A stretch of 63,165 nt of DNA, counting the filler, from Syncephalis fuscata S228 (lineage: Eukaryota > Fungi > Zoopagomycota), in assembly GCA_025786725.1 (NCBI GenBank). It is 6 parts of 6 records of this genome, joined end to end, with 100 filler letters (N's around TTAATTAATTAA, not from the genome) between each part and the next. Parts side by side here need not be neighbours in the genome. Positions count along the whole stretch, not along the records: positions 46,302 to 59,154 come from JAHLTZ010000258.1; 5 more parts are not named here. One strand, written 5' to 3'. A program made the position numbers and the translations under genes. Positions 1 through 63,165 of this stretch are shown here, one piece after another. The notes beneath the pieces were generated by a model that saw only the letters and a program-made list of their open reading frames with translations, did no database searches and was not told the origin of the DNA. Within the stretch, counting starts at the first letter, position 1; the number at the start of each line of letters is the position of its first letter.

Positions 1-187
1 TGGAGCGTTGGTCCAAAGGTTCAAGGCCTTGAAGGTTGCACAATATATATGTTACTCAAATACATGTTTTGCATATGTTCATTATGAATATGCGTTATGA
101 TTGTCTATTTTAATAAAGCACTGTTAGCATGAATAGCTATTAAAAATTCAGTTGCTATTCTTGTCTTGTCTTGATTAGTTGTACACG

Positions 188-1831
188 ATGGACCATATTC
201 CTATACTTGTTATTGGACGTGTTGCTGTATTATCCGACAACAACACGCTTATTTCGCTATCGCGCTGTAATAAATGGCTGTGGCACTGTGTTAGTCAGCA
301 AAATAATTTTTGACATCAGCGATATAAACAGTATTATAATCTTGCTGACGACAACGAAACAAAGTGGTTGGCCTGGTATATGAAGACTGTACGCGTGTCA
401 AAGCTGTTAGCACCACAGACCAAAAAAACAACCAATATTGTTCAATCAAATAACCAGCATATCCAATGGTTTCATGCATTTTGCTACCGACGTGCTATTA
501 ATGCAAATTGGCTTAAAGACGAGCCATATCCAGTCAAGTATATAGTGAAAAAGAAATCAAACAACATGCAATCTATTGTATTGCAGCGAATTGCTCATTA
601 TCATACTGATCTGTGGAAATGTTTCATTGTTGAGCAATGCCAGCCAATAGGAGAAACATCCACTAAACGATTTTGGCGCTTGCGTAAGTTATTTTGGAAT
701 GATGTGAACTATAAATATTATGCAACTCAATGCCTGGTATCAGACAAATTTGTGGTGACTACTACTAAACAAGCAGATAGCGCAGAATTTAGTATAACGC
801 CATATGTTATTTCCATTTGGCCACTGCATCTAGCTTCAACTATGCAACCACGTCAATTTTCCTGCTTATGCGATAATGCAAGCATTCGTGGCCGCTGGAT
901 GATGATAAATTATTCGGAACCAGCACTCAAAGATATGGGTAAATCCAGTGTGCTAATAACTCGCGTTTTCGATCTTGCAAATGGGCAAAGGTGCATGGGT
1001 GCTATTACAACTCATTATGGTGAAGCCTTTTTATTGAGAGTTACTGAAGAAGTAGCAACTATATTTATTAGATCATTACATTACTCATATACCACTATTA
1101 CAGTCAAATGGAACGTATGGGAGTTTTCAAATTGCCATCTAGGATATGGTCCGCGCTGTCTAATGCAAGGAGAAATACGTTTTAAGCAATACGATGACTC
1201 TAAAATTCTTGTTAAAAAACTGGATGATAATCGAGTTTTAATTGAACATAATTTCCCGTTTAATGCCAATATGTTGAACGAAGATAGAGGAAATAAAATA
1301 GGCTTGGCCATGATTTCGACGAAATGCAGCTACTCAAACGTTTGCATTAAAGATGTAAAGCCCATTTGGACACGTAACGATTATCTTCGTGGTACAGTGC
1401 CGCTATTTAGTTCTAAACGCATTCTTGTTGTATTTGAAAAAGAATGGACAGTTCACAGCATAAGGGATGGCGCTATATTAGCACGCATCAATCTAAAAGC
1501 TTTATGTATTAGACTTAAAGCTATTCACATGCCAGATACAATCTTATATAATAGTCTTTTTTCATTATGTATTGGAAGATTTATTCTTTATTACTCTATG
1601 CCCGATGGTGAATTTACGGTAATAGATTTAATTCATTCAAAGCATACTAAAAATCTGGGCAAAACAAATTCAGAGTATTTGTACAAAACATCATATGGTC
1701 GTCGCGGTATTATTGTGAAACTTAACGACTTAATTAAACATCCCTTTTTATTAAACGATATAGTTAGCACAAGGAACGCGATGTTGATGGAAAGTAACAA
1801 AGCCTACAAAATAATAGATGTGTCGTTTTAA
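188..1831 (+). pseudogene. F-box-like protein with one in-frame TGA (311-313); pseudogene, sequence error or recoded
   Basis: ATG188 is in frame with ORF 368-1831 and reads MDHIPILVIGRVAVLSDNNTLISLSRCNKWLWHCVSQQNNF*HQRYKQYY. This is F-box-like, with the stop where Trp is expected. Intronless. Confidence 0.6.
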
Positions 1832-3130
1832 TTGCTATTTATTTTTTATTATTCATTAAACAACTTGTTTATAAACTTATTTTATATTATGTATTGCAAT
1901 CGTTAGTGTTATAAAACATTGTAGTGACCAACCAAATACTACTAATACATATTATAGGACTATAATTTGTGATAATGCTATTATTGCTTAATTTGCTAAA
2001 CAAAATGTATACTTAATGTAGTGTTATAATTAAATAATTACATAAAATAGCAATTTTTTAAATTTAAGCTTCACTCGTATTCATTGCATTCAACACTTTC
2101 TCTACCATTTACTTCTAGAATATTTGCTACTATCAGAGTTCCAGCATTGCTATAAATACGTAGTAATGTTACATAATAATAAAAACAGCCTTTTTACTCC
2201 AACTTTAATTAGCTTTATGACCAAAACCTGCTCAGTTGAGAATTTTTTATAGATTTACTGATTGAAGCCATCTTTAAATATTAAATCCATAATGATATTA
2301 ATACCATACTTTATTGCATTAATATTTCACTATTTGACTACCTCACTATCTTTATTCTCTCTCCTTTCTTTGTTGCTTTGTCACTGCTCACAATTTTTAT
2401 TCTTAAAAGTGTAATATTATAGCTATAATACTCTACGATTAGCAATACAACAGCAGCAACAGCAGCCATATGAAACCAAGCTTATTTGGATTTCTATAAG
2501 AGAGCAGAAATACCAACACGGTAAGCAATGTTGCTTTATATAACTTTTTGTTTACCAAATCATTTATTATCTAGATACTAGTGTCAAGGAAATGCCATTA
2601 ATACTTGCTTACGGCCTACCACCAGTAATATCTATTATCACTAAATGGTGGCAAAGGCAATTTAACTGTAGTATTCAGTTACGTAATTGGGATCATTGGG
2701 AATTATCTGAAATATTTAAAGGTTGGGCCAATCTTATATTGACCCATACAAGTAAGTATAGTTGTGATTTATTGCATTCTATTAATGTGTTATAGCGCAT
2801 GCCTACAAATTATGGTAAACTATTACTTTATATACTTGATCAAATGGTATTTTTTTATCGACCATACCAATAACTTGAATGCATTAAGAAAAGATTAATA
2901 TAATAAATTTTAAATTAGGTGAAGAGTCTGCCTATAAAGTCAAGCATATTTGATCAATATGGGCGCAGGAACGAGTGGCTCCGTTGCTTTGTTCCAATGC
3001 TCCTGATGGCATTCGTCGCAAAACATGTTTGGTCAATAATAACAATAATAATAACTAAATAATGTTTCAAGTATTTAAACGATTGTTTATTGATTTTAAA
3101 TATCAGTAAAGTTTACACAAATCATTGCCA

Positions 3131-5350
3131 TTAAGCAGACGATGTACTTGTACTTAGAATCTCTTGCACTTTGTCATCTTCCCATTCTGTATCATGTTCA
3201 CTACGATACAAAATAACATTTGGAACACACAAATAAATATACTATAAATAAAGTAAAATTAGTATGCCATTTAATAACTATGCTGAAATAACTTACATCT
3301 CGATAAAGACCTTCCATTTTCATTTTAATGAAACATTTGAGCTCAACACGAGGTTTTGTAAAGAAGCGATAAAGGCCGGAATCTGCTGGTACATTCCGAC
3401 ATAAATTGTCTCGCACTATTTGCCAGCCTTTACCGCTGTAATGCAAATCCAATGCTCTTATTAATGACTGTAAATGGCATTGAATAGCTGTGTGGTAAAT
3501 CAAGTCATATACCTAAGCGATAAATGTTAATACTATAAATCATTACTATGCTATTAAGCTTACTTCATCCAGTGTATGTGCAATACAGCAACTGTCTGGA
3601 AGGACATCCAGTTCCTCGCCTACTGTACGTTTTAGTGTTTCTTGATGGCCTTTTACACCACCAAAATCACGGATAGCAAAGCCAAGTAATTCGCCAGTTT
3701 GTTTGTCAAAACGAGCTAGCGTATTTTGGCCGTGAGCCTCAAAAGCAAAACCATACTTATGAGCAGGTGTCAAAAATGCTTTTAGATAAAGCGCGGCATA
3801 TCTATTAGAAATAAAACATGAATACCATAAACCACAATGTCTATAATGGCTTACCGTTCAAAGAAAGCTACACGTTTAGCTTCAGTATCAAGATTAAAAG
3901 CACTCAAAACAAAGGGTGTCCCATGCGCGTTGCGCTCAACAAGCGCTGCACAAACAATAGACTGTTCATTTTCGGCTGTCTTTTGCACGGCTTCCTCACG
4001 AATGATACAGCTAAGATGTTTGGCCACATCGGTATCGGGATGTTTAACTACTGCACTTGCCACTTCCTTTAACACTTTAAGTATATCAGTATTGTCGGCC
4101 ACCAGCTTATCGACCAGCTTTAGCATGCCAGGCCCCATATGTGTTGACCAAGGAGTAATGGTACGCAATGCCGATGTTACCTTGATACCAAGGCATAGCT
4201 TGATCGCCCATTCTGGATGTTCAGCTGGCACGACCGTACGCAACGAGGCCTGCGCTTTAGCTGGCAATACACCCGGTAGCAATTTAGCTTGTGGGAAGCG
4301 AGCGAATACATTGGGTAGCTGACGTGGATGTACCGGCAAAATAGCATAATTCTTTGTATTAGGCATTGCCACGCGTGTCTCTTTGGGGATAAATTGCTCA
4401 ATGTAATGATCATATTCACCACGCAATATGACGTCACCACGAGGCAGGTATACAAAACATACGTCAGGCGAACTAAGATCGGCACCGGTTGGAATGGCCT
4501 CAAGTGGCGGCAATGCAAAACGGGCCTTATGCATCTATTCAAATCGTCAGTGTGCTTTTCTTTCTATTAAGTATTGTTTGTTTGCTATTTACCGGATGTG
4601 TAGCATGTCCTTCAACAATGCTTTGCTCCCATTGAATCGGTGCTGATGCCAAGTTTGGCGTGCTATTTCGATGCTCAAATGCATAGGCCACTTGCTCCAT
4701 AGAACTGCTTAGTTCTCCACACAATTCTGCGGCAGTTTCTTTAGAAATGTTTTGCCAACGGCCTACAGACTGCATCAAACTGCAGGGATTAATAGAGCGG
4801 ATCATTGACACTGACTGGCCATTTAAATTCTAATGATTATTATTGGCATCGTTAATCATTATTTAAGTATTCATTTTAAACATACCTCACTCAGTAGGAA
4901 AAAAACTTCCGATTCATCTTGATTCGTGGTAGTATAGTTGTTTGAAAGAACGACAAATGCCGTTGTATCAATATCCTCTGGGTGAAGAAATGATACATAT
5001 GGCAAACATTTATCTTGTTGTTTATTCGTAATGGGTCGATGGCAAAGTGGCACTAAAAAATCACCAGCCATGACTGCCAACGATGTCGATTCACCTTTTT
5101 GACGAAAAGCACGTAGCCAGCACCAAAGACCCAGTGGCGATTGTTTATCAAGTCGAGCGGTAATTAAACGACATTCGGCCAATTGTTCATTAATAATACA
5201 GCTAAATAGACGGGAGAAAGTAGCATGGGATGCTTGATGGTTAACGTTGTAGAAGCGGCCTGGTACAATGGGCTTTGTAGGGTTTTTAGCCATTGTATCG
5301 CGCGTAATTGACTTGTTAACCGACTGAGCAAGCGTAGGCATGGGCGCCAT
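3131..5350 (-). CDS. NRPS-independent siderophore (IucA/IucC family) synthetase, rhizoferrin-synthetase-like; multi-exon
   Basis: Motifs SIVEGHATHP-MHKAR, LPVHP, AQASLRTV, FEAHGQN and IRDFGG. The last exon YIYLCVPNVILYR...SSA* ends at 3131. Short GT-AG introns lie between the ORF pieces. Confidence 0.9.
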
Positions 5351-5819
5351 TTTAGCGAATAAAATAGAACGAATAGAAGATTGACGTAAAAGGCTAGAGA
5401 CACGATGTGCTAAAAAGGCGCTAGTATAACCGCTATCTGATGAATAGGAAGTTGTAGTAATTATAGAACTGAATCGGCTGGGATTTCGACATTTATATAG
5501 ACTAGACCAATGTTTTTGCTTGGTTGTCCCAGATTGGAAAAACAAAAAAAAACAGAGGCGAGTATGCCGATGATAGCTCTGTGAATAGGCAAGAGAACTG
5601 CAACAGAACGGCATCCTGTAGTAGCATAATTTGCGCAAAGAAAACGAAGTCAGTGCCAAAGTTGTTCCGCCATACGACTATCTCGGCATTCCCGTTACAC
5701 TTACTCTAGTTCCCCTTTTGAACGGAAACGTTCGGTGTATATGGCCAATAACAAGGACCCCTTTTTCTTATCTACTCATAAGCTAGCCAGTAGTCAGTTA
5801 AGGAGGAGGAAAACAGCTC

Positions 5820-6290
5820 ATCAGATAACTGTAGTATTGTCATTTGTTACACGTGAAGCATTCGTACAAGTATGTACATCATGATCAAAATACACCCAAG
5901 AACAATGTTCAATAACTTTACTTGTAGCCGAATAAACCGGTCAATGTACAGACATAGCCATTGAGACTAGCATAGAAGAGTGGGAGCTAACAAGGCCATC
6001 CAATACATTTATTATTAGCGTGTACTACTTTCCTATATAGAGCTATCGTGTAGAACTTTCCCAGCTGCATCTGATATGGAATATAGAATCAGATATTCCA
6101 AAATAGTAGTACAGGTCGGGTATTGCCGGAAGCTTCCTGGTCAATTTAATGGATAGCGCAGTACTAGCTTTATGATAGAGCATTTGTTGTTAATAGAGAA
6201 CGTACGCGATTGGTCAAGCTGGACTTTGATGGAATATTCGCTGCTCATACGAGTCACTACATATCTGATAATTGGTTAACATTATCAGAT
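5820..6290. promoter_or_regulatory. Cluster of iron-responsive GATA-factor (SreA-type) ATCWGATAA sites
   Basis: ATCAGATAA 5820-5828, ATCTGATAA 6263-6271 and inverted TTATCAGAT 6282-6290, with near matches at 6069 and 6088. All lie upstream of the siderophore synthetase. Confidence 0.6.
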
Positions 6291-6462
6291 GGCATCAAAA
6301 GTGTGCCCAGTTGCCACTTTCTTTAAGGCCTCTTTTTACGTCACCTCGAAGGCAGCACAATAGTAGCAACGCTGTTGCTTTTAATATTTATGACAAATTT
6401 ACAATAATTGTATAGTATTAATAAAGAATAGATACAGCATATTTATTAAGTCTATTTAGATT

Positions 6463-7755
6463 CTATTCTTTATTTTTCTTGCGCTTTTCCTTCTTATTCT
6501 TCTTAGTCTTCTTATCCTTCTTCTTCTTTGTAACATCCTTTGTATCAGTATCGCTATCTCGCTGACGCTTTTTCTTTTTGGTCATGCACATTGATGCTTC
6601 TTGACTTTGTTGCGACGCTAGTACCTCGTTTTTGGGTAATAAATGATCATCCAATGATGCTAGCGTAACATTCGTTGTAACTGTCTTAGTACTTTTAGCA
6701 GTAACCGTAGCATTAGTTGCGGCCAATACTTCTACACGTGCTAACTTCGCTGGCTGTTCTACACGTGCACCTTTACGCGCTGTACGACCTTCACAAGCAG
6801 CGAATAACTCTGCATCCGTAATACGCATACTATAGTCACGTCCATTATCGTCGTCGTCAGATTCGTTGTTGTTATTGTTAGAATCGTTAGAATCGTCAGA
6901 GTCACACGTGTCTTTAGAAGTAGCCTCTGTTATCAATGTTGTTTTTTTAGAAGCACTAATAATAGACTATGTTAATATTCATTTATACTTGCAGTCAATA
7001 ATACTTACAATGTTGCGTTTAAGCCACCATTGGCACTGGCTACAAATGTACCACGCATCCAAAATGGCATTGATGCTTTTGTTGTAGCTTTTGTTGTTGT
7101 TGTTACAGTAGCTTCTGTTTCACTATCAGTATCTGCTTTATCGTTAACATCGGCTTCTACTTTCTTCTTGTCTTTCTTTTCCTTCTTCTTTTCCTTTTTC
7201 TTCTTTTCCTTCCTCTCCTCTTCTTTCTTTTCTTCTTTCTTCTCTTTCTTGTGCTTCGATGGACGTTCAGTGCTAATAATACCCATACGATTTCGTTCAG
7301 CACCACCTTTGCCTGTTGTACTCAACATTACCTATCATAATTAATCAATAAATACTATATTCACTATAATGCTCCATTCTACTTACTCCCTCGTCACCTT
7401 TCTCCACTTTAATGGCACTCGAACTCTTGTTGTACACATGATCCCACCAAGCAAATCCCCATGTATCACTGCCAGACCCCAACTATACATATAGTTAACT
7501 CTCTATCCATCTAATATTTACTAGAACTAGTTATCTCCACCTACTCCTTTAGCATCATCCTTTTTAGTAATTGATATGGCTCTAGTAATGCCTTCGCCTT
7601 CACGACCTAGACCTGCACCACTGTTTGTATTATTTAGTATGAACTAGTGAATTATTGTATAGCAATAACTAGATTACTTACGTTTTCCAACCATACTTGG
7701 ATAATTGCCGTGTAGCAAAATCACCATAACGATTCTCATTAGAAGGTACCGTCAT
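6463..7755 (-). CDS. G-patch domain nucleolar protein (GPATCH4/Tma23-like); multi-exon
   Basis: N-terminal FATRQLSKYGW..GAGLGREGEGI G-patch, FAWWDHVYN, KKEKK-rich tract and ITDAELFAACEGRTARKGAR. Confidence 0.8.
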
Positions 7756-8427
7756 CTTTAGTATTACGACTGGTTGTAGAAATTACTGTAGAACCTTACA
7801 AACAAACTGAAAAATAAAAATAAAAATAAAATAATACTAATAAAATTAATTGCCAAATCAATAAATTATAATTAAATTGTATAACTGTATAAATTGTGTG
7901 TGTAGATGAGATGAAGTAAATCCTGCAATTCTCTCAGTGCAATTTTACTTTGAGCCCTTACTTTTTTGAAACTAAAAGATAAATTGTATATTGGTTCAAA
8001 AGATCAAATAATGTGTGCGCACAACTGTAATGGATTCTGACTTGTTAAAATAAATACATTTTATTTATTTATATAGCTAGTAAGCCATCGCTTTGCTTTC
8101 TAAATGTGTTGATATCATATTTATATGGATTGACTTGGAAGCATTATGCAGTAGTAATTTAAATAATAATATATTCAAAATACTCTTTTGTTAGTGCTAT
8201 CATTGTTTTATTGATGATATTATTATATAGCTACATTTGCTTTTATATGATTGCTTTTATTCTTTCTTTTATTCCACCTCTTAAACAAGTCTCTTATTTA
8301 TATTTCAATTTATTCATAGTCTTTATGTCCAATGTCATTTAATTTATGGCTTGTATATATTACATTATTTATTAATTAAATAAATATAGTATTTCTTTTC
8401 AAGCATTAAACAATTTACTAGTCATTT

Positions 8428-9275
8428 AATGTGATTTAATGGCCAAATAACTACACTTAACAATATTTACGCATTTAAATCAAACTTTATTTCTATTGAA
8501 CATGAAACTAGGAGTAATTCACATCAGGGCCCAAAATACTCATTATCATAGATTTATTATCCAGTATACATATACACTCTATTTATTTATATCATTCTAT
8601 AATATATTAGATACATTATATTGTTTATATGCTCCATTATACTTCACTCAGTCCACTCATTGTATTATATGCACTATAACTTTGACATCGTTTTATATGC
8701 TTTCTCGCCGTATATTCACCATTTTATATATCATTATATACTCGCTTAATCTTCCTCTATCCAAAGCTGTATTTATTTTTGTTCTAGCTTATTATTAAAA
8801 GTTTAGCTAATGTCGGTTATCTGCTCATGCATATATACTCGATAACTTAAACATTGCTAGTCTCATTCCATGTTGCATATTCATTATAACGTTTATCATT
8901 TCATTATATATTGGCCATACGCTGTATATAACCGTTGTCGGTATGGTTCCAGTTCTTTTATTAATAAAAATTAACTCAGTGCACCTAGTTTGTTCACTGA
9001 GTTATATTGATAGAACAAACAATATGAATAGGAACGAAGTTATGTTTTATTAAGATTATTTATAAATAAACGACAGCATGTCAATTAGTTATGATTTTAC
9101 TGTTAATCAAGCAAAGTGATGAGTATACATAGTAATAACACATACTGTGATGATATACATACTGAATAATAAATCTATGATGATGAGTATTTGATGATTG
9201 ATGTCACTCACCACCCATCATCAAGTTCAATAGATTGGGTGTTATTAGAATAGTTATTTTAACCACATCACAATA
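8428..9275. repeat. Dispersed AT-rich repeat, here as a partial inverted pair; possible decayed non-autonomous DNA element
   Basis: 8428-8800 is similar to 32352-32750. 9160-9275 is the reverse complement of the same family and matches 36490-36580. Confidence 0.5.
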
Positions 9276-9829
9276 AATGTAATGATTTATTTGTTTAATA
9301 AAATTCATCACCCGCCTCATCTTCAATAGAACAATTGTTTAATTCAGTTGTGCAAATGTTATCGAAATTAGTCATTTGACGCCACATTATACTAAAGCAT
9401 TAATAGCCACTAACAAATTAATAATAATAAAAATAACTATACTAAAACTACAACGCAATGAGTGGACTGAATGAAATGTATTGGAATATATAAAGAAAAA
9501 AATGTGTTTATTAAGTCATAGAATGGTATATGTGGATAAAAAATATATATATTAGATAATAAATCTACGATAATGAGTATTTTAATTATGGCTGACTGAT
9601 ACGTTGACTCCATGGATTCATTTTAGTTTCAAATGCTTTTTTACAACTCTAAAAAAACTAAAACTAAAAATAGATTGTACGGGAGTAAATGTACAACAAC
9701 TCCCCCTTCTTATTAGCTACAAAGCACGATAGTATCACATCCGTTCTTTTCCGTTTACTATTCTTTGATTCCACTTCATCACCTACTTGGCCATCTTATT
9801 GATTCTACTATCTACACCTGTAGGACATC

Positions 9830-10135
9830 ATGCGTTTCCTTATCAATCGTGTCAACAAGGTTGTTGATCGTCAACGCTTTTTCCAAGTAGGTGCTCTATG
9901 AATCAAAGCGCGCTTTTAACTAATACGCCCTATCACCACTGGCTACTATCACTTAGACTGGACCACTATTCGTTTGGCAAAAGACTGGACGTGATCGCGC
10001 TATCAACATTATTTTTGGTACTGCAATCACTGGCGGCGTACTTGCCTCGACTGCCGGTCTAATTGCCATGGCCAACGTAAGTGACGTATATTAAATGATA
10101 TTATAGATTCTTATACTATATGATGACAGAAATAA
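9830..10135 (+). CDS. COX7: Cytochrome c oxidase subunit VII/VIIa-like small protein, 3 exons (absent from the ORF track)
   Basis: Spliced product MRFLINRVNKVVDRQRFFQ|TGPLFVWQKTGRDRAINIIFGTAITGGVLASTAGLIAMAN|K*. It has the NKV..RQ..FQ motif and one TM helix. The last exon could alternatively end at 10220. Confidence 0.7.
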
Positions 10136-10584
10136 TTTGACTTTCTACACTTTACTATTATGGATGATGTAGTTCAAGAATATACGCATCTTGCGCAATA
10201 ACTATACCGATATGAATTGATGAATGCAGCTTTTATTTCTGTGCGTATATATGTCCATGATGTGCGTATGCTTGTATTTGTCTTTGTTATGCGGTAAACA
10301 ACATTATTCAATATTCCTTCAAACAATGGCACATGAATTGCATTATAAACAATTTATACTTTTGTTATTTAATTACCGCCACCATTCCTATTAATGCCAA
10401 TTATGAGTGGCATCTATTAAAAAAGATACAGACAATTTATTCACAACAGTACTAAAGCGAATAGAAAATAAGAAATGGCAGTGATGGCATAAATGGCCAA
10501 TCATTGTAATGGAACAGCATTAACCTAAACTATACTTTATATGCCGCACACATAAGGCATCGAGGAGAAAAAGGAGATGAATAA

Positions 10585-11361
10585 TTACAAAGGTTGTGAA
10601 GAGTCACGACGGTAATTGTCATGAGCAGTGGAAGTGCCATTGGTGTATTTATAGTTGGCTGAGGTTGAACGTGCCCGCTCACGACGACTATTAGCCGTAT
10701 GGTCTTGCGGTGCTGATGATGGTGATGGTGATGTTGCTGTTGATGGCGTACTACCGCCACTTGAGTAAGTGGATCGTCGACGATGGTCACGACTTGTATT
10801 ATTATTTGTCGAACGAGTATTTTGACCATATTTTGATTCAAAAGAGTGGCTATGTTGATTAGAGCCGGTAGGTGCTGTGTTATTACCACCACCACTAGCT
10901 GCTGTAGCAACAGCGATTACTAAATCGCCTGCTAATCGTATAAGCCACCATACAAGAGCAAGGCCACGTCCAGCAAGACCATCATCACGACGGGCACGGG
11001 CAAGTTCAAATAGCCAGCGTAGTCGGGCAACCACTCGGTCGTGACCTGTAAGCACGAAAGAACCGACAAATAACACAATAAGTGAAGCGATACAAATAGC
11101 GACCACTGCACAATAAGCAACACAAATAGCAATGAGCCGCGGAATAATCGGGAAACGAGCAAGGAGTGTTTGTAGCTCGGCATGTTTTCGAGCCAGGAAA
11201 TCGGTAATGCCGTCTGGCTTTGTCGCCGTTGGGGTATTACTTGTATCGTTGGTCGCTCGTGGTAAACCAGACTCGGGTGGGCCATTGTTAGAACGATGGC
11301 TATTGGGTGAGCCAGGCCGATTCGCCGTGCCTGTTTCTCGAGTAGCCTCTGTGTTTATCAT
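10585..11361 (-). CDS. Hypothetical membrane protein with low-complexity S/T/N-rich tail
   Basis: 258-aa ORF, good ATG context (GCCACCATG) and hydrophobic segments. Confidence 0.55.
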   Translation of the reverse strand: MINTEATRETGTANRPGSPNSHRSNNGPPESGLPRATNDTSNTPTATKPDGITDFLARKHAELQTLLARFPIIPRLIAICVAYCAVVAICIASLIVLFVGSFVLTGHDRVVARLRWLFELARARRDDGLAGRGLALVWWLIRLAGDLVIAVATAASGGGNNTAPTGSNQHSHSFESKYGQNTRSTNNNTSRDHRRRSTYSSGGSTPSTATSPSPSSAPQDHTANSRRERARSTSANYKYTNGTSTAHDNYRRDSSQPL

Positions 11362-12960
11362 GGTGGCTTTTGTATTTAGCGTGTAGGAATGTAAATAAAA
11401 TAGCTAGAATCAAAGTAACGAGGATTGTTATGGTTTGTCGCAAGCGTGGTAATTGCTTTGTTGCTATTTGCCTTGTTGTTGCTGTTATTGTTGTAGTAAT
11501 GGATTTCCTTTTTGCTATCGTTGTTTCGCTGTTACTATTGTTTCGTAGTGATTGCTATGTTTGATAATAGTACAAAATGTTGTTAAAGAGAAAGAAAATA
11601 CAAGGAGAAAAAACGGAATAGTCGACAATGGCTATTTAACACGTGTTGCCCAGAATTTGATCACTGACCAGCGTTACTTACTTGCGATAGAAAAGCGTGA
11701 AGTTGCTGGCACCACACGACTAATTCTCCGTTTAAACAGGTTTGTAATGAACTGTTATGTTAATTTAGTAAACTTTGAACTATATAAGTAAAGACAATCA
11801 TTATTAATTAATATATGATAATAGTCATTATATAAAATATCACAAAGAATCAATGTAGCAATTAAACGACTTTTTACTCATACATAAATACATCAATAAA
11901 TTTGTATTTACATATAAATATAATCGTACATTGCTATTGCCATTCACTTACCGGTAAATACACTCAATTTAGCGAGTGTAAATGATTAACCAGTATAATA
12001 CGAATATCAGTAATAACGGTTGTAGTAGTAATAGTAGTAATCGTATTTCAACTAGATATAGACGATAAATAGGATAGAATGGTATAGGAAAAGCGATAGA
12101 ACTTACAAGCAATTGATCTATTTAAAGCTTTAACAATAGCCTAAACTGCTTGCTGAACATTAACACAAAGCGTTTAATCAAGTCGTAATAGTGGTAAAAA
12201 GAAGGGGTATTATATAGAGGCAAAGAGGAGGAGTATAGAAATACTTTAATGAATAGATAAATGACTATTATCAGTGTAGTAAAAAGATCGACTTTTATTA
12301 GAAATTCATTTCAATACAATGTTTAGCAAATGTCGAATATAGATGTGCAAAAAGACAAAGAATGATGTTCAGACAATCAGCGCTAAGTTGTTGATGATCG
12401 TTTTATTCTGATTGGAACAAATAGAAAGTAACAAACTATACAACTAAACATAAATTCATTATGTTACTATTATATTTATAATAACAGTGATTAATCAGTG
12501 CATTAATTAGGACAACTATTATTAGCGATGGTGTAATATTTGTACCTGTATACTCATTCGTCGTTTACATCCAATAGGCATGGAAAATAGTCATAATGCA
12601 AAACACTTTCAAGGCCATAGTAGTACAGCTACAATGCTGGATAACAGACAAATAGACGACTATATTGCAAGTAGTTGGATTGAAACTAGAGTATAGGTGT
12701 TACGTGTGTATATATATATATATCATTCAACCGCATAAACAATAATAAAATAGCAAGAAAAGACATAATCGCTACAGAAAGCAATGTTGGTATCTCAAGG
12801 ACCAACCAAGCAGTAAAGCAAGAGACGGAAAGAGAGAAGCGTGTGTTACATGTTATAAATGCCACTGTCACTATCTTTATGACGTGTGCGTAGAAAGCAA
12901 GAATAAGAAAGAAAACAAACAAGCAACGTACCAATAGATGTTGCTAAATATGCATGTTAT

Positions 12961-15673
12961 TTACCGAACACGTCCCTCAATCGATAATGGATCGTTATTG
13001 CGCTCGTTAGTGCGCGACTGACTAAAGACTTGCCAAAAGCGAAGCGTCTCGTCTGGAGTACCCGTTACAACAGTACGGCCATCAGGCGATAATGCCATGT
13101 AAAGAATACGTTTAGTATGGCCGGTAAGCGTAGCTACTTGTCGCAGTAGCGGATATCGCCATATACGCAAATCATTGCGAGCAAATCCATGGGCCGATAC
13201 CAATTCATTGCTATGTCGTGACCATGCAAGATTACACACCTGGGACTGTGTGTCAATGGTATTCAATGCAGTGCCCGTCAGCGTGTTCCAAAAACGAATG
13301 CAGCCATCCTGTGAACCACCACCTGTGGCCAGCAAGCCTTCTTGATGCGGTGACCAGGCAATTGCCTTTACTGCAGCTGTATGGTCGCTAAACTGCCACA
13401 TCTGCGTGGATGTCTGGCGTCGATCCCAGATAAACACTTGGTTATCATTGGCACCACTTGCTAGCTGTGTATTCGAATGGTTCCAGCGTAGACCACAGAT
13501 TTCGCCTCGGTGAGCAGTCAGTCGTTGAATGTCCCCGCGAGGAGATCGTAAATCGCGTTGTACAATAATTCGGTCACGGCCACCTGAGGCCAGTGTCGTG
13601 CCACACCAAGACATTGCACAAATACGACGACGATGACTGGTATAAGCGCGCACTTCTTTCACTCGCTGCGCATCCCAAATCTGAATCTTTCCACTTTGAG
13701 TGGCTACTGCCAAAGTATTTCCCTAGATAAATAATAGTCAAGTAAGTTAAACTAATGTTTGTTTTATTTATATTTCTATTTAACTTACTTGTGGAGTCCA
13801 GCTTACACTAGTTACAATATCGTTTGGTGGGACTTCACATAGTTTTGTTACATCGCTCGTCACAGCATTCCATATGTACACGTTTCTACCTAGACCCACA
13901 CCAAGTAGATTTGTGCTGGACCAGTCAAGTAGGTTCAAGTAGTAATCATCAGCAATTTCAGGTGCATCAAGCACTTTAGACGGCTGTGAAGATACAGATA
14001 CCAATGGCATGCGTGGCTGGCCTAATATATCTAGACTGGTTGGACTTATTAGTGAGCCTGCTGCTGCGATTGTTGTTAAAAACCGTCGTGGACTCATAGG
14101 TGAAATATCAGCAAGGTTTGTGTTGGCCAATGCATTGTATCGACGTCCAGATACTCGAGATGGTGAAGAAAAGTTTAATATTGGAGATTGTGGCGATAGA
14201 TTTGCATCGTTTTGGCTCGTAGACAACCGCTGTGTCTGATGCTGTTGCTGCTGTTGCTGCTGCTGCTGTTGATTAGCACGCGGCTGTCCATCCTCGTCAA
14301 AACGATTAAGAAGTGTATCGTGCGATCGCCAGCCGATCAATGGTCCTTGCGTATTCGCTTGTCTTGTAGGTGACATGTGTGGAGTTGGTACAACAGTTCG
14401 ATTGCGTCGATGGCCAGTACCGCTTCGGCTAATATCCATAGGACGTGTGCGTAGAAGGGCGTTGTTTGGCTCACCACCAAGCATTTCAATACCTGCTATA
14501 GCGTTAAATGCTTCGTATCGTTGACCTATATTGCCATTTAATAAATAATTGCCCATAATGCCTTAATTTATTCTACTTACTTTGTGCATGTTCTGTATCT
14601 GTTTCAGGTGCACTTCGCTTATGATTATTCGATGTCAATTGAGCTACAACAGCGCCAACATGACGCGCTGCATGTAATTCAGCTCGTTGTTCCCATTGAG
14701 CACCATTAGGACGTGAAATGTATCGATTAGCGTCACTTCGATTTGGATGTCGATTAAAAGTAGGCGAACCAGGCATTCTATTGGGCGAACTAAAGATAAC
14801 ATCGTCTGTAATGGTCTGTGTAGGCGGCTCTGCTGACGTTTTAGGCGGTGGTGTAGTTACTCGTTGAATAGGCTCTCCATTAGTCGTCGAAGTTGACTGA
14901 ATATTACTATTTGACGCTGATCTAGGCATCATTGCGACTAATGGATTGGAATATAATATAGAATTTGGCGATACTGACTGAGGTGCAATAGCTGGATCGT
15001 TTTGTACCTCTCCAATTGATTCAGTTGATGACAGCCGTGTCGATGTCATTACATTACGTGTTGTCACATCTGATGTTTGTGTGGCAATTGATAAACATGC
15101 ATTTGCAGCATCAATGACTGCTGATTTTTTTGCCGTACGTTTTTTTGGTCGTGTTGTTGGCGTTTTTGGCTGTGACACTGATAGGGATTTAAACATTGGT
15201 GTAAACATAGTTCGTCCCTCTTCAGATAGCGGTGGTGTTGTCTCTCGATAATTATCTGATATATCTGTATGGTGAGGTTGGCTATAATGCGATGTTTTAT
15301 TGTTATTAGCATTTTCTGCTACAACTTGCATAAAAGAACTGTTATAGTTTGCCATTGTAGGCGATGTCGTCGACTGTTGACAGTACGTTGCCCATAATTC
15401 ACGTGCTTTAGCCCGTGTTACAACGCCAACAGTTGCCATATCGTCTAGTACTAATGATGGCGACAATGGTGGTGGCGGCGATGCTACAATAGGCTCAAAA
15501 TGAGCCTGGTTATTCATGGTATGGCTATGGGCCAGCCCGTTATTCGCTGGATAACTGGTTGACGTGGCATTTAAATCTATAGCATTTTCGTACACCATAT
15601 CGTGCAGGTCTTCTTCCGACAGTCTATTACGTAGCGATTTACGGCCTCGTCGACCATTACGAGTTTCAGTCAT
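12961..15673 (-). CDS. APC/C co-activator, Cdh1/Fizzy-related WD40 protein; 3 exons
   Basis: KVLDAPEIADDYYLNLLDWS, HTAAVKAIAWSPHQ.GLLATGGG, IDTQSQVCNLAWS and DETLRFW motifs. Long SP/TP-rich N-terminus. Confidence 0.9.
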
Positions 15674-16703
15674 CGTAACGGCCAGGTGAGAAAAGTTTAA
15701 ATACTATACAACGATTGTAGTAGCACGTAACAATAGCCTGATAGATTGTAGTTGTTTTGAGCGTAGATAATGCAAATAAAACGAACAAGATATATAAAAA
15801 CAAAAGATAATAACAGTTATTTGTAGAACATAAACAGAGTAGCGCGATCAATCAGCAAGCAAGACTAAAGAGCATATACTATTATAGAGAACAGGCGCGT
15901 TGCTTTAGCGATAGATGCAAGTGCAACAATAAGTATATAGCTTTGCTAAGCGGCAAAGGATGAACAGCGTGTACTTGGCAACACGGCAGTGTATGCGTAC
16001 AAACGTACAAGCAAACAAGCGTGTCGCTATGCAGTCGAAGGTGCTACAAGTTCACGTAATCAGGATTAGTGGACCGAAAAAAGTCGCTAAAAGGATAAAA
16101 TTGCAGGCCAGACGCGTCTTACAAAGCGTGGTGGTAAGGAAGGAAATAGGACGTGGTGTCCGTGTGTGTGGTAGAATAAGAAAGAGCAGTCAGTTCAGTT
16201 ACAAAAGTTATAAACTGCATACACTAGGAAAAACAAAAACAAATAGATTTCGGACCACAAACGTAGTGTTCCGCCCTTAATATAAAGCTACTTGTTCAAT
16301 AAAAGGATCGGCCGCTCAACTAGGCGTTAAAAGAGGGTAATGTCGGGGGTAAAGCTACAGGATGTGTGGCGATGCAAGGTGCAAACACTTTGTCGTCCAT
16401 GCATGCAAGTGCGTAACAAGAGCAAGTGAAGAAGCGTAGAAAGAATCGACGGTGGTAGTGGTGGTGGTAATGGCCGTGGTATTTTGTCATGAAGGCGACT
16501 AATAACAAGACGTAAATGGGGGAACTTTGATGGATCTGGATTGAAATTTGGATTAACCTCTTGTTTACGGTAGTACAATTATGATAATGCACCAATAGTT
16601 GTTGTTGGTTGATTAAATCACGTGGTTTAGTAAAATTTCTTTATTTTTTGTATTTATTATTTCTACTTTACTTTATCTTTTCACTGCCGTTATTATTACC
16701 GCA

Positions 16704-17925
16704 ATGGTCTTAGAAGAAGAAAAAGCCATTCATAAACAAGAAGAGGTGGCAGTACCGCAAGTTGTCTCAAACAACAGTGATGATGAAGATGGCGCACTGT
16801 TAGATGGTGGTCTATTCGAAGTAATCAATAATTAAATAAAATAGTGAATAATGAATAATGGCTAATAAATGGCTATATGTAGGAGCCGGCAAACTACCGG
16901 CCGCCATCGCCAGAAGCAACCTTTGTCGAGTATGATCGTGCAACAACGCAAGCTACATCGGATATTTTGCGTCTCAGGCTTGTTGGTGCTCATCCATTAT
17001 GGGGCCATTATCTGTGGAATGCTGCGCGTGTATTTGCCGATTATCTTGAGACAAATAGTGCAACACTTTGTCACGGTCGACGTGTACTTGAATTGGGTGC
17101 TGGTGCTGGTCTGCCTGGTATTATTGCATCGTTGAACGGCGCACAACGTGTAGGTTTATAAACTATTATCTAATAATAACAATGAACAAGATGAATTACT
17201 ATTTGATTAATTTGTTAATTTATTAATTCAACTTGATTTATTTAGGTATTATTAACCGACTACCCTGATGCTGATTTACTTGATAATCTACGAATTAATG
17301 CTCATAACATTGCACCTGATGCTGTTAATGCAAATCAGCTAGCCGTAGAGGTAAGTAAAAACCATCAGTATTAACTATACAAATATATTAATTAATAATA
17401 CAACACTAGGGATATCTATGGGGCTCATCCATTGAACAATTAGTAGCTACAACTGATATAACAAATGATATTGTTGAGCCAGGTCATTTCGACACGATTA
17501 TTCTTAGTGATCTGGTATTTAATCATACTGAACATCGATCAATGCTTCAAACAGTACGTGCATGTCTATGTAAAGCATCAGGTATGACTGTGCCAAGTCA
17601 AACAACAGCTATGCCAAGATACGATGAACAATTAAACGCCATTCCACGCGATGCACCTTGTCCGCCATTATTACCATTAACGCAACGCGAAACAACTGCA
17701 CCTCAAGCACTTGTATTCTTCTCGCACCATCGACCATGGTGGGCAGCACGTGATTTACACTTTTTTGAATTGGCACAATCATCATCGCCAATTTATGGCC
17801 AATTACGTGTTGAGCGTATTCTCGAAAAGCGTCTACAGCCAATGTTTGAAGAAGATCCAGGATCGGCTGAAGTACGTGCCACTGTACACGGTTACCGCCT
17901 TACATTGGCCGAATCAGTTAATTAA
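16704..17925 (+). CDS. EFM7: Protein N-terminal/lysine methyltransferase EFM7 (NNT1)-like; multi-exon
   Basis: LRLVGAHPLWGHYLWNAA, VLELGAGAGLP, TDYPD, SDLVFNH, FFSHHRP and PMFEEDPG motifs. Confidence 0.85.
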
Positions 17926-18248
17926 ATAATAAATAGGATTATCGTAATAAATGAATCAGTTAATTGGCTAATTGCTTAATTAAAGCTATTGTATAAATGA
18001 ATGGCAATGATTTATTGTTACTTGATAGAAGAACAAGTAATAAGCAGGGGGAAAGAAGGCATAGTCGGTATAATGTATAGATAGATAGATATATTGAGAA
18101 AGATGATTATTAGTAGGATAATAATAGTGCCATCTTATATAGTAGATAGCCGATATAGTCATCCAAAAACAAAACAAAGACAAGCTTATAGATTTGAGCT
18201 AAAATGTAGCCTTGTATACGCGATAAATAGTACCATGCATTATTATTA

Positions 18249-18624
18249 TTAAGCATTCTCGGCGTACATTGCATCGATAATCTCTTGATATTTAGCTTGA
18301 ACTGGTTGACGTTTTACCTTGAATGTAGGTGTCATCAAGTCGTTCTCAACGGTGAATGCTTCATGCTCAAGATGGATGTTTTTTACGTTCTCAAAGCCTT
18401 TAAGATCATTTTGCTTGCCAAATACGTTAAGTTGGCGTAGAATATGCTGACGAATTTCTTCGTTTGCACATAGCTCCTTAAACGTTTTGTCAGCCATCTT
18501 GTGACTGGCAGCAAACTTCAAAAGCTCCTCTTCATCAGGCACAATAATACCGACTAGCGTTGCTTGCAATGAATGACCATAAACGAATGATTGTGCAACC
18601 AATTCATGCTTCTGGTACACATTT
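18249..18624 (-). CDS. Long-chain fatty acyl-CoA synthetase, C-terminal fragment (cut by gap)
   Basis: VAQSFVYGHSLQ..LVGIIVPD, LKGFE and FTVENDLMTPTFKVKR motifs. Confidence 0.85.
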
Positions 18625-18724
18625 NNNNNNNNNNNNNNNNNNNNNNNNNNNNNNNNNNNNNNNNNNNNTTAATTAATTAANNNNNNNNNNNNNNNNNNNN
18701 NNNNNNNNNNNNNNNNNNNNNNNN
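18625..18724. other. Assembly spacer (N run with TTAATTAATTAA six-frame stop linker); also at 32188-32287, 46202-46301, 59155-59254 and 61771-61870
   Basis: The same 100-nt N/linker structure occurs five times. Confidence 0.97.
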
Positions 18725-20913
18725 GATTCCACAGTATATAATTAGCACATGTTCTATTGATATACAGCTCAACTTACTGCCTATTAATATTAAGTTGTTG
18801 ATGGATACATTAAATAGCATGTGATTAGTAAATAGCTAATTAGTATACAATATAACTTACTCCCTATTAATATTAAATTATTGATGAGCACAATACATGG
18901 TATATAATTAATGTATAGTCAGTTAATACACAATATCACTTACTGCCTATTAATATTAAATAATTGGTACAATCAATAAATAGCATAGTTAATGTATAGT
19001 CAGTTAATATACAATATCACTTACAGACTATTAATATTAAATAATTGATACAATCAGTAAATAGCATAGTTAATGTATAGTCAGTTAATATACAATATCA
19101 CTTACAGACTATTAATATTAAACAATTGGTACAATCAGTAAATAGTATAGTTAATGTATAGTTAGTTAATATACAATATCACTTACAGACTATTAATATT
19201 AAATTATTGGTACAATTAGTAAATAGCATAGTTAATGTATAGTCAGTTAATATACAACATCACTTACAATCTATTAATATTAAATAATTAATGCCATTAA
19301 TAAATAGCATAGTTAATGTATAATCAGTTAATATACAATATCACTTACCGTCTATTAATATCAAATAATCAATACAATCAGTAAATAGCATAGTTAATGT
19401 ATAATCAGTTAATATATAATACCACTTACCTGCTATTAATATTAAATTATTGATGAGCACAATACATGGTATATAATTAATGTATAGTTAGTTGATATGC
19501 AATATCACGGGGACGTTGCTAGCCCAGTTGGTAAGGCAGCGTCTACCGAGCTGAAGGCTTCGGGTTCAAACCTCAGTTTGAATCAATCCTTAAGTGGAAA
19601 TCCCCCCCCCAGTTTTTTCTAGTTAACAAATTGCAAACCAGAACCCAATAAGTAGGTCCGGAAACAAAACCTTGGCCAGAATAGCCAAGGAAAAACAATT
19701 GGGACCAACTTCAAGGGAATAGTGCTGTGTAGCACCATTTAAAAGAAGATGACCCGTGTGAAATCTATATGGGCCGGATTTTACGCAAAAACGTGGCAGT
19801 CCGCCCGTTAAAAGTTTGGAAAAGTCCAAATATAGTGGGAAGTAGCACAAATTCTTTAATTATGCGCAGCGGGGGCTCACAAGCTCTTCAAAATAAACTA
19901 AAATAATATACAATATCACTTACAGTCTATTAATATTAAATAATTGATACAATCAGTAAATAGCATAGTTAATGTATAGTCAGTTAATATACAATACCAC
20001 TTACGGTCTATTAATATTAAATTATTGATACAATCAGTAAATAGCATAGTTAATGTATAGTCAGTTAATATACGATACCACTTACGATCTATTAATATTA
20101 AATAATTGGTATCATCAGTAAATAGCATAGTTAATGTATAGTTAGTTAATATACAATATCACTTACATTCTATTAATATTAAATAATTGGTACAATCAGT
20201 AAATAGTATAGTTAATGTATAGTTAGTTAATATACGATATCACTTACTGTCTATTAAATCAAGTTGTTGATATGCACAATACATGGTATACAATTAATTC
20301 ATAAGTCAGCAATATACAATATCACTTACTATCTATTATTATTAAGTTGTTGATATATATTATGCATAACACGTGGTTAGTACATAGTCCGCCAATATAC
20401 AATGCTACTTACAGCCTATTATTGTTAAGTTATTGATACACACAACGCATAATATATAATTAGTCAGTGTGCAATCAGTGTACAATATAACTTACATTGG
20501 TCTAATATCAAGCCATTGATACATACAACACATAATATATAATTAGTTAATACTCAACTAATATACAATACAACTTACCCACTATGGCATCAAATTGTTG
20601 ATGGACATAATACATGATATATGATTAATTTATAAGTTAGCATATACAATATCACTTACCGCCTATTGTTATTAAGTCATTGATACACATAGCGCATAGC
20701 ATGCAATTAGTGAGCAATCAACTAATATACAATATAACTTACAGCTATCTAATATTAAGTTGTCAATGGATACAGTACATGACGTATAATTAGTGTATGC
20801 TTTATTGGTATATAATAGAACTTACTAACTATTAGTATTAAGTTGTTGATACACATAGTGCATGGATATAATTAGTGAGTTATTAGTTAATATACGATAC
20901 AACTTACAATCTA
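18725..20913 (-). repeat. Tandem array of ~81-83 bp units (intron + micro-exon)
   Basis: ACTTAC recurs every ~81-83 nt. The minus-strand unit is GTAAGTGATATTGTATATTAAC...AATATTAATAG + NNN. Confidence 0.95.
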
Positions 20914-21077
20914 ATAGTATCATTAGTTAGCAATACTATTAATAAGCAGATACTATGGCATATTTATTGTTATTGCAACATACCACGACGAACTAAGGCT
21001 GGTTTAGCATCCACTATGGCTGTACTGGCCACAAGAGCCACGACAATGGTGCAAACAACGGCAATGGAAAGCTTCAT
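18778..21077 (-). CDS. Micro-exon gene 1: secreted Cys-rich peptide precursor (3' end lost in gap)
   Basis: Exon 1 (21077-20984) encodes a signal peptide plus KPALVRR and ends at a phase-1 GTATGT donor. It is followed by 22 AG|exon|GT micro-exons (20 of 3 nt, 2 of 6 nt) that splice to DFNSCVDQCYNKYHHSDDFFFCRS with no stop. Confidence 0.8.
19509..19903 (+). mobile_element. tRNA-derived SINE, copy 1 (more diverged), inside an intron of micro-exon gene 1
   Basis: A box TAGCCCAGTTGG, B box GGTTCAAACC, LINE-derived 3' part and A-rich tail. Flanking 16-mers at 19493-19508 and 19904-19919 differ at 2 positions. Confidence 0.9.
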
Positions 21078-21453
21078 GGTGATATTGAATTGTTAAGATA
21101 AACAAAAAAAGAGATAGTAGAGTGTGGTTGGTATAAAGTGGAGAGTAGTGCGCGTGTAGCAAGAAGTAGAGTGTGATGAGGATATTGCAGTGGGTTGTGT
21201 ATATTTTGTGGGCTATTTAAACTTATGGTTTACTGATATGCTAGCATGCTGTAATATATGAGATATACCATTGATGTGTAATATGGGCCAATAAAGCAAT
21301 CCAAATAATGGTTTGAGGTGCACATGCACCAATAGATTCATGGCGTAATATTATGCTTTCAAACTTAATTTCAACCTGCTCGGCATTTGCACAAATGACA
21401 CGGCAATTCCAATGAGCATTACATGTGCGATAGAGACATGTACATCGCTTTGC

Positions 21454-21804
21454 TTTTTTATTATACGGTCTAACTATTTGGTAAAAGCAAGGTATTGTTT
21501 AACTTTGTAAAAGCAATAGTGATGTCTTTGCCGCCATTTCTACCGATTCAGTCCTCAATATCTGCATGCATACTAAACAGCACACAACCTGCCCGGTCTT
21601 TACTTCAATCTGTTAGTCATTTGCATGAGTACTGTAACGGTGTTCATAACCCAGTACATATGGTAAAATAGACACATTAACCTGTTTTTTTATTACACGG
21701 TCTAACTATTTGGTAAAAGCAAGTATATTGTTCGGTTTTGTAAAAAAGATAATGATGTCTTTGCTGCCATTTCTACCGATCGGTTCTCAATATCTGTTGC
21801 ATAC
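21454..21804. repeat. ~120-bp imperfect direct repeat upstream of micro-exon gene 1
   Basis: 21454-21573 and 21685-21804 share CGGTCTAACTATTTGGTAAAAGCAAG...GATGTCTTTGC.GCCATTTCTACCGAT. Confidence 0.8.
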
Positions 21805-23307
21805 AGAATAGCACTTAGCACTAATGCAAAAACAAGTTTATCAAACTAGTATTTTATACAGGTTTTTACTGCTATACATAGGCCAGTTGTAATTTTTAAA
21901 TAATAAAGTATATTGATTGGTACATGCATGCATTTCATTCGACACTATGCCCATTGTTATGGGGTAGTAATTGCTTTGAATTCACAAATGCATCACATTC
22001 AAGCATATCATGCTATATGTTGTGCAACTACCATCATTCAAATGACGGCCAATCTAAATTACCTGAAATTGATTATACAATAAGTACTGTTTGTAGGATA
22101 ATGCATCACGACATTTGAGCAATGGAATATTTCAACAAGTCATTTTCGCCATCAGTTTTCAGCTGTAAACTAGATTGTATCGACTAAATTACACGCAATA
22201 CAATATGTAGACACTAGAATAAACACAATAGAAAGTTCTGCTTAAATATTACAAATTTTAATGCATAATGTAAATGGGTTTGCATATCAATGGGTAATCA
22301 TCCAAGGTCTAACTACTGCTTAAATTTCTGAAACCAATTCTGACAAGTCAAGCAATATGGAATATAGAAGAACAAGCCAAAGCAGAAACCAATAGAAAAC
22401 AATTGACAGCTTAAAGGTTTACTGGTTTAACATATAGCAAATCGCTATAGTTAGGCTAAGCTGGACTGTGTTTATCAAAAAGTTAATTGCTACTGATGCA
22501 GCTAGAGAAGCAGTAATGTTAAACCGAGATAATGCACAGAAAACAGAGAGATGTAAATAAAATTGAATCAATGAGTTTAGTAATTAAATAACTTATATTG
22601 TCACTATAATTTATAATTATGGTTATTTGTGCGGATAAATATTTACAATCACATTGTAACTTCTTATATGCTTACATTTACACGACCACCAACTAAGCCA
22701 ACTATTATAAAGCTTAATCTAACTAGTTATTAGAGTAAACAGCTAATATTATACATTATTGCAATAATAGAAAAACAGATTAATTTCATTTATTGACCAT
22801 TAATAAAAGCTGTATAGCTATATATTAAAGTAAAACAAAACATTAGACTGAGTGAGTAATACTTACATGGTTAAATCATTTTACTTTGACTCTCACATTT
22901 TTATTTACTCATTTCACTGCCTTTTCCTATTGTTATCTTATTGTTCTATTCAATACTATATTACATGATAATGTTGAATATAAAAATATAAATAGCATGC
23001 GTATTTGAACATCAATAAAAAACACTATTCAATCCCTAGTCTTTATTTCTGTTATTATACATCAACACCTGTACAAGTAACCTCAATGGCATGCCGTATC
23101 TTCTGGTTACAGCCGTCGCCACAAGATCTTCCTGATAAAGATACTCAACCTATCATTATTGCATATGGTGGAGGCCATTTACTTTATCAATAATCAGTAA
23201 ATAAACTGCGCCTACCAAGTTAATACTAAGAATGTTTAAGAGAATGGTGAACATCAGAAGCGCTAAATATTTTACCTTTTTTGTCACCATAGACGATTAG
23301 CTTAATT

Positions 23308-23480
23308 ACAAATATGCCCAAAATGCAACGGTAGGATATTGGAAAATAGAAGAGACCATTTAGATGCAATAATTTATACTGTACGTAGCAACATTAACAG
23401 CTGCGGAACGATATGAGATTGCAACCATATGGCTTCTATTAATATTCAATCAATCTTTCTACGCATAGCCAACAACAATA
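23308..23480 (+). repeat. Dispersed ~170-bp repeat; second copy at ~48189-48363
   Basis: Shared ACAAATATGCCCAAAAT...AAAATAGAAGAGACCATT...TCAATCTTTCTACGCATAGCCAACAACAA. Confidence 0.8.
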
Positions 23481-24080
23481 ATCGGCCTCAAATGTTTCAA
23501 AGAAATCAAATAGTATGTTACATTGTTTATTTAAATGTTTAAAATAGCAGTTACTAATACAATGTTCTGTTACAATCAACTCTATTTTATAGAAATGATA
23601 ATGCTATTACATTTATTATATTTATTGTGAATAATGATTTAAACACAAATCAATTAAATCAACTCGTCAGCTCTTTAAATTATTATAATCGATTGCGTAA
23701 AAAGATTACTGCCCTGGAAGGAATAAAAGCAAATGCCAACCAACAAACCATTACTGTTATTTTAAATGAAAAGGGAAAGTGTAATAAAATATGTATATAG
23801 TGGGTTATTTGCACTAAAAATAGCTATAACTGGTTTAGATGCTGTGATTGCCGAGTAAACTAGCCTGAATCCGCCCATCTTTCTATGGCTAGCCACGTGT
23901 CGTTGCATAAAAAGGCAATACGCAGTTTTACATACACCTCAAACGAGCTATATGATTAAAAATGGATATGAAAGAATTTTTATTCTACTTCTTGTTGGCG
24001 TCGCTCTCTTCTTCCAATCCATATACGTGTGCTTTCTAGCCTATATAAATACACTATCTATCATTTAATTATTATCTACA

Positions 24081-25058
24081 ATGAAGTTATATCAACAACA
24101 AGCAGCACTAGTGGCCTATATGCTGGCAGCACTGGTTGCTCCATCACCACTGGCCAATGCTATTACCCTTCCACTATCTGATTTTGTTGCTAATGGCGTA
24201 CGCAAAGGCGAAGCAACCTTTTATGACTCAGACGGCAGCGGTCATTGCTCTTTGGGGCCACGATCTGACGGTGTGTTTGGTGCCATGACTTCAAAGTTAT
24301 GGTCAATGGCCGCTGTGTGTGGTATTTGTGCTGAAATATCACATAAAGATAAAAAGGTTGTTGTGCCCATTGTAGACGAGTGTCCAGGTTGTTCCGACGG
24401 CAGTATTGATTTATCACGTAATGCTTTCCGGGCCCTTGCTTCGGAAAGTGCTGGTCGTATTGAAATTAGCTGGACAGTTGTGCCATGTCCCGTACAAGGT
24501 ACCCTTCGTTATCGCTATAAGCCCGATGCCAATGCACAGTACCTTGCCGTACAATTGCTTAATTATGCAGTACCGGTTCGTTCGGTTGAGTGTCGTACGG
24601 CGGGTAGCGGCACTTGGCAAATGCTGCAACGTTCTGTCGATAACTACTTTACCGGCACTACACCAGGCAATGCCGGTAGTGCTGGCCTCGACTTCCGTGT
24701 GACGCCGTATGGTGGATCGGCCGTTGAAGATACGGCTATATCATTTAGCCCAGGTCAAACGATTTCTGGCAAGCAAAGCTTAGGCAGTATCAGTGTGGTC
24801 AGAGGCAGCGACGGTCAAACACATGTAGCTTTTAATACATCGAATGGCAAGGGTGTTTCTGCTACTATTGGTTCGAATGGTGTTGATGTTGATTTGAACA
24901 ACATTAGCATTGAATCACTTGCCAACTCCATCAAATCAAGCAACTCTACCGATACAGCCGAGCAGAAAACGGCCAGCGAAAATTCAAGTAATCCATCTTT
25001 AACTATCTCTGTTACATGGCTAGCCAGCTTGACAGCTATCTACCTACTTTTACAATAA
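24081..25058 (+). CDS. Secreted two-domain expansin-like protein (DPBB + CBM63-like), probable GPI anchor
   Basis: Signal peptide, GEATFY, CG.C, VDECPGC, IDLS..AF and GRIEISW motifs, second domain YLAVQL...RSVDNYF, Ser-rich linker and hydrophobic C-terminus. Intronless. Confidence 0.85.
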   Translation: MKLYQQQAALVAYMLAALVAPSPLANAITLPLSDFVANGVRKGEATFYDSDGSGHCSLGPRSDGVFGAMTSKLWSMAAVCGICAEISHKDKKVVVPIVDECPGCSDGSIDLSRNAFRALASESAGRIEISWTVVPCPVQGTLRYRYKPDANAQYLAVQLLNYAVPVRSVECRTAGSGTWQMLQRSVDNYFTGTTPGNAGSAGLDFRVTPYGGSAVEDTAISFSPGQTISGKQSLGSISVVRGSDGQTHVAFNTSNGKGVSATIGSNGVDVDLNNISIESLANSIKSSNSTDTAEQKTASENSSNPSLTISVTWLASLTAIYLLLQ

Positions 25059-25194
25059 ATTATCGATATGTCGACGTAGTTTTAAATAAATAAGTCTATA
25101 GTGTGTATTACAGCTATTTACTATTTTGCATTTATAAAATAAATGTTAGAATCTAGCATTGCTATTATTTATTTGCATAAATGAAAAATACTAA

Positions 25195-27295
25195 TTAATG
25201 ACCGCCACTTGGTCCAATGTCCGTTTGCACTTCTGACCAGCGACGTGGTCTAACAAATGCTCCAGCAATTCCTGCCAAAATAGTTGGTCCAATTAATGAG
25301 CCAAATAATACGTGGAATGCTTTAATTAATCCGTGAATACTAGAGATGCGAATATCATCTGGTAGACTATGGATACTGTCGAGCGAAACTGATCCTTCGC
25401 CTCCCTAAAAATTAAAAATGGTCAATCTACTAATAGAGCATATAAATAGTACATATTAATCTTACCCCGGTTGAAAAGTGTAGTTCCGGTGCAAATACAG
25501 CGGCAGCATTGTTGAATATAGCACCTGATATTGCTAGACCAATGGTGGCACCCATCATTTGAAAGAATGAGCATAGCATTGTGGATACTGCAATATCTAT
25601 TGATGCATAAGTTAGTATTTATGCATCATGCTAGCACAATTAATTACCTTCACTTTTGCACGAGGCTTGTGCAGCAAGAAAGATTGGCTGGCCTAACATG
25701 CCTAGACCTATGCCGGCAACTACAAGAATAATCATTTCTGATGCCATTTCTGGCATTTCCCAAAATGTTAATGTTAAACCGAGCGTGGTTGCTACAATGG
25801 CAAATCCTCCTGCTATAGTCGTGGGATAGGACCAAGCATTTAATTTACCAATAACTATAGTACTAACGATGGTGCAAATGCAAACTGCAATCATAAGTGG
25901 AATTAGCATAACACCAGCTTGGGTGGCACTTTTGTTGCGAATCAGCTATAGGCGATTAAAAATTAGCTAATAGTACTATTCATTAAATACTCCTACCTGA
26001 TAGAAAAGTGGCAAATAATACACTAGCGTAAATATCATCCAACCGGAAAAAAATGAAGAAACCATTGTCAATGCGGTATTACGCGAGGTAAGAATGCGTC
26101 CTGGAATAAATGGCTCCTTTGCGTGCCATCCCTCGACCCGAATAAAGGCAGTGTACATTACTGCAGAGAAACATAGTAAGGTAATGACAATGGGCGAATT
26201 CCAAGTGTACGCGTTGCCTCCCCATCCAAGTGCCAGCAGCATTGATACGATTGCCACAAGCAATAGCGTGGCACCAAGATAATCAATACGCTTGAGTTTA
26301 GAGCGTATTGACCCTTGAATGGGCGGCATATGGAAACCAAATATAATAATCAACATAGAGATAAAACCAATTGGCAGATTGATATAAAACTAGTTGTTAC
26401 ATTGTTAATACATTGTATTTAAACTAATAAATATAAAATGCATATTTAATTTACTTACTGCCCACCGCCATGTAATATGGTCGGTGAAAATGCCACCTAT
26501 AAGTGGACCAACAACACTACTAACGCCAAACACCGCGCCAAACCAGCCTTGCATGATAGAGCTGCGCTCAGGTGTTGATACGGCTAGTTAAATAAATGGT
26601 TTTTTAGTTTTAGAATAACCAGTAAATATAATTTGTTTACCTGTAATGATGACGAGTGCCAATGCATACATACTTTCGCCGCCGAAACCAGCAACAGCAC
26701 GAAATACAATAAGAAAAACCATGTTGGTGGCGAGGGCGCAGCCCAATGAGCCAAGCAAAAACATGACTAATGCAAATAAAAAGACCGGCTTTAATCCAAA
26801 AATGTTTGTGAGTTTACCGTAGAGTGGTGTAACAGCAGCCGTTGTCAAGAGATAGGCGCTACCAATCCAAGAAACATCTCCCAGGCTGTGAAATTCCGAA
26901 GCAATTTTCGGGATTGCCGTTGCTACGATAGTTTGATCCAACGAGCAAAGAAATACGGTTAATGCCATTCCTGAGAATAGAATAATCGAGCGTTTTAGCG
27001 ACATCGGCTCAACCGGCGACGGTAAATCTTTTTTCGCGTCATTTTCGCAAGCATTACCTAGCGACAGGTTATCGCTATTTTGCATGTTGTCGATGGCAGT
27101 AAACATTTGCTTTTGATTTGAACTAGGATTTGGTGACTGCTTAATTGACTGTGTTGTATCAGAGTCATGCTCTAAATCTTTATACTCAAGTAAATCGGAA
27201 GCTGTTTCTTTTTCAAGGCATGTACCGCTAGCTTCTCTCGCTATTGAATCCGGCAGGACTGTGGCTTTATTTTCTTGCTTGTTAGAAGCAAACAT
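25195..27295 (-). CDS. MFS drug:H+ antiporter (DHA2, 14-TM); multi-exon
   Basis: [41 protein letters not shown] and KRIDYLG motifs. Confidence 0.9.
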
Positions 27296-28412
27296 TATTG
27301 CGTTTTAATTAAATTCTTTTTATAATGCAACTAAAATAATTATTGCAAAAAACTATTGAAACCAGTAAGCTATATGAATGAGTAATCAGCGATGCTTAAT
27401 GATGGTGTGATTTTTGTCCTTGTTCATATCTTTCAAAATACTGTCAGGACAGTCTGCCCTAAGTATGTGTTGGCGTGGGATAAACCTTAAATAACTCCCA
27501 CTATTATTGCGTTAACTGCAATATGGTAGTTTTTAAAGGCGCTGTTATTATTGTCGTAAGACTCAACGACAAACGAAAATTTTGATGGTAATACGTGATT
27601 TTGAACGTTTGATTGAGAAGTCAAGAAACAAAAAATGTTAATTTCTAGATACTTCAAAATCCTGACTAGCTGTAACTGCTGTTGCAATTTTTGTAAAAAA
27701 GGAAAGAGTAACAAGGAAATATTTAATTTTAATAGATACTGGGACAGAGAGGATGCTACTGTTGCTGCGGTAATAGTATCGGGGATGGCCGTAATAATGA
27801 TCGTGATAATGGTATTAGCTGGTGACGAAGAAGGTAGAGAAAAAAAGGCGGTAATGGATGCAATATTATTTTCATAGCTATTAATTGTTTGAGGGTTGAG
27901 AAGCACAAGGCGCTTAATAGTGATGCATTAAATTTAATGTCCACGTGTTTTCAAGTTGATACAAGGAGTATACCAGTTCTATAACGATACTTAGCAGCAG
28001 TCCAGCATTGTTTATTTTGAACTAAGAAAATATTATTTTAAGTTTATGCAATACATATGCAATAGAAAACACAATAACTATAAATGACGAGTATTAAGCA
28101 AACCAAAAATAACAGCGAATAAAACATTGATAATAAAATGAAGACACAAGAAATAGTTTATCTTTAATTATTTATGCACCGTTTGTTTATTGTTAATATT
28201 TTTAATACTTTAATTTACGACTATAAAATTGGTGTTTTATTTGTTAATTATTAAATGCATTTTTAAAATAAAGTAAGTTAATTAAATGCTGTTTATTTGT
28301 TAAACGATATAGATTTACACATTCTTATAGTAATAATAGCTAATCATGCTTAATTTGTTTAAAGTCACTTTTATTGTCTGAAATTGACGTCGCTGGAGTA
28401 AAAACCGTTAGA

Positions 28413-29519
28413 TCAACGGGAATTAATCAATAAGCCTTTAAGAACTGTTGGAAGCATGGGTTTGATCTGAGCTTCATTGTAGCCAAAACGCATATAAAAA
28501 CCAGTAACCAATTCTGTCACTGCCTTGTCAAATCTTTGTGTTTGTGCCTTATATGCACCATTTCCGAAGAAACCAACAGATTTAACATCTAAAAAGCCAT
28601 TCGACTTGATAAATTTAACCTCGTGTTCACCGATAATAGTCACAGCTAATCATTAAATTAGTATCATTGCTATATGCTTTTATATAACTTACTTGATCTG
28701 TCCATATTGTAATACCATCCCATTCTTTTTAAAAGATCAAAAGCTATAGCATATATGGTTAGTTTTACTCCAAAAAATGTTTTGAATACCTACCCTTTTT
28801 AAGCTTATTAACAAAGTTCTGTATATAAACTTGTGCTAGTCTAGGATCTTTAGATTTATTAGCAGAAACCTGTTTAAATCTATCAGCAACAGCATAAAGA
28901 TCTTCAGTAACGGTGTATGGCATCACCAAATAACAAGTAATGCTTTGACCGCGCGGATATTGTTTAACAGGACAGTTAAGAACACTCTTGGCTTCATTAT
29001 CTGCTGGCGTATTGAATTTTGGATCCATGCATTTCTATCCTTACAATTAGACAGGTTATTAAAAAAAGTAGCAATTATTTCTTACTGTATAAAAGTTATA
29101 GGGGGCTATAGTCTTATCATTGATACCCGCGCACTGAACTTCAGCAGATTTTCCATTTAATTTTCCAAAAGCGCTCATCGTAGTTGTACCTGAGCTAGTA
29201 AGAATAAGTCCATTTTCGCCAAATGCTCCTGCTTTTCCAGCTGGATATCCAAAAAACGAATTGGTTTCTAAATTATGATATAGTTAGTATTATTGCAGCA
29301 TGGTATATACAACCACTTACTCTTGTCCCATCCTAATGCTCCTGGAGCTATTTGGTTATTTGCCCCACCAACTGGTGTAACTTGTGCTCCACCAGCGGGC
29401 GCTACTTGTGTTCCACCAAAAAATGGCATTCTTGCTTCGGCAACGTTCTGCATAGTTGAAACCAGCAACAGCATGGCAGTAACGGTTGGGAAACTAAGTT
29501 TTTTCGCAAGCATCATCAT
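28413..29519 (-). pseudogene. Secreted effector-like protein, paralogue of 46375-47395, with a 1-nt frameshift near 29279
   Basis: Signal peptide. Shares CC.N.NY, FFGY.AGKAG.FG, CP.K.Y and VADR.K with the paralogue. The frame breaks just after NTNY. Confidence 0.6.
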
Positions 29520-31365
29520 GTTGAATGGTTGTTTTCTAGTATCGATCTACGAGGTTTTAGAAAAGACTTTTAAAAGGCGTCGATGATAATGATGTTTTAA
29601 AAGCGATTGTCGTCGATGTGAAGAGTGTTAGGAATAAAGTAAATTGTTTGCTTGAAAGCAGGCGCTTATTTATAGTAAATAGTCGATCATGACAGCTGGT
29701 ATACACTGTTTTCACTAAGCAAGTATGGAGTTATGTGCGTATGTAACATCGTTTGAATTAAACCAATAAACAGGTATTATCGGTGTCAAGTAACAAAATA
29801 TGGAAGTACAAAACTCAATACAAAACTTCAGGAATCAAATGTTTCAAGATTATACTACTTTGGTTAGTGATCAGTACAAATATGATGTAGTGTAGGTATA
29901 AATGTTTAAAAATAAATGAGTGATTGCAAGTATAATTTAAATTACATAAATAAAATATTTCTTGAATTATAAGAGATTTTCTACCAAGGCTTGATTGTTA
30001 TTATAATTTCTACATTGTCTTAGTGATTTATAAACTGGATGAAACGGCCAACGTGGTAATTTTTATCTTTGCAGCAATCTACGAAAAATTGCTAGTTTTA
30101 TTCCACACAAAGCCCTCTTCCCCTTAAATCATCCCTTCAGTTCTATGGTTGAACATACCCCGAAAACACCGCGAGTCTAAAATACATCCATTCAAGCTCA
30201 AGCAACAATGAAAGGAATAAAAAATTACGGCTAAACGTAAACAGTTGCCATTATTTAATGTTTGCTAGTTTAAGCAATGTTTTTACAGTATGCTTAATAG
30301 CAAATAAATAAACTTTTGTTCATATATAATTTGAAGTATATAATTTATTTAGCAAATAAAAACTTATGCAATTGCTTTTTTGTTTTTGGAATTGCCATTA
30401 ATGTCAATATGCTGCTAGTCTTACCGCTTTTGAGAAAGAATAGACTGGATGCTACTAGTTTAAAAGTATTTGATATTTTAATTTACTCACATTTTACGTC
30501 TCTAAAAAACTCGAATAAATTTACTTAAATCCATTATTATTACTTAGTCTTTGAATTTATTTCTATTGATTCCAATGATTTTAACTAAAAACGATTTATT
30601 TTATTGCAATTTAAAGCTGTGCGCTTCTATCATACAATCAAATTGGCAATTATAACAGTTTTATTAACAAGATGCATTCATGCCAAAAAACGTATCTCAA
30701 GTTTTTAATCTATTTAGCATGGCTTGCACACTTAATAATAAACTAATTGAATTTTATTCCCAGTATGCTTGCGATGGTACTCAAAACCAATTTCTTAATC
30801 ATTAGCTTATAATTTCCAAGAATATGAAGAACAGATTAAAAGGACCCTGATGGGAATAAATCTTAATTAAAGTAAAACAAAGCTTAATTTGAGCTTTGTC
30901 GATTCATGTAATTTAATCAAATAGCAACAATGTAAAAGCAGGCACAGCTCAAAATTCCATTCCTAAAGCGAAAATATTGTATTTTTGGCTATAAATCAAT
31001 ATGTACTAAGCTTCAGTCTATTATTTTTATAATTTCTTTCTTATATCGTATATATCAACACTATTAATGCAGATTAGACACATTTAAAGTGTATAAAACA
31101 TTTACGCATCACGCTTCATTCACAACTACTATTTAGGCATAATTTCTAAGCATCTAAAATACAATTAAGCACATAAATGGGCGTTGCAATAGGGATTAAT
31201 CAGCAGGCCAATCACGTGCTATTCAAGCACACAATTTAGGACACAAATGCTACAAGTATAGCGACATAGCTGTCAGTATTGTTTGTACATGGCATTTCCC
31301 TAGTTTGTACTGCGCATAACGTTTTTCCTTTTTGTTCTTTTATTAGTTTAAGATTTTACTTGGTG

Positions 31366-32187
31366 ATGCTTTCGTCACTGCGCAGTAGCGATAGGACATG
31401 TCATCGACTTTCTATCTTACCTGACCTCGTTATTGAACGCATTCTATACCATGTCGACCATTTATCTGATGCATTTTCTTTCGCAGCTACTTGCCGTGAC
31501 ATCCGTTTCCTTTCGTTGAAAGCAGCCTCTTACTGGAAATTTCAGTACCAAAAACAATTCGGCTACTCGATAGAAGAAAACAATTGGGAAATGGCACGAA
31601 CACGACAAGAATCATTTGGAGCCCCTTGTAAAATTAATCCGAACGAAATCAATCACAATAAAACAAATGATGATGTATCTGTTGTTGGTATCTGCTACTA
31701 TGCCGTCGTGGCATTCTGGAACGGCAATGGAAGAAATGTCGCTGGCGGCCTGGTGGTGTACGAGTACAAAAACCAGATGATTCGACACATTTGACAATAA
31801 ATAAAACATCAATAAAGACATAAGCATAGCTAGACTTCAACTTATTGGAAATGATGAAAGGTTTCTTCTGTTGGCCGATCACATTCGCAGCCGGCTAATC
31901 GTTGTGGAGCCAGAGTCACCTGCTCGAATGGTTGAACTTGAGCAGCCAACAGATATTACAGAAAACGTATGGCCAGTCAAGCTAGGATCGATAACATTTG
32001 GTAGATATTGGATGGCAGCCAGCATGGTTGATACTGGTGTAATATGTATTTGGCAACTAAAAGATGGCAGCTTGATGAGCAATTGCCAACGCCGTGGAAA
32101 ATGCCAAACATCACTTCTTTATACAACTGGCTTCTTGTGCAGCCAGACCGACAAGACAATGACGCAAATGACTGTGCTTTTTTCAAA
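31366..32187 (+). pseudogene. F-box protein pseudogene (frameshift near 31685, later stops; cut by gap)
   Basis: LSILPDLVIERILYHV...FAATCRDIR...YWK is F-box-like. The expected WYLLLCRRGILERQW continuation lies in another frame and is followed by stops. Confidence 0.6.
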
Positions 32188-32351
32188 NNNNNNNNNNNNN
32201 NNNNNNNNNNNNNNNNNNNNNNNNNNNNNNNTTAATTAATTAANNNNNNNNNNNNNNNNNNNNNNNNNNNNNNNNNNNNNNNNNNNNTAATAGTACTAGT
32301 TGTTTCTGCTATTGTTATTACACTGATAATAAACAAGCTATTAAGCCATTG

Positions 32352-32750
32352 AATGTGATTTAAAGTCAAATAATTAAATTTAATACATTCATGCAGTTGA
32401 GATAGACAATCGCTCTATTGAACATAATGATGGGTGGCGAGTGACATCAATCAGCACATACTCATCATCATAGATTTATTATCTCATATGCATATACTCA
32501 GTACACATGTATCATTCCTATTCTATTCCTCACGACTATATATCATTTTATAACATACTAGACACATTTTATCGTTTATACACACTAACACGCTTCATTT
32601 ATTTCACTCATTACATTTTATGCACTATAATGTTAACACTGTTTTATATACTTTCTTGCCGTACATTTATCATTTTACATAGCATTTTATACTCGCCTAG
32701 CCTTCTTCAATCCAAAACCATATTTACGTTTGTTCTAGCTTCATTATTAA
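32352..32750 (+). repeat. Dispersed AT-rich repeat, same family as 8428-8800
   Basis: Colinear similarity, also visible in the spurious ORFs 8496-8798 and 32507-32800. Confidence 0.7.
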
Positions 32751-34686
32751 TGAGGATCGGCTCATTTCAACTCATTTACTCGTGGATATATGCTCAGTAG
32801 ATTTAACACCGCCATTTACATTTTTTCATTAAATAGTCACTTTAGTATATTTTATTTTATCATATAGTAGCTATGCTATATTCAAAACTATTATTTCTTT
32901 ATTTTCAGCTTTATTAGTCGTAAATTTTAGTTTATTCTGCTCATTTTATCCACTAAGTTATATGCGCTATGACTTTGACATGGCTATTCATACACTTTCA
33001 GCAAGATCATGACTATAAGAATGATACTGAGCAAATATATAATGCATATTGTTTATTCTATAATAAATATAATATGCTTTACAGCTACTTGAACATTGGT
33101 ACAAAGATAGATATAATAACAACAAGATTATAGACATTACTGAACGTGCCGTGATGTAACTATCAGTGTGTAAAATACAATGATGATCAACTAGCTGCCA
33201 TTCTTGCATATAGCTACAATATTAATAGATCAATAAAAATATATTATCTATGATACGTTACCAGTCAATTGTAAATATATTTTGTCACTTGAAATACTGA
33301 GTGTATTTGCTGTTTTATATGACATTGCTCAATTTAAATGCATAAACGTTTAACTGCCTAGAAATAATTAAAGTGCCAATAATTTACTAACACTCAGGCA
33401 GTTTTTGATCTATATCACAACATTTAAATTAGTTACAAATGATATTTTAATACCGTTGAATATAACTACAGGCACAAGTATCTTATATACGTCATTGTTT
33501 TAGCGATCATTTATTTGCTCTTGTATCTAGTATAGTAAATAAATTACAACCATATATACTAAGCACATTGCTATACACATTTATGCATGTATGTTAAATA
33601 TAACAAAAGCTATCAGCTATTGATACTGCAAAACAACAAGCTATTGCAAACTGTTGTAGTGGTGAGCTGGCTACAATAAGCTAACTGATATGTATCTGCA
33701 TCAGTAACAAGACTACGGTGATTACAACGCACCTATCAACAAATCATCTTTAAATCCAAGTTTCAATATAAACGTGCTGTATAAAGCATTGACATTATTT
33801 ATGGTTGCTAAAAGATACAGATATACTGGAATATAAATCAGCCAAATAAGTAATGAAGCAATCGTATAAATAGAAATAAACCGTATATTATGAATATTGG
33901 AATATATACAAGTGGCTTGAATAAATACCATTATATGTTATTGCAGCTACATGTATTGTATAAATGATTTGTTATTGTTTCAGTCGTGTACACGCGTTAT
34001 TATTACACGATAGTCATGGTGGTGGCGTATTTATGAAAAGTAAACACAAGATCACGTGCTATGTGCCTATTTGTTGTTGTGACCACGCCATCCAGTTCAT
34101 CGGACTATTTACCGGTTTAGCAAGGCGTACACAGACCATTTGATATTCATTTCCGATGCAGGCCTGTTTTGGCTAGTGAGATCGTATTGAGCTGCACAAG
34201 ACGATAGTGATACTACATGTTGTATATACAAATACCCAATACAAACAAACGACAATACAAACTACTAGGTATAAATGTAAAATAGTTTAGTTATTTACTG
34301 TGTAAAAGCCGCGCAAGATCAATCTGTAGTGCTCTATAACACTTTCTGTTTATTTTCTTCCACAACTTCGTTTACTCACTCACTACATTATTATAGTTTA
34401 CAAAGTATCTTAAAAGTAAGCAAGTGTTGCGTTTTGTAGTTGCGTTTGCACTGGATAGTGAATGATACTATAGTTTCTGTGCCAAGTTGGTTTGTTGCGT
34501 AGCACTTTGCGTTGTGCATATTTGTTTGTTTGGCTGCGCAATGCATCCTTAGCACTTACGTATTACCATTCATCCACTTGAACGGATAGTTCGGCTTGTT
34601 GTACTGTGGCAGAGCTTGCGTTTTGTATATTGTTTAAATGGTGTTAATTGCATGTTGTGCATTTGCTACAGCAAAAGTAGTTTATT

Positions 34687-35289
34687 ATGGCTACTCCATT
34701 CCATACGCGCGGTAGTTCTCAAACTGCCAAGCAGCCTATGCATAATCGTAAACGCACATTCTCTGAGGCGTATATGATGCAAGGCTGCAAGACGACCTTG
34801 AAAAAGGTCCGTGTGACGAAGCTGATATCGCGGCCAATACTTGCTTCGTCTGCACCATCCTTTGCCACGCCTGTCTTTAACTTCTTTGTAAATTACCACT
34901 CGTCAAATTGGACTGTCAGCGATGCAGCTCCAATGGAAGATGTTAAAACAGCCAATGCCTTTACTTTCGAGTCGCACTATTGCTCGCCCAGCGGTGCTGC
35001 CAACAAGGCAATGCCAATGGAAGGTGTTGAGTACACCAGCGCGCCCCAAGCTGCAGAGGCAAGATCAAGCGAGGATGAAGCGGTTCGAAAAGTAGCTGCT
35101 CCAAAGTCGCGCCGCAGTCTTGTGCACCGCGCTAGCGAGAAAGCACCAGTTAGTGCTAGCGATGACGAGAAGAAACAGGCGGATGTGGCCGAGGAGGAGC
35201 CGGTCGAGAGAGAAGAACTCGAAGAAGTAGTTGCACCAGGGCCACGAATTATCACAGTGACTTTTGATGACGACGAAGAAGAAGCATAG
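34687..35289 (+). CDS. Hypothetical protein with acidic C-terminus
   Basis: 200-aa GC-richer ORF followed by a short intron-like segment; no family recognised. Confidence 0.55.
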   Translation: MATPFHTRGSSQTAKQPMHNRKRTFSEAYMMQGCKTTLKKVRVTKLISRPILASSAPSFATPVFNFFVNYHSSNWTVSDAAPMEDVKTANAFTFESHYCSPSGAANKAMPMEGVEYTSAPQAAEARSSEDEAVRKVAAPKSRRSLVHRASEKAPVSASDDEKKQADVAEEEPVEREELEEVVAPGPRIITVTFDDDEEEA

Positions 35290-36582
35290 GCAAAGTAAGT
35301 AGAATATAAATTAAATAGAGCAATACTAATACTAATTTAGGCATCATTGCCATAAGGCGGGACCAGCAGACAAGCGGCACTGTACACCGGGCTCTGTTGT
35401 TCAATTATAGAACTTGACAGGGACTGGGAACAGTAGCCACTTGTCTTTTTGGTGGGCTAGCCACTTTTGCCGAATCACATTTTGTTTTATTTTGTTTTAT
35501 AGGTTTTGCACCAATAAATCAGTTTATAATTATTAAAATTTACTACAAATGAATACCAATACTAATGTTTAGACAATAGCTATTTAGGCAACAAGATACA
35601 ACAACGCCATTTCTAAACTACTAATCGATTTAAATTAATATATCATTTATTATAAGTAACATACTAGTGAATATTAATATTTACACCCAATCAATATTGT
35701 TCATTAGATTTACAACAACTAGAAATCACTGTATTACTTTATACAAATATATAATCACTTGACTAGTACAAAAACTGTTACATAATAAATACATTCAGTT
35801 CGTCTACACAAGTGGCATTATATACTATATGGCAATTGCAAACTTGTAACACTTGTTGCTGTTTAATTGTACGTATTATTATACACTTTGTTTTTATAGG
35901 AAATTAATTAACCAAGTATAATCTGGGATTCAAATGAATACATCTGATAGTATTGCGCAATCGAATTAGGCATTTATTTTATTGAGCATAAAGCTAAGTA
36001 GTAAGTTATATTGCTTATCAGAATACTTATTATTATAAATTTATCACTTGGTATGCATAGATGTATGAACAGGTGAATTAAATGAATTGAGGCTTAATAT
36101 TAATAAAACCAACGATACATAGCTATTGGATCTGAATAATACTCGATTGCTATATAATAAGATGTTGTACAACAGGACGAATACATACTGATCAAAACAT
36201 GAATAGCGGTGAAGCTATTGTGTATATATGCATAAGCAAATTTAAAGAAATGAGTTGGGATTTAGTAACACCAAAGCTAAAATAAAACTAAAAACATTTT
36301 TGGATAGAGAAAAGCAGAATGTGTATAGAGTGATATATAATAGAAAGAATATAAAATATAAAAAGTGGTGTTAAACCTATATACGCATAACACAATAAAT
36401 GGAATGCGTAGATTGCATTGCAAACTATAATGAATAAAATACGTTTATTATATTATAGAATGATATAGGTAGATAGAGATATATGCATACTGGATAATGG
36501 ATCTATGATGACGAGTATTTGATGATTGATGTCACTCACCATCCATCATCATGTTTAATAGATTGGATGTTATTAAATTTAG

Positions 36583-36669
36583 GGGGTGGCAGGCAAATGC
36601 TGCAAATGCGCGGTTAGGTCCTACAAACCGTTGTCTCACTCAAGCTAATAAATCCAAATCCAAATCCAA
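36583..36669 (+). mobile_element. Short (5'-truncated) retroposon insertion with (AAATCC)n tail
   Basis: Perfect 16-bp duplication ATGTTATTAAATTTAG at 36567-36582 and 36670-36685. It interrupts an inverted copy of the dispersed repeat. Confidence 0.7.
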
Positions 36670-37692
36670 ATGTTATTAAATTTAGTCATTTGACCCCCCC
36701 CCCCAAAGCACTCTAAATAGTTGATTACCTGTCTAATAATTTTGTATGGCATGCAATATGCCATGCGATCATCACATTTTATTTGATTCCATTAGTAAAT
36801 GTCAGTGCTCGCATACTTTGAAAATTAAAAAAACAAAATGTTGTGTAGTAGTGCCATGGCTTCTTGTATAAACTATGTATTCAAAATTAATGAAAGGATA
36901 ATCGGTTTAATAATATAAAATTAAATTTTATCTTTGTTTTTCTTTAGCATGGTATTAACCGCTACACCACGTGCATCTGCTATATGCTTCCAGTTAACGT
37001 AAGTCTGCTTTTACGCCATTGAAAAAAGGAATCGGCAATGATGAGTGATAACGTGCTATTCTCGGGGTTCTTCGGGCATTAACCGGTAATTATTACAGAT
37101 TAGCATGCCTTGTCAAGTCAATAAGCATTACTGCCATTATAGCTGTTTGTTTAATGCTGTCGCGTGGATCCTTTGTGCTAATCCAGTCTGTGATATTCCA
37201 GCTAAGTTGCTTTTTTACCATAATTATCGAATCAACGGCATCTGATTCGAAGACAGCACGTCCATCGTGGCGGTAGCACGAGAAACAAGGCGGCAAAAAC
37301 CTGTTTATTACTGCATTCGGCAGATGTGTGTTTGTAGACAAACAGGATAAGGAAGCAGCAAATACATCAATGACACAAAATTTCCAAATAAAGGTCATTT
37401 ATAAAACTAGAAAGGTCAATATTGGCGTATATGATTGATTTTTTCACCTGTGCTTCTCCTGAAATATACAGCACCTTGACTGGTATAAGATCAGGACAAC
37501 ACTAAGTCGAGTATCAGTATCAGCTTTTCTCCTTGCTTTCTGTTTGCTCTCTAAGTATCCTATTATAGTTTGCTCATAACCAGCTACTGTATTGTACATT
37601 TGCTCAGTAGTTACAGTTGTTTATTCTTCTTTGTGCTAGGCTGTGTTGTGTTGCTCTTGTTTAGCTATTAGTTATATAAACCGTGTTAAACA

Positions 37693-38831
37693 ATGGGCAT
37701 TAATATAAGTCTTCCCAGACGCGGGAGCCAAAGGAGTTCTAGCACCAATGGAAAAAATTCACAAGGCAGCGGATCCGGTCGACAACGGTCCAAATCCGAC
37801 TGCTTTGTATACGAGAAAGGACGGCGCTTTCACGGCGAAAAAGATGTGCCTTACCCTTTACCCAATGATTTAAACGAAGTGGATCGGTAGGTACTAGATA
37901 TGTATAGTAAGAAATATATGTTTTTGACAAACTGTTTATCATTCTGACGTTTAGCCTTGATTTGCAGCATTTTATGATAAGATACTCTCTTAATGGTAAT
38001 CATGTCTGTAAACTCAATCATCCGCAAAAGATGATTGACATTGGTACCGGTACTGGTATATGGGTCATGGTAAATAAATAAGAAAATAGTGGTTTTATTG
38101 CTAATAGATCGATATTTCATCAATATCCGCTGTGACCAATTGGCAATCTAGGAAATGGCATCAGAGTTTCCTGAGTGTCAGGTTTTTGGCATTGATATAT
38201 CGGCAATACAACCAAAAGCGATTATACCGCCTAATGTGCATTTTGAGACAATGAACATTTTAGAAGGTAGATTTATTTGATTAGCATAAACAATATGCTA
38301 AACATTGTATATGTATAAAAAGGTATTTCTTACGAGTCCAATTTGTTTGACTATGTACATCAACGGTTGTTGTGCGCAGCAATTCCCGAACTATATTGGC
38401 CAGAACTTGTAAAGGATTTAGCGCGTATCTGTGCACCTGGTGGCTCAGTAGAGATTATCGAGTCGTCCGCGTTGCTCTATAACGGCGGCCCATTGTGCGA
38501 GCAGGTCAACAATTGGTTTAATAACGTATGTTATTCGCGTGATATTCGGCTCGAGAAAGTATGGGACATTCCCGAGATGTTGGAAGCGGCCGGACTAAAC
38601 CTTGAAACAGAACATTATATAAGATTGCCAATGGGCGAGTGGTGCAAAGAACTGGGCAGCACGGGCTGGCAAGATTTACTCAGTATTATAACGTCAGTAC
38701 GTCCTAAGATTATAGCTACCAGCCATATTACTGATGATGAAATCGATGCTGTTCTTGAAAATTTACACGAGGAGATTATTGCTGGACAAGCTCACTGGAA
38801 GGTTGGCATATTTATCGGCCATAAGCCATAA
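37693..38831 (+). CDS. Class I SAM-dependent methyltransferase (LaeA/TAM-like fungal family); multi-exon
   Basis: GRRFH...YPLPNDLNEVDR, IDIGTGTGIW, EMASEFP, GIDIS and FDYVHQR motifs. Confidence 0.85.
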
Positions 38832-39654
38832 ATGATTGCCCTAAAAAATATAATTACTTATCTGATCGGCATTCAGTTATGCCTGCGCAATTCACCGTAA
38901 ATGTAAATAGACTTTATTGATTATTAATAAATATTTATACAATTAACTATTTAATAGGATGTACATAGTAAAGATGTTCATTAAAATAGTAGCAGTTAAC
39001 AACACTAATTTGGTGTATTATTTTTAGAATAACCTTTATTAAATAATTATTTTATCTATGCTATTCACATCCAAGTAATATTGCATCATTATTTATTAAA
39101 TACTACTACTAATGTTTGGGCTGTGCATTAATACACTTATATCATATCGTTTTGTAGCATCACAAACTATTCTAATATGTAATTACATATGTAGCTTTAT
39201 AGTTGGATACTATTTGGAAGTCTATAAATCGCTTAGATAGCGACATTTGAACTAGAGATATTTGATTTATACTATTGCCGCATATAAAAATGGCTGATTA
39301 CTGGGTGTTAGATATAAGCATTTTCATAATTTAAATTCCTCCACTCCGTTTACTGTTCTAATTTGTCATTCAACACGTGGGTCGTTTTAGAAATCAGCCT
39401 ATTTTATACAACTAGCTTACTTATCCAATAACATTTGAATAGATGGTTTCAAGTTATACCATTTTGATATTCGCTGTCACTTTTATCAGCCAAAACCATT
39501 CAGATGGATATACGCTATATATATCGGCATTTTCTTTTTTTTTCACGTAGTTCCTCATCTTCACAAGACATACCATCTCCTCCACCTTTTAACGAACAAC
39601 TTTTCATATAAAATATATTTCTTGCGCAATTTAAATAGATAGAAATATACAATA

Positions 39655-40844
39655 ATGATTTTTGATTTCAAATCCACCTTTACTGCTGCCGCTGGCGCCT
39701 TGATAATAGTATCGATTGGCTATAGCGTTGATGCACGTCCAGAAACAAGTGATGACGGTCAGTATTCTGCTGATCTATTCCTAAGAGTTTATGCTAACTT
39801 CATCCTAGTAAAAAGGTTTTATGGCTATCCGCTAACCTCGGGCAATCCGTTTTCTAAGAATGATCTAAAAATTCAAAAGATTTTTGAACCAGTTGACACC
39901 AGTAATTCGGCTGTAGCATTGTTTAGAGGAAAGACATCTATTGTAACTTGTATTCCCAAAAACGAGCCAGTTGATTCTCTTTACCAAGTACGCTACGCAT
40001 AATAGCAATTTAATGCTGCCTAATGCTAATTGGTCTGATAGAAACTGCTAGGAAGAAGAATCAAAGATGAAGCAAATAATATTATAGAACAAGGACCTAC
40101 TTATAGTTTTGATCTTTACGAAAAATCAGCAACTTGTTACGTCACACCATATCGCTGTGATAAGCCCATTAAGGCTTATGGACAAGAGTTGGCAAAGAAA
40201 TATGGTTCTGCAGCCCAATGGAACGACTATGCTCAATTCAAGGAATCTAAAAAACAATTTTCAGAAACTCGTTTTTTAGATGAAGAGAACATTAATGCTA
40301 AGGGAGCAGCTATAATTAAAAAAATTAAGAATCGTAAGCAACTGTACCATTATACTAAAAATAAAAAGCTAATAGCTATACTAGTTATACTTGCTACGCG
40401 AAAATTGGGCTGGAACGTCAATGATAACCTTGAAGGTAAGTAAAGTATGCTAGTATGTAATCCGTAATGTTAATATGTTTTTTAGATGTCTGTATCAATG
40501 GTAATGGGGAAGTTATATCATTAGTAAAATACGACAAAGCTTACACGCTAGCCTTTGGCGGAATGAGGCCAAATCAAATAGAAGGCGTGGCCTGGCGTAC
40601 AAACGAGCTTACTATAAACATTATGAGCACATTCGCTGTACCTAAGGTTCAACCTTTTATTAAGATTTGTATAAAGGATCCCGCTGGCTATCCTAATGCG
40701 TGGAAAAGCGAAAAAACTATTTGCAAGTTTGCTAGAGAAATCCTTGTTAAATCGCCAGTCAATTTTGAATCCGAGGCTAGTCATAGTGACAGTTTGCCGC
40801 CAAACTACCATTCGTTGAGTGATCCTCCGCCTTATACTCCATAA
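39655..40844 (+). CDS. Secreted hypothetical protein, possibly a degenerate kinase-like fold; 3 exons
   Basis: Signal peptide ending VDA-RP. Two short GT-AG introns link the three ORF pieces. Confidence 0.6.
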
Positions 40845-42284
40845 TTGTTTGGCTTAATATTTTCTTGACACCTATTAATAAAAATATAATTGTTTGACGT
40901 GCATTTGTATTAATAACTGTAGTAAAACTTGTAGCTGTCTCCCATCAATGATAACAACTATATTTGTTCGCTAGTGATGATAATAATAATGCAGACTGAT
41001 ATAATACTAGTCTCGTTCAACTAAATAATCTAGATAGTTTTTTAGCATTGTTACGATTATAAAATATCACTAGCAATATCAATACGAGTAATTTTTATAA
41101 AGTCTATTCCATTTGCGATAAAACGCCAACCATTGATAATACATTGCATGTAAAACTGTCAGATGTGCAATGATGTTGCACCATGTTGCAGTCACCCAGC
41201 AAGCAAGCAATAGCACCGGATATACAACGATAATAGCAATACAAAATAGTAAATACAGCAATTCTAATATTAGTAGCTTATTAGCAACAGAAAATAGTAT
41301 ATTTGTATTACCGAAAATACCAGTAGTTTAATATTGACTTGATTATCATACCCCACTGATCACAGAATAAGCAGCTATAGTATGTGCAATATTATTCTAG
41401 TTGCTATTTAACTCAATGCTATTTGTGCAAACTATTGAGTAGTCATACTTATTAGAATACAAGTCAGTATAGCACTGTGTCTTAAAGCATTCCTCTAACT
41501 ACATCCAATGTTGTATTAGAAAGTAGTCAACGTGTCAGAATGACTAAATATTAACTAAACTATTTTATTATTCGCTATATACGGCATAATATGTTGATGT
41601 TGAATACTTTTATTTTCCGAATGTAAAAGTCTAACAATTACAAACATATACAATAGTTTATGTGTAGCCTTAATACAATAAGCGGTTCTGACATCAACCC
41701 AGTATTCTGACACATAACTAATGCATACGCAATAAATATACTTGCTACTTTATTTGCTTATTCTATTTTCTGAAAATCAATACCGCAATATTCAATTGCT
41801 ATTTTCTGCTATCTACTTTAATCCCACCTAGTTATATTTGTCTTTCTAATTCAATAGGCTGTCTTTAAGTCATATTGCATATACTGTACCCACCACGACC
41901 TACCGGACTGGTCATAACATCTATAATACTTTATATAAGTATCTATCATTACAATGAGTGCACGCCATATAACTTTAGCATACATGTCAATATATGGCAA
42001 AGTAAACTAATAATTAGTTTATTGATAAATAATTAAAAGTTAATTAATTAATTTAAAAATAAACACTTGCCAATAGTATTTATTATTGTTTACAAGTAAT
42101 TTTATTATGCGCTTAGTGAATATAAAAGCTGGCATTTTTATAACGTAAATAACATCAATACATACTGGAATATATCGTAGCAATAATCAAAGTACAATTA
42201 GCTGTTTTATTTGTACGTCACGTGATTTATGGAATATATATGTAATTTGCGTTTTCCAAGAAGGGAAATATTTTAACCACTTTT

Positions 42285-42356
42285 GCCCCAATAGCCTAAT
42301 GGATATGGCATTCGCCTTCTAAGCGAAAGGTCCGGGTTCGATCCCCGGTTGGGGTA
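42285..42356 (+). tRNA. tRNA-Arg(TCT)
   Basis: Acceptor GCCCCAA/TTGGGGT, D arm GCC..GGC, anticodon stem TTCGC/GCGAA with loop CTTCTAA, and T arm CCGGG TTCGATC CCCGG. Confidence 0.95.
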
Positions 42357-42981
42357 CTCTAACCGTTTTGCTGCGTTTTTGTATATTTTTGCTGCTGCGT
42401 AAACAAGCGCTGTTGTTTTTTTGGTCGCGTAAGGCTTGCGTATACATAGATATATAGATATGCAAATATAGGTAGTTTATTAATTATTTGTTGTATTAGT
42501 GTAATAATAATGGCACTGCTTATTATCATTTTATAATTAGTGATTACTATCATCACACATTATTGTCTTTGTTACATGGCACACTGGCTATCAAAACTAA
42601 TCATAGCTGTATTGTTTTGATAAATTCGGCTGTTTTATTGCTACTAATAAACTAGTTTATACCATTATTAAGCTTGGGTGAAAGATAGTGCAAACAGTGT
42701 ACTCAAATACGAGTAATGTAAAATATACAGTGTTTATTACCATGCTAACATATATACTGTAAGTTTTAAGTTATAGTGACATATTAACACAAAACAAATA
42801 CACTAGCTAGTTATTACTTTTATTAAATACACAGTTGCTTAAGCATCAGTAAAACAAATAAACTATAAAGCAGCGATTTAAACTGTATATAATCTACACT
42901 TATTGCATCTATTTTGTGTTTATTTCCAAGTATTATTTGTACTGCAATTTAATTAATGAGCTGTAACAACACTTATGTTTA

Positions 42982-44913
42982 TTAATGCAATACTGGCATG
43001 TTTACATAGCTCTTTTCAGGGACATCTTCATGACGCCACAATGCAGTCACTGTTTTCAGTTGTGTATAGAACTGAATACCACTATAGAATACGTGTTAGT
43101 GCTATGGTCGATTTAATTGAATCATACTATAGCTTACCTGCGACCATAAAAGTTAATATCGCCTCTAATGGAGCCACGTGAGCCGGTAAAGGAGAACATT
43201 GGCAATGGTACCGGCTATTCATCTTGTTAGTAATAGTATGCATATTGTGCATCTATCTACTTACAATAGGTACATTAACGCCAACCTGGCCTACATCGAC
43301 TTGCATTTGGAACTTGCGTGCAGCAGCACCGTTGGTAGTGAAGATGGCAGTGCCGTTGCCGTATTCGTTGCGATTAATAAGATCTAGCGCTTCATCAAGT
43401 GTATCGACGCTGACACATACTAACACTGGACCAAAGATTTCTTCGCGATAGCAGCGCATATTCTCCTTAACACCGGTAATGATAGTTGGTCCTACAAAAT
43501 TGCCTTTGTCGTATGGTGCTGGCATTTTGATCGATCGACCATCCAACAGGACTTCTGCACCTTCTTCTGTGCTTGAAGCAATGATTGATTCAACACGCGA
43601 CTTGGCCTCGGGTGTAATTAGCGGTCCAAGATCGGCATTTGGATCAAAACCACCTGACACTTTAAGGTTTTTAGCCTTTTCGACTAATTCAGGTAGCCAG
43701 TTTTTGCTATCGCCGACAAAAATGACCGTCGACAATGCCATGCAGCGTTGGCCAGCTGCGCCAAATGCTGCACCCACTAGCTGATTAAGTGTAGCTTCCT
43801 TATTGGCATCTGGTAGAATGACACCATGGTTCTTTGCACCCAAGTTGGCCTGAACTCGCTTGCCGTTCTGTGTGCCGCGATCGTGGATATACTTGCCGAC
43901 ACGGTCGCTACCCACAAAGCTAATGGCTCGAATGGCTGGATCATCACATAAGAAATCAACGGTTGGTTTGCCGCCATGTACAATGTTCAGTACACCTTTA
44001 GGTACACCACACTGAACGGCCAAGTCTGCCAAGATAGCTGTGGCACCTGGATCACGTTCACTAGGCTTAAGCACCATTGTATTACCGCAAGCAATCGACA
44101 AGGGGAACATCCACAATGGAATCATAGCCGGGAAGTTAAATCTATCATTATATAGGTTAGTTTTGTAGTATATACATATAGATGTTCAAATACTTACGGT
44201 GTAATACCAGCTGTCACGCCTAGTGGTTCACGAATAGTATACGTGTCCATATCGGTTGCCACTGCCATTTGTTCACCTTTCAATTGATCGGTAATGGCAC
44301 AGGCTGATTCGACCACCTCTGTAAATACTAGCTGTTAGAACTGTAATATTAGATAGTAAATTTATTAGACATACGTAATCCACGTAAAACATCTCCTTTC
44401 GCATCACCAAACGTCTTTCCTTGTTCGGTGGTAATTGACTTTGCTATTTCATCCTAAAATGAATAGTATACCTGTATTAGTTGCTTACTAATTATTAATA
44501 CATTATTAATTACCATATTATCTCGAATGGCCTTTTGCAAGTCAAGCATAATACGCTGACGGCTGAGTACAGAGCTGTTGCGCCATTGCTTAAAGGCCAA
44601 ACTGGCTGCATGGGTAGCTTCTTTAAGCTCCTGCGGTGTTGCTTGTGGTACACGAGTTACTAGCTCTTGGGTGGCTGGATTATGGACATCATACCAAGTA
44701 TCGGTTTGCGACTCAGTCCACTCGCCGTTAATAAGCAGCTTGGTTGTATTGGAGGCTTGCGTAGCTAGTGTGCGGGTCAAGCGTCTAATGAAGTGCAACC
44801 AGACTGATTAGTAGGCGTGTATTATTGCTATTATTGCTATGGCTGTGAACCAATACATACGAGCTTAGACGGGAACGAACTTGACCAACGCGTAGCATAT
44901 TAACCATAGTCAT
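42982..44913 (-). CDS. Methylmalonate-semialdehyde dehydrogenase (ALDH6), mitochondrial; multi-exon
   Basis: [45 protein letters not shown] and [10 protein letters not shown] motifs. Confidence 0.93.
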
Positions 44914-45215
44914 TTTGAAGTACTTGTAGAACACTAGCAGTCAGTATACACACAGAGTAACGCACGTATACAAATACGCAGCAAATGAGAAGAAAGGCGG
45001 AGAAAAGAAGGTAAGGCGTGTGCGTGTGCGTGTGAGTGATATCGATGTGGAGACGACAAGCGTGTCAATTAAACGTTTATGGAAATTAAACACAGGTAAC
45101 CAGTAAAGTCTTTTGTAATTTTCCCACCTTTCCCCACTGGCAATAAACTGCTTTTATGACTATTTTAATGTGCTTAATAATAATAATAATAATAAAAATG
45201 TGCTAAGCTATTGTG

Positions 45216-46201
45216 TCATACATACGAATCATCAATAATCAATGGGACGGATTCATCGGATGGTATAGTGCTTAGTGGTGGCTTTCTTCGTTTCTGTTGT
45301 TGCTTGCCTTTAGACTTTGATCGTGGTGGCATGGTCCGTGATGGCGCGTTCGTATTGATACCATAGCGACCGCCACTTTCCGCGCTCATTAAGCGTCTTG
45401 ATGGTCGTATTGTCAGTACTGGATAGTTGACATCGCCATAGATCATATCTCGGGCCTCGGCATAGGTTTGTTCTGCTTCCACGTCCCAGGTGGCCTCTTG
45501 AAAGCCTAGCATGCCGCTTGCTTCTGGATCCTCCCAGTCTTGCGATGTCGGCATTGCACTTGATGTGTGCTGGCTACTTTCAGCACGATGATGGCCTTGC
45601 ATAGAGTCATCGTATTCGTTAACAATCCAGTATTTGCCACGACCACCATGGCTATAACGAAGGCCGGTATTGATCCGTTTCTGCCAGGAAGCAGCAACAC
45701 CATCGGCTGGCTCAAAGGTGCGGTAGTTGAATTCAGTGCCCGATACAGTAGTTATTGTATCTTGCCACACATCCTTATAGCCAAACGCATCTCTAAGAGC
45801 GTAGAACATAGGCATGCGCCCCGCCAGATCGGATGCAATATAGTCACGATAAGAAAATGCATTCCTGCCATATTAATTTAATATTTAATATTTAATATAT
45901 TAATCAGTGTTAGTGTATAGTAGCAACTTACCAGTGGCCTATAGCAGCTGGTACCATTTCTAAACATATCAGAAAGTCTTGCATAGCCACAGATATGTTA
46001 TCTGCGGTAAATAGCTCGGCTATAGATGTGGTTAATACTAATATTTGCAAAGCTATAGTTTACTTACTATTATGAATAATACCAATCTTTACCAGAAGTG
46101 AAATGCCCACACCTTGCCAGAATGAAAAAAATTGATTGCTTTAATACAAAGAAATTTTGGTACCGCACTGTGTATGTATAATTAGCAATCTATAAAGTGT
46201 C
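45216..46201 (-). CDS. TMEM184/organic solute transporter alpha family protein, 3' part (cut by gap)
   Basis: Exons read DNISVAMQDFLICLEM..AIGHW|NAFSYRDY...ALRDAFGYKD. Confidence 0.8.
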
Positions 46202-46374
46202 NNNNNNNNNNNNNNNNNNNNNNNNNNNNNNNNNNNNNNNNNNNNTTAATTAATTAANNNNNNNNNNNNNNNNNNNNNNNNNNNNNNNNNNNNNNNNNNN
46301 NTTGAAAACCTTTACACTCGCCACTTTACCATTTTTAAGCCACTTAAAGTTATAGACCAAGAATATCATTTACC

Positions 46375-47395
46375 ATGATGCTATTTGAAAACAAGATCGC
46401 TATTCCCGCTGTTGTTGCTGCGCTACTGCTGGTATCGACTATACAGGATGTTGCCGAAGCAGAAAAATTAACAATCCGCAATGAAGAAGGCCAAGTGATA
46501 CAAAATCCCACTGGATGGTATGAAGGTAAGCAATTGTTTATGCTATGTTGCAGTAATATTAATTATCCTATAGATCAACAAGGCAAATCGTTTTTTGGAT
46601 ATAAAGCTGGAAAAGCGGGAGTATTTGGCGACCTTAGCCTTACTGTTGCCAACAAGGGTGCACATACTTTTGCCCATGAGCTCGGTATAGGAGCTGTTGG
46701 CGTATTAGTTAAAACACCTGTTATGATCCATTGTGCTAACGCTGGTGGCCACCAAGACTTTCCTTTTAATGTTTACCAAGTAAGTAGGACAAATTATAGC
46801 AATTTTGTTAAGATACACATCTAATTGAATGATAGAAATGCACGGATATAAAATACCAAAAGCTCCAAAAAGCCAAAGACATTATTGGTTGTCCTATCAA
46901 GCGGTACAATCTTGAAAATAACATTTCCTGTTATGCAACCAAGCCCAGTCGAATCAACGAGAGTCTACTAAATGTCGCTGATAGATATAAAAACCGTCCT
47001 AATCAAGACATGGCTATAAAGGGATTGATTGATCAAATCAAAGCAGGTAAGCAATTAAAATATTCTTAAATGCAAAGCTAATCCAATACACTATAGGAGC
47101 CATTTTCTTAAAAGAGTTGGGATGGTATTACAGGATCAATGAATCAACTGTGGAGCCTATCGATGACAAAAACGTTAGATTCGTCAAATTAGATAACTTG
47201 TTGCCGGTCAAGTCGCGTCTCTCCTTTAAAAGCAATTTATATAAGCAAACCGTCACCCAAATCGATAATGAAACAGAAAAATTTCTTATAAGCTTTTTGC
47301 AACGCTTTAATTTTGATGACGCCAAAATAGCAAATCTTCTTAAAACCGAGTTTAAAGATTTGTTTATTCAAAAATATAAGGGATTATTCTTTTAA
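46375..47395 (+). CDS. Secreted effector-like protein, paralogue of 28413-29519; 3 exons
   Basis: Signal peptide (AVVAALLLVSTIQDVAEA), with motifs and intron positions shared with the 28.4-29.5 kb copy. Confidence 0.7.
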
Positions 47396-49606
47396 TAGCG
47401 CTAATTTAGATCAATAAAGAACAACAGTTTAAATATAGTAGATGTATCAATATTGTTTGGATATCTAATTTGATTGGATTGCATTTTAACTCGTTATGCT
47501 TAAATGGTGACAAAAAGATTTATAACTCAAATAAACCGTCGATCAGTTTTTACTACTGAGAAGTGTGATTTGTTGATACAGTGTCATATTAACCCAATCA
47601 AATCAATCAGTATTAATTAATTAGCACTATTTCAATATCAAAATAAATATTAAATAATATTTCACGTTACTTATAATAAAATATAATAAATAAATGTTAA
47701 TCCATATTATTGTTGCTGTAAAGTATTCAAAGCATTATAATTTGATATTTAATATAACTCACCATCCAGTTCCATGTTTAGCAGAATAACAAATGTGTAG
47801 TTCAATCAAGTAAAGGATATCGATTTTGGTTGTTTGACACTAAATTACATAAGTCTACTTGTTAATTAATATATGGAAGCTATTCTACTTCACTCCCATA
47901 TTTTTTATTTACCCATTTCATACTTTTTTCTTAATACTTTTAAACACCATTAAACATTTATTTGTCGCTATTCCATGTATAAGATTGCATCCAGCATTAA
48001 CTAATTTATGTGTAATTATCAATACAATGCTGTAATTAATTAGTTATCTTTATTATTGCTTTAATATATATATTGTCATTATGCTATAAATTGTTTAAAT
48101 GTCATTTATTTAGTCAGATTGGCTATAAAGAAAGTGGCTGTTCAATAAACGACATTTATAATAATTATATTAATCTTGATCTTACATCACAAATATGCCC
48201 AAAATACAATAGTAGAATATTAGAAAATAGAAGAGACCATTCAGATGCAATAATCCATACTGTATGTAGATGCAACAACAACAAATGCATAATGACATGG
48301 GATTGCAATCATATGACTTCTATTAATATTTGATCAATCTTTCTACGCATAGCCAACAACAACGATAGTCGACCTCGTGAATTTCAAAGTAAGCAAATAA
48401 AAGCATTATGACTATGTTTTTTTTACATAGTAGCATTAACTTCAATTGAAACCAATTTTGCTTCGAGGACTCAAAATATGAGAGTCAAAGTAAAATTGGA
48501 AAGTTTTAAAAAAGTTTTAAATGCTTGATAAGAAAAGTTAATTGTAATAAACGCAACGAATTTTAATTTAAATGCTTATTTATTGAATAAATACAAACTA
48601 CTAATAAAGCAACTATTAAAATAAATAAACAAATAAAGTATAATGCAAACAAAAATAATATATTCAATAAATATTTTTTTAAAATTAAAATTTAACCAAC
48701 AAATAAATTAGATTGCCTTATTTAGAGTGTTTTAGATATCAGATTTAGCAATTAAACAAGTCTGAATTGCATAAAAGTATTATTGTTTCGACCAACTTAA
48801 ATTACTTAGCTAATTATCAAGCAAAAGTAAAGATATGCAAAATAAAGCCGTCAACATAGCATTTGTCGTTGATAAATTAGAACAATCTACTTGCAACATC
48901 CATTCCTAAATGCCACAAAATTCGCTTTAATATTCTAATTTAAAAGAGTCGTGGGACATGGCAAAAGAAGCTTAAAAGGGTGCTGTGACGGATCATTTAA
49001 ACCACTTGATTTGTATTAAATTTTATGATATTTTTATTAACTAAATAAAGATAGCCTTTTCGACAATATTAAGCGCACTATTGGTTGTTTAATGTTATTT
49101 GGCAGTTAACTCTAATAGCCTATGCCTTTTTGCCGTGTTTTATTAGAAAAGCGTCTTTATTTTAATTCAGTATAATATTGTTTGGCTATATGATAATAAT
49201 AGCTATGCTACTATTAATACCAATCTATGCCTATAGCTTACACGATATAATTATACACATTTTGTTATTAATTTAATTATTTGATTAATAGTTGTTATTA
49301 TTGAGTGCAAATAGAACATGATTATAGATATAGCAATTTGATTGTATATAATTAAGATGAAACCATAAGTTTATTATTATAAGCTTGCACAGTTGAATAG
49401 AAACAACTAGATGCAAACATGTTGGTAACATAATGATTCCATTGATTAAAGACTGGATAAACCGGAGCATTGGCCAAAACTTGATATATAAATAGACTGG
49501 ACGGCGTAGTTGTCAAATAATTTTTATTTCCACCAATTATATACCTAAAGTGTATTGGAATAGTGGTTTGATGGCACTACTAATGCTGATGTCTTGAAAC
49601 CATTGA

Positions 49607-52600
49607 TTATTGTTTATCTATAAATAAAAATATTGTCATATGATTAATTTATAAACCATTAATGCATAATGCTACTTACCGCCTATTAGTATTAAGTTAT
49701 TGATATACATGGTGTATAGCATGTGATTAGTACATATTTGGTTAATATACAATACCACTTACAATCTATTAATAATAAGTCATTGATACGCAATAAATAG
49801 TATGTAATTAGTTCATAGTCAGCTAATATACAATACCACTTCAAAGGAAAAAAGAAGAAAAAGACATCAAGAAAAATGACAACCCAGCAGCGTCAGCTTT
49901 ACTCAGAAAAAGTAACAAACAACATTGTGAAAACGATGGAAAGCGAAGCGGAGAAATTAAGAAAGGAAAGAGTATTGAAGCATTGTATCGGGGTACAGAT
50001 GACAAATGTTAACAGAATAGCAGAAGTCGCGCAGGCGATTGTTAAGAAATTAAAAGAAGGAAAAAAAATCAAGTACAGTATTGATAATGCAGCAGGGGAA
50101 TATGTGTTTAGCTTATTCTCTAAACAACAAGTAAACTTGATGGTGAGAGAAGGCTTTTATATTGGAGAAGAGCACATCAAAGTAAGAAGCTATGAAGGGC
50201 CAGCACCAATACCACTGAAAGTGATAGGGGTGGACGCGGCAACAGAGTTGGAGCACGTGGCACAAAAATTAAGAGAAGAATTGGGGCCAAACAGCAAAGT
50301 CTGGGCGATACACAGACTAGAAAAGAGATTCTATGACTGCGTATTAGAGTCTCCAATAGTAGTGTGTAAAGTCGAAGCAGACGAGAAGAAAATACCGACA
50401 AGAATAAGAGTGGGGGCGATGATGCTGAAGATCGGAAGAAGAGACGCGTGCTTCAGGTGCCACATGGTGGGACATATCGCAGTTGACTGTACATCGGGAA
50501 GCTGGCAGCAGAGAAACACAGCACCAGCCAACAATACAGTGACAGCTGAACACGAAAAACAAGAAGAACAGCAAACGCCAGAAGCAACAGATGTGAACGA
50601 AGACGAAGAAAATGAAATGGTGGAGGAAGAAGAAAGAGAAGAAGGAGAGGTAGCAGTAGCAGTAGTAGTAGTAGAAGAAGAAGAACAAGAACAACAAGAA
50701 GAACAAGAGTTACCATTACCAGCAAAGAAGGGAAGACAAAGAAAGACAAGACCAGTAGCAGGAATAAATCTAGCTAGCGGGGTGTGAAAACGCGACGCCA
50801 AACGGAAGAGCTAGAGAAGACAGCGAAGCAGCTAGCCATAGTAGCGGCAGCGGCCAAAAAGCCGGAAGAAGGAGCAGTAGAGACAATGGTGTGTGACATG
50901 GAAGAAGGAATGGCGCTGGAAGATGAGCCAGCAATGGGAGAGAGAGAAGAGGGAGAGGTAGAGGTAGAAGACGGAGAAGACGTAGAGATGACAAGTCAAC
51001 ACCAAACAGAAGAAGACTACAGCAATGAAAACGACATGGAAATGGACGATGCGACGCACACACCAGCTGAACGACTAAAGCAGCTGGGACAACTAAAGCC
51101 AAAAAAGACAACGCAAATGAGTATAAACACGTTTGCAGTCAACAGTCCAACAAGTCAAGCAATGGGGGCAGGGCAGAGTAAGTGGAGTCAGGCAGAAATG
51201 CCCGGCCAGAACTAATAATAGCATAAAGAATAAGAATAAGAAAAGAAAAAGATAAATAACAAGAATAATATGATAAAAAATAATAATAATACAATGAATA
51301 ATAATAAGAAAAATAACAAAAAGAAATTAACTAAAAATAGTATATCAAAAAATAAGATAATTAATAATAATACATTAAAAAAAAAAGAATAGATTAAATA
51401 ATAAGACAAAAAATATTAATATATTTAAAAATAATAAGATAAGAATAACAAAACATTTAAAACATTTAAAAATAATAATAAGACAAAAAATAATAAATAT
51501 AAAAAATGAATAATAATATTAATACATTAAATAATATCAATACATTAAATAGTACTAATAATAATAGACCCAATAATAGATCAAATAACGACTACAGGGA
51601 CACTAGCCAGCTCTTTGTGGGTACAAGTTCTAACTTTTATAGAGAACGGAGGCCAGGACCGGAGAAAATGAGATTTATACACTGGAACGTCACAGGGGCA
51701 ACAACAGGCAGCAAGATGGACCTACTATGGACAGCGTTGAATAAGCTGGACTTAGATTTTATAATACTAACTGAAACGCGTTGGACGGAAAGTATAGAAA
51801 AAGAAATAGCTAACAAAACTGGAATCAAAGGTAGATATATCCTAAAGACGGCAGGTGCGCCAGAAAGGTCAACACAAAGAGGCCACGCAAACTTTTATGG
51901 AGTAGCAATACTGATAAAGGTTGAGTGGGAGAAGCACATACAAGAAGTAGTCACAGTAAACAACAGAATGATTGGCATACGACTGGCATTCCGGGAAAGG
52001 GGACTGCTGGTAGTCGGGCTTCTGTACCCAACAAACAAGGGAAGAAGCAATCCGAGTGCAGCCAATCGCATGCTGACCGAGTTGAAGAAATGGGTGGATC
52101 AAGCGCGCCAGAAAAGAGCAGAAGTAGTGATAGGAGGCGACTTCAACGCCGTCCCACAGCCATGGCTGGACCGACAAGGGTACACAGATACAAGAGCAGA
52201 GTCAAGTATGCTGGAGTATCTGATGGCAACAAGAAGTATGGTCGATGTCTGGAGAAGACAGTACCCAGACATATACAAGTACACAAACACTATGCAACGA
52301 GAGAACGGAGTAGCGCGCGCCAGGCTAGACTTATTCCTGACAACAGATACGCTAGCGGATATGGTATCAGGGGTAGGAATAGAAGACGAAGAGGGGAGCG
52401 GAACGACGGGACAGCAAATAAACCAAGGAATATATAGCACACATCAACCGATAGTGTTGGAGCTGACCACGTCAATAATATTCCAGCGGGCAGGTGACAG
52501 GCTATGCCAACAACTGCCGCGCAAAATATTAAACAGACGAAAGGCTACAGAAGTGGATTGGATGAATTACACCTCAGCAACAGCTATAGGTTGGAATAGA

Positions 52601-55600
52601 ACAATTAAAGATGCGGTGGAGCAGACAAAAGAAGACGGCCAGCTTGAACACAACAGTATTCCATACTTAGATCGACTATGGGGAGCAATCGTCAGTCATC
52701 TGGTGCTGTGCGCTGATGACAAGCTGCCACATATCGTGATAAGAAGGAATAGGCCCAGTGATGAGCTGAGTCTACATCCGGTTCTGCAGACGACAAAAAG
52801 TCTGGCTAAAATACAAAAAGAAGATTTATCGGCAAGACAAAGATGTGAGCGAATAAAGCGACTAGCAAGACGTCATCCGTCGGTTACGCAGTTGGTGGAG
52901 CTGGCGGGACAACTAGAAGAGCATGCCTCGGTAGACGAGGTCAAAGGTCTGAAGACGAGACTAAGCAATCAGTACAACAGAGAGAAGAAAAAAGAACTAA
53001 ACGAAAAAATACGCGGCGCGACGATGAAAAGAAACCTACTGTTTCACACTGACTTAAAAGAGGTGTTGAAAAGAGTTTTGGAGAAGAATAAGCCACTACA
53101 GCAAATAACAGTGGTACAGACCAATGACTCGACTATCGAGGACCGGCCAGAAGAGGTACGCCGACTCACTCGAGACTACTTCACTCAGTGGATGGGTGCG
53201 AGACGTGGAACTAGCCCGCTAAACCACCCAACATGGTCAGGTAGCTATAGACCAATAGAGAGCATCGACCCTGCCATCTATAACGGTCTCATGGAACCAG
53301 TGGGGATAGAAGAGATGACAGCAGTGCTAAAGAGTCTGCCAAAAAACAAAGCACCAGGGGCATCAGGAGTGGTAAATGAAATGTTACAGAAAGCATGTGG
53401 GGAATTGCAGCAGGTGATGGCGGGAATTATTACAGCGTGTTTGCAAAAAGGGGATGTACCAACAGCCTGGAAGCATGGGGTAATAATACCAATACCAAAA
53501 ACGGCAAATTGGTGTGGAGACATGGCGCAGCTACGGCCAATCACATTATTGGAGACAATGCGCAAGCTATACTCAATAATAGTGACGAGACGGCTGCAAG
53601 AGGTAATGGAAAGAAATGGAGTGTTACAGGGGGGTAACTTCGGTTTTACAAGAGGCAATAAAACGACGGACTTTGTCCAGGTACTGAGAGCGGTCATGGA
53701 TGATTCCATTTGCCATGAACGTGGACTGGAAGTACTGTTGCTAGATGTGAAACGAGCATATGACTCAGTATCATGGCATAGCTTAGAGTGTTCGTTAAGA
53801 CGACTAAAAATACCAGAACAATATATAGGCTTACTAGCAAATATATTTGAACAACGAACAGCAACAGTACTAACAGCACACGGGCAAACAGAGGTACATC
53901 ATCCGGAATGCGGACTGGACCAGGGAGAAGTAAACTCACCATTATTATGGCTGACGTTCTACGACCCGCTACTAACAAAACTGAAAGATTCAGAACATGG
54001 GTATGTAATGAGAAGTATAGGAAATAACAACACACCGGTAAAGATCGCCCACGGTGCCTTCGCAGACGACCTGACACTACTGGCGGAAGACAGAGCGAAC
54101 CTCCAACAACTAGCAAATATCTGTCGCTCATTTTTTGAACTACACGACATAGAAGTGCACTGTGGAAAGACGATACACACAGCCAAAACATCATCTGGCA
54201 AAGCAGTAAACGCGGATCTACAACCAATTCGGTTGGCTGAGGGAGAAGTGGGCCTAGTTAGAATAGTACAGCCTCCACATGTACCATTTAGAATACTAGG
54301 CTGCTGGCTGTCGCTAGATGGATACAACAAAACAGCGTTTGATGTAATAGAAAAAGCAGTAGAAAACACATGTAAACTATTGCACCGAAAAGCAATAGAC
54401 AGTAATACAGCAGCTTACATTATCAATGCAGTAATAGTGCCGGCTGTGGTACACAAAACAGCAGCTAGTACTATGTCAGAAACACAGTGTACGACACTAG
54501 ATCGAAAATGGCTAAAAATACTTAAACGAAAAGCACATATGGCGAAGTCAGCACCAAACACGCTAATATGGTCAACGGATGGTATGAATGTAGCCAGAAC
54601 ACGCGACGCGATAGACGCAAGCCAGATCGGAGATCTACTGCGTAGACTGGATAGTCCAGGAGTGCTAGGGGAGACGGCCAGAGCGCAGGAAGAAGCAGTA
54701 AGGACAACAACATACAGCACTAGATCGCCATACAACAAGTACGTGGAAAGAAGGGAAACAAGACGGATATACGCGATGCACATAGCTCAACGACTACACG
54801 AGCGAGAAATCAGCGTGGTATGCGGCAGAGAACAACAACTGCCGACCGAAGTAGAAGAAGTATTGATACAAGATGTTGTGACACCAACAACATACAGAGA
54901 TATTCGAAAAGCCGTCAAACACTTTAAGTTGACCAGACTGAAAGATGTAATGCAAATAGCAGCAGACGGCACGCCAAAATTAAAGACATACACCCAAATC
55001 ACATATAGGAAGGCACCAAGGGCGGGGTCACCAAAATGGTACAAAGATCTGGAAAAGGAATGGCAGGTATGCGCAAGGGAAGCTATGGAAGTAGTGCGGA
55101 TAGCAAAGGGGATAAGGGAAAGGCGAGGAAAGCCTATAGACTTCACAGAGGAAAATTTAAGAGAGAGGAGTGTAGATGCAGAAGGAAACGAGTACGACTG
55201 GACAGAGGCACTAAGCCACGTCAGTGGCGAAGTAAACATTTGGACAGACGGATCGGTGATAGATCCAACAGGTAAGAATAGCAAAGGTGGATACGCAGCA
55301 ATAGCAATAGCGAGTACGGGTACACGGCCACTGGCAATTACAGCAGGAAAGTATGTCGGTCCACATTGCCACTCAGACATGGTGGAGGCGATGGCAATAG
55401 CGCATGCGCTATGCTGCGCACCACCGGACCGTGACTTAAAGCTGATAACCGACTCAATGACGTGCAAGGAGTGGTGGCGACAGTACGTGCTGAAGCCAGA
55501 GCCATGGCTAGACAGCAAAAGAAGAGCCACACCAACGTACAAGATATGGGAAAGGATAGCAGCAACGACAAGACAGAGAAGTGGTAAGACAGAGTTGCAG

Positions 55601-58600
55601 TGGACACGCGCACATGTAGGTACAAGAGGGAACGAGCTGGCGGACAAGGAAGCGAAAAAGGCGGCAGCTACTACAATAATAGCAGTACCAAGATGGACGC
55701 TGAACACGTCACCAGCTCCAGTACATCAGCACAACATGCTCATGTCAAAATTAAACACACTACTGGAGCCACGTAGTGCAGTTAAACGACAAAGCAAGGT
55801 AAGGCAAGAAAGAGCATTAAAAGAACTAATAGGAAGACAACACCCGGAGTTAGCACAAACACTACTTACCAGTACAAAAGTGGAGCTAACTATAAGAGAG
55901 GGGGTGAGACCGGAAAAAGACACGAGTAAGGAAGAGTATCAAATAGAGATGAAAAGAAGAGAGTTTGCGCTAAAAATGGCAGCCGGTATACTGCCAACTC
56001 TAGAAAGGCAAAATAAATGGTGTAAGGAGAGGTATAGAACTAATATGTGCTGCAGATGTAGTAGTGGAGAAGTAGAGACGTGGCGACATATAGTGAAGTG
56101 TGAAGGAAACGGACTAGATAGGGAAAAAGAAGCAAGAGATAAAATTAAAGACATGACAAGAAGAAAGGTGGAGTGGATAAATGAAAGAAGATCGAGAAAA
56201 GACCCGCCAATGAGACTGTTAAATGTGGGGGAGGTGGCTGAATCTATTGTCCCAGATCAGCCAATCAGCAACACCGGATTTCTATTAGGATTGGTGAGCC
56301 CACAAACACTATACAGTATGAAAAGAGAGGGGGTACGCGAAGAAGAAAGAAGAGAACTAATAAAAACAGCAACAAAGACGGCATTGGACTTCGTATGGAA
56401 GAAGATATGGAAGACAAGATGCAAGCAAGTGGACGAAGCAATAGGAAGATGGAAAACAGTACGTACCGACACACAAATAGCAGGTCAACCAGAACCACAA
56501 GAAGGTCCGGCAACAAACGCTGAAGGCCAGAGAGGCCTGAGGCAAATTTATACCTGGGACCACATCAATAAAATGGCGTTCGACGTCGAACGCCACCTAA
56601 AGATGGTGGCCCCCGCGTGGAGTCTATAGGACCCGGCTCCATGCAAAAACGTGGCGGTCCACTCGGTATCAACAATGCTACATTGTTTAATATTTTAAAA
56701 GCTTTATTATAATTAACGCGATAACAGCATGACACTGAGAAGCAGCACAAATTCTTTAATTATGCGCAGCGGGGGCCCACAAGCTCTTCAAAATAAAAAA
56801 ATAAAAATAATATACAATACCACGGGGGACGTTGCTAGCCCAGTTGGTAAGGCAGCGTCTCCCGAGCTGAAGGCTCCGGGTTCAAACCTCAGTTTGAATC
56901 AATCCTTAAGTGGAAAATCCCCCCCTCCAGTTTTCTCTAGTTAACAAATTGCAAACCAGAACCCAATAAGTAGGTCCGGAAACAAGACCTTGGCCAGAAT
57001 AGCCGAGGAAAACCCAATTGGGACCAACTTCAAGAGAATAGTGCTGTGTAGCACCATTTAAAGGAAGATGGCCCCCGTGTAAAATCTATATGGACCAGAT
57101 TTTGCGCAAAAACGTGGCAGTCCACCCGTTAAAAAGTTTGGAAAAAGTCCAAATATAGTGGGAAGCAGCGCAAATTCTTTAATTATGCGCAGCGGGGGCT
57201 CACAAGCTCTTCAAAATAAAATAAAATAATATACAATACCACTTACCATCTATTATATTAAGTCATTGGTACACAAAGTACATGACACATAATTAGTACA
57301 TATTTAGTTACCATATACTATCACTTACCATCTATTAATAATTTATTGGTACAATTAACAAATAGTATGTGATTAGTGCATAGTCAGTTAATATACAACA
57401 CATCTTACCACCTATTATATTGCGTCATTTATACACATAGTGCATGGCATATAATTAGTGCATAGTCAGTTAATATGCAATACCACGGGGGACGTTGCTA
57501 GCCCAGTTGGTAAGGCAGCGTCTCCCGAGCTGAAGGCTCCGGGTTCAAACCTCAGTTTGAATCAATCCTTAAGTGGAAAATCCCCCCCTCCAGTTTTCTC
57601 TAGTTAACAAATTGCAAACCAGAACCCAATAAGTAGGTCCGGAAACAAGACCTTGGCCAGAATAGCCGAGGAAAACCCAATTGGGACCAACTTCAAGAGA
57701 ATAGTGCTGTGTAGCACCATTTAAAGGAAGATGGCCCCCGTGTAAAATCTATATGGACCAGATTTTGCGCAAAAACGTGGCAGTCCACCCGTTAAAAGTT
57801 TGGAAAAGTCCAAATATAGTGGGAAGCAGCGCAAATTCTTTAATTATGCGCAGCGGGGGCTCACAAGCTCTTCAAAATAAAATAAAATAATATGCAATAC
57901 CACTTGCCCCCTATTAATATTGATTCATTGATACACATAGTACACGGCATATAATTAGTGCATAGTCAGTTAATATACAATACCACTTGCCCCCTATTAT
58001 ATTAAGTTGTTGATGCATATAATATATAATATATAATTAGTTTATAAGCCAGTAACATATGATGCTACTTACGGCCTGTTAGTATTAAGTTGTTAATGCG
58101 CATAGTATATGGCACATAATTAGCGCACATTCAGCTAATATACAATACCACTTACTAGCTATAATATTAAATTGTTGATGCGCACAACACATGGCATGTA
58201 ATTAGCGCAGTCAGTTAATATGCAATACAACTTACGATCTATTATATTAAGCCATTGGTACGCGCAGTACATGGCGCATAATTAGTACATATTTAGTTAA
58301 TATACAATATAACTTACTATCTATAGAATTAAATTGTTCATACACATAGTACATGGCACATATTAGGACATATTTAGTTACTGTACAATACAACTTACTG
58401 CCTATTATATTAAATTATTAATATACACAGTACATGGTATATAATTAGTCTATGTTCTATTGATATACAATAGAACTTACAAGCTATTAATATTAGGTTG
58501 TTAATGCACACAGTACGTGACATATAATTAGTGCATAGTAAGTTGATATAACATACAAATTACCAACTATTGATATTAAGTGTTAATGTACACAGTACAT

Positions 58601-59141
58601 AGTATATAATTAGTTTATGTCCTATTGATATACAATAAAACTTACGACCTATTAGTATTAAGTCATTGGTGCACACAATACATGACATATAATTAACACA
58701 TATTAAGTTAATGTACAATACCACTTACCGCCTATTATATTAATTTTAATATACACAGTACATGGCATATAATTAGTCTATTTTCTATTGATATACAATA
58801 GGACTTACAAGCTATTAATATTAAGTTGTTAATACACATGGTACATAACACATGATTAGTGTGTGATCAGTTAATACAAAATTCCACATACAAACTATTG
58901 ATATTAAGTGTTAATGTACACGGTACATGGTATATGATTAGTCTATGTCCTATTGATATACGATAGGACTTACAAGCTATTAATATTAAGTTTTTAATGC
59001 ACACGGTACATAACACATGATTAGTGTGTAGCTAGTCAATATACAACATTGCTTACGGTCTATTATATTAAGTTGTTAATATACACAGTACATGGCATAT
59101 AATTAGTGCATAGTCAGGTAATATACAATTTTACTTGCCCA
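49607..59141 (-). CDS. Micro-exon gene 2: Cys-rich peptide (5' exon(s) lost in gap)
   Basis: 21 three-nt exons plus a terminal exon starting at 49617. In phase 1 they give xDPFSCGLACNNPSRGGDDDCDKQ, then TAA at 49609-49607. Confidence 0.75.
49876..51215 (+). CDS. LINE ORF1 (gag-like, CCHC zinc knuckle, acidic tail), split by a frameshift at ~50784
   Basis: CFRCHMVGHIAVDC knuckle. ORFs 49876-50787 and 50784-51215 share EREEGEV-type motifs. Confidence 0.8.
51506..56629 (+). CDS. LINE ORF2: AP endonuclease, reverse transcriptase, RNase H and C-terminal CCHC
   Basis: APE: HWNV, LTET, GGDFNA, RLD. RT: KAPG, LRPITLL, DVKRAYDSV, GLDQGE.SP, FADD. RNase H: WTDGS, TDS, AHVG..GNELAD. C-terminal C.RC...ETWRHIVKC. 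Intact, 1707 aa. Confidence 0.95.
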   Translation: MNNNINTLNNINTLNSTNNNRPNNRSNNDYRDTSQLFVGTSSNFYRERRPGPEKMRFIHWNVTGATTGSKMDLLWTALNKLDLDFIILTETRWTESIEKEIANKTGIKGRYILKTAGAPERSTQRGHANFYGVAILIKVEWEKHIQEVVTVNNRMIGIRLAFRERGLLVVGLLYPTNKGRSNPSAANRMLTELKKWVDQARQKRAEVVIGGDFNAVPQPWLDRQGYTDTRAESSMLEYLMATRSMVDVWRRQYPDIYKYTNTMQRENGVARARLDLFLTTDTLADMVSGVGIEDEEGSGTTGQQINQGIYSTHQPIVLELTTSIIFQRAGDRLCQQLPRKILNRRKATEVDWMNYTSATAIGWNRTIKDAVEQTKEDGQLEHNSIPYLDRLWGAIVSHLVLCADDKLPHIVIRRNRPSDELSLHPVLQTTKSLAKIQKEDLSARQRCERIKRLARRHPSVTQLVELAGQLEEHASVDEVKGLKTRLSNQYNREKKKELNEKIRGATMKRNLLFHTDLKEVLKRVLEKNKPLQQITVVQTNDSTIEDRPEEVRRLTRDYFTQWMGARRGTSPLNHPTWSGSYRPIESIDPAIYNGLMEPVGIEEMTAVLKSLPKNKAPGASGVVNEMLQKACGELQQVMAGIITACLQKGDVPTAWKHGVIIPIPKTANWCGDMAQLRPITLLETMRKLYSIIVTRRLQEVMERNGVLQGGNFGFTRGNKTTDFVQVLRAVMDDSICHERGLEVLLLDVKRAYDSVSWHSLECSLRRLKIPEQYIGLLANIFEQRTATVLTAHGQTEVHHPECGLDQGEVNSPLLWLTFYDPLLTKLKDSEHGYVMRSIGNNNTPVKIAHGAFADDLTLLAEDRANLQQLANICRSFFELHDIEVHCGKTIHTAKTSSGKAVNADLQPIRLAEGEVGLVRIVQPPHVPFRILGCWLSLDGYNKTAFDVIEKAVENTCKLLHRKAIDSNTAAYIINAVIVPAVVHKTAASTMSETQCTTLDRKWLKILKRKAHMAKSAPNTLIWSTDGMNVARTRDAIDASQIGDLLRRLDSPGVLGETARAQEEAVRTTTYSTRSPYNKYVERRETRRIYAMHIAQRLHEREISVVCGREQQLPTEVEEVLIQDVVTPTTYRDIRKAVKHFKLTRLKDVMQIAADGTPKLKTYTQITYRKAPRAGSPKWYKDLEKEWQVCAREAMEVVRIAKGIRERRGKPIDFTEENLRERSVDAEGNEYDWTEALSHVSGEVNIWTDGSVIDPTGKNSKGGYAAIAIASTGTRPLAITAGKYVGPHCHSDMVEAMAIAHALCCAPPDRDLKLITDSMTCKEWWRQYVLKPEPWLDSKRRATPTYKIWERIAATTRQRSGKTELQWTRAHVGTRGNELADKEAKKAAATTIIAVPRWTLNTSPAPVHQHNMLMSKLNTLLEPRSAVKRQSKVRQERALKELIGRQHPELAQTLLTSTKVELTIREGVRPEKDTSKEEYQIEMKRREFALKMAAGILPTLERQNKWCKERYRTNMCCRCSSGEVETWRHIVKCEGNGLDREKEARDKIKDMTRRKVEWINERRSRKDPPMRLLNVGEVAESIVPDQPISNTGFLLGLVSPQTLYSMKREGVREEERRELIKTATKTALDFVWKKIWKTRCKQVDEAIGRWKTVRTDTQIAGQPEPQEGPATNAEGQRGLRQIYTWDHINKMAFDVERHLKMVAPAWSL
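56824..57226 (+). mobile_element. tRNA-derived SINE, copy 2, tandem with the LINE in the same intron
   Basis: Pol III A/B boxes and LINE-like 3' end. TSD at 56808-56823 and 57227-57242. Confidence 0.92.
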
Positions 59142-59154
59142 CTAATATGTTATA
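57227..59154 (-). repeat. Tandem array of ~80-83 bp intron + micro-exon units (continues at 49674-49839)
   Basis: Periodic ACTTAC/ACTTGC/ACATAC-NNN-CTA/CTG units of the same family as the 18.7-20.9 kb array. Confidence 0.92.
57487..57887 (+). mobile_element. tRNA-derived SINE, copy 3
   Basis: Nearly identical to copy 2. TSD variant TAATATGCAATACCAC on both sides (57471-57486, 57888-57903). Confidence 0.92.
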
Positions 59155-59254
59155 NNNNNNNNNNNNNNNNNNNNNNNNNNNNNNNNNNNNNNNNNNNNTT
59201 AATTAATTAANNNNNNNNNNNNNNNNNNNNNNNNNNNNNNNNNNNNNNNNNNNN

Positions 59255-59655
59255 CTTCGGACATATTGTCGGGTACCGGCTCGTCAGTAGCCATTGCGGC
59301 TGCTGAGTTACGCGTACTACGACCAGAACGGGTTATACTAGACATGGTTATTAACAATGAACAATGAACAATGAGATGATTTGATGGAAGTGAGGTACGA
59401 GAATGAATATGAATGTTACGATGGTAGAGACTATCAAATAGTGTTATATCTGTAGTATTGGGACTACGCGAACGGGCAGTTTATGGGCAAACTGCCCAGG
59501 TCCTCCACCAATTGTCGTATTACTATTATGAAGGGGGACTGAGTAATACGGCAAGGTAGATAAAACACTAGGATCTTGTAATAAAAGGTTTTTCTTAGGA
59601 TTGAACTACTTTATTAATAAATGTAAATATTCCAGCTTTTATAGCTGGCTTGACA
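59255..59655 (-). mobile_element. 5' end of a putative LTR retrotransposon: short LTR (59513-59655), PBS and possible gag start
   Basis: TGTC...GACA termini. On the minus strand the LTR end is followed 2 nt later by TGGTGGAGGACCTGGG, a tRNA-3'-like PBS. ORF MSSITRSGRSTRN... starts at 59345 and runs into the gap. Confidence 0.55.
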
Positions 59656-59722
59656 CATCGATTACGTGGTACCCGTGTACCACGTGTTCTGAATATGTCG
59701 CCACAGTCCGTATCCATTCCTT

Positions 59723-61759
59723 ATGCAAGATCCACAAACAGTGTCGAAAAGAACTATACGTACACTTTCATCAGCTCAACGTCGTCATAAGCAGCAGCAT
59801 CAAGGTCATTTACATTCAGATCTAATGGCACCATTACCGGCCAATGAAGATAGTACTGCTATTACAATAGCAGCTATGGATACTGAACTACTTAAAGCAG
59901 TAACTGGTAAGTCATTATTGTTGTTTGCGTTGCTCTTGCTGAATATCAATTTTATTTAATTAGCTCGTCAACGTTTTTGGGTTCACGATGCTTGTGCTCG
60001 GTTCTCACCTGAAGTACACGTTGCTTTAGATGGTACTTGGTATAATGTAACAGCTGCTGTACGGCGTGGCAAGAAATTGGTAAGTATTTTGTATACATGT
60101 ATATATGTATTAATACATGGTTATCTAAATTATATATATGATATATTTAGCGCTGTATTGGCTGTCAAGAACGTGGTGCAACTATTGGTTGTTTTGAACC
60201 AAAATGTCGTAGAAGTTTCCATTTAGGTTGCACGGGCAAACCAATTGAAAATTTCCGTCAAGGCATTGTCTTTTGGTGTCCGCAACATGAAGTAAAAATC
60301 ACAAATTTGGTGAGTTAAAGACATTGCCACTATTTATATTACTTAATAATTTCTACTATTAGATACTTATATTGATATATTTTCATGTAATCGATGTGAT
60401 GCACAACTTGATGATACGTGGTTCAGCTGTACAAAGTGTGAAGACTTTTTTCAAACTTATGACTTATGTAGCAAGGTAATTAATGGCTAATAGTGTAAAT
60501 AAGAATGGATTAAATGATTATTCTATTGCTATTACCATTATAGTGCTTTACTTCTGAGACCGATCCATGGAATCATGAACATACATCAAATGTCTTTAGG
60601 TAAAAGTAAGTAACAATAAATAGTACTTTTAATAACCGGAATTGTATCATTTACTTAGGCAAGGATATGATCGTTAATCAAACCATTATTGCCAACAATA
60701 CACCCAATCCTGTTAAAAAACGTATGATAATTAAGCTATTGCTATGATAGTTGGCTAGTTGCTAACATGTTTAATAGAACGTAAACATTGGACGGGCATG
60801 CGAGGTGTTCGATTTGCACGTGTAACTCGTTGTTCTTATTGTTGGACCGATGCATCACCTACTTGGCGTAAGAGTGAGTAATAGTAGTCGATAAAAAATA
60901 TATGCAACCAATATGATAAATACTAATATGAATAAATGATGTATAATATTTAGTATTTAATGGAGTACGAGTGTGTGAGCGATGTTTTGCCAGTTCAAGA
61001 TCACACTGCCTACAACAGCTACAATTGCTGATGCTATTGATGCACTAGAGCCGGAACGTTCTTCGCCGCCACCATCATTGTTGCTACCACCGCCATCGCC
61101 ACCGCCACTCTCATCAGTATCAATAGAGGACACATCATTGCAAACAAAAAATAACATTACCGGATGAGGAGGCTAATGCAACAATGGCAGCTACAACAGC
61201 CTTCTTCCTGCAATGCAGAACAACTCACTAGCCATGAAGGCTACGTAGGAGATGTGGATGATTACATGCATAATCCATATTTGACCCGTCGTTGTTATAC
61301 TGATGGCCGATTTGAAGAGACTCAGTCCAATGCCAAATATCTTGAATCATACGGTCCTGAAGAACACCAGATGTACTCTTTGCCATATGATTCAACCTAC
61401 TTTGATATTCCTGGAAGAGCACCACGTTGTAAGTGTGCATTATTGGTGTCAAACTTTAATGTAATATTTATTGTAATCGATGATAACTATAGGGGCTACG
61501 CATTCCGGTACAGATTATCATGGCAAGTATTAAATATATTATTTCTTATTAGTACTAATATTCGTATCAACATTAATGATTATTATAATAGGAACATGGC
61601 TACCTCAAACGGTTAGAAGGTAATAGATTATAGCATTGTAACTGCAATATGTAATGATAATTAGAGCGTTATTACGATATACACGTCAAAATGATCGTAT
61701 TTTATCAAACTTTCTTGTCGAGGTACTGATGCTATTGAGTCGTTTTTACTGCAACGAAG
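59723..61759 (+). pseudogene. Multi-exon ePHD/ZZ/GATA-finger protein with the start of an N6/N4 DNA methyltransferase-like domain; frameshifted and partial
   Basis: ePHD: FWVHDACARFSPEV..C..C..RGATIGC...C..SFHLGC. ZZ: CNRC..CTKC..YDLC..C. GATA-like: CSYC..SPTWRK..CERC. Then WLPQTVRRALLRYT..DRILSNFL-(G)RGTDAIE, with a 1-nt loss near 61717. Confidence 0.6.
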
Positions 61760-62399
61760 GTAGCTGTTTANNNNNNNNNNNNNNNNNNNNNNNNNNNNNN
61801 NNNNNNNNNNNNNNTTAATTAATTAANNNNNNNNNNNNNNNNNNNNNNNNNNNNNNNNNNNNNNNNNNNNAGCTATCTAAAATCTATAATAATCAATAAT
61901 GTTAGTGTTAGTGTCCGGTATCTAAAATTTAAAACAATATATGTATAAAGTTAGTATGTTGCAATGTTGTGTAGCCGGCCGCTAGCACACTAAAACAATT
62001 TGGTGATTTTTATTTATGATATAAATTTGTAATTATCAATACAGGTTAGTAAGTTAGTAATCTAAATCTAAAGTCATCAATATAACATTGGTTGTTATAT
62101 TGTTTGGTAGCCGGCCGCTAACACACTAATCGCCATTGTCCTTGAACTTGATACTTGATGGCTTGTAAATCTAAAGCATTATATGCAGAGTTAGTGACTG
62201 ATTTAAGTTAGTTACTTACCATTGCATAATCAGTGTATCATAAAGAAGGACCGGTAAGTGGTTTGTAAAAGGGAAATGGGAAAAGAGAAGAAGAGCTGCC
62301 AATGCAACATCGTGCTAGCAGGTGTTTACAGGCAGTGCATATAATGGCACTGCTGTATGGCCAGTACATAGTGCCACCATATGCTACTACCATAGCTAA

Positions 62400-62720
62400 A
62401 CACACTATTGCTAGCACGGTGAGCAATGGAAGTATAGAGGAAAGATGAGGAGAGGGTGAGAAAGGAACAGTATATGCTTGGTAAGCATATATCCAGCAAC
62501 ACTGTTGCTAGTACGTAAGTAATGGAAGGTTGGTGAAAAGGATAGGGAAGAAGGAGTAAAGTGAAAGAGATGAGAACAGTGTATGCTTGGTAGCATATAT
62601 CCAGCATACACTGTTGCTAGTACGGTAAGTAATGGAAGGTTAGTGAAAAGGAATGAGAAGAGGAGAGAAAGAGGATAAGAATGATAAAGAAAGATAACGT
62701 ATATGTTTGGTAGCATATAT
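62400..62720. repeat. Three imperfect ~95-110 bp purine-rich tandem repeats
   Basis: Recurring ACACT.TTGCTAG.AC(G)GT.AG.AATGGAAG...TATG.TTGGTA(A)GCATATAT. Confidence 0.65.
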
Positions 62721-63165
62721 TGCCATAGTTAGCATACTAGCAGCTGCACAAGGTAAAACGATACCGCTAGCACTGCTGTATGGCGCCATACAGCAGGGCA
62801 GTATGTAGTACCAAGACTAGGCATGCTTATACTAATAGACTAACAATGACATATAGCAAGCAAAGCATATACTGAACTTATGGAAACAAGTGCAAGTGGA
62901 AAGGTGGCTAGTGGATAAATGCTGTCAAGTGTGATAAAATGAGAAAGAGAACGTGTGACGCAAATCGTGTGCTATGCGATCGGCAGTCTGTTTTTATAGT
63001 GTGGGTGCAAGTGCTAATGTAATATGAATAAACAATTATATGATTGGTACCAATTGACTTGTTGACAGCACTCGCCAGTCAAACTAAACGTTTATTTATG
63101 AATATCATTTTTATTAAATTATAAATCATTAGATTATATTATGATTTGGGTGTCAAATGACTAAA

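Follow-up and report, generated by a model that had tools for sequence, protein, structure and literature searches.

In Syncephalis fuscata, a fungus parasitic on fungi, insertions of a LINE recur at one exact intron position. We take the element, with a probability of roughly 85%, to be a young sequence-specific non-LTR retrotransposon that, together with a SINE partner, hits a repeated spliceosomal intron by target-primed reverse transcription (TPRT). The intron of a protein-coding family would very probably add a new class of target for an element whose kind is already known. The DNA analysed here, from here on called the window, is a stretch of 63,165 nt from S. fuscata S228 (assembly GCA_025786725.1).

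The LINE in the window occupies positions 49840..56807 on the plus strand (6968 nt) and consists of ORF1, an AAT-rich spacer, ORF2, a 3′ UTR and an (A4-6T)n tail. ORF1 (49876-50787, plus strand) encodes 303 aa with a weak CCHC match; its reading frame is cut short where a G run near position 50779 differs by 1 nt, compared to 446-447 aa in other copies. ORF2 (51506-56629, plus strand) encodes 1707 aa and contains an apurinic endonuclease-like (APE) domain matching PF03372 (Exo_endo_phos; 8.3e-12, aa 60-292), a reverse transcriptase (RT) matching PF00078 (RVT_1; 3.7e-22, aa 663-893) and an RNase H domain matching PF00075 (RNase_H; 4.7e-11), all according to Pfam. Compared to solved structures, the RT matched R2 and L1 ORF2p at 1e-21 to 1e-18. 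The APE domain yielded weak matches only, to L1-EN chimeras (E = 0.0025), and the R1Bm and TRAS1 endonucleases gave no match in the same search. With APE preceding RT in ORF2, the element is by its sequence an APE-type non-LTR retrotransposon. Its copies carry duplications of 16-19 nt, variable 5′ truncations and (A4-6T)n tails of variable length and lack LTRs, all hallmarks of TPRT.

The nearest named relatives of ORF2 are a Geosiphon protein and ingi-type RTs of Trypanosoma, at 22-28% identity. Neither the ORF1 nor the ORF2 protein of the window was on record in an exact look-up, a word-index search returned metagenome relatives only (41-52%), and a HMMER search of the whole library with ORF2 found no further S. 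fuscata fragments, the best match being 48% identical. The deposited assembly contains the protein KAI9594068.1, which is 97% identical to the ORF2 C-terminus. The neighbouring gene at 46375-47395 had neither a Pfam nor an Atlas identity.

Two non-coding elements lie next to the LINE, likewise on the plus strand: SINE1 at 56824..57226 (403 nt) and SINE2 at 57487..57887 (401 nt), which have nearly the same sequence and are set apart by two 1-nt indels. In an alignment, the 3′ ~330 nt of SINE1 were homologous to the 3′ end of the LINE. The common region holds two strongly conserved blocks and the tail repeat, and the tail type is the same in both elements; the shared tail, GCGCAGCGGGGGCYCACAAGCTCTTC, had no match in a metagenome scan. 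Folding Z-scores of the 3′ UTR were modest (-2.4 to +0.3). In the head of SINE1, an A-box-like motif, TAGCCCAGTTGG, and a B-box-like motif, GGTTCAAACC, were found by eye only; ARAGORN detected no tRNA in the SINE head, and the head alone had no Rfam tRNA match at E ≤ 10. Their length of 401-403 nt, LINE-matching 3′ end and 16-nt duplications characterize these elements as SINEs with a partner LINE.

Each LINE or SINE insertion in the window is bordered by a 16-nt repeat, TAATATRCAATACCAC. The exact sequence GTGRTATTGYATATTA starts at positions 49824, 56808, 57227, 57471 and 57888, always on the minus strand, while 12 matches with up to two mismatches occur across the window compared to 0.1 expected. 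The first copy of the target-site duplication (TSD; TAATATACAATACCAC, 49824..49839) corresponds to positions +5 to +20 of a host intron on the minus strand. The second (56808..56823) is common to the stacked LINE and SINE1 and the third (57227..57242) forms the 3′ flank of SINE1, so that this single intron holds two insertions and three TSD copies. SINE2 is flanked by a G variant, TAATATGCAATACCAC, at 57471..57486 and by its second copy at 57888..57903. Hence, TSD copies are identical within an insertion and differ between the sites, with an A at the LINE/SINE1 site and a G at the SINE2 site. The array units on the minus strand all read AG-NNN-GTAAGT, and the position given as R in the motif of the first-pass annotation is G in every copy of the examined piece. 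That annotation had proposed insertion at a single intron position, +5 to +20, antisense to the host gene, with a LINE and a SINE stacked in one intron. The five exact repeats bear out the position and the stacking, and the antisense orientation holds for the LINE, SINE1 and SINE2, which are three of its four insertions and those falling into the examined piece. Because the repeat spans intron positions +5 to +20, the exon and the splice donor remain contiguous. That the donor is spared follows from the geometry of nicking at +20/+21 and is not evidence of adaptation.

Four extra LINE copies (L005 to L008), 98.9-99.9% identical to the window copy, were reached via annotated protein fragments of GCA_025786725.1 and not by a whole-genome scan; therefore, off-target copies may exist. 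L006 and L008 start at LINE position 1 and are flanked by duplications of 16 and 17 nt, respectively; the 5′ UTR of the window copy is about 26-33 nt shorter than theirs. L005 starts at LINE position 5732 with a 19-nt duplication and L007 at position 6153 with a 17-nt duplication. Both ORFs are intact in L008, and the LINE is probably still active. All four copies are antisense, lie in arrays of ~82 bp units and share one 3′ junction register, while their tails differ. The site specificity suggested in the first-pass annotation thus recurs on other contigs, in the same intron register and with separate duplications. Altogether, five LINE and two SINE copies were seen, both SINEs coming from the window piece. 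These seven insertions at six sites in five loci have a single 3′ junction register and strand, as expected for an element specific for one site of a multicopy sequence.

The differing truncation points, tails and duplications point to independent site-specific insertions. They weigh against the possibility that one or two insertions happened without any site specificity and were then copied along with the host units, through duplication (tandem or segmental) or through gene conversion between arrays. The arrays do evolve by tandem duplication, with higher-order periods of 165, 328 and 493 bp, and SINE1 and SINE2 are nearly identical. However, each insertion carries its own matched duplication, the sequences differ in all other loci, the LINE copies vary in where the 5′ end is truncated and in the lengths of tail and duplication, and the five separate contigs have unrelated neighbouring genes. 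We regard multiplication with the host units as extremely improbable.

The arrays into which the elements inserted look like real genes for secreted cysteine-rich peptides. The host gene in the window is represented by its 3′ part (49300..59154, minus strand), the 5′ end lying outside the piece. It has 21 predicted 3-nt exons spaced at 80-83 nt, located in the intervals 49680-49839, 57243-57486 and 57904-59154. Position 49618 marks the start of the terminal exon; in phase 1, the stop lies at 49610-49608, and a 3′ UTR block conserved among the paralogues comes next. In the general architecture, a promoter with a TATA-like box is followed by a 5′ UTR, an ATG-containing signal-peptide exon with a GTATGT donor that ends in phase 1, 20-31 exons that measure 3 nt or, rarely, 6 nt, and a conserved terminal exon with the 3′ UTR. 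Introns measure ~79 nt. The most conserved columns of the unit are GTAAGT, ACTAAT and ATAG and the most variable are NNN; a metagenome scan for the unit AATAG-NNN-GTAAGT..TATTGTATATTA gave no match.

A phase 0 reading, with the 3-nt exons as whole codons encoding a hydrophobic string, was dropped because exon 1 ends in phase 1 and phase 1 gives cysteine-rich, stop-free peptides: it contains no stop codons compared to 3.3 in shuffled sequences (P = 0.012) and 13 cysteines compared to 6.2 (P = 0.0003). Further support for phase 1 comes from an intronless paralogue (L007:13193-13456) that shares the signal peptide as well as the 3′ UTR and has a cysteine-rich ORF. We infer that splicing of the arrays follows the predicted pattern. 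At the sequence level, they combine tiny exons in multiples of three, one open frame and a secreted product, as do micro-exon genes. The earlier idea that repeated introns serve as the target can accordingly be narrowed to what appear to be the introns of a multicopy micro-exon family for secreted cysteine-rich peptides.

Alternatively, the 82-bp arrays could be a satellite rather than genes, and the elements satellite-specific, like the known microsatellite- or tandem-repeat-specific LINEs. The unit structure resembles a satellite and the deposited annotation has no gene over the arrays, yet a satellite would leave unexplained why the repeats are framed by a TATA-like box, 5′ UTR, signal-peptide exon, terminal exon and 3′ UTR, why splice signals are conserved most and the 3-nt spacers least, and why these spacers measure 3 or 6 nt in intact copies. 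Moreover, the phase set by exon 1 is the one that lacks stops and is rich in cysteine, and the intronless paralogue encodes a similar peptide. A satellite origin is unlikely in view of these features, and we retain the interpretation as micro-exon genes.

Within the arrays, the target can be described by the core ATTA|NNTGAYTAT. It occurs 14 times in ~96 kb, 13 times in arrays and there always on the gene-sense strand, and five of the occurrences are occupied. At the L007 target, the 5′ end of the intron is absent and the downstream core is kept. The sequence that is recognized can be delimited only roughly.

Loose, L1-like nicking of AT-rich DNA, with the array copies merely surviving in abundant tolerant sequence, might produce a similar picture in an AT-rich genome and a small sample of copies, and the frequently dead appearance of the insertion-bearing host genes would fit retention in junk. 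It is hard to reconcile with one junction position per 82-bp unit and one orientation in seven of seven insertions, for which we estimate, under uniform placement within the arrays, a probability of ~(1/82)^5 across six sites. Survival bias cannot impose a single register and strand within an intron; in addition, the same site was struck twice, by the LINE and by SINE1, and the L007 site retains the downstream core alone. Loose nicking is therefore very unlikely.

With site-specific integration as the favoured reading, the LINE and SINE would both integrate by TPRT at one repeated-intron position. The first nick would cut the gene-sense strand 3′ of ...ATATTA, separating intron positions +20 and +21 within the core ATTA|NNTGAYTAT, where the (A4-6T)n tail would be primed. 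A second nick at intron +1 to +5, which is 16-19 nt upstream of the first, would then generate the duplication. With strand and site fixed in this way, all copies would come to lie antisense to the host gene. The site is presumably read by the APE domain, possibly with help from pairing between the RNA tail and TAATAT.

A redundant intron as the target might lower the cost to the host. However, two to three of the five insertion-bearing host genes look degenerate: in one, the signal-peptide exon is frameshifted, another has lost its ATG along with some splice sites, and in a third the array is decayed. Such disabling changes make it doubtful that the insertions are harmless and the introns a safe harbour. 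The first-pass annotation also took the hosts for effector genes and considered altered exon inclusion; both may apply.

Target-specific LINEs are natural models for site-directed, RNA-templated insertion of DNA. An APE-type LINE and a co-specific SINE that read an intron core of ~13 nt would broaden the known target range and offer a compact endonuclease and target pair for in vitro testing. In the host peptide genes, nearly every codon is predicted to be split by an intron of ~79 nt, an architecture that would strain the presumed limits of intron-definition splicing; current annotation misses such genes entirely. A more speculative idea, to which we assign a small chance, is an evolutionary coupling between the LINE/SINE pair and the micro-exon family, in which the element depends on the conserved intron core, adjoining the ACTAAT branch-site-like box, as its only niche. 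Insertions could then silence or diversify single peptide genes or seed recombination between arrays, and the RT could drive intron loss, with the paralogue L007:13193-13456 being a cDNA-converted copy.

Stringent LINE-SINE pairs are known in which the SINE takes its 3′ end from the partner LINE, such as UnaL2/UnaSINE1 of eel. The Syncephalis SINE likewise shares a 3′ end of ~330 nt, the duplication length and the target with its LINE. In contrast to such pairs, it also inherits strict site specificity, and its head is not recognizable as a tRNA. A link to tRNA genes exists in a distant metagenomic relative of the LINE (P0003, JGI, ~35% identical), which on two contigs directly follows a tRNA-Ala(AGC) gene and is itself followed by a tRNA 3′-half copy. 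This adjacency is reminiscent of TRE of Dictyostelium and other tRNA-gene-associated LINEs, whereas the Syncephalis element has another target and shows no association with tRNA genes. The two contigs of this relative suggest that site specificity is common in the LINE lineage.

The closest parallels in integration behaviour are LINEs of the R1/Tx1 clades (R1, TRAS/SART, Keno, Mutsu, Waldo and others), which also combine an APE domain and TPRT with a precise 3′ junction in a multicopy sequence, a variable 5′ junction and duplication, a fixed orientation, and tandem or stacked insertions. The Syncephalis element is likened to them by these features and not by RT phylogeny, and it differs in possessing an RNase H domain. 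The available portion of PMC4640811 lays out the logic of redundant targets for target-specific LINEs and names RNA genes, simple repeats, telomeres and other transposons as targets; that portion lists no spliceosomal intron from a family of protein-coding genes.

For the host gene, the nearest analogues are the micro-exon genes (MEGs) of Schistosoma, multicopy variable families with secreted products and runs of very short, symmetric exons in multiples of three (PMC10526429). Functional microexons have not been described in filamentous fungi according to PMC11121469. Besides belonging to a fungus, the Syncephalis genes differ from the MEGs in that almost all of their exons are exactly 3 nt long and that their introns of ~79 nt form near-identical tandem units, while the introns in Schistosoma are long and unique.

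The piece of the window at 46302-59154 was read completely and holds three insertions: a LINE of 6968 nt between 49839 and 56808 (ORF1 49876-50787, ORF2 51506-56629) and a near-identical pair of SINEs of 401-403 nt, SINE1 at 56824-57226 and SINE2 at 57487-57887. For these three, the claim of the first-pass annotation that multiple insertions lie antisense to the host gene between identical 16-nt flanks was borne out. Its 16-mer was found by motif search as exact minus-strand matches at 49824, 56808, 57227, 57471 and 57888, and 12 matches with up to two mismatches occur in the window compared to 0.1 expected from shuffles. The flanking repeats are identical within every insertion, TAATATACAATACCAC at the LINE/SINE1 site and TAATATGCAATACCAC at the SINE2 site. 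Because the repeat differs between these sites, SINE2 is not a duplicate of SINE1. As had been noted, one intron carries the LINE and SINE1 stacked, with three repeat copies, hence one site was hit twice. The host array in the window consists of two alternating unit types, and all three insertions reside in TAATAT-type units. Higher-order periods of 165, 328 and 493 bp, resulting from the two alternating types, were observed along 57904-59154.

Syncephalis fuscata is a mycoparasite belonging to the Zoopagomycota. Full-length ORF2 as query yielded distant relatives only; the C-terminal 200 aa of ORF2 alone led to KAI9594068.1 from S. fuscata (97% identity). Via cluster members and exact look-ups, four further loci of GCA_025786725.1 on different contigs were obtained (L005 to L008), whose LINE copies share 98.9-99.9% identity with that of the window in local BLAST. 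The copies at L005 and L007 are 5′ truncated, starting at LINE positions 5732 and 6153, and are flanked by duplications of 19 nt and of 17 nt with one mismatch, respectively. Those at L006 (16-nt duplication, extra 5′ UTR) and L008 (17-nt duplication) start at position 1 and are full length; at L008 both ORF1 (447 aa) and ORF2 (1707 aa) are open. The flanks of these copies place all four LINEs within ~82-bp arrays of the window kind, antisense to the array and with the 3′ junction at the identical position of the unit. The register common to the window and the four additional loci supports the earlier claim of insertion at one intron position. By our own estimate, six sites in one register would have a probability of ~(1/82)^5 under uniform placement in the 82-bp unit. 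Site specificity of the LINE and SINEs is strongly supported, albeit from a small sample.

Aligned on the gene-sense strand, the empty sites read ...AYATTA/RNTGAYTAT..ACTAAT. The first-strand nick is constant, between intron +20 and +21, and the duplication's opposite end ranges between intron +2 and +5. At L007 the 5′ end of the intron is missing and the downstream core is retained, which suggests that recognition depends chiefly on sequence around the nick and downstream of it. In ~96 kb of S. fuscata sequence there are 14 matches to the core ATTA-NN-TGAYTAT; 13 of them fall within arrays, each on the gene-sense strand, and five are occupied.

The anatomy is typical of target-primed reverse transcription with fixed nick site and strand and with a partner SINE using the same target. 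The fixed strand explains the antisense orientation of the copies. The target site may be read by the APE domain, as in R1- and Tx1-type elements, and the UAAAA-type RNA tail may base-pair with the TAAT that opens the duplication, in which case the nick could be placed only to within 1-3 nt. The reported sparing of the splice donor holds insofar as the exon and intron +1 to +20 stay contiguous upstream of an insertion at +20/+21; it needs no special explanation beyond this geometry. A branch-site-like box and the acceptor would likewise stay contiguous downstream, and the intron would be lengthened from ~79 nt to 0.5-7.5 kb, with S. fuscata introns measuring about 50-80 nt.

The identification of the target as an intron of a putative micro-exon gene is well supported at the sequence level. 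In the minus-strand unit alignment, variability peaks at the three positions flanked by AG and GT, and conservation at GTAAGT, the ACTAAT box and the AATAG terminus. At the start of each gene at L005, L006 and L007, a TATA-like box and a C/A-rich leader precede an exon that encodes a signal peptide and a short basic stretch; the L006 version reads MRFFIAVVCTLVVAFVAGIIMVDA RPDSVRI. The GTATGT donor of this exon follows the first base of a codon (phase 1). Next come 20-31 consecutive exons, of 3 nt apart from three of 6 nt, and then a terminal exon and a 3′ UTR block conserved among paralogues. Read in phase 1, such that each codon spans two exons, all three intact arrays are stop-free, compared to a mean of 3.3 stops after shuffling of exon order (P = 0.012), and contain 13 cysteines versus 6.2 in shuffles (P = 0.0003). 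In our reading, all four genes have their stop 1-4 codons inside the terminal exon. The predicted products are short, acidic, secreted Cys-rich peptides, in L006 with a KR site after the pro-piece.

Members of the family have near-identical ~79-nt introns with every codon predicted to be split between two exons. They were located at 49608-49839, 57243-57486 and 57904-59154 (minus strand) of the window and at L005:8500-12520, L006:3990-13490 and L007:8330-11090; the deposited annotation does not cover these arrays. Leader, signal peptide, KPALIRRV piece and 3′ UTR block are shared by an intronless paralogue at L007:13193-13456 (minus strand), whose uninterrupted Cys-rich ORF spans 87 aa. This copy might represent the ancestral state or have lost its introns through an RT-mediated process. 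The neighbouring four-exon gene at 46375-47395 (plus strand) of the window has introns of 48-56 nt and encodes a ~290-aa protein with a signal peptide, for which no Pfam or Atlas identity was found.

The host gene is intact by ORF at L006. At L005 the signal-peptide exon is frameshifted by 1 nt, the L007 gene has ATA for ATG, one 2-nt exon and one lost acceptor, and the L008 array is decayed; of the window gene, 46302-59154 contains the 3′ part, the 5′ end lying beyond it. In view of these frameshifted and decayed genes, the harmless harbour initially envisaged is not established, and redundancy of the gene family offers a more defensible explanation for their tolerance.

LINE ORF2 contains Exo_endo_phos (8.3e-12), RVT_1 (3.7e-22) and RNase_H (4.7e-11) domains, and ORF1 a weak CCHC match. 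Both SINEs have ~330 nt in common with the LINE 3′ end, including GCAAAAACGTGGCRGTCCAC, a ~55-nt block directly upstream of the tail and the (A4-6T)n tail itself. At ~50779 the window LINE has one G fewer in a G run than the L006 and L008 copies, which shortens its ORF1 to 303 aa, compared with 446-447 aa in those copies, with ORF2 intact; either a genuine defect or an assembly error in the homopolymer may be responsible. The AAT-rich low-complexity spacer between the ORFs (51223-51566) is long and differs in length among copies. The L006 copy is split by an unrelated ~315-bp insertion (L006:8084-8410) flanked by 12-nt direct repeats (GGTTACRCAGTT), probably another small mobile element.

A review places APE-type specialist LINEs in the Tx1 and R1 clades, and the target list in its available text does not include an intron of a protein-coding family (PMC4640811). 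Functional microexons were stated as not yet described in filamentous fungi (PMC11121469), and our literature search gave no report of such insertions in S. fuscata or of micro-exons in Zoopagomycota. The closest full-length relative, on a Logan contig (L001), is GC-rich and 48-55% identical; at L001:5990-6023, behind a conserved GGGCCCACAGCT motif, it terminates in an (AAACCTC)n-like repeat, where the contig ends. A more distant relative from JGI metagenomes (P0003, ~35% identical) differs in its target: it begins immediately behind a tRNA-Ala(AGC) gene, and on two contigs the tRNA 3′ half is repeated at its far end (L003:299-372 and 7283-7320; L004:5573-5612), which hints that the lineage is generally site-specific. 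L003 carries two LINE copies in tandem. The S. fuscata insertions represent a target class that is new for an otherwise known type of element, and the host gene family itself is more unusual than the transposon.
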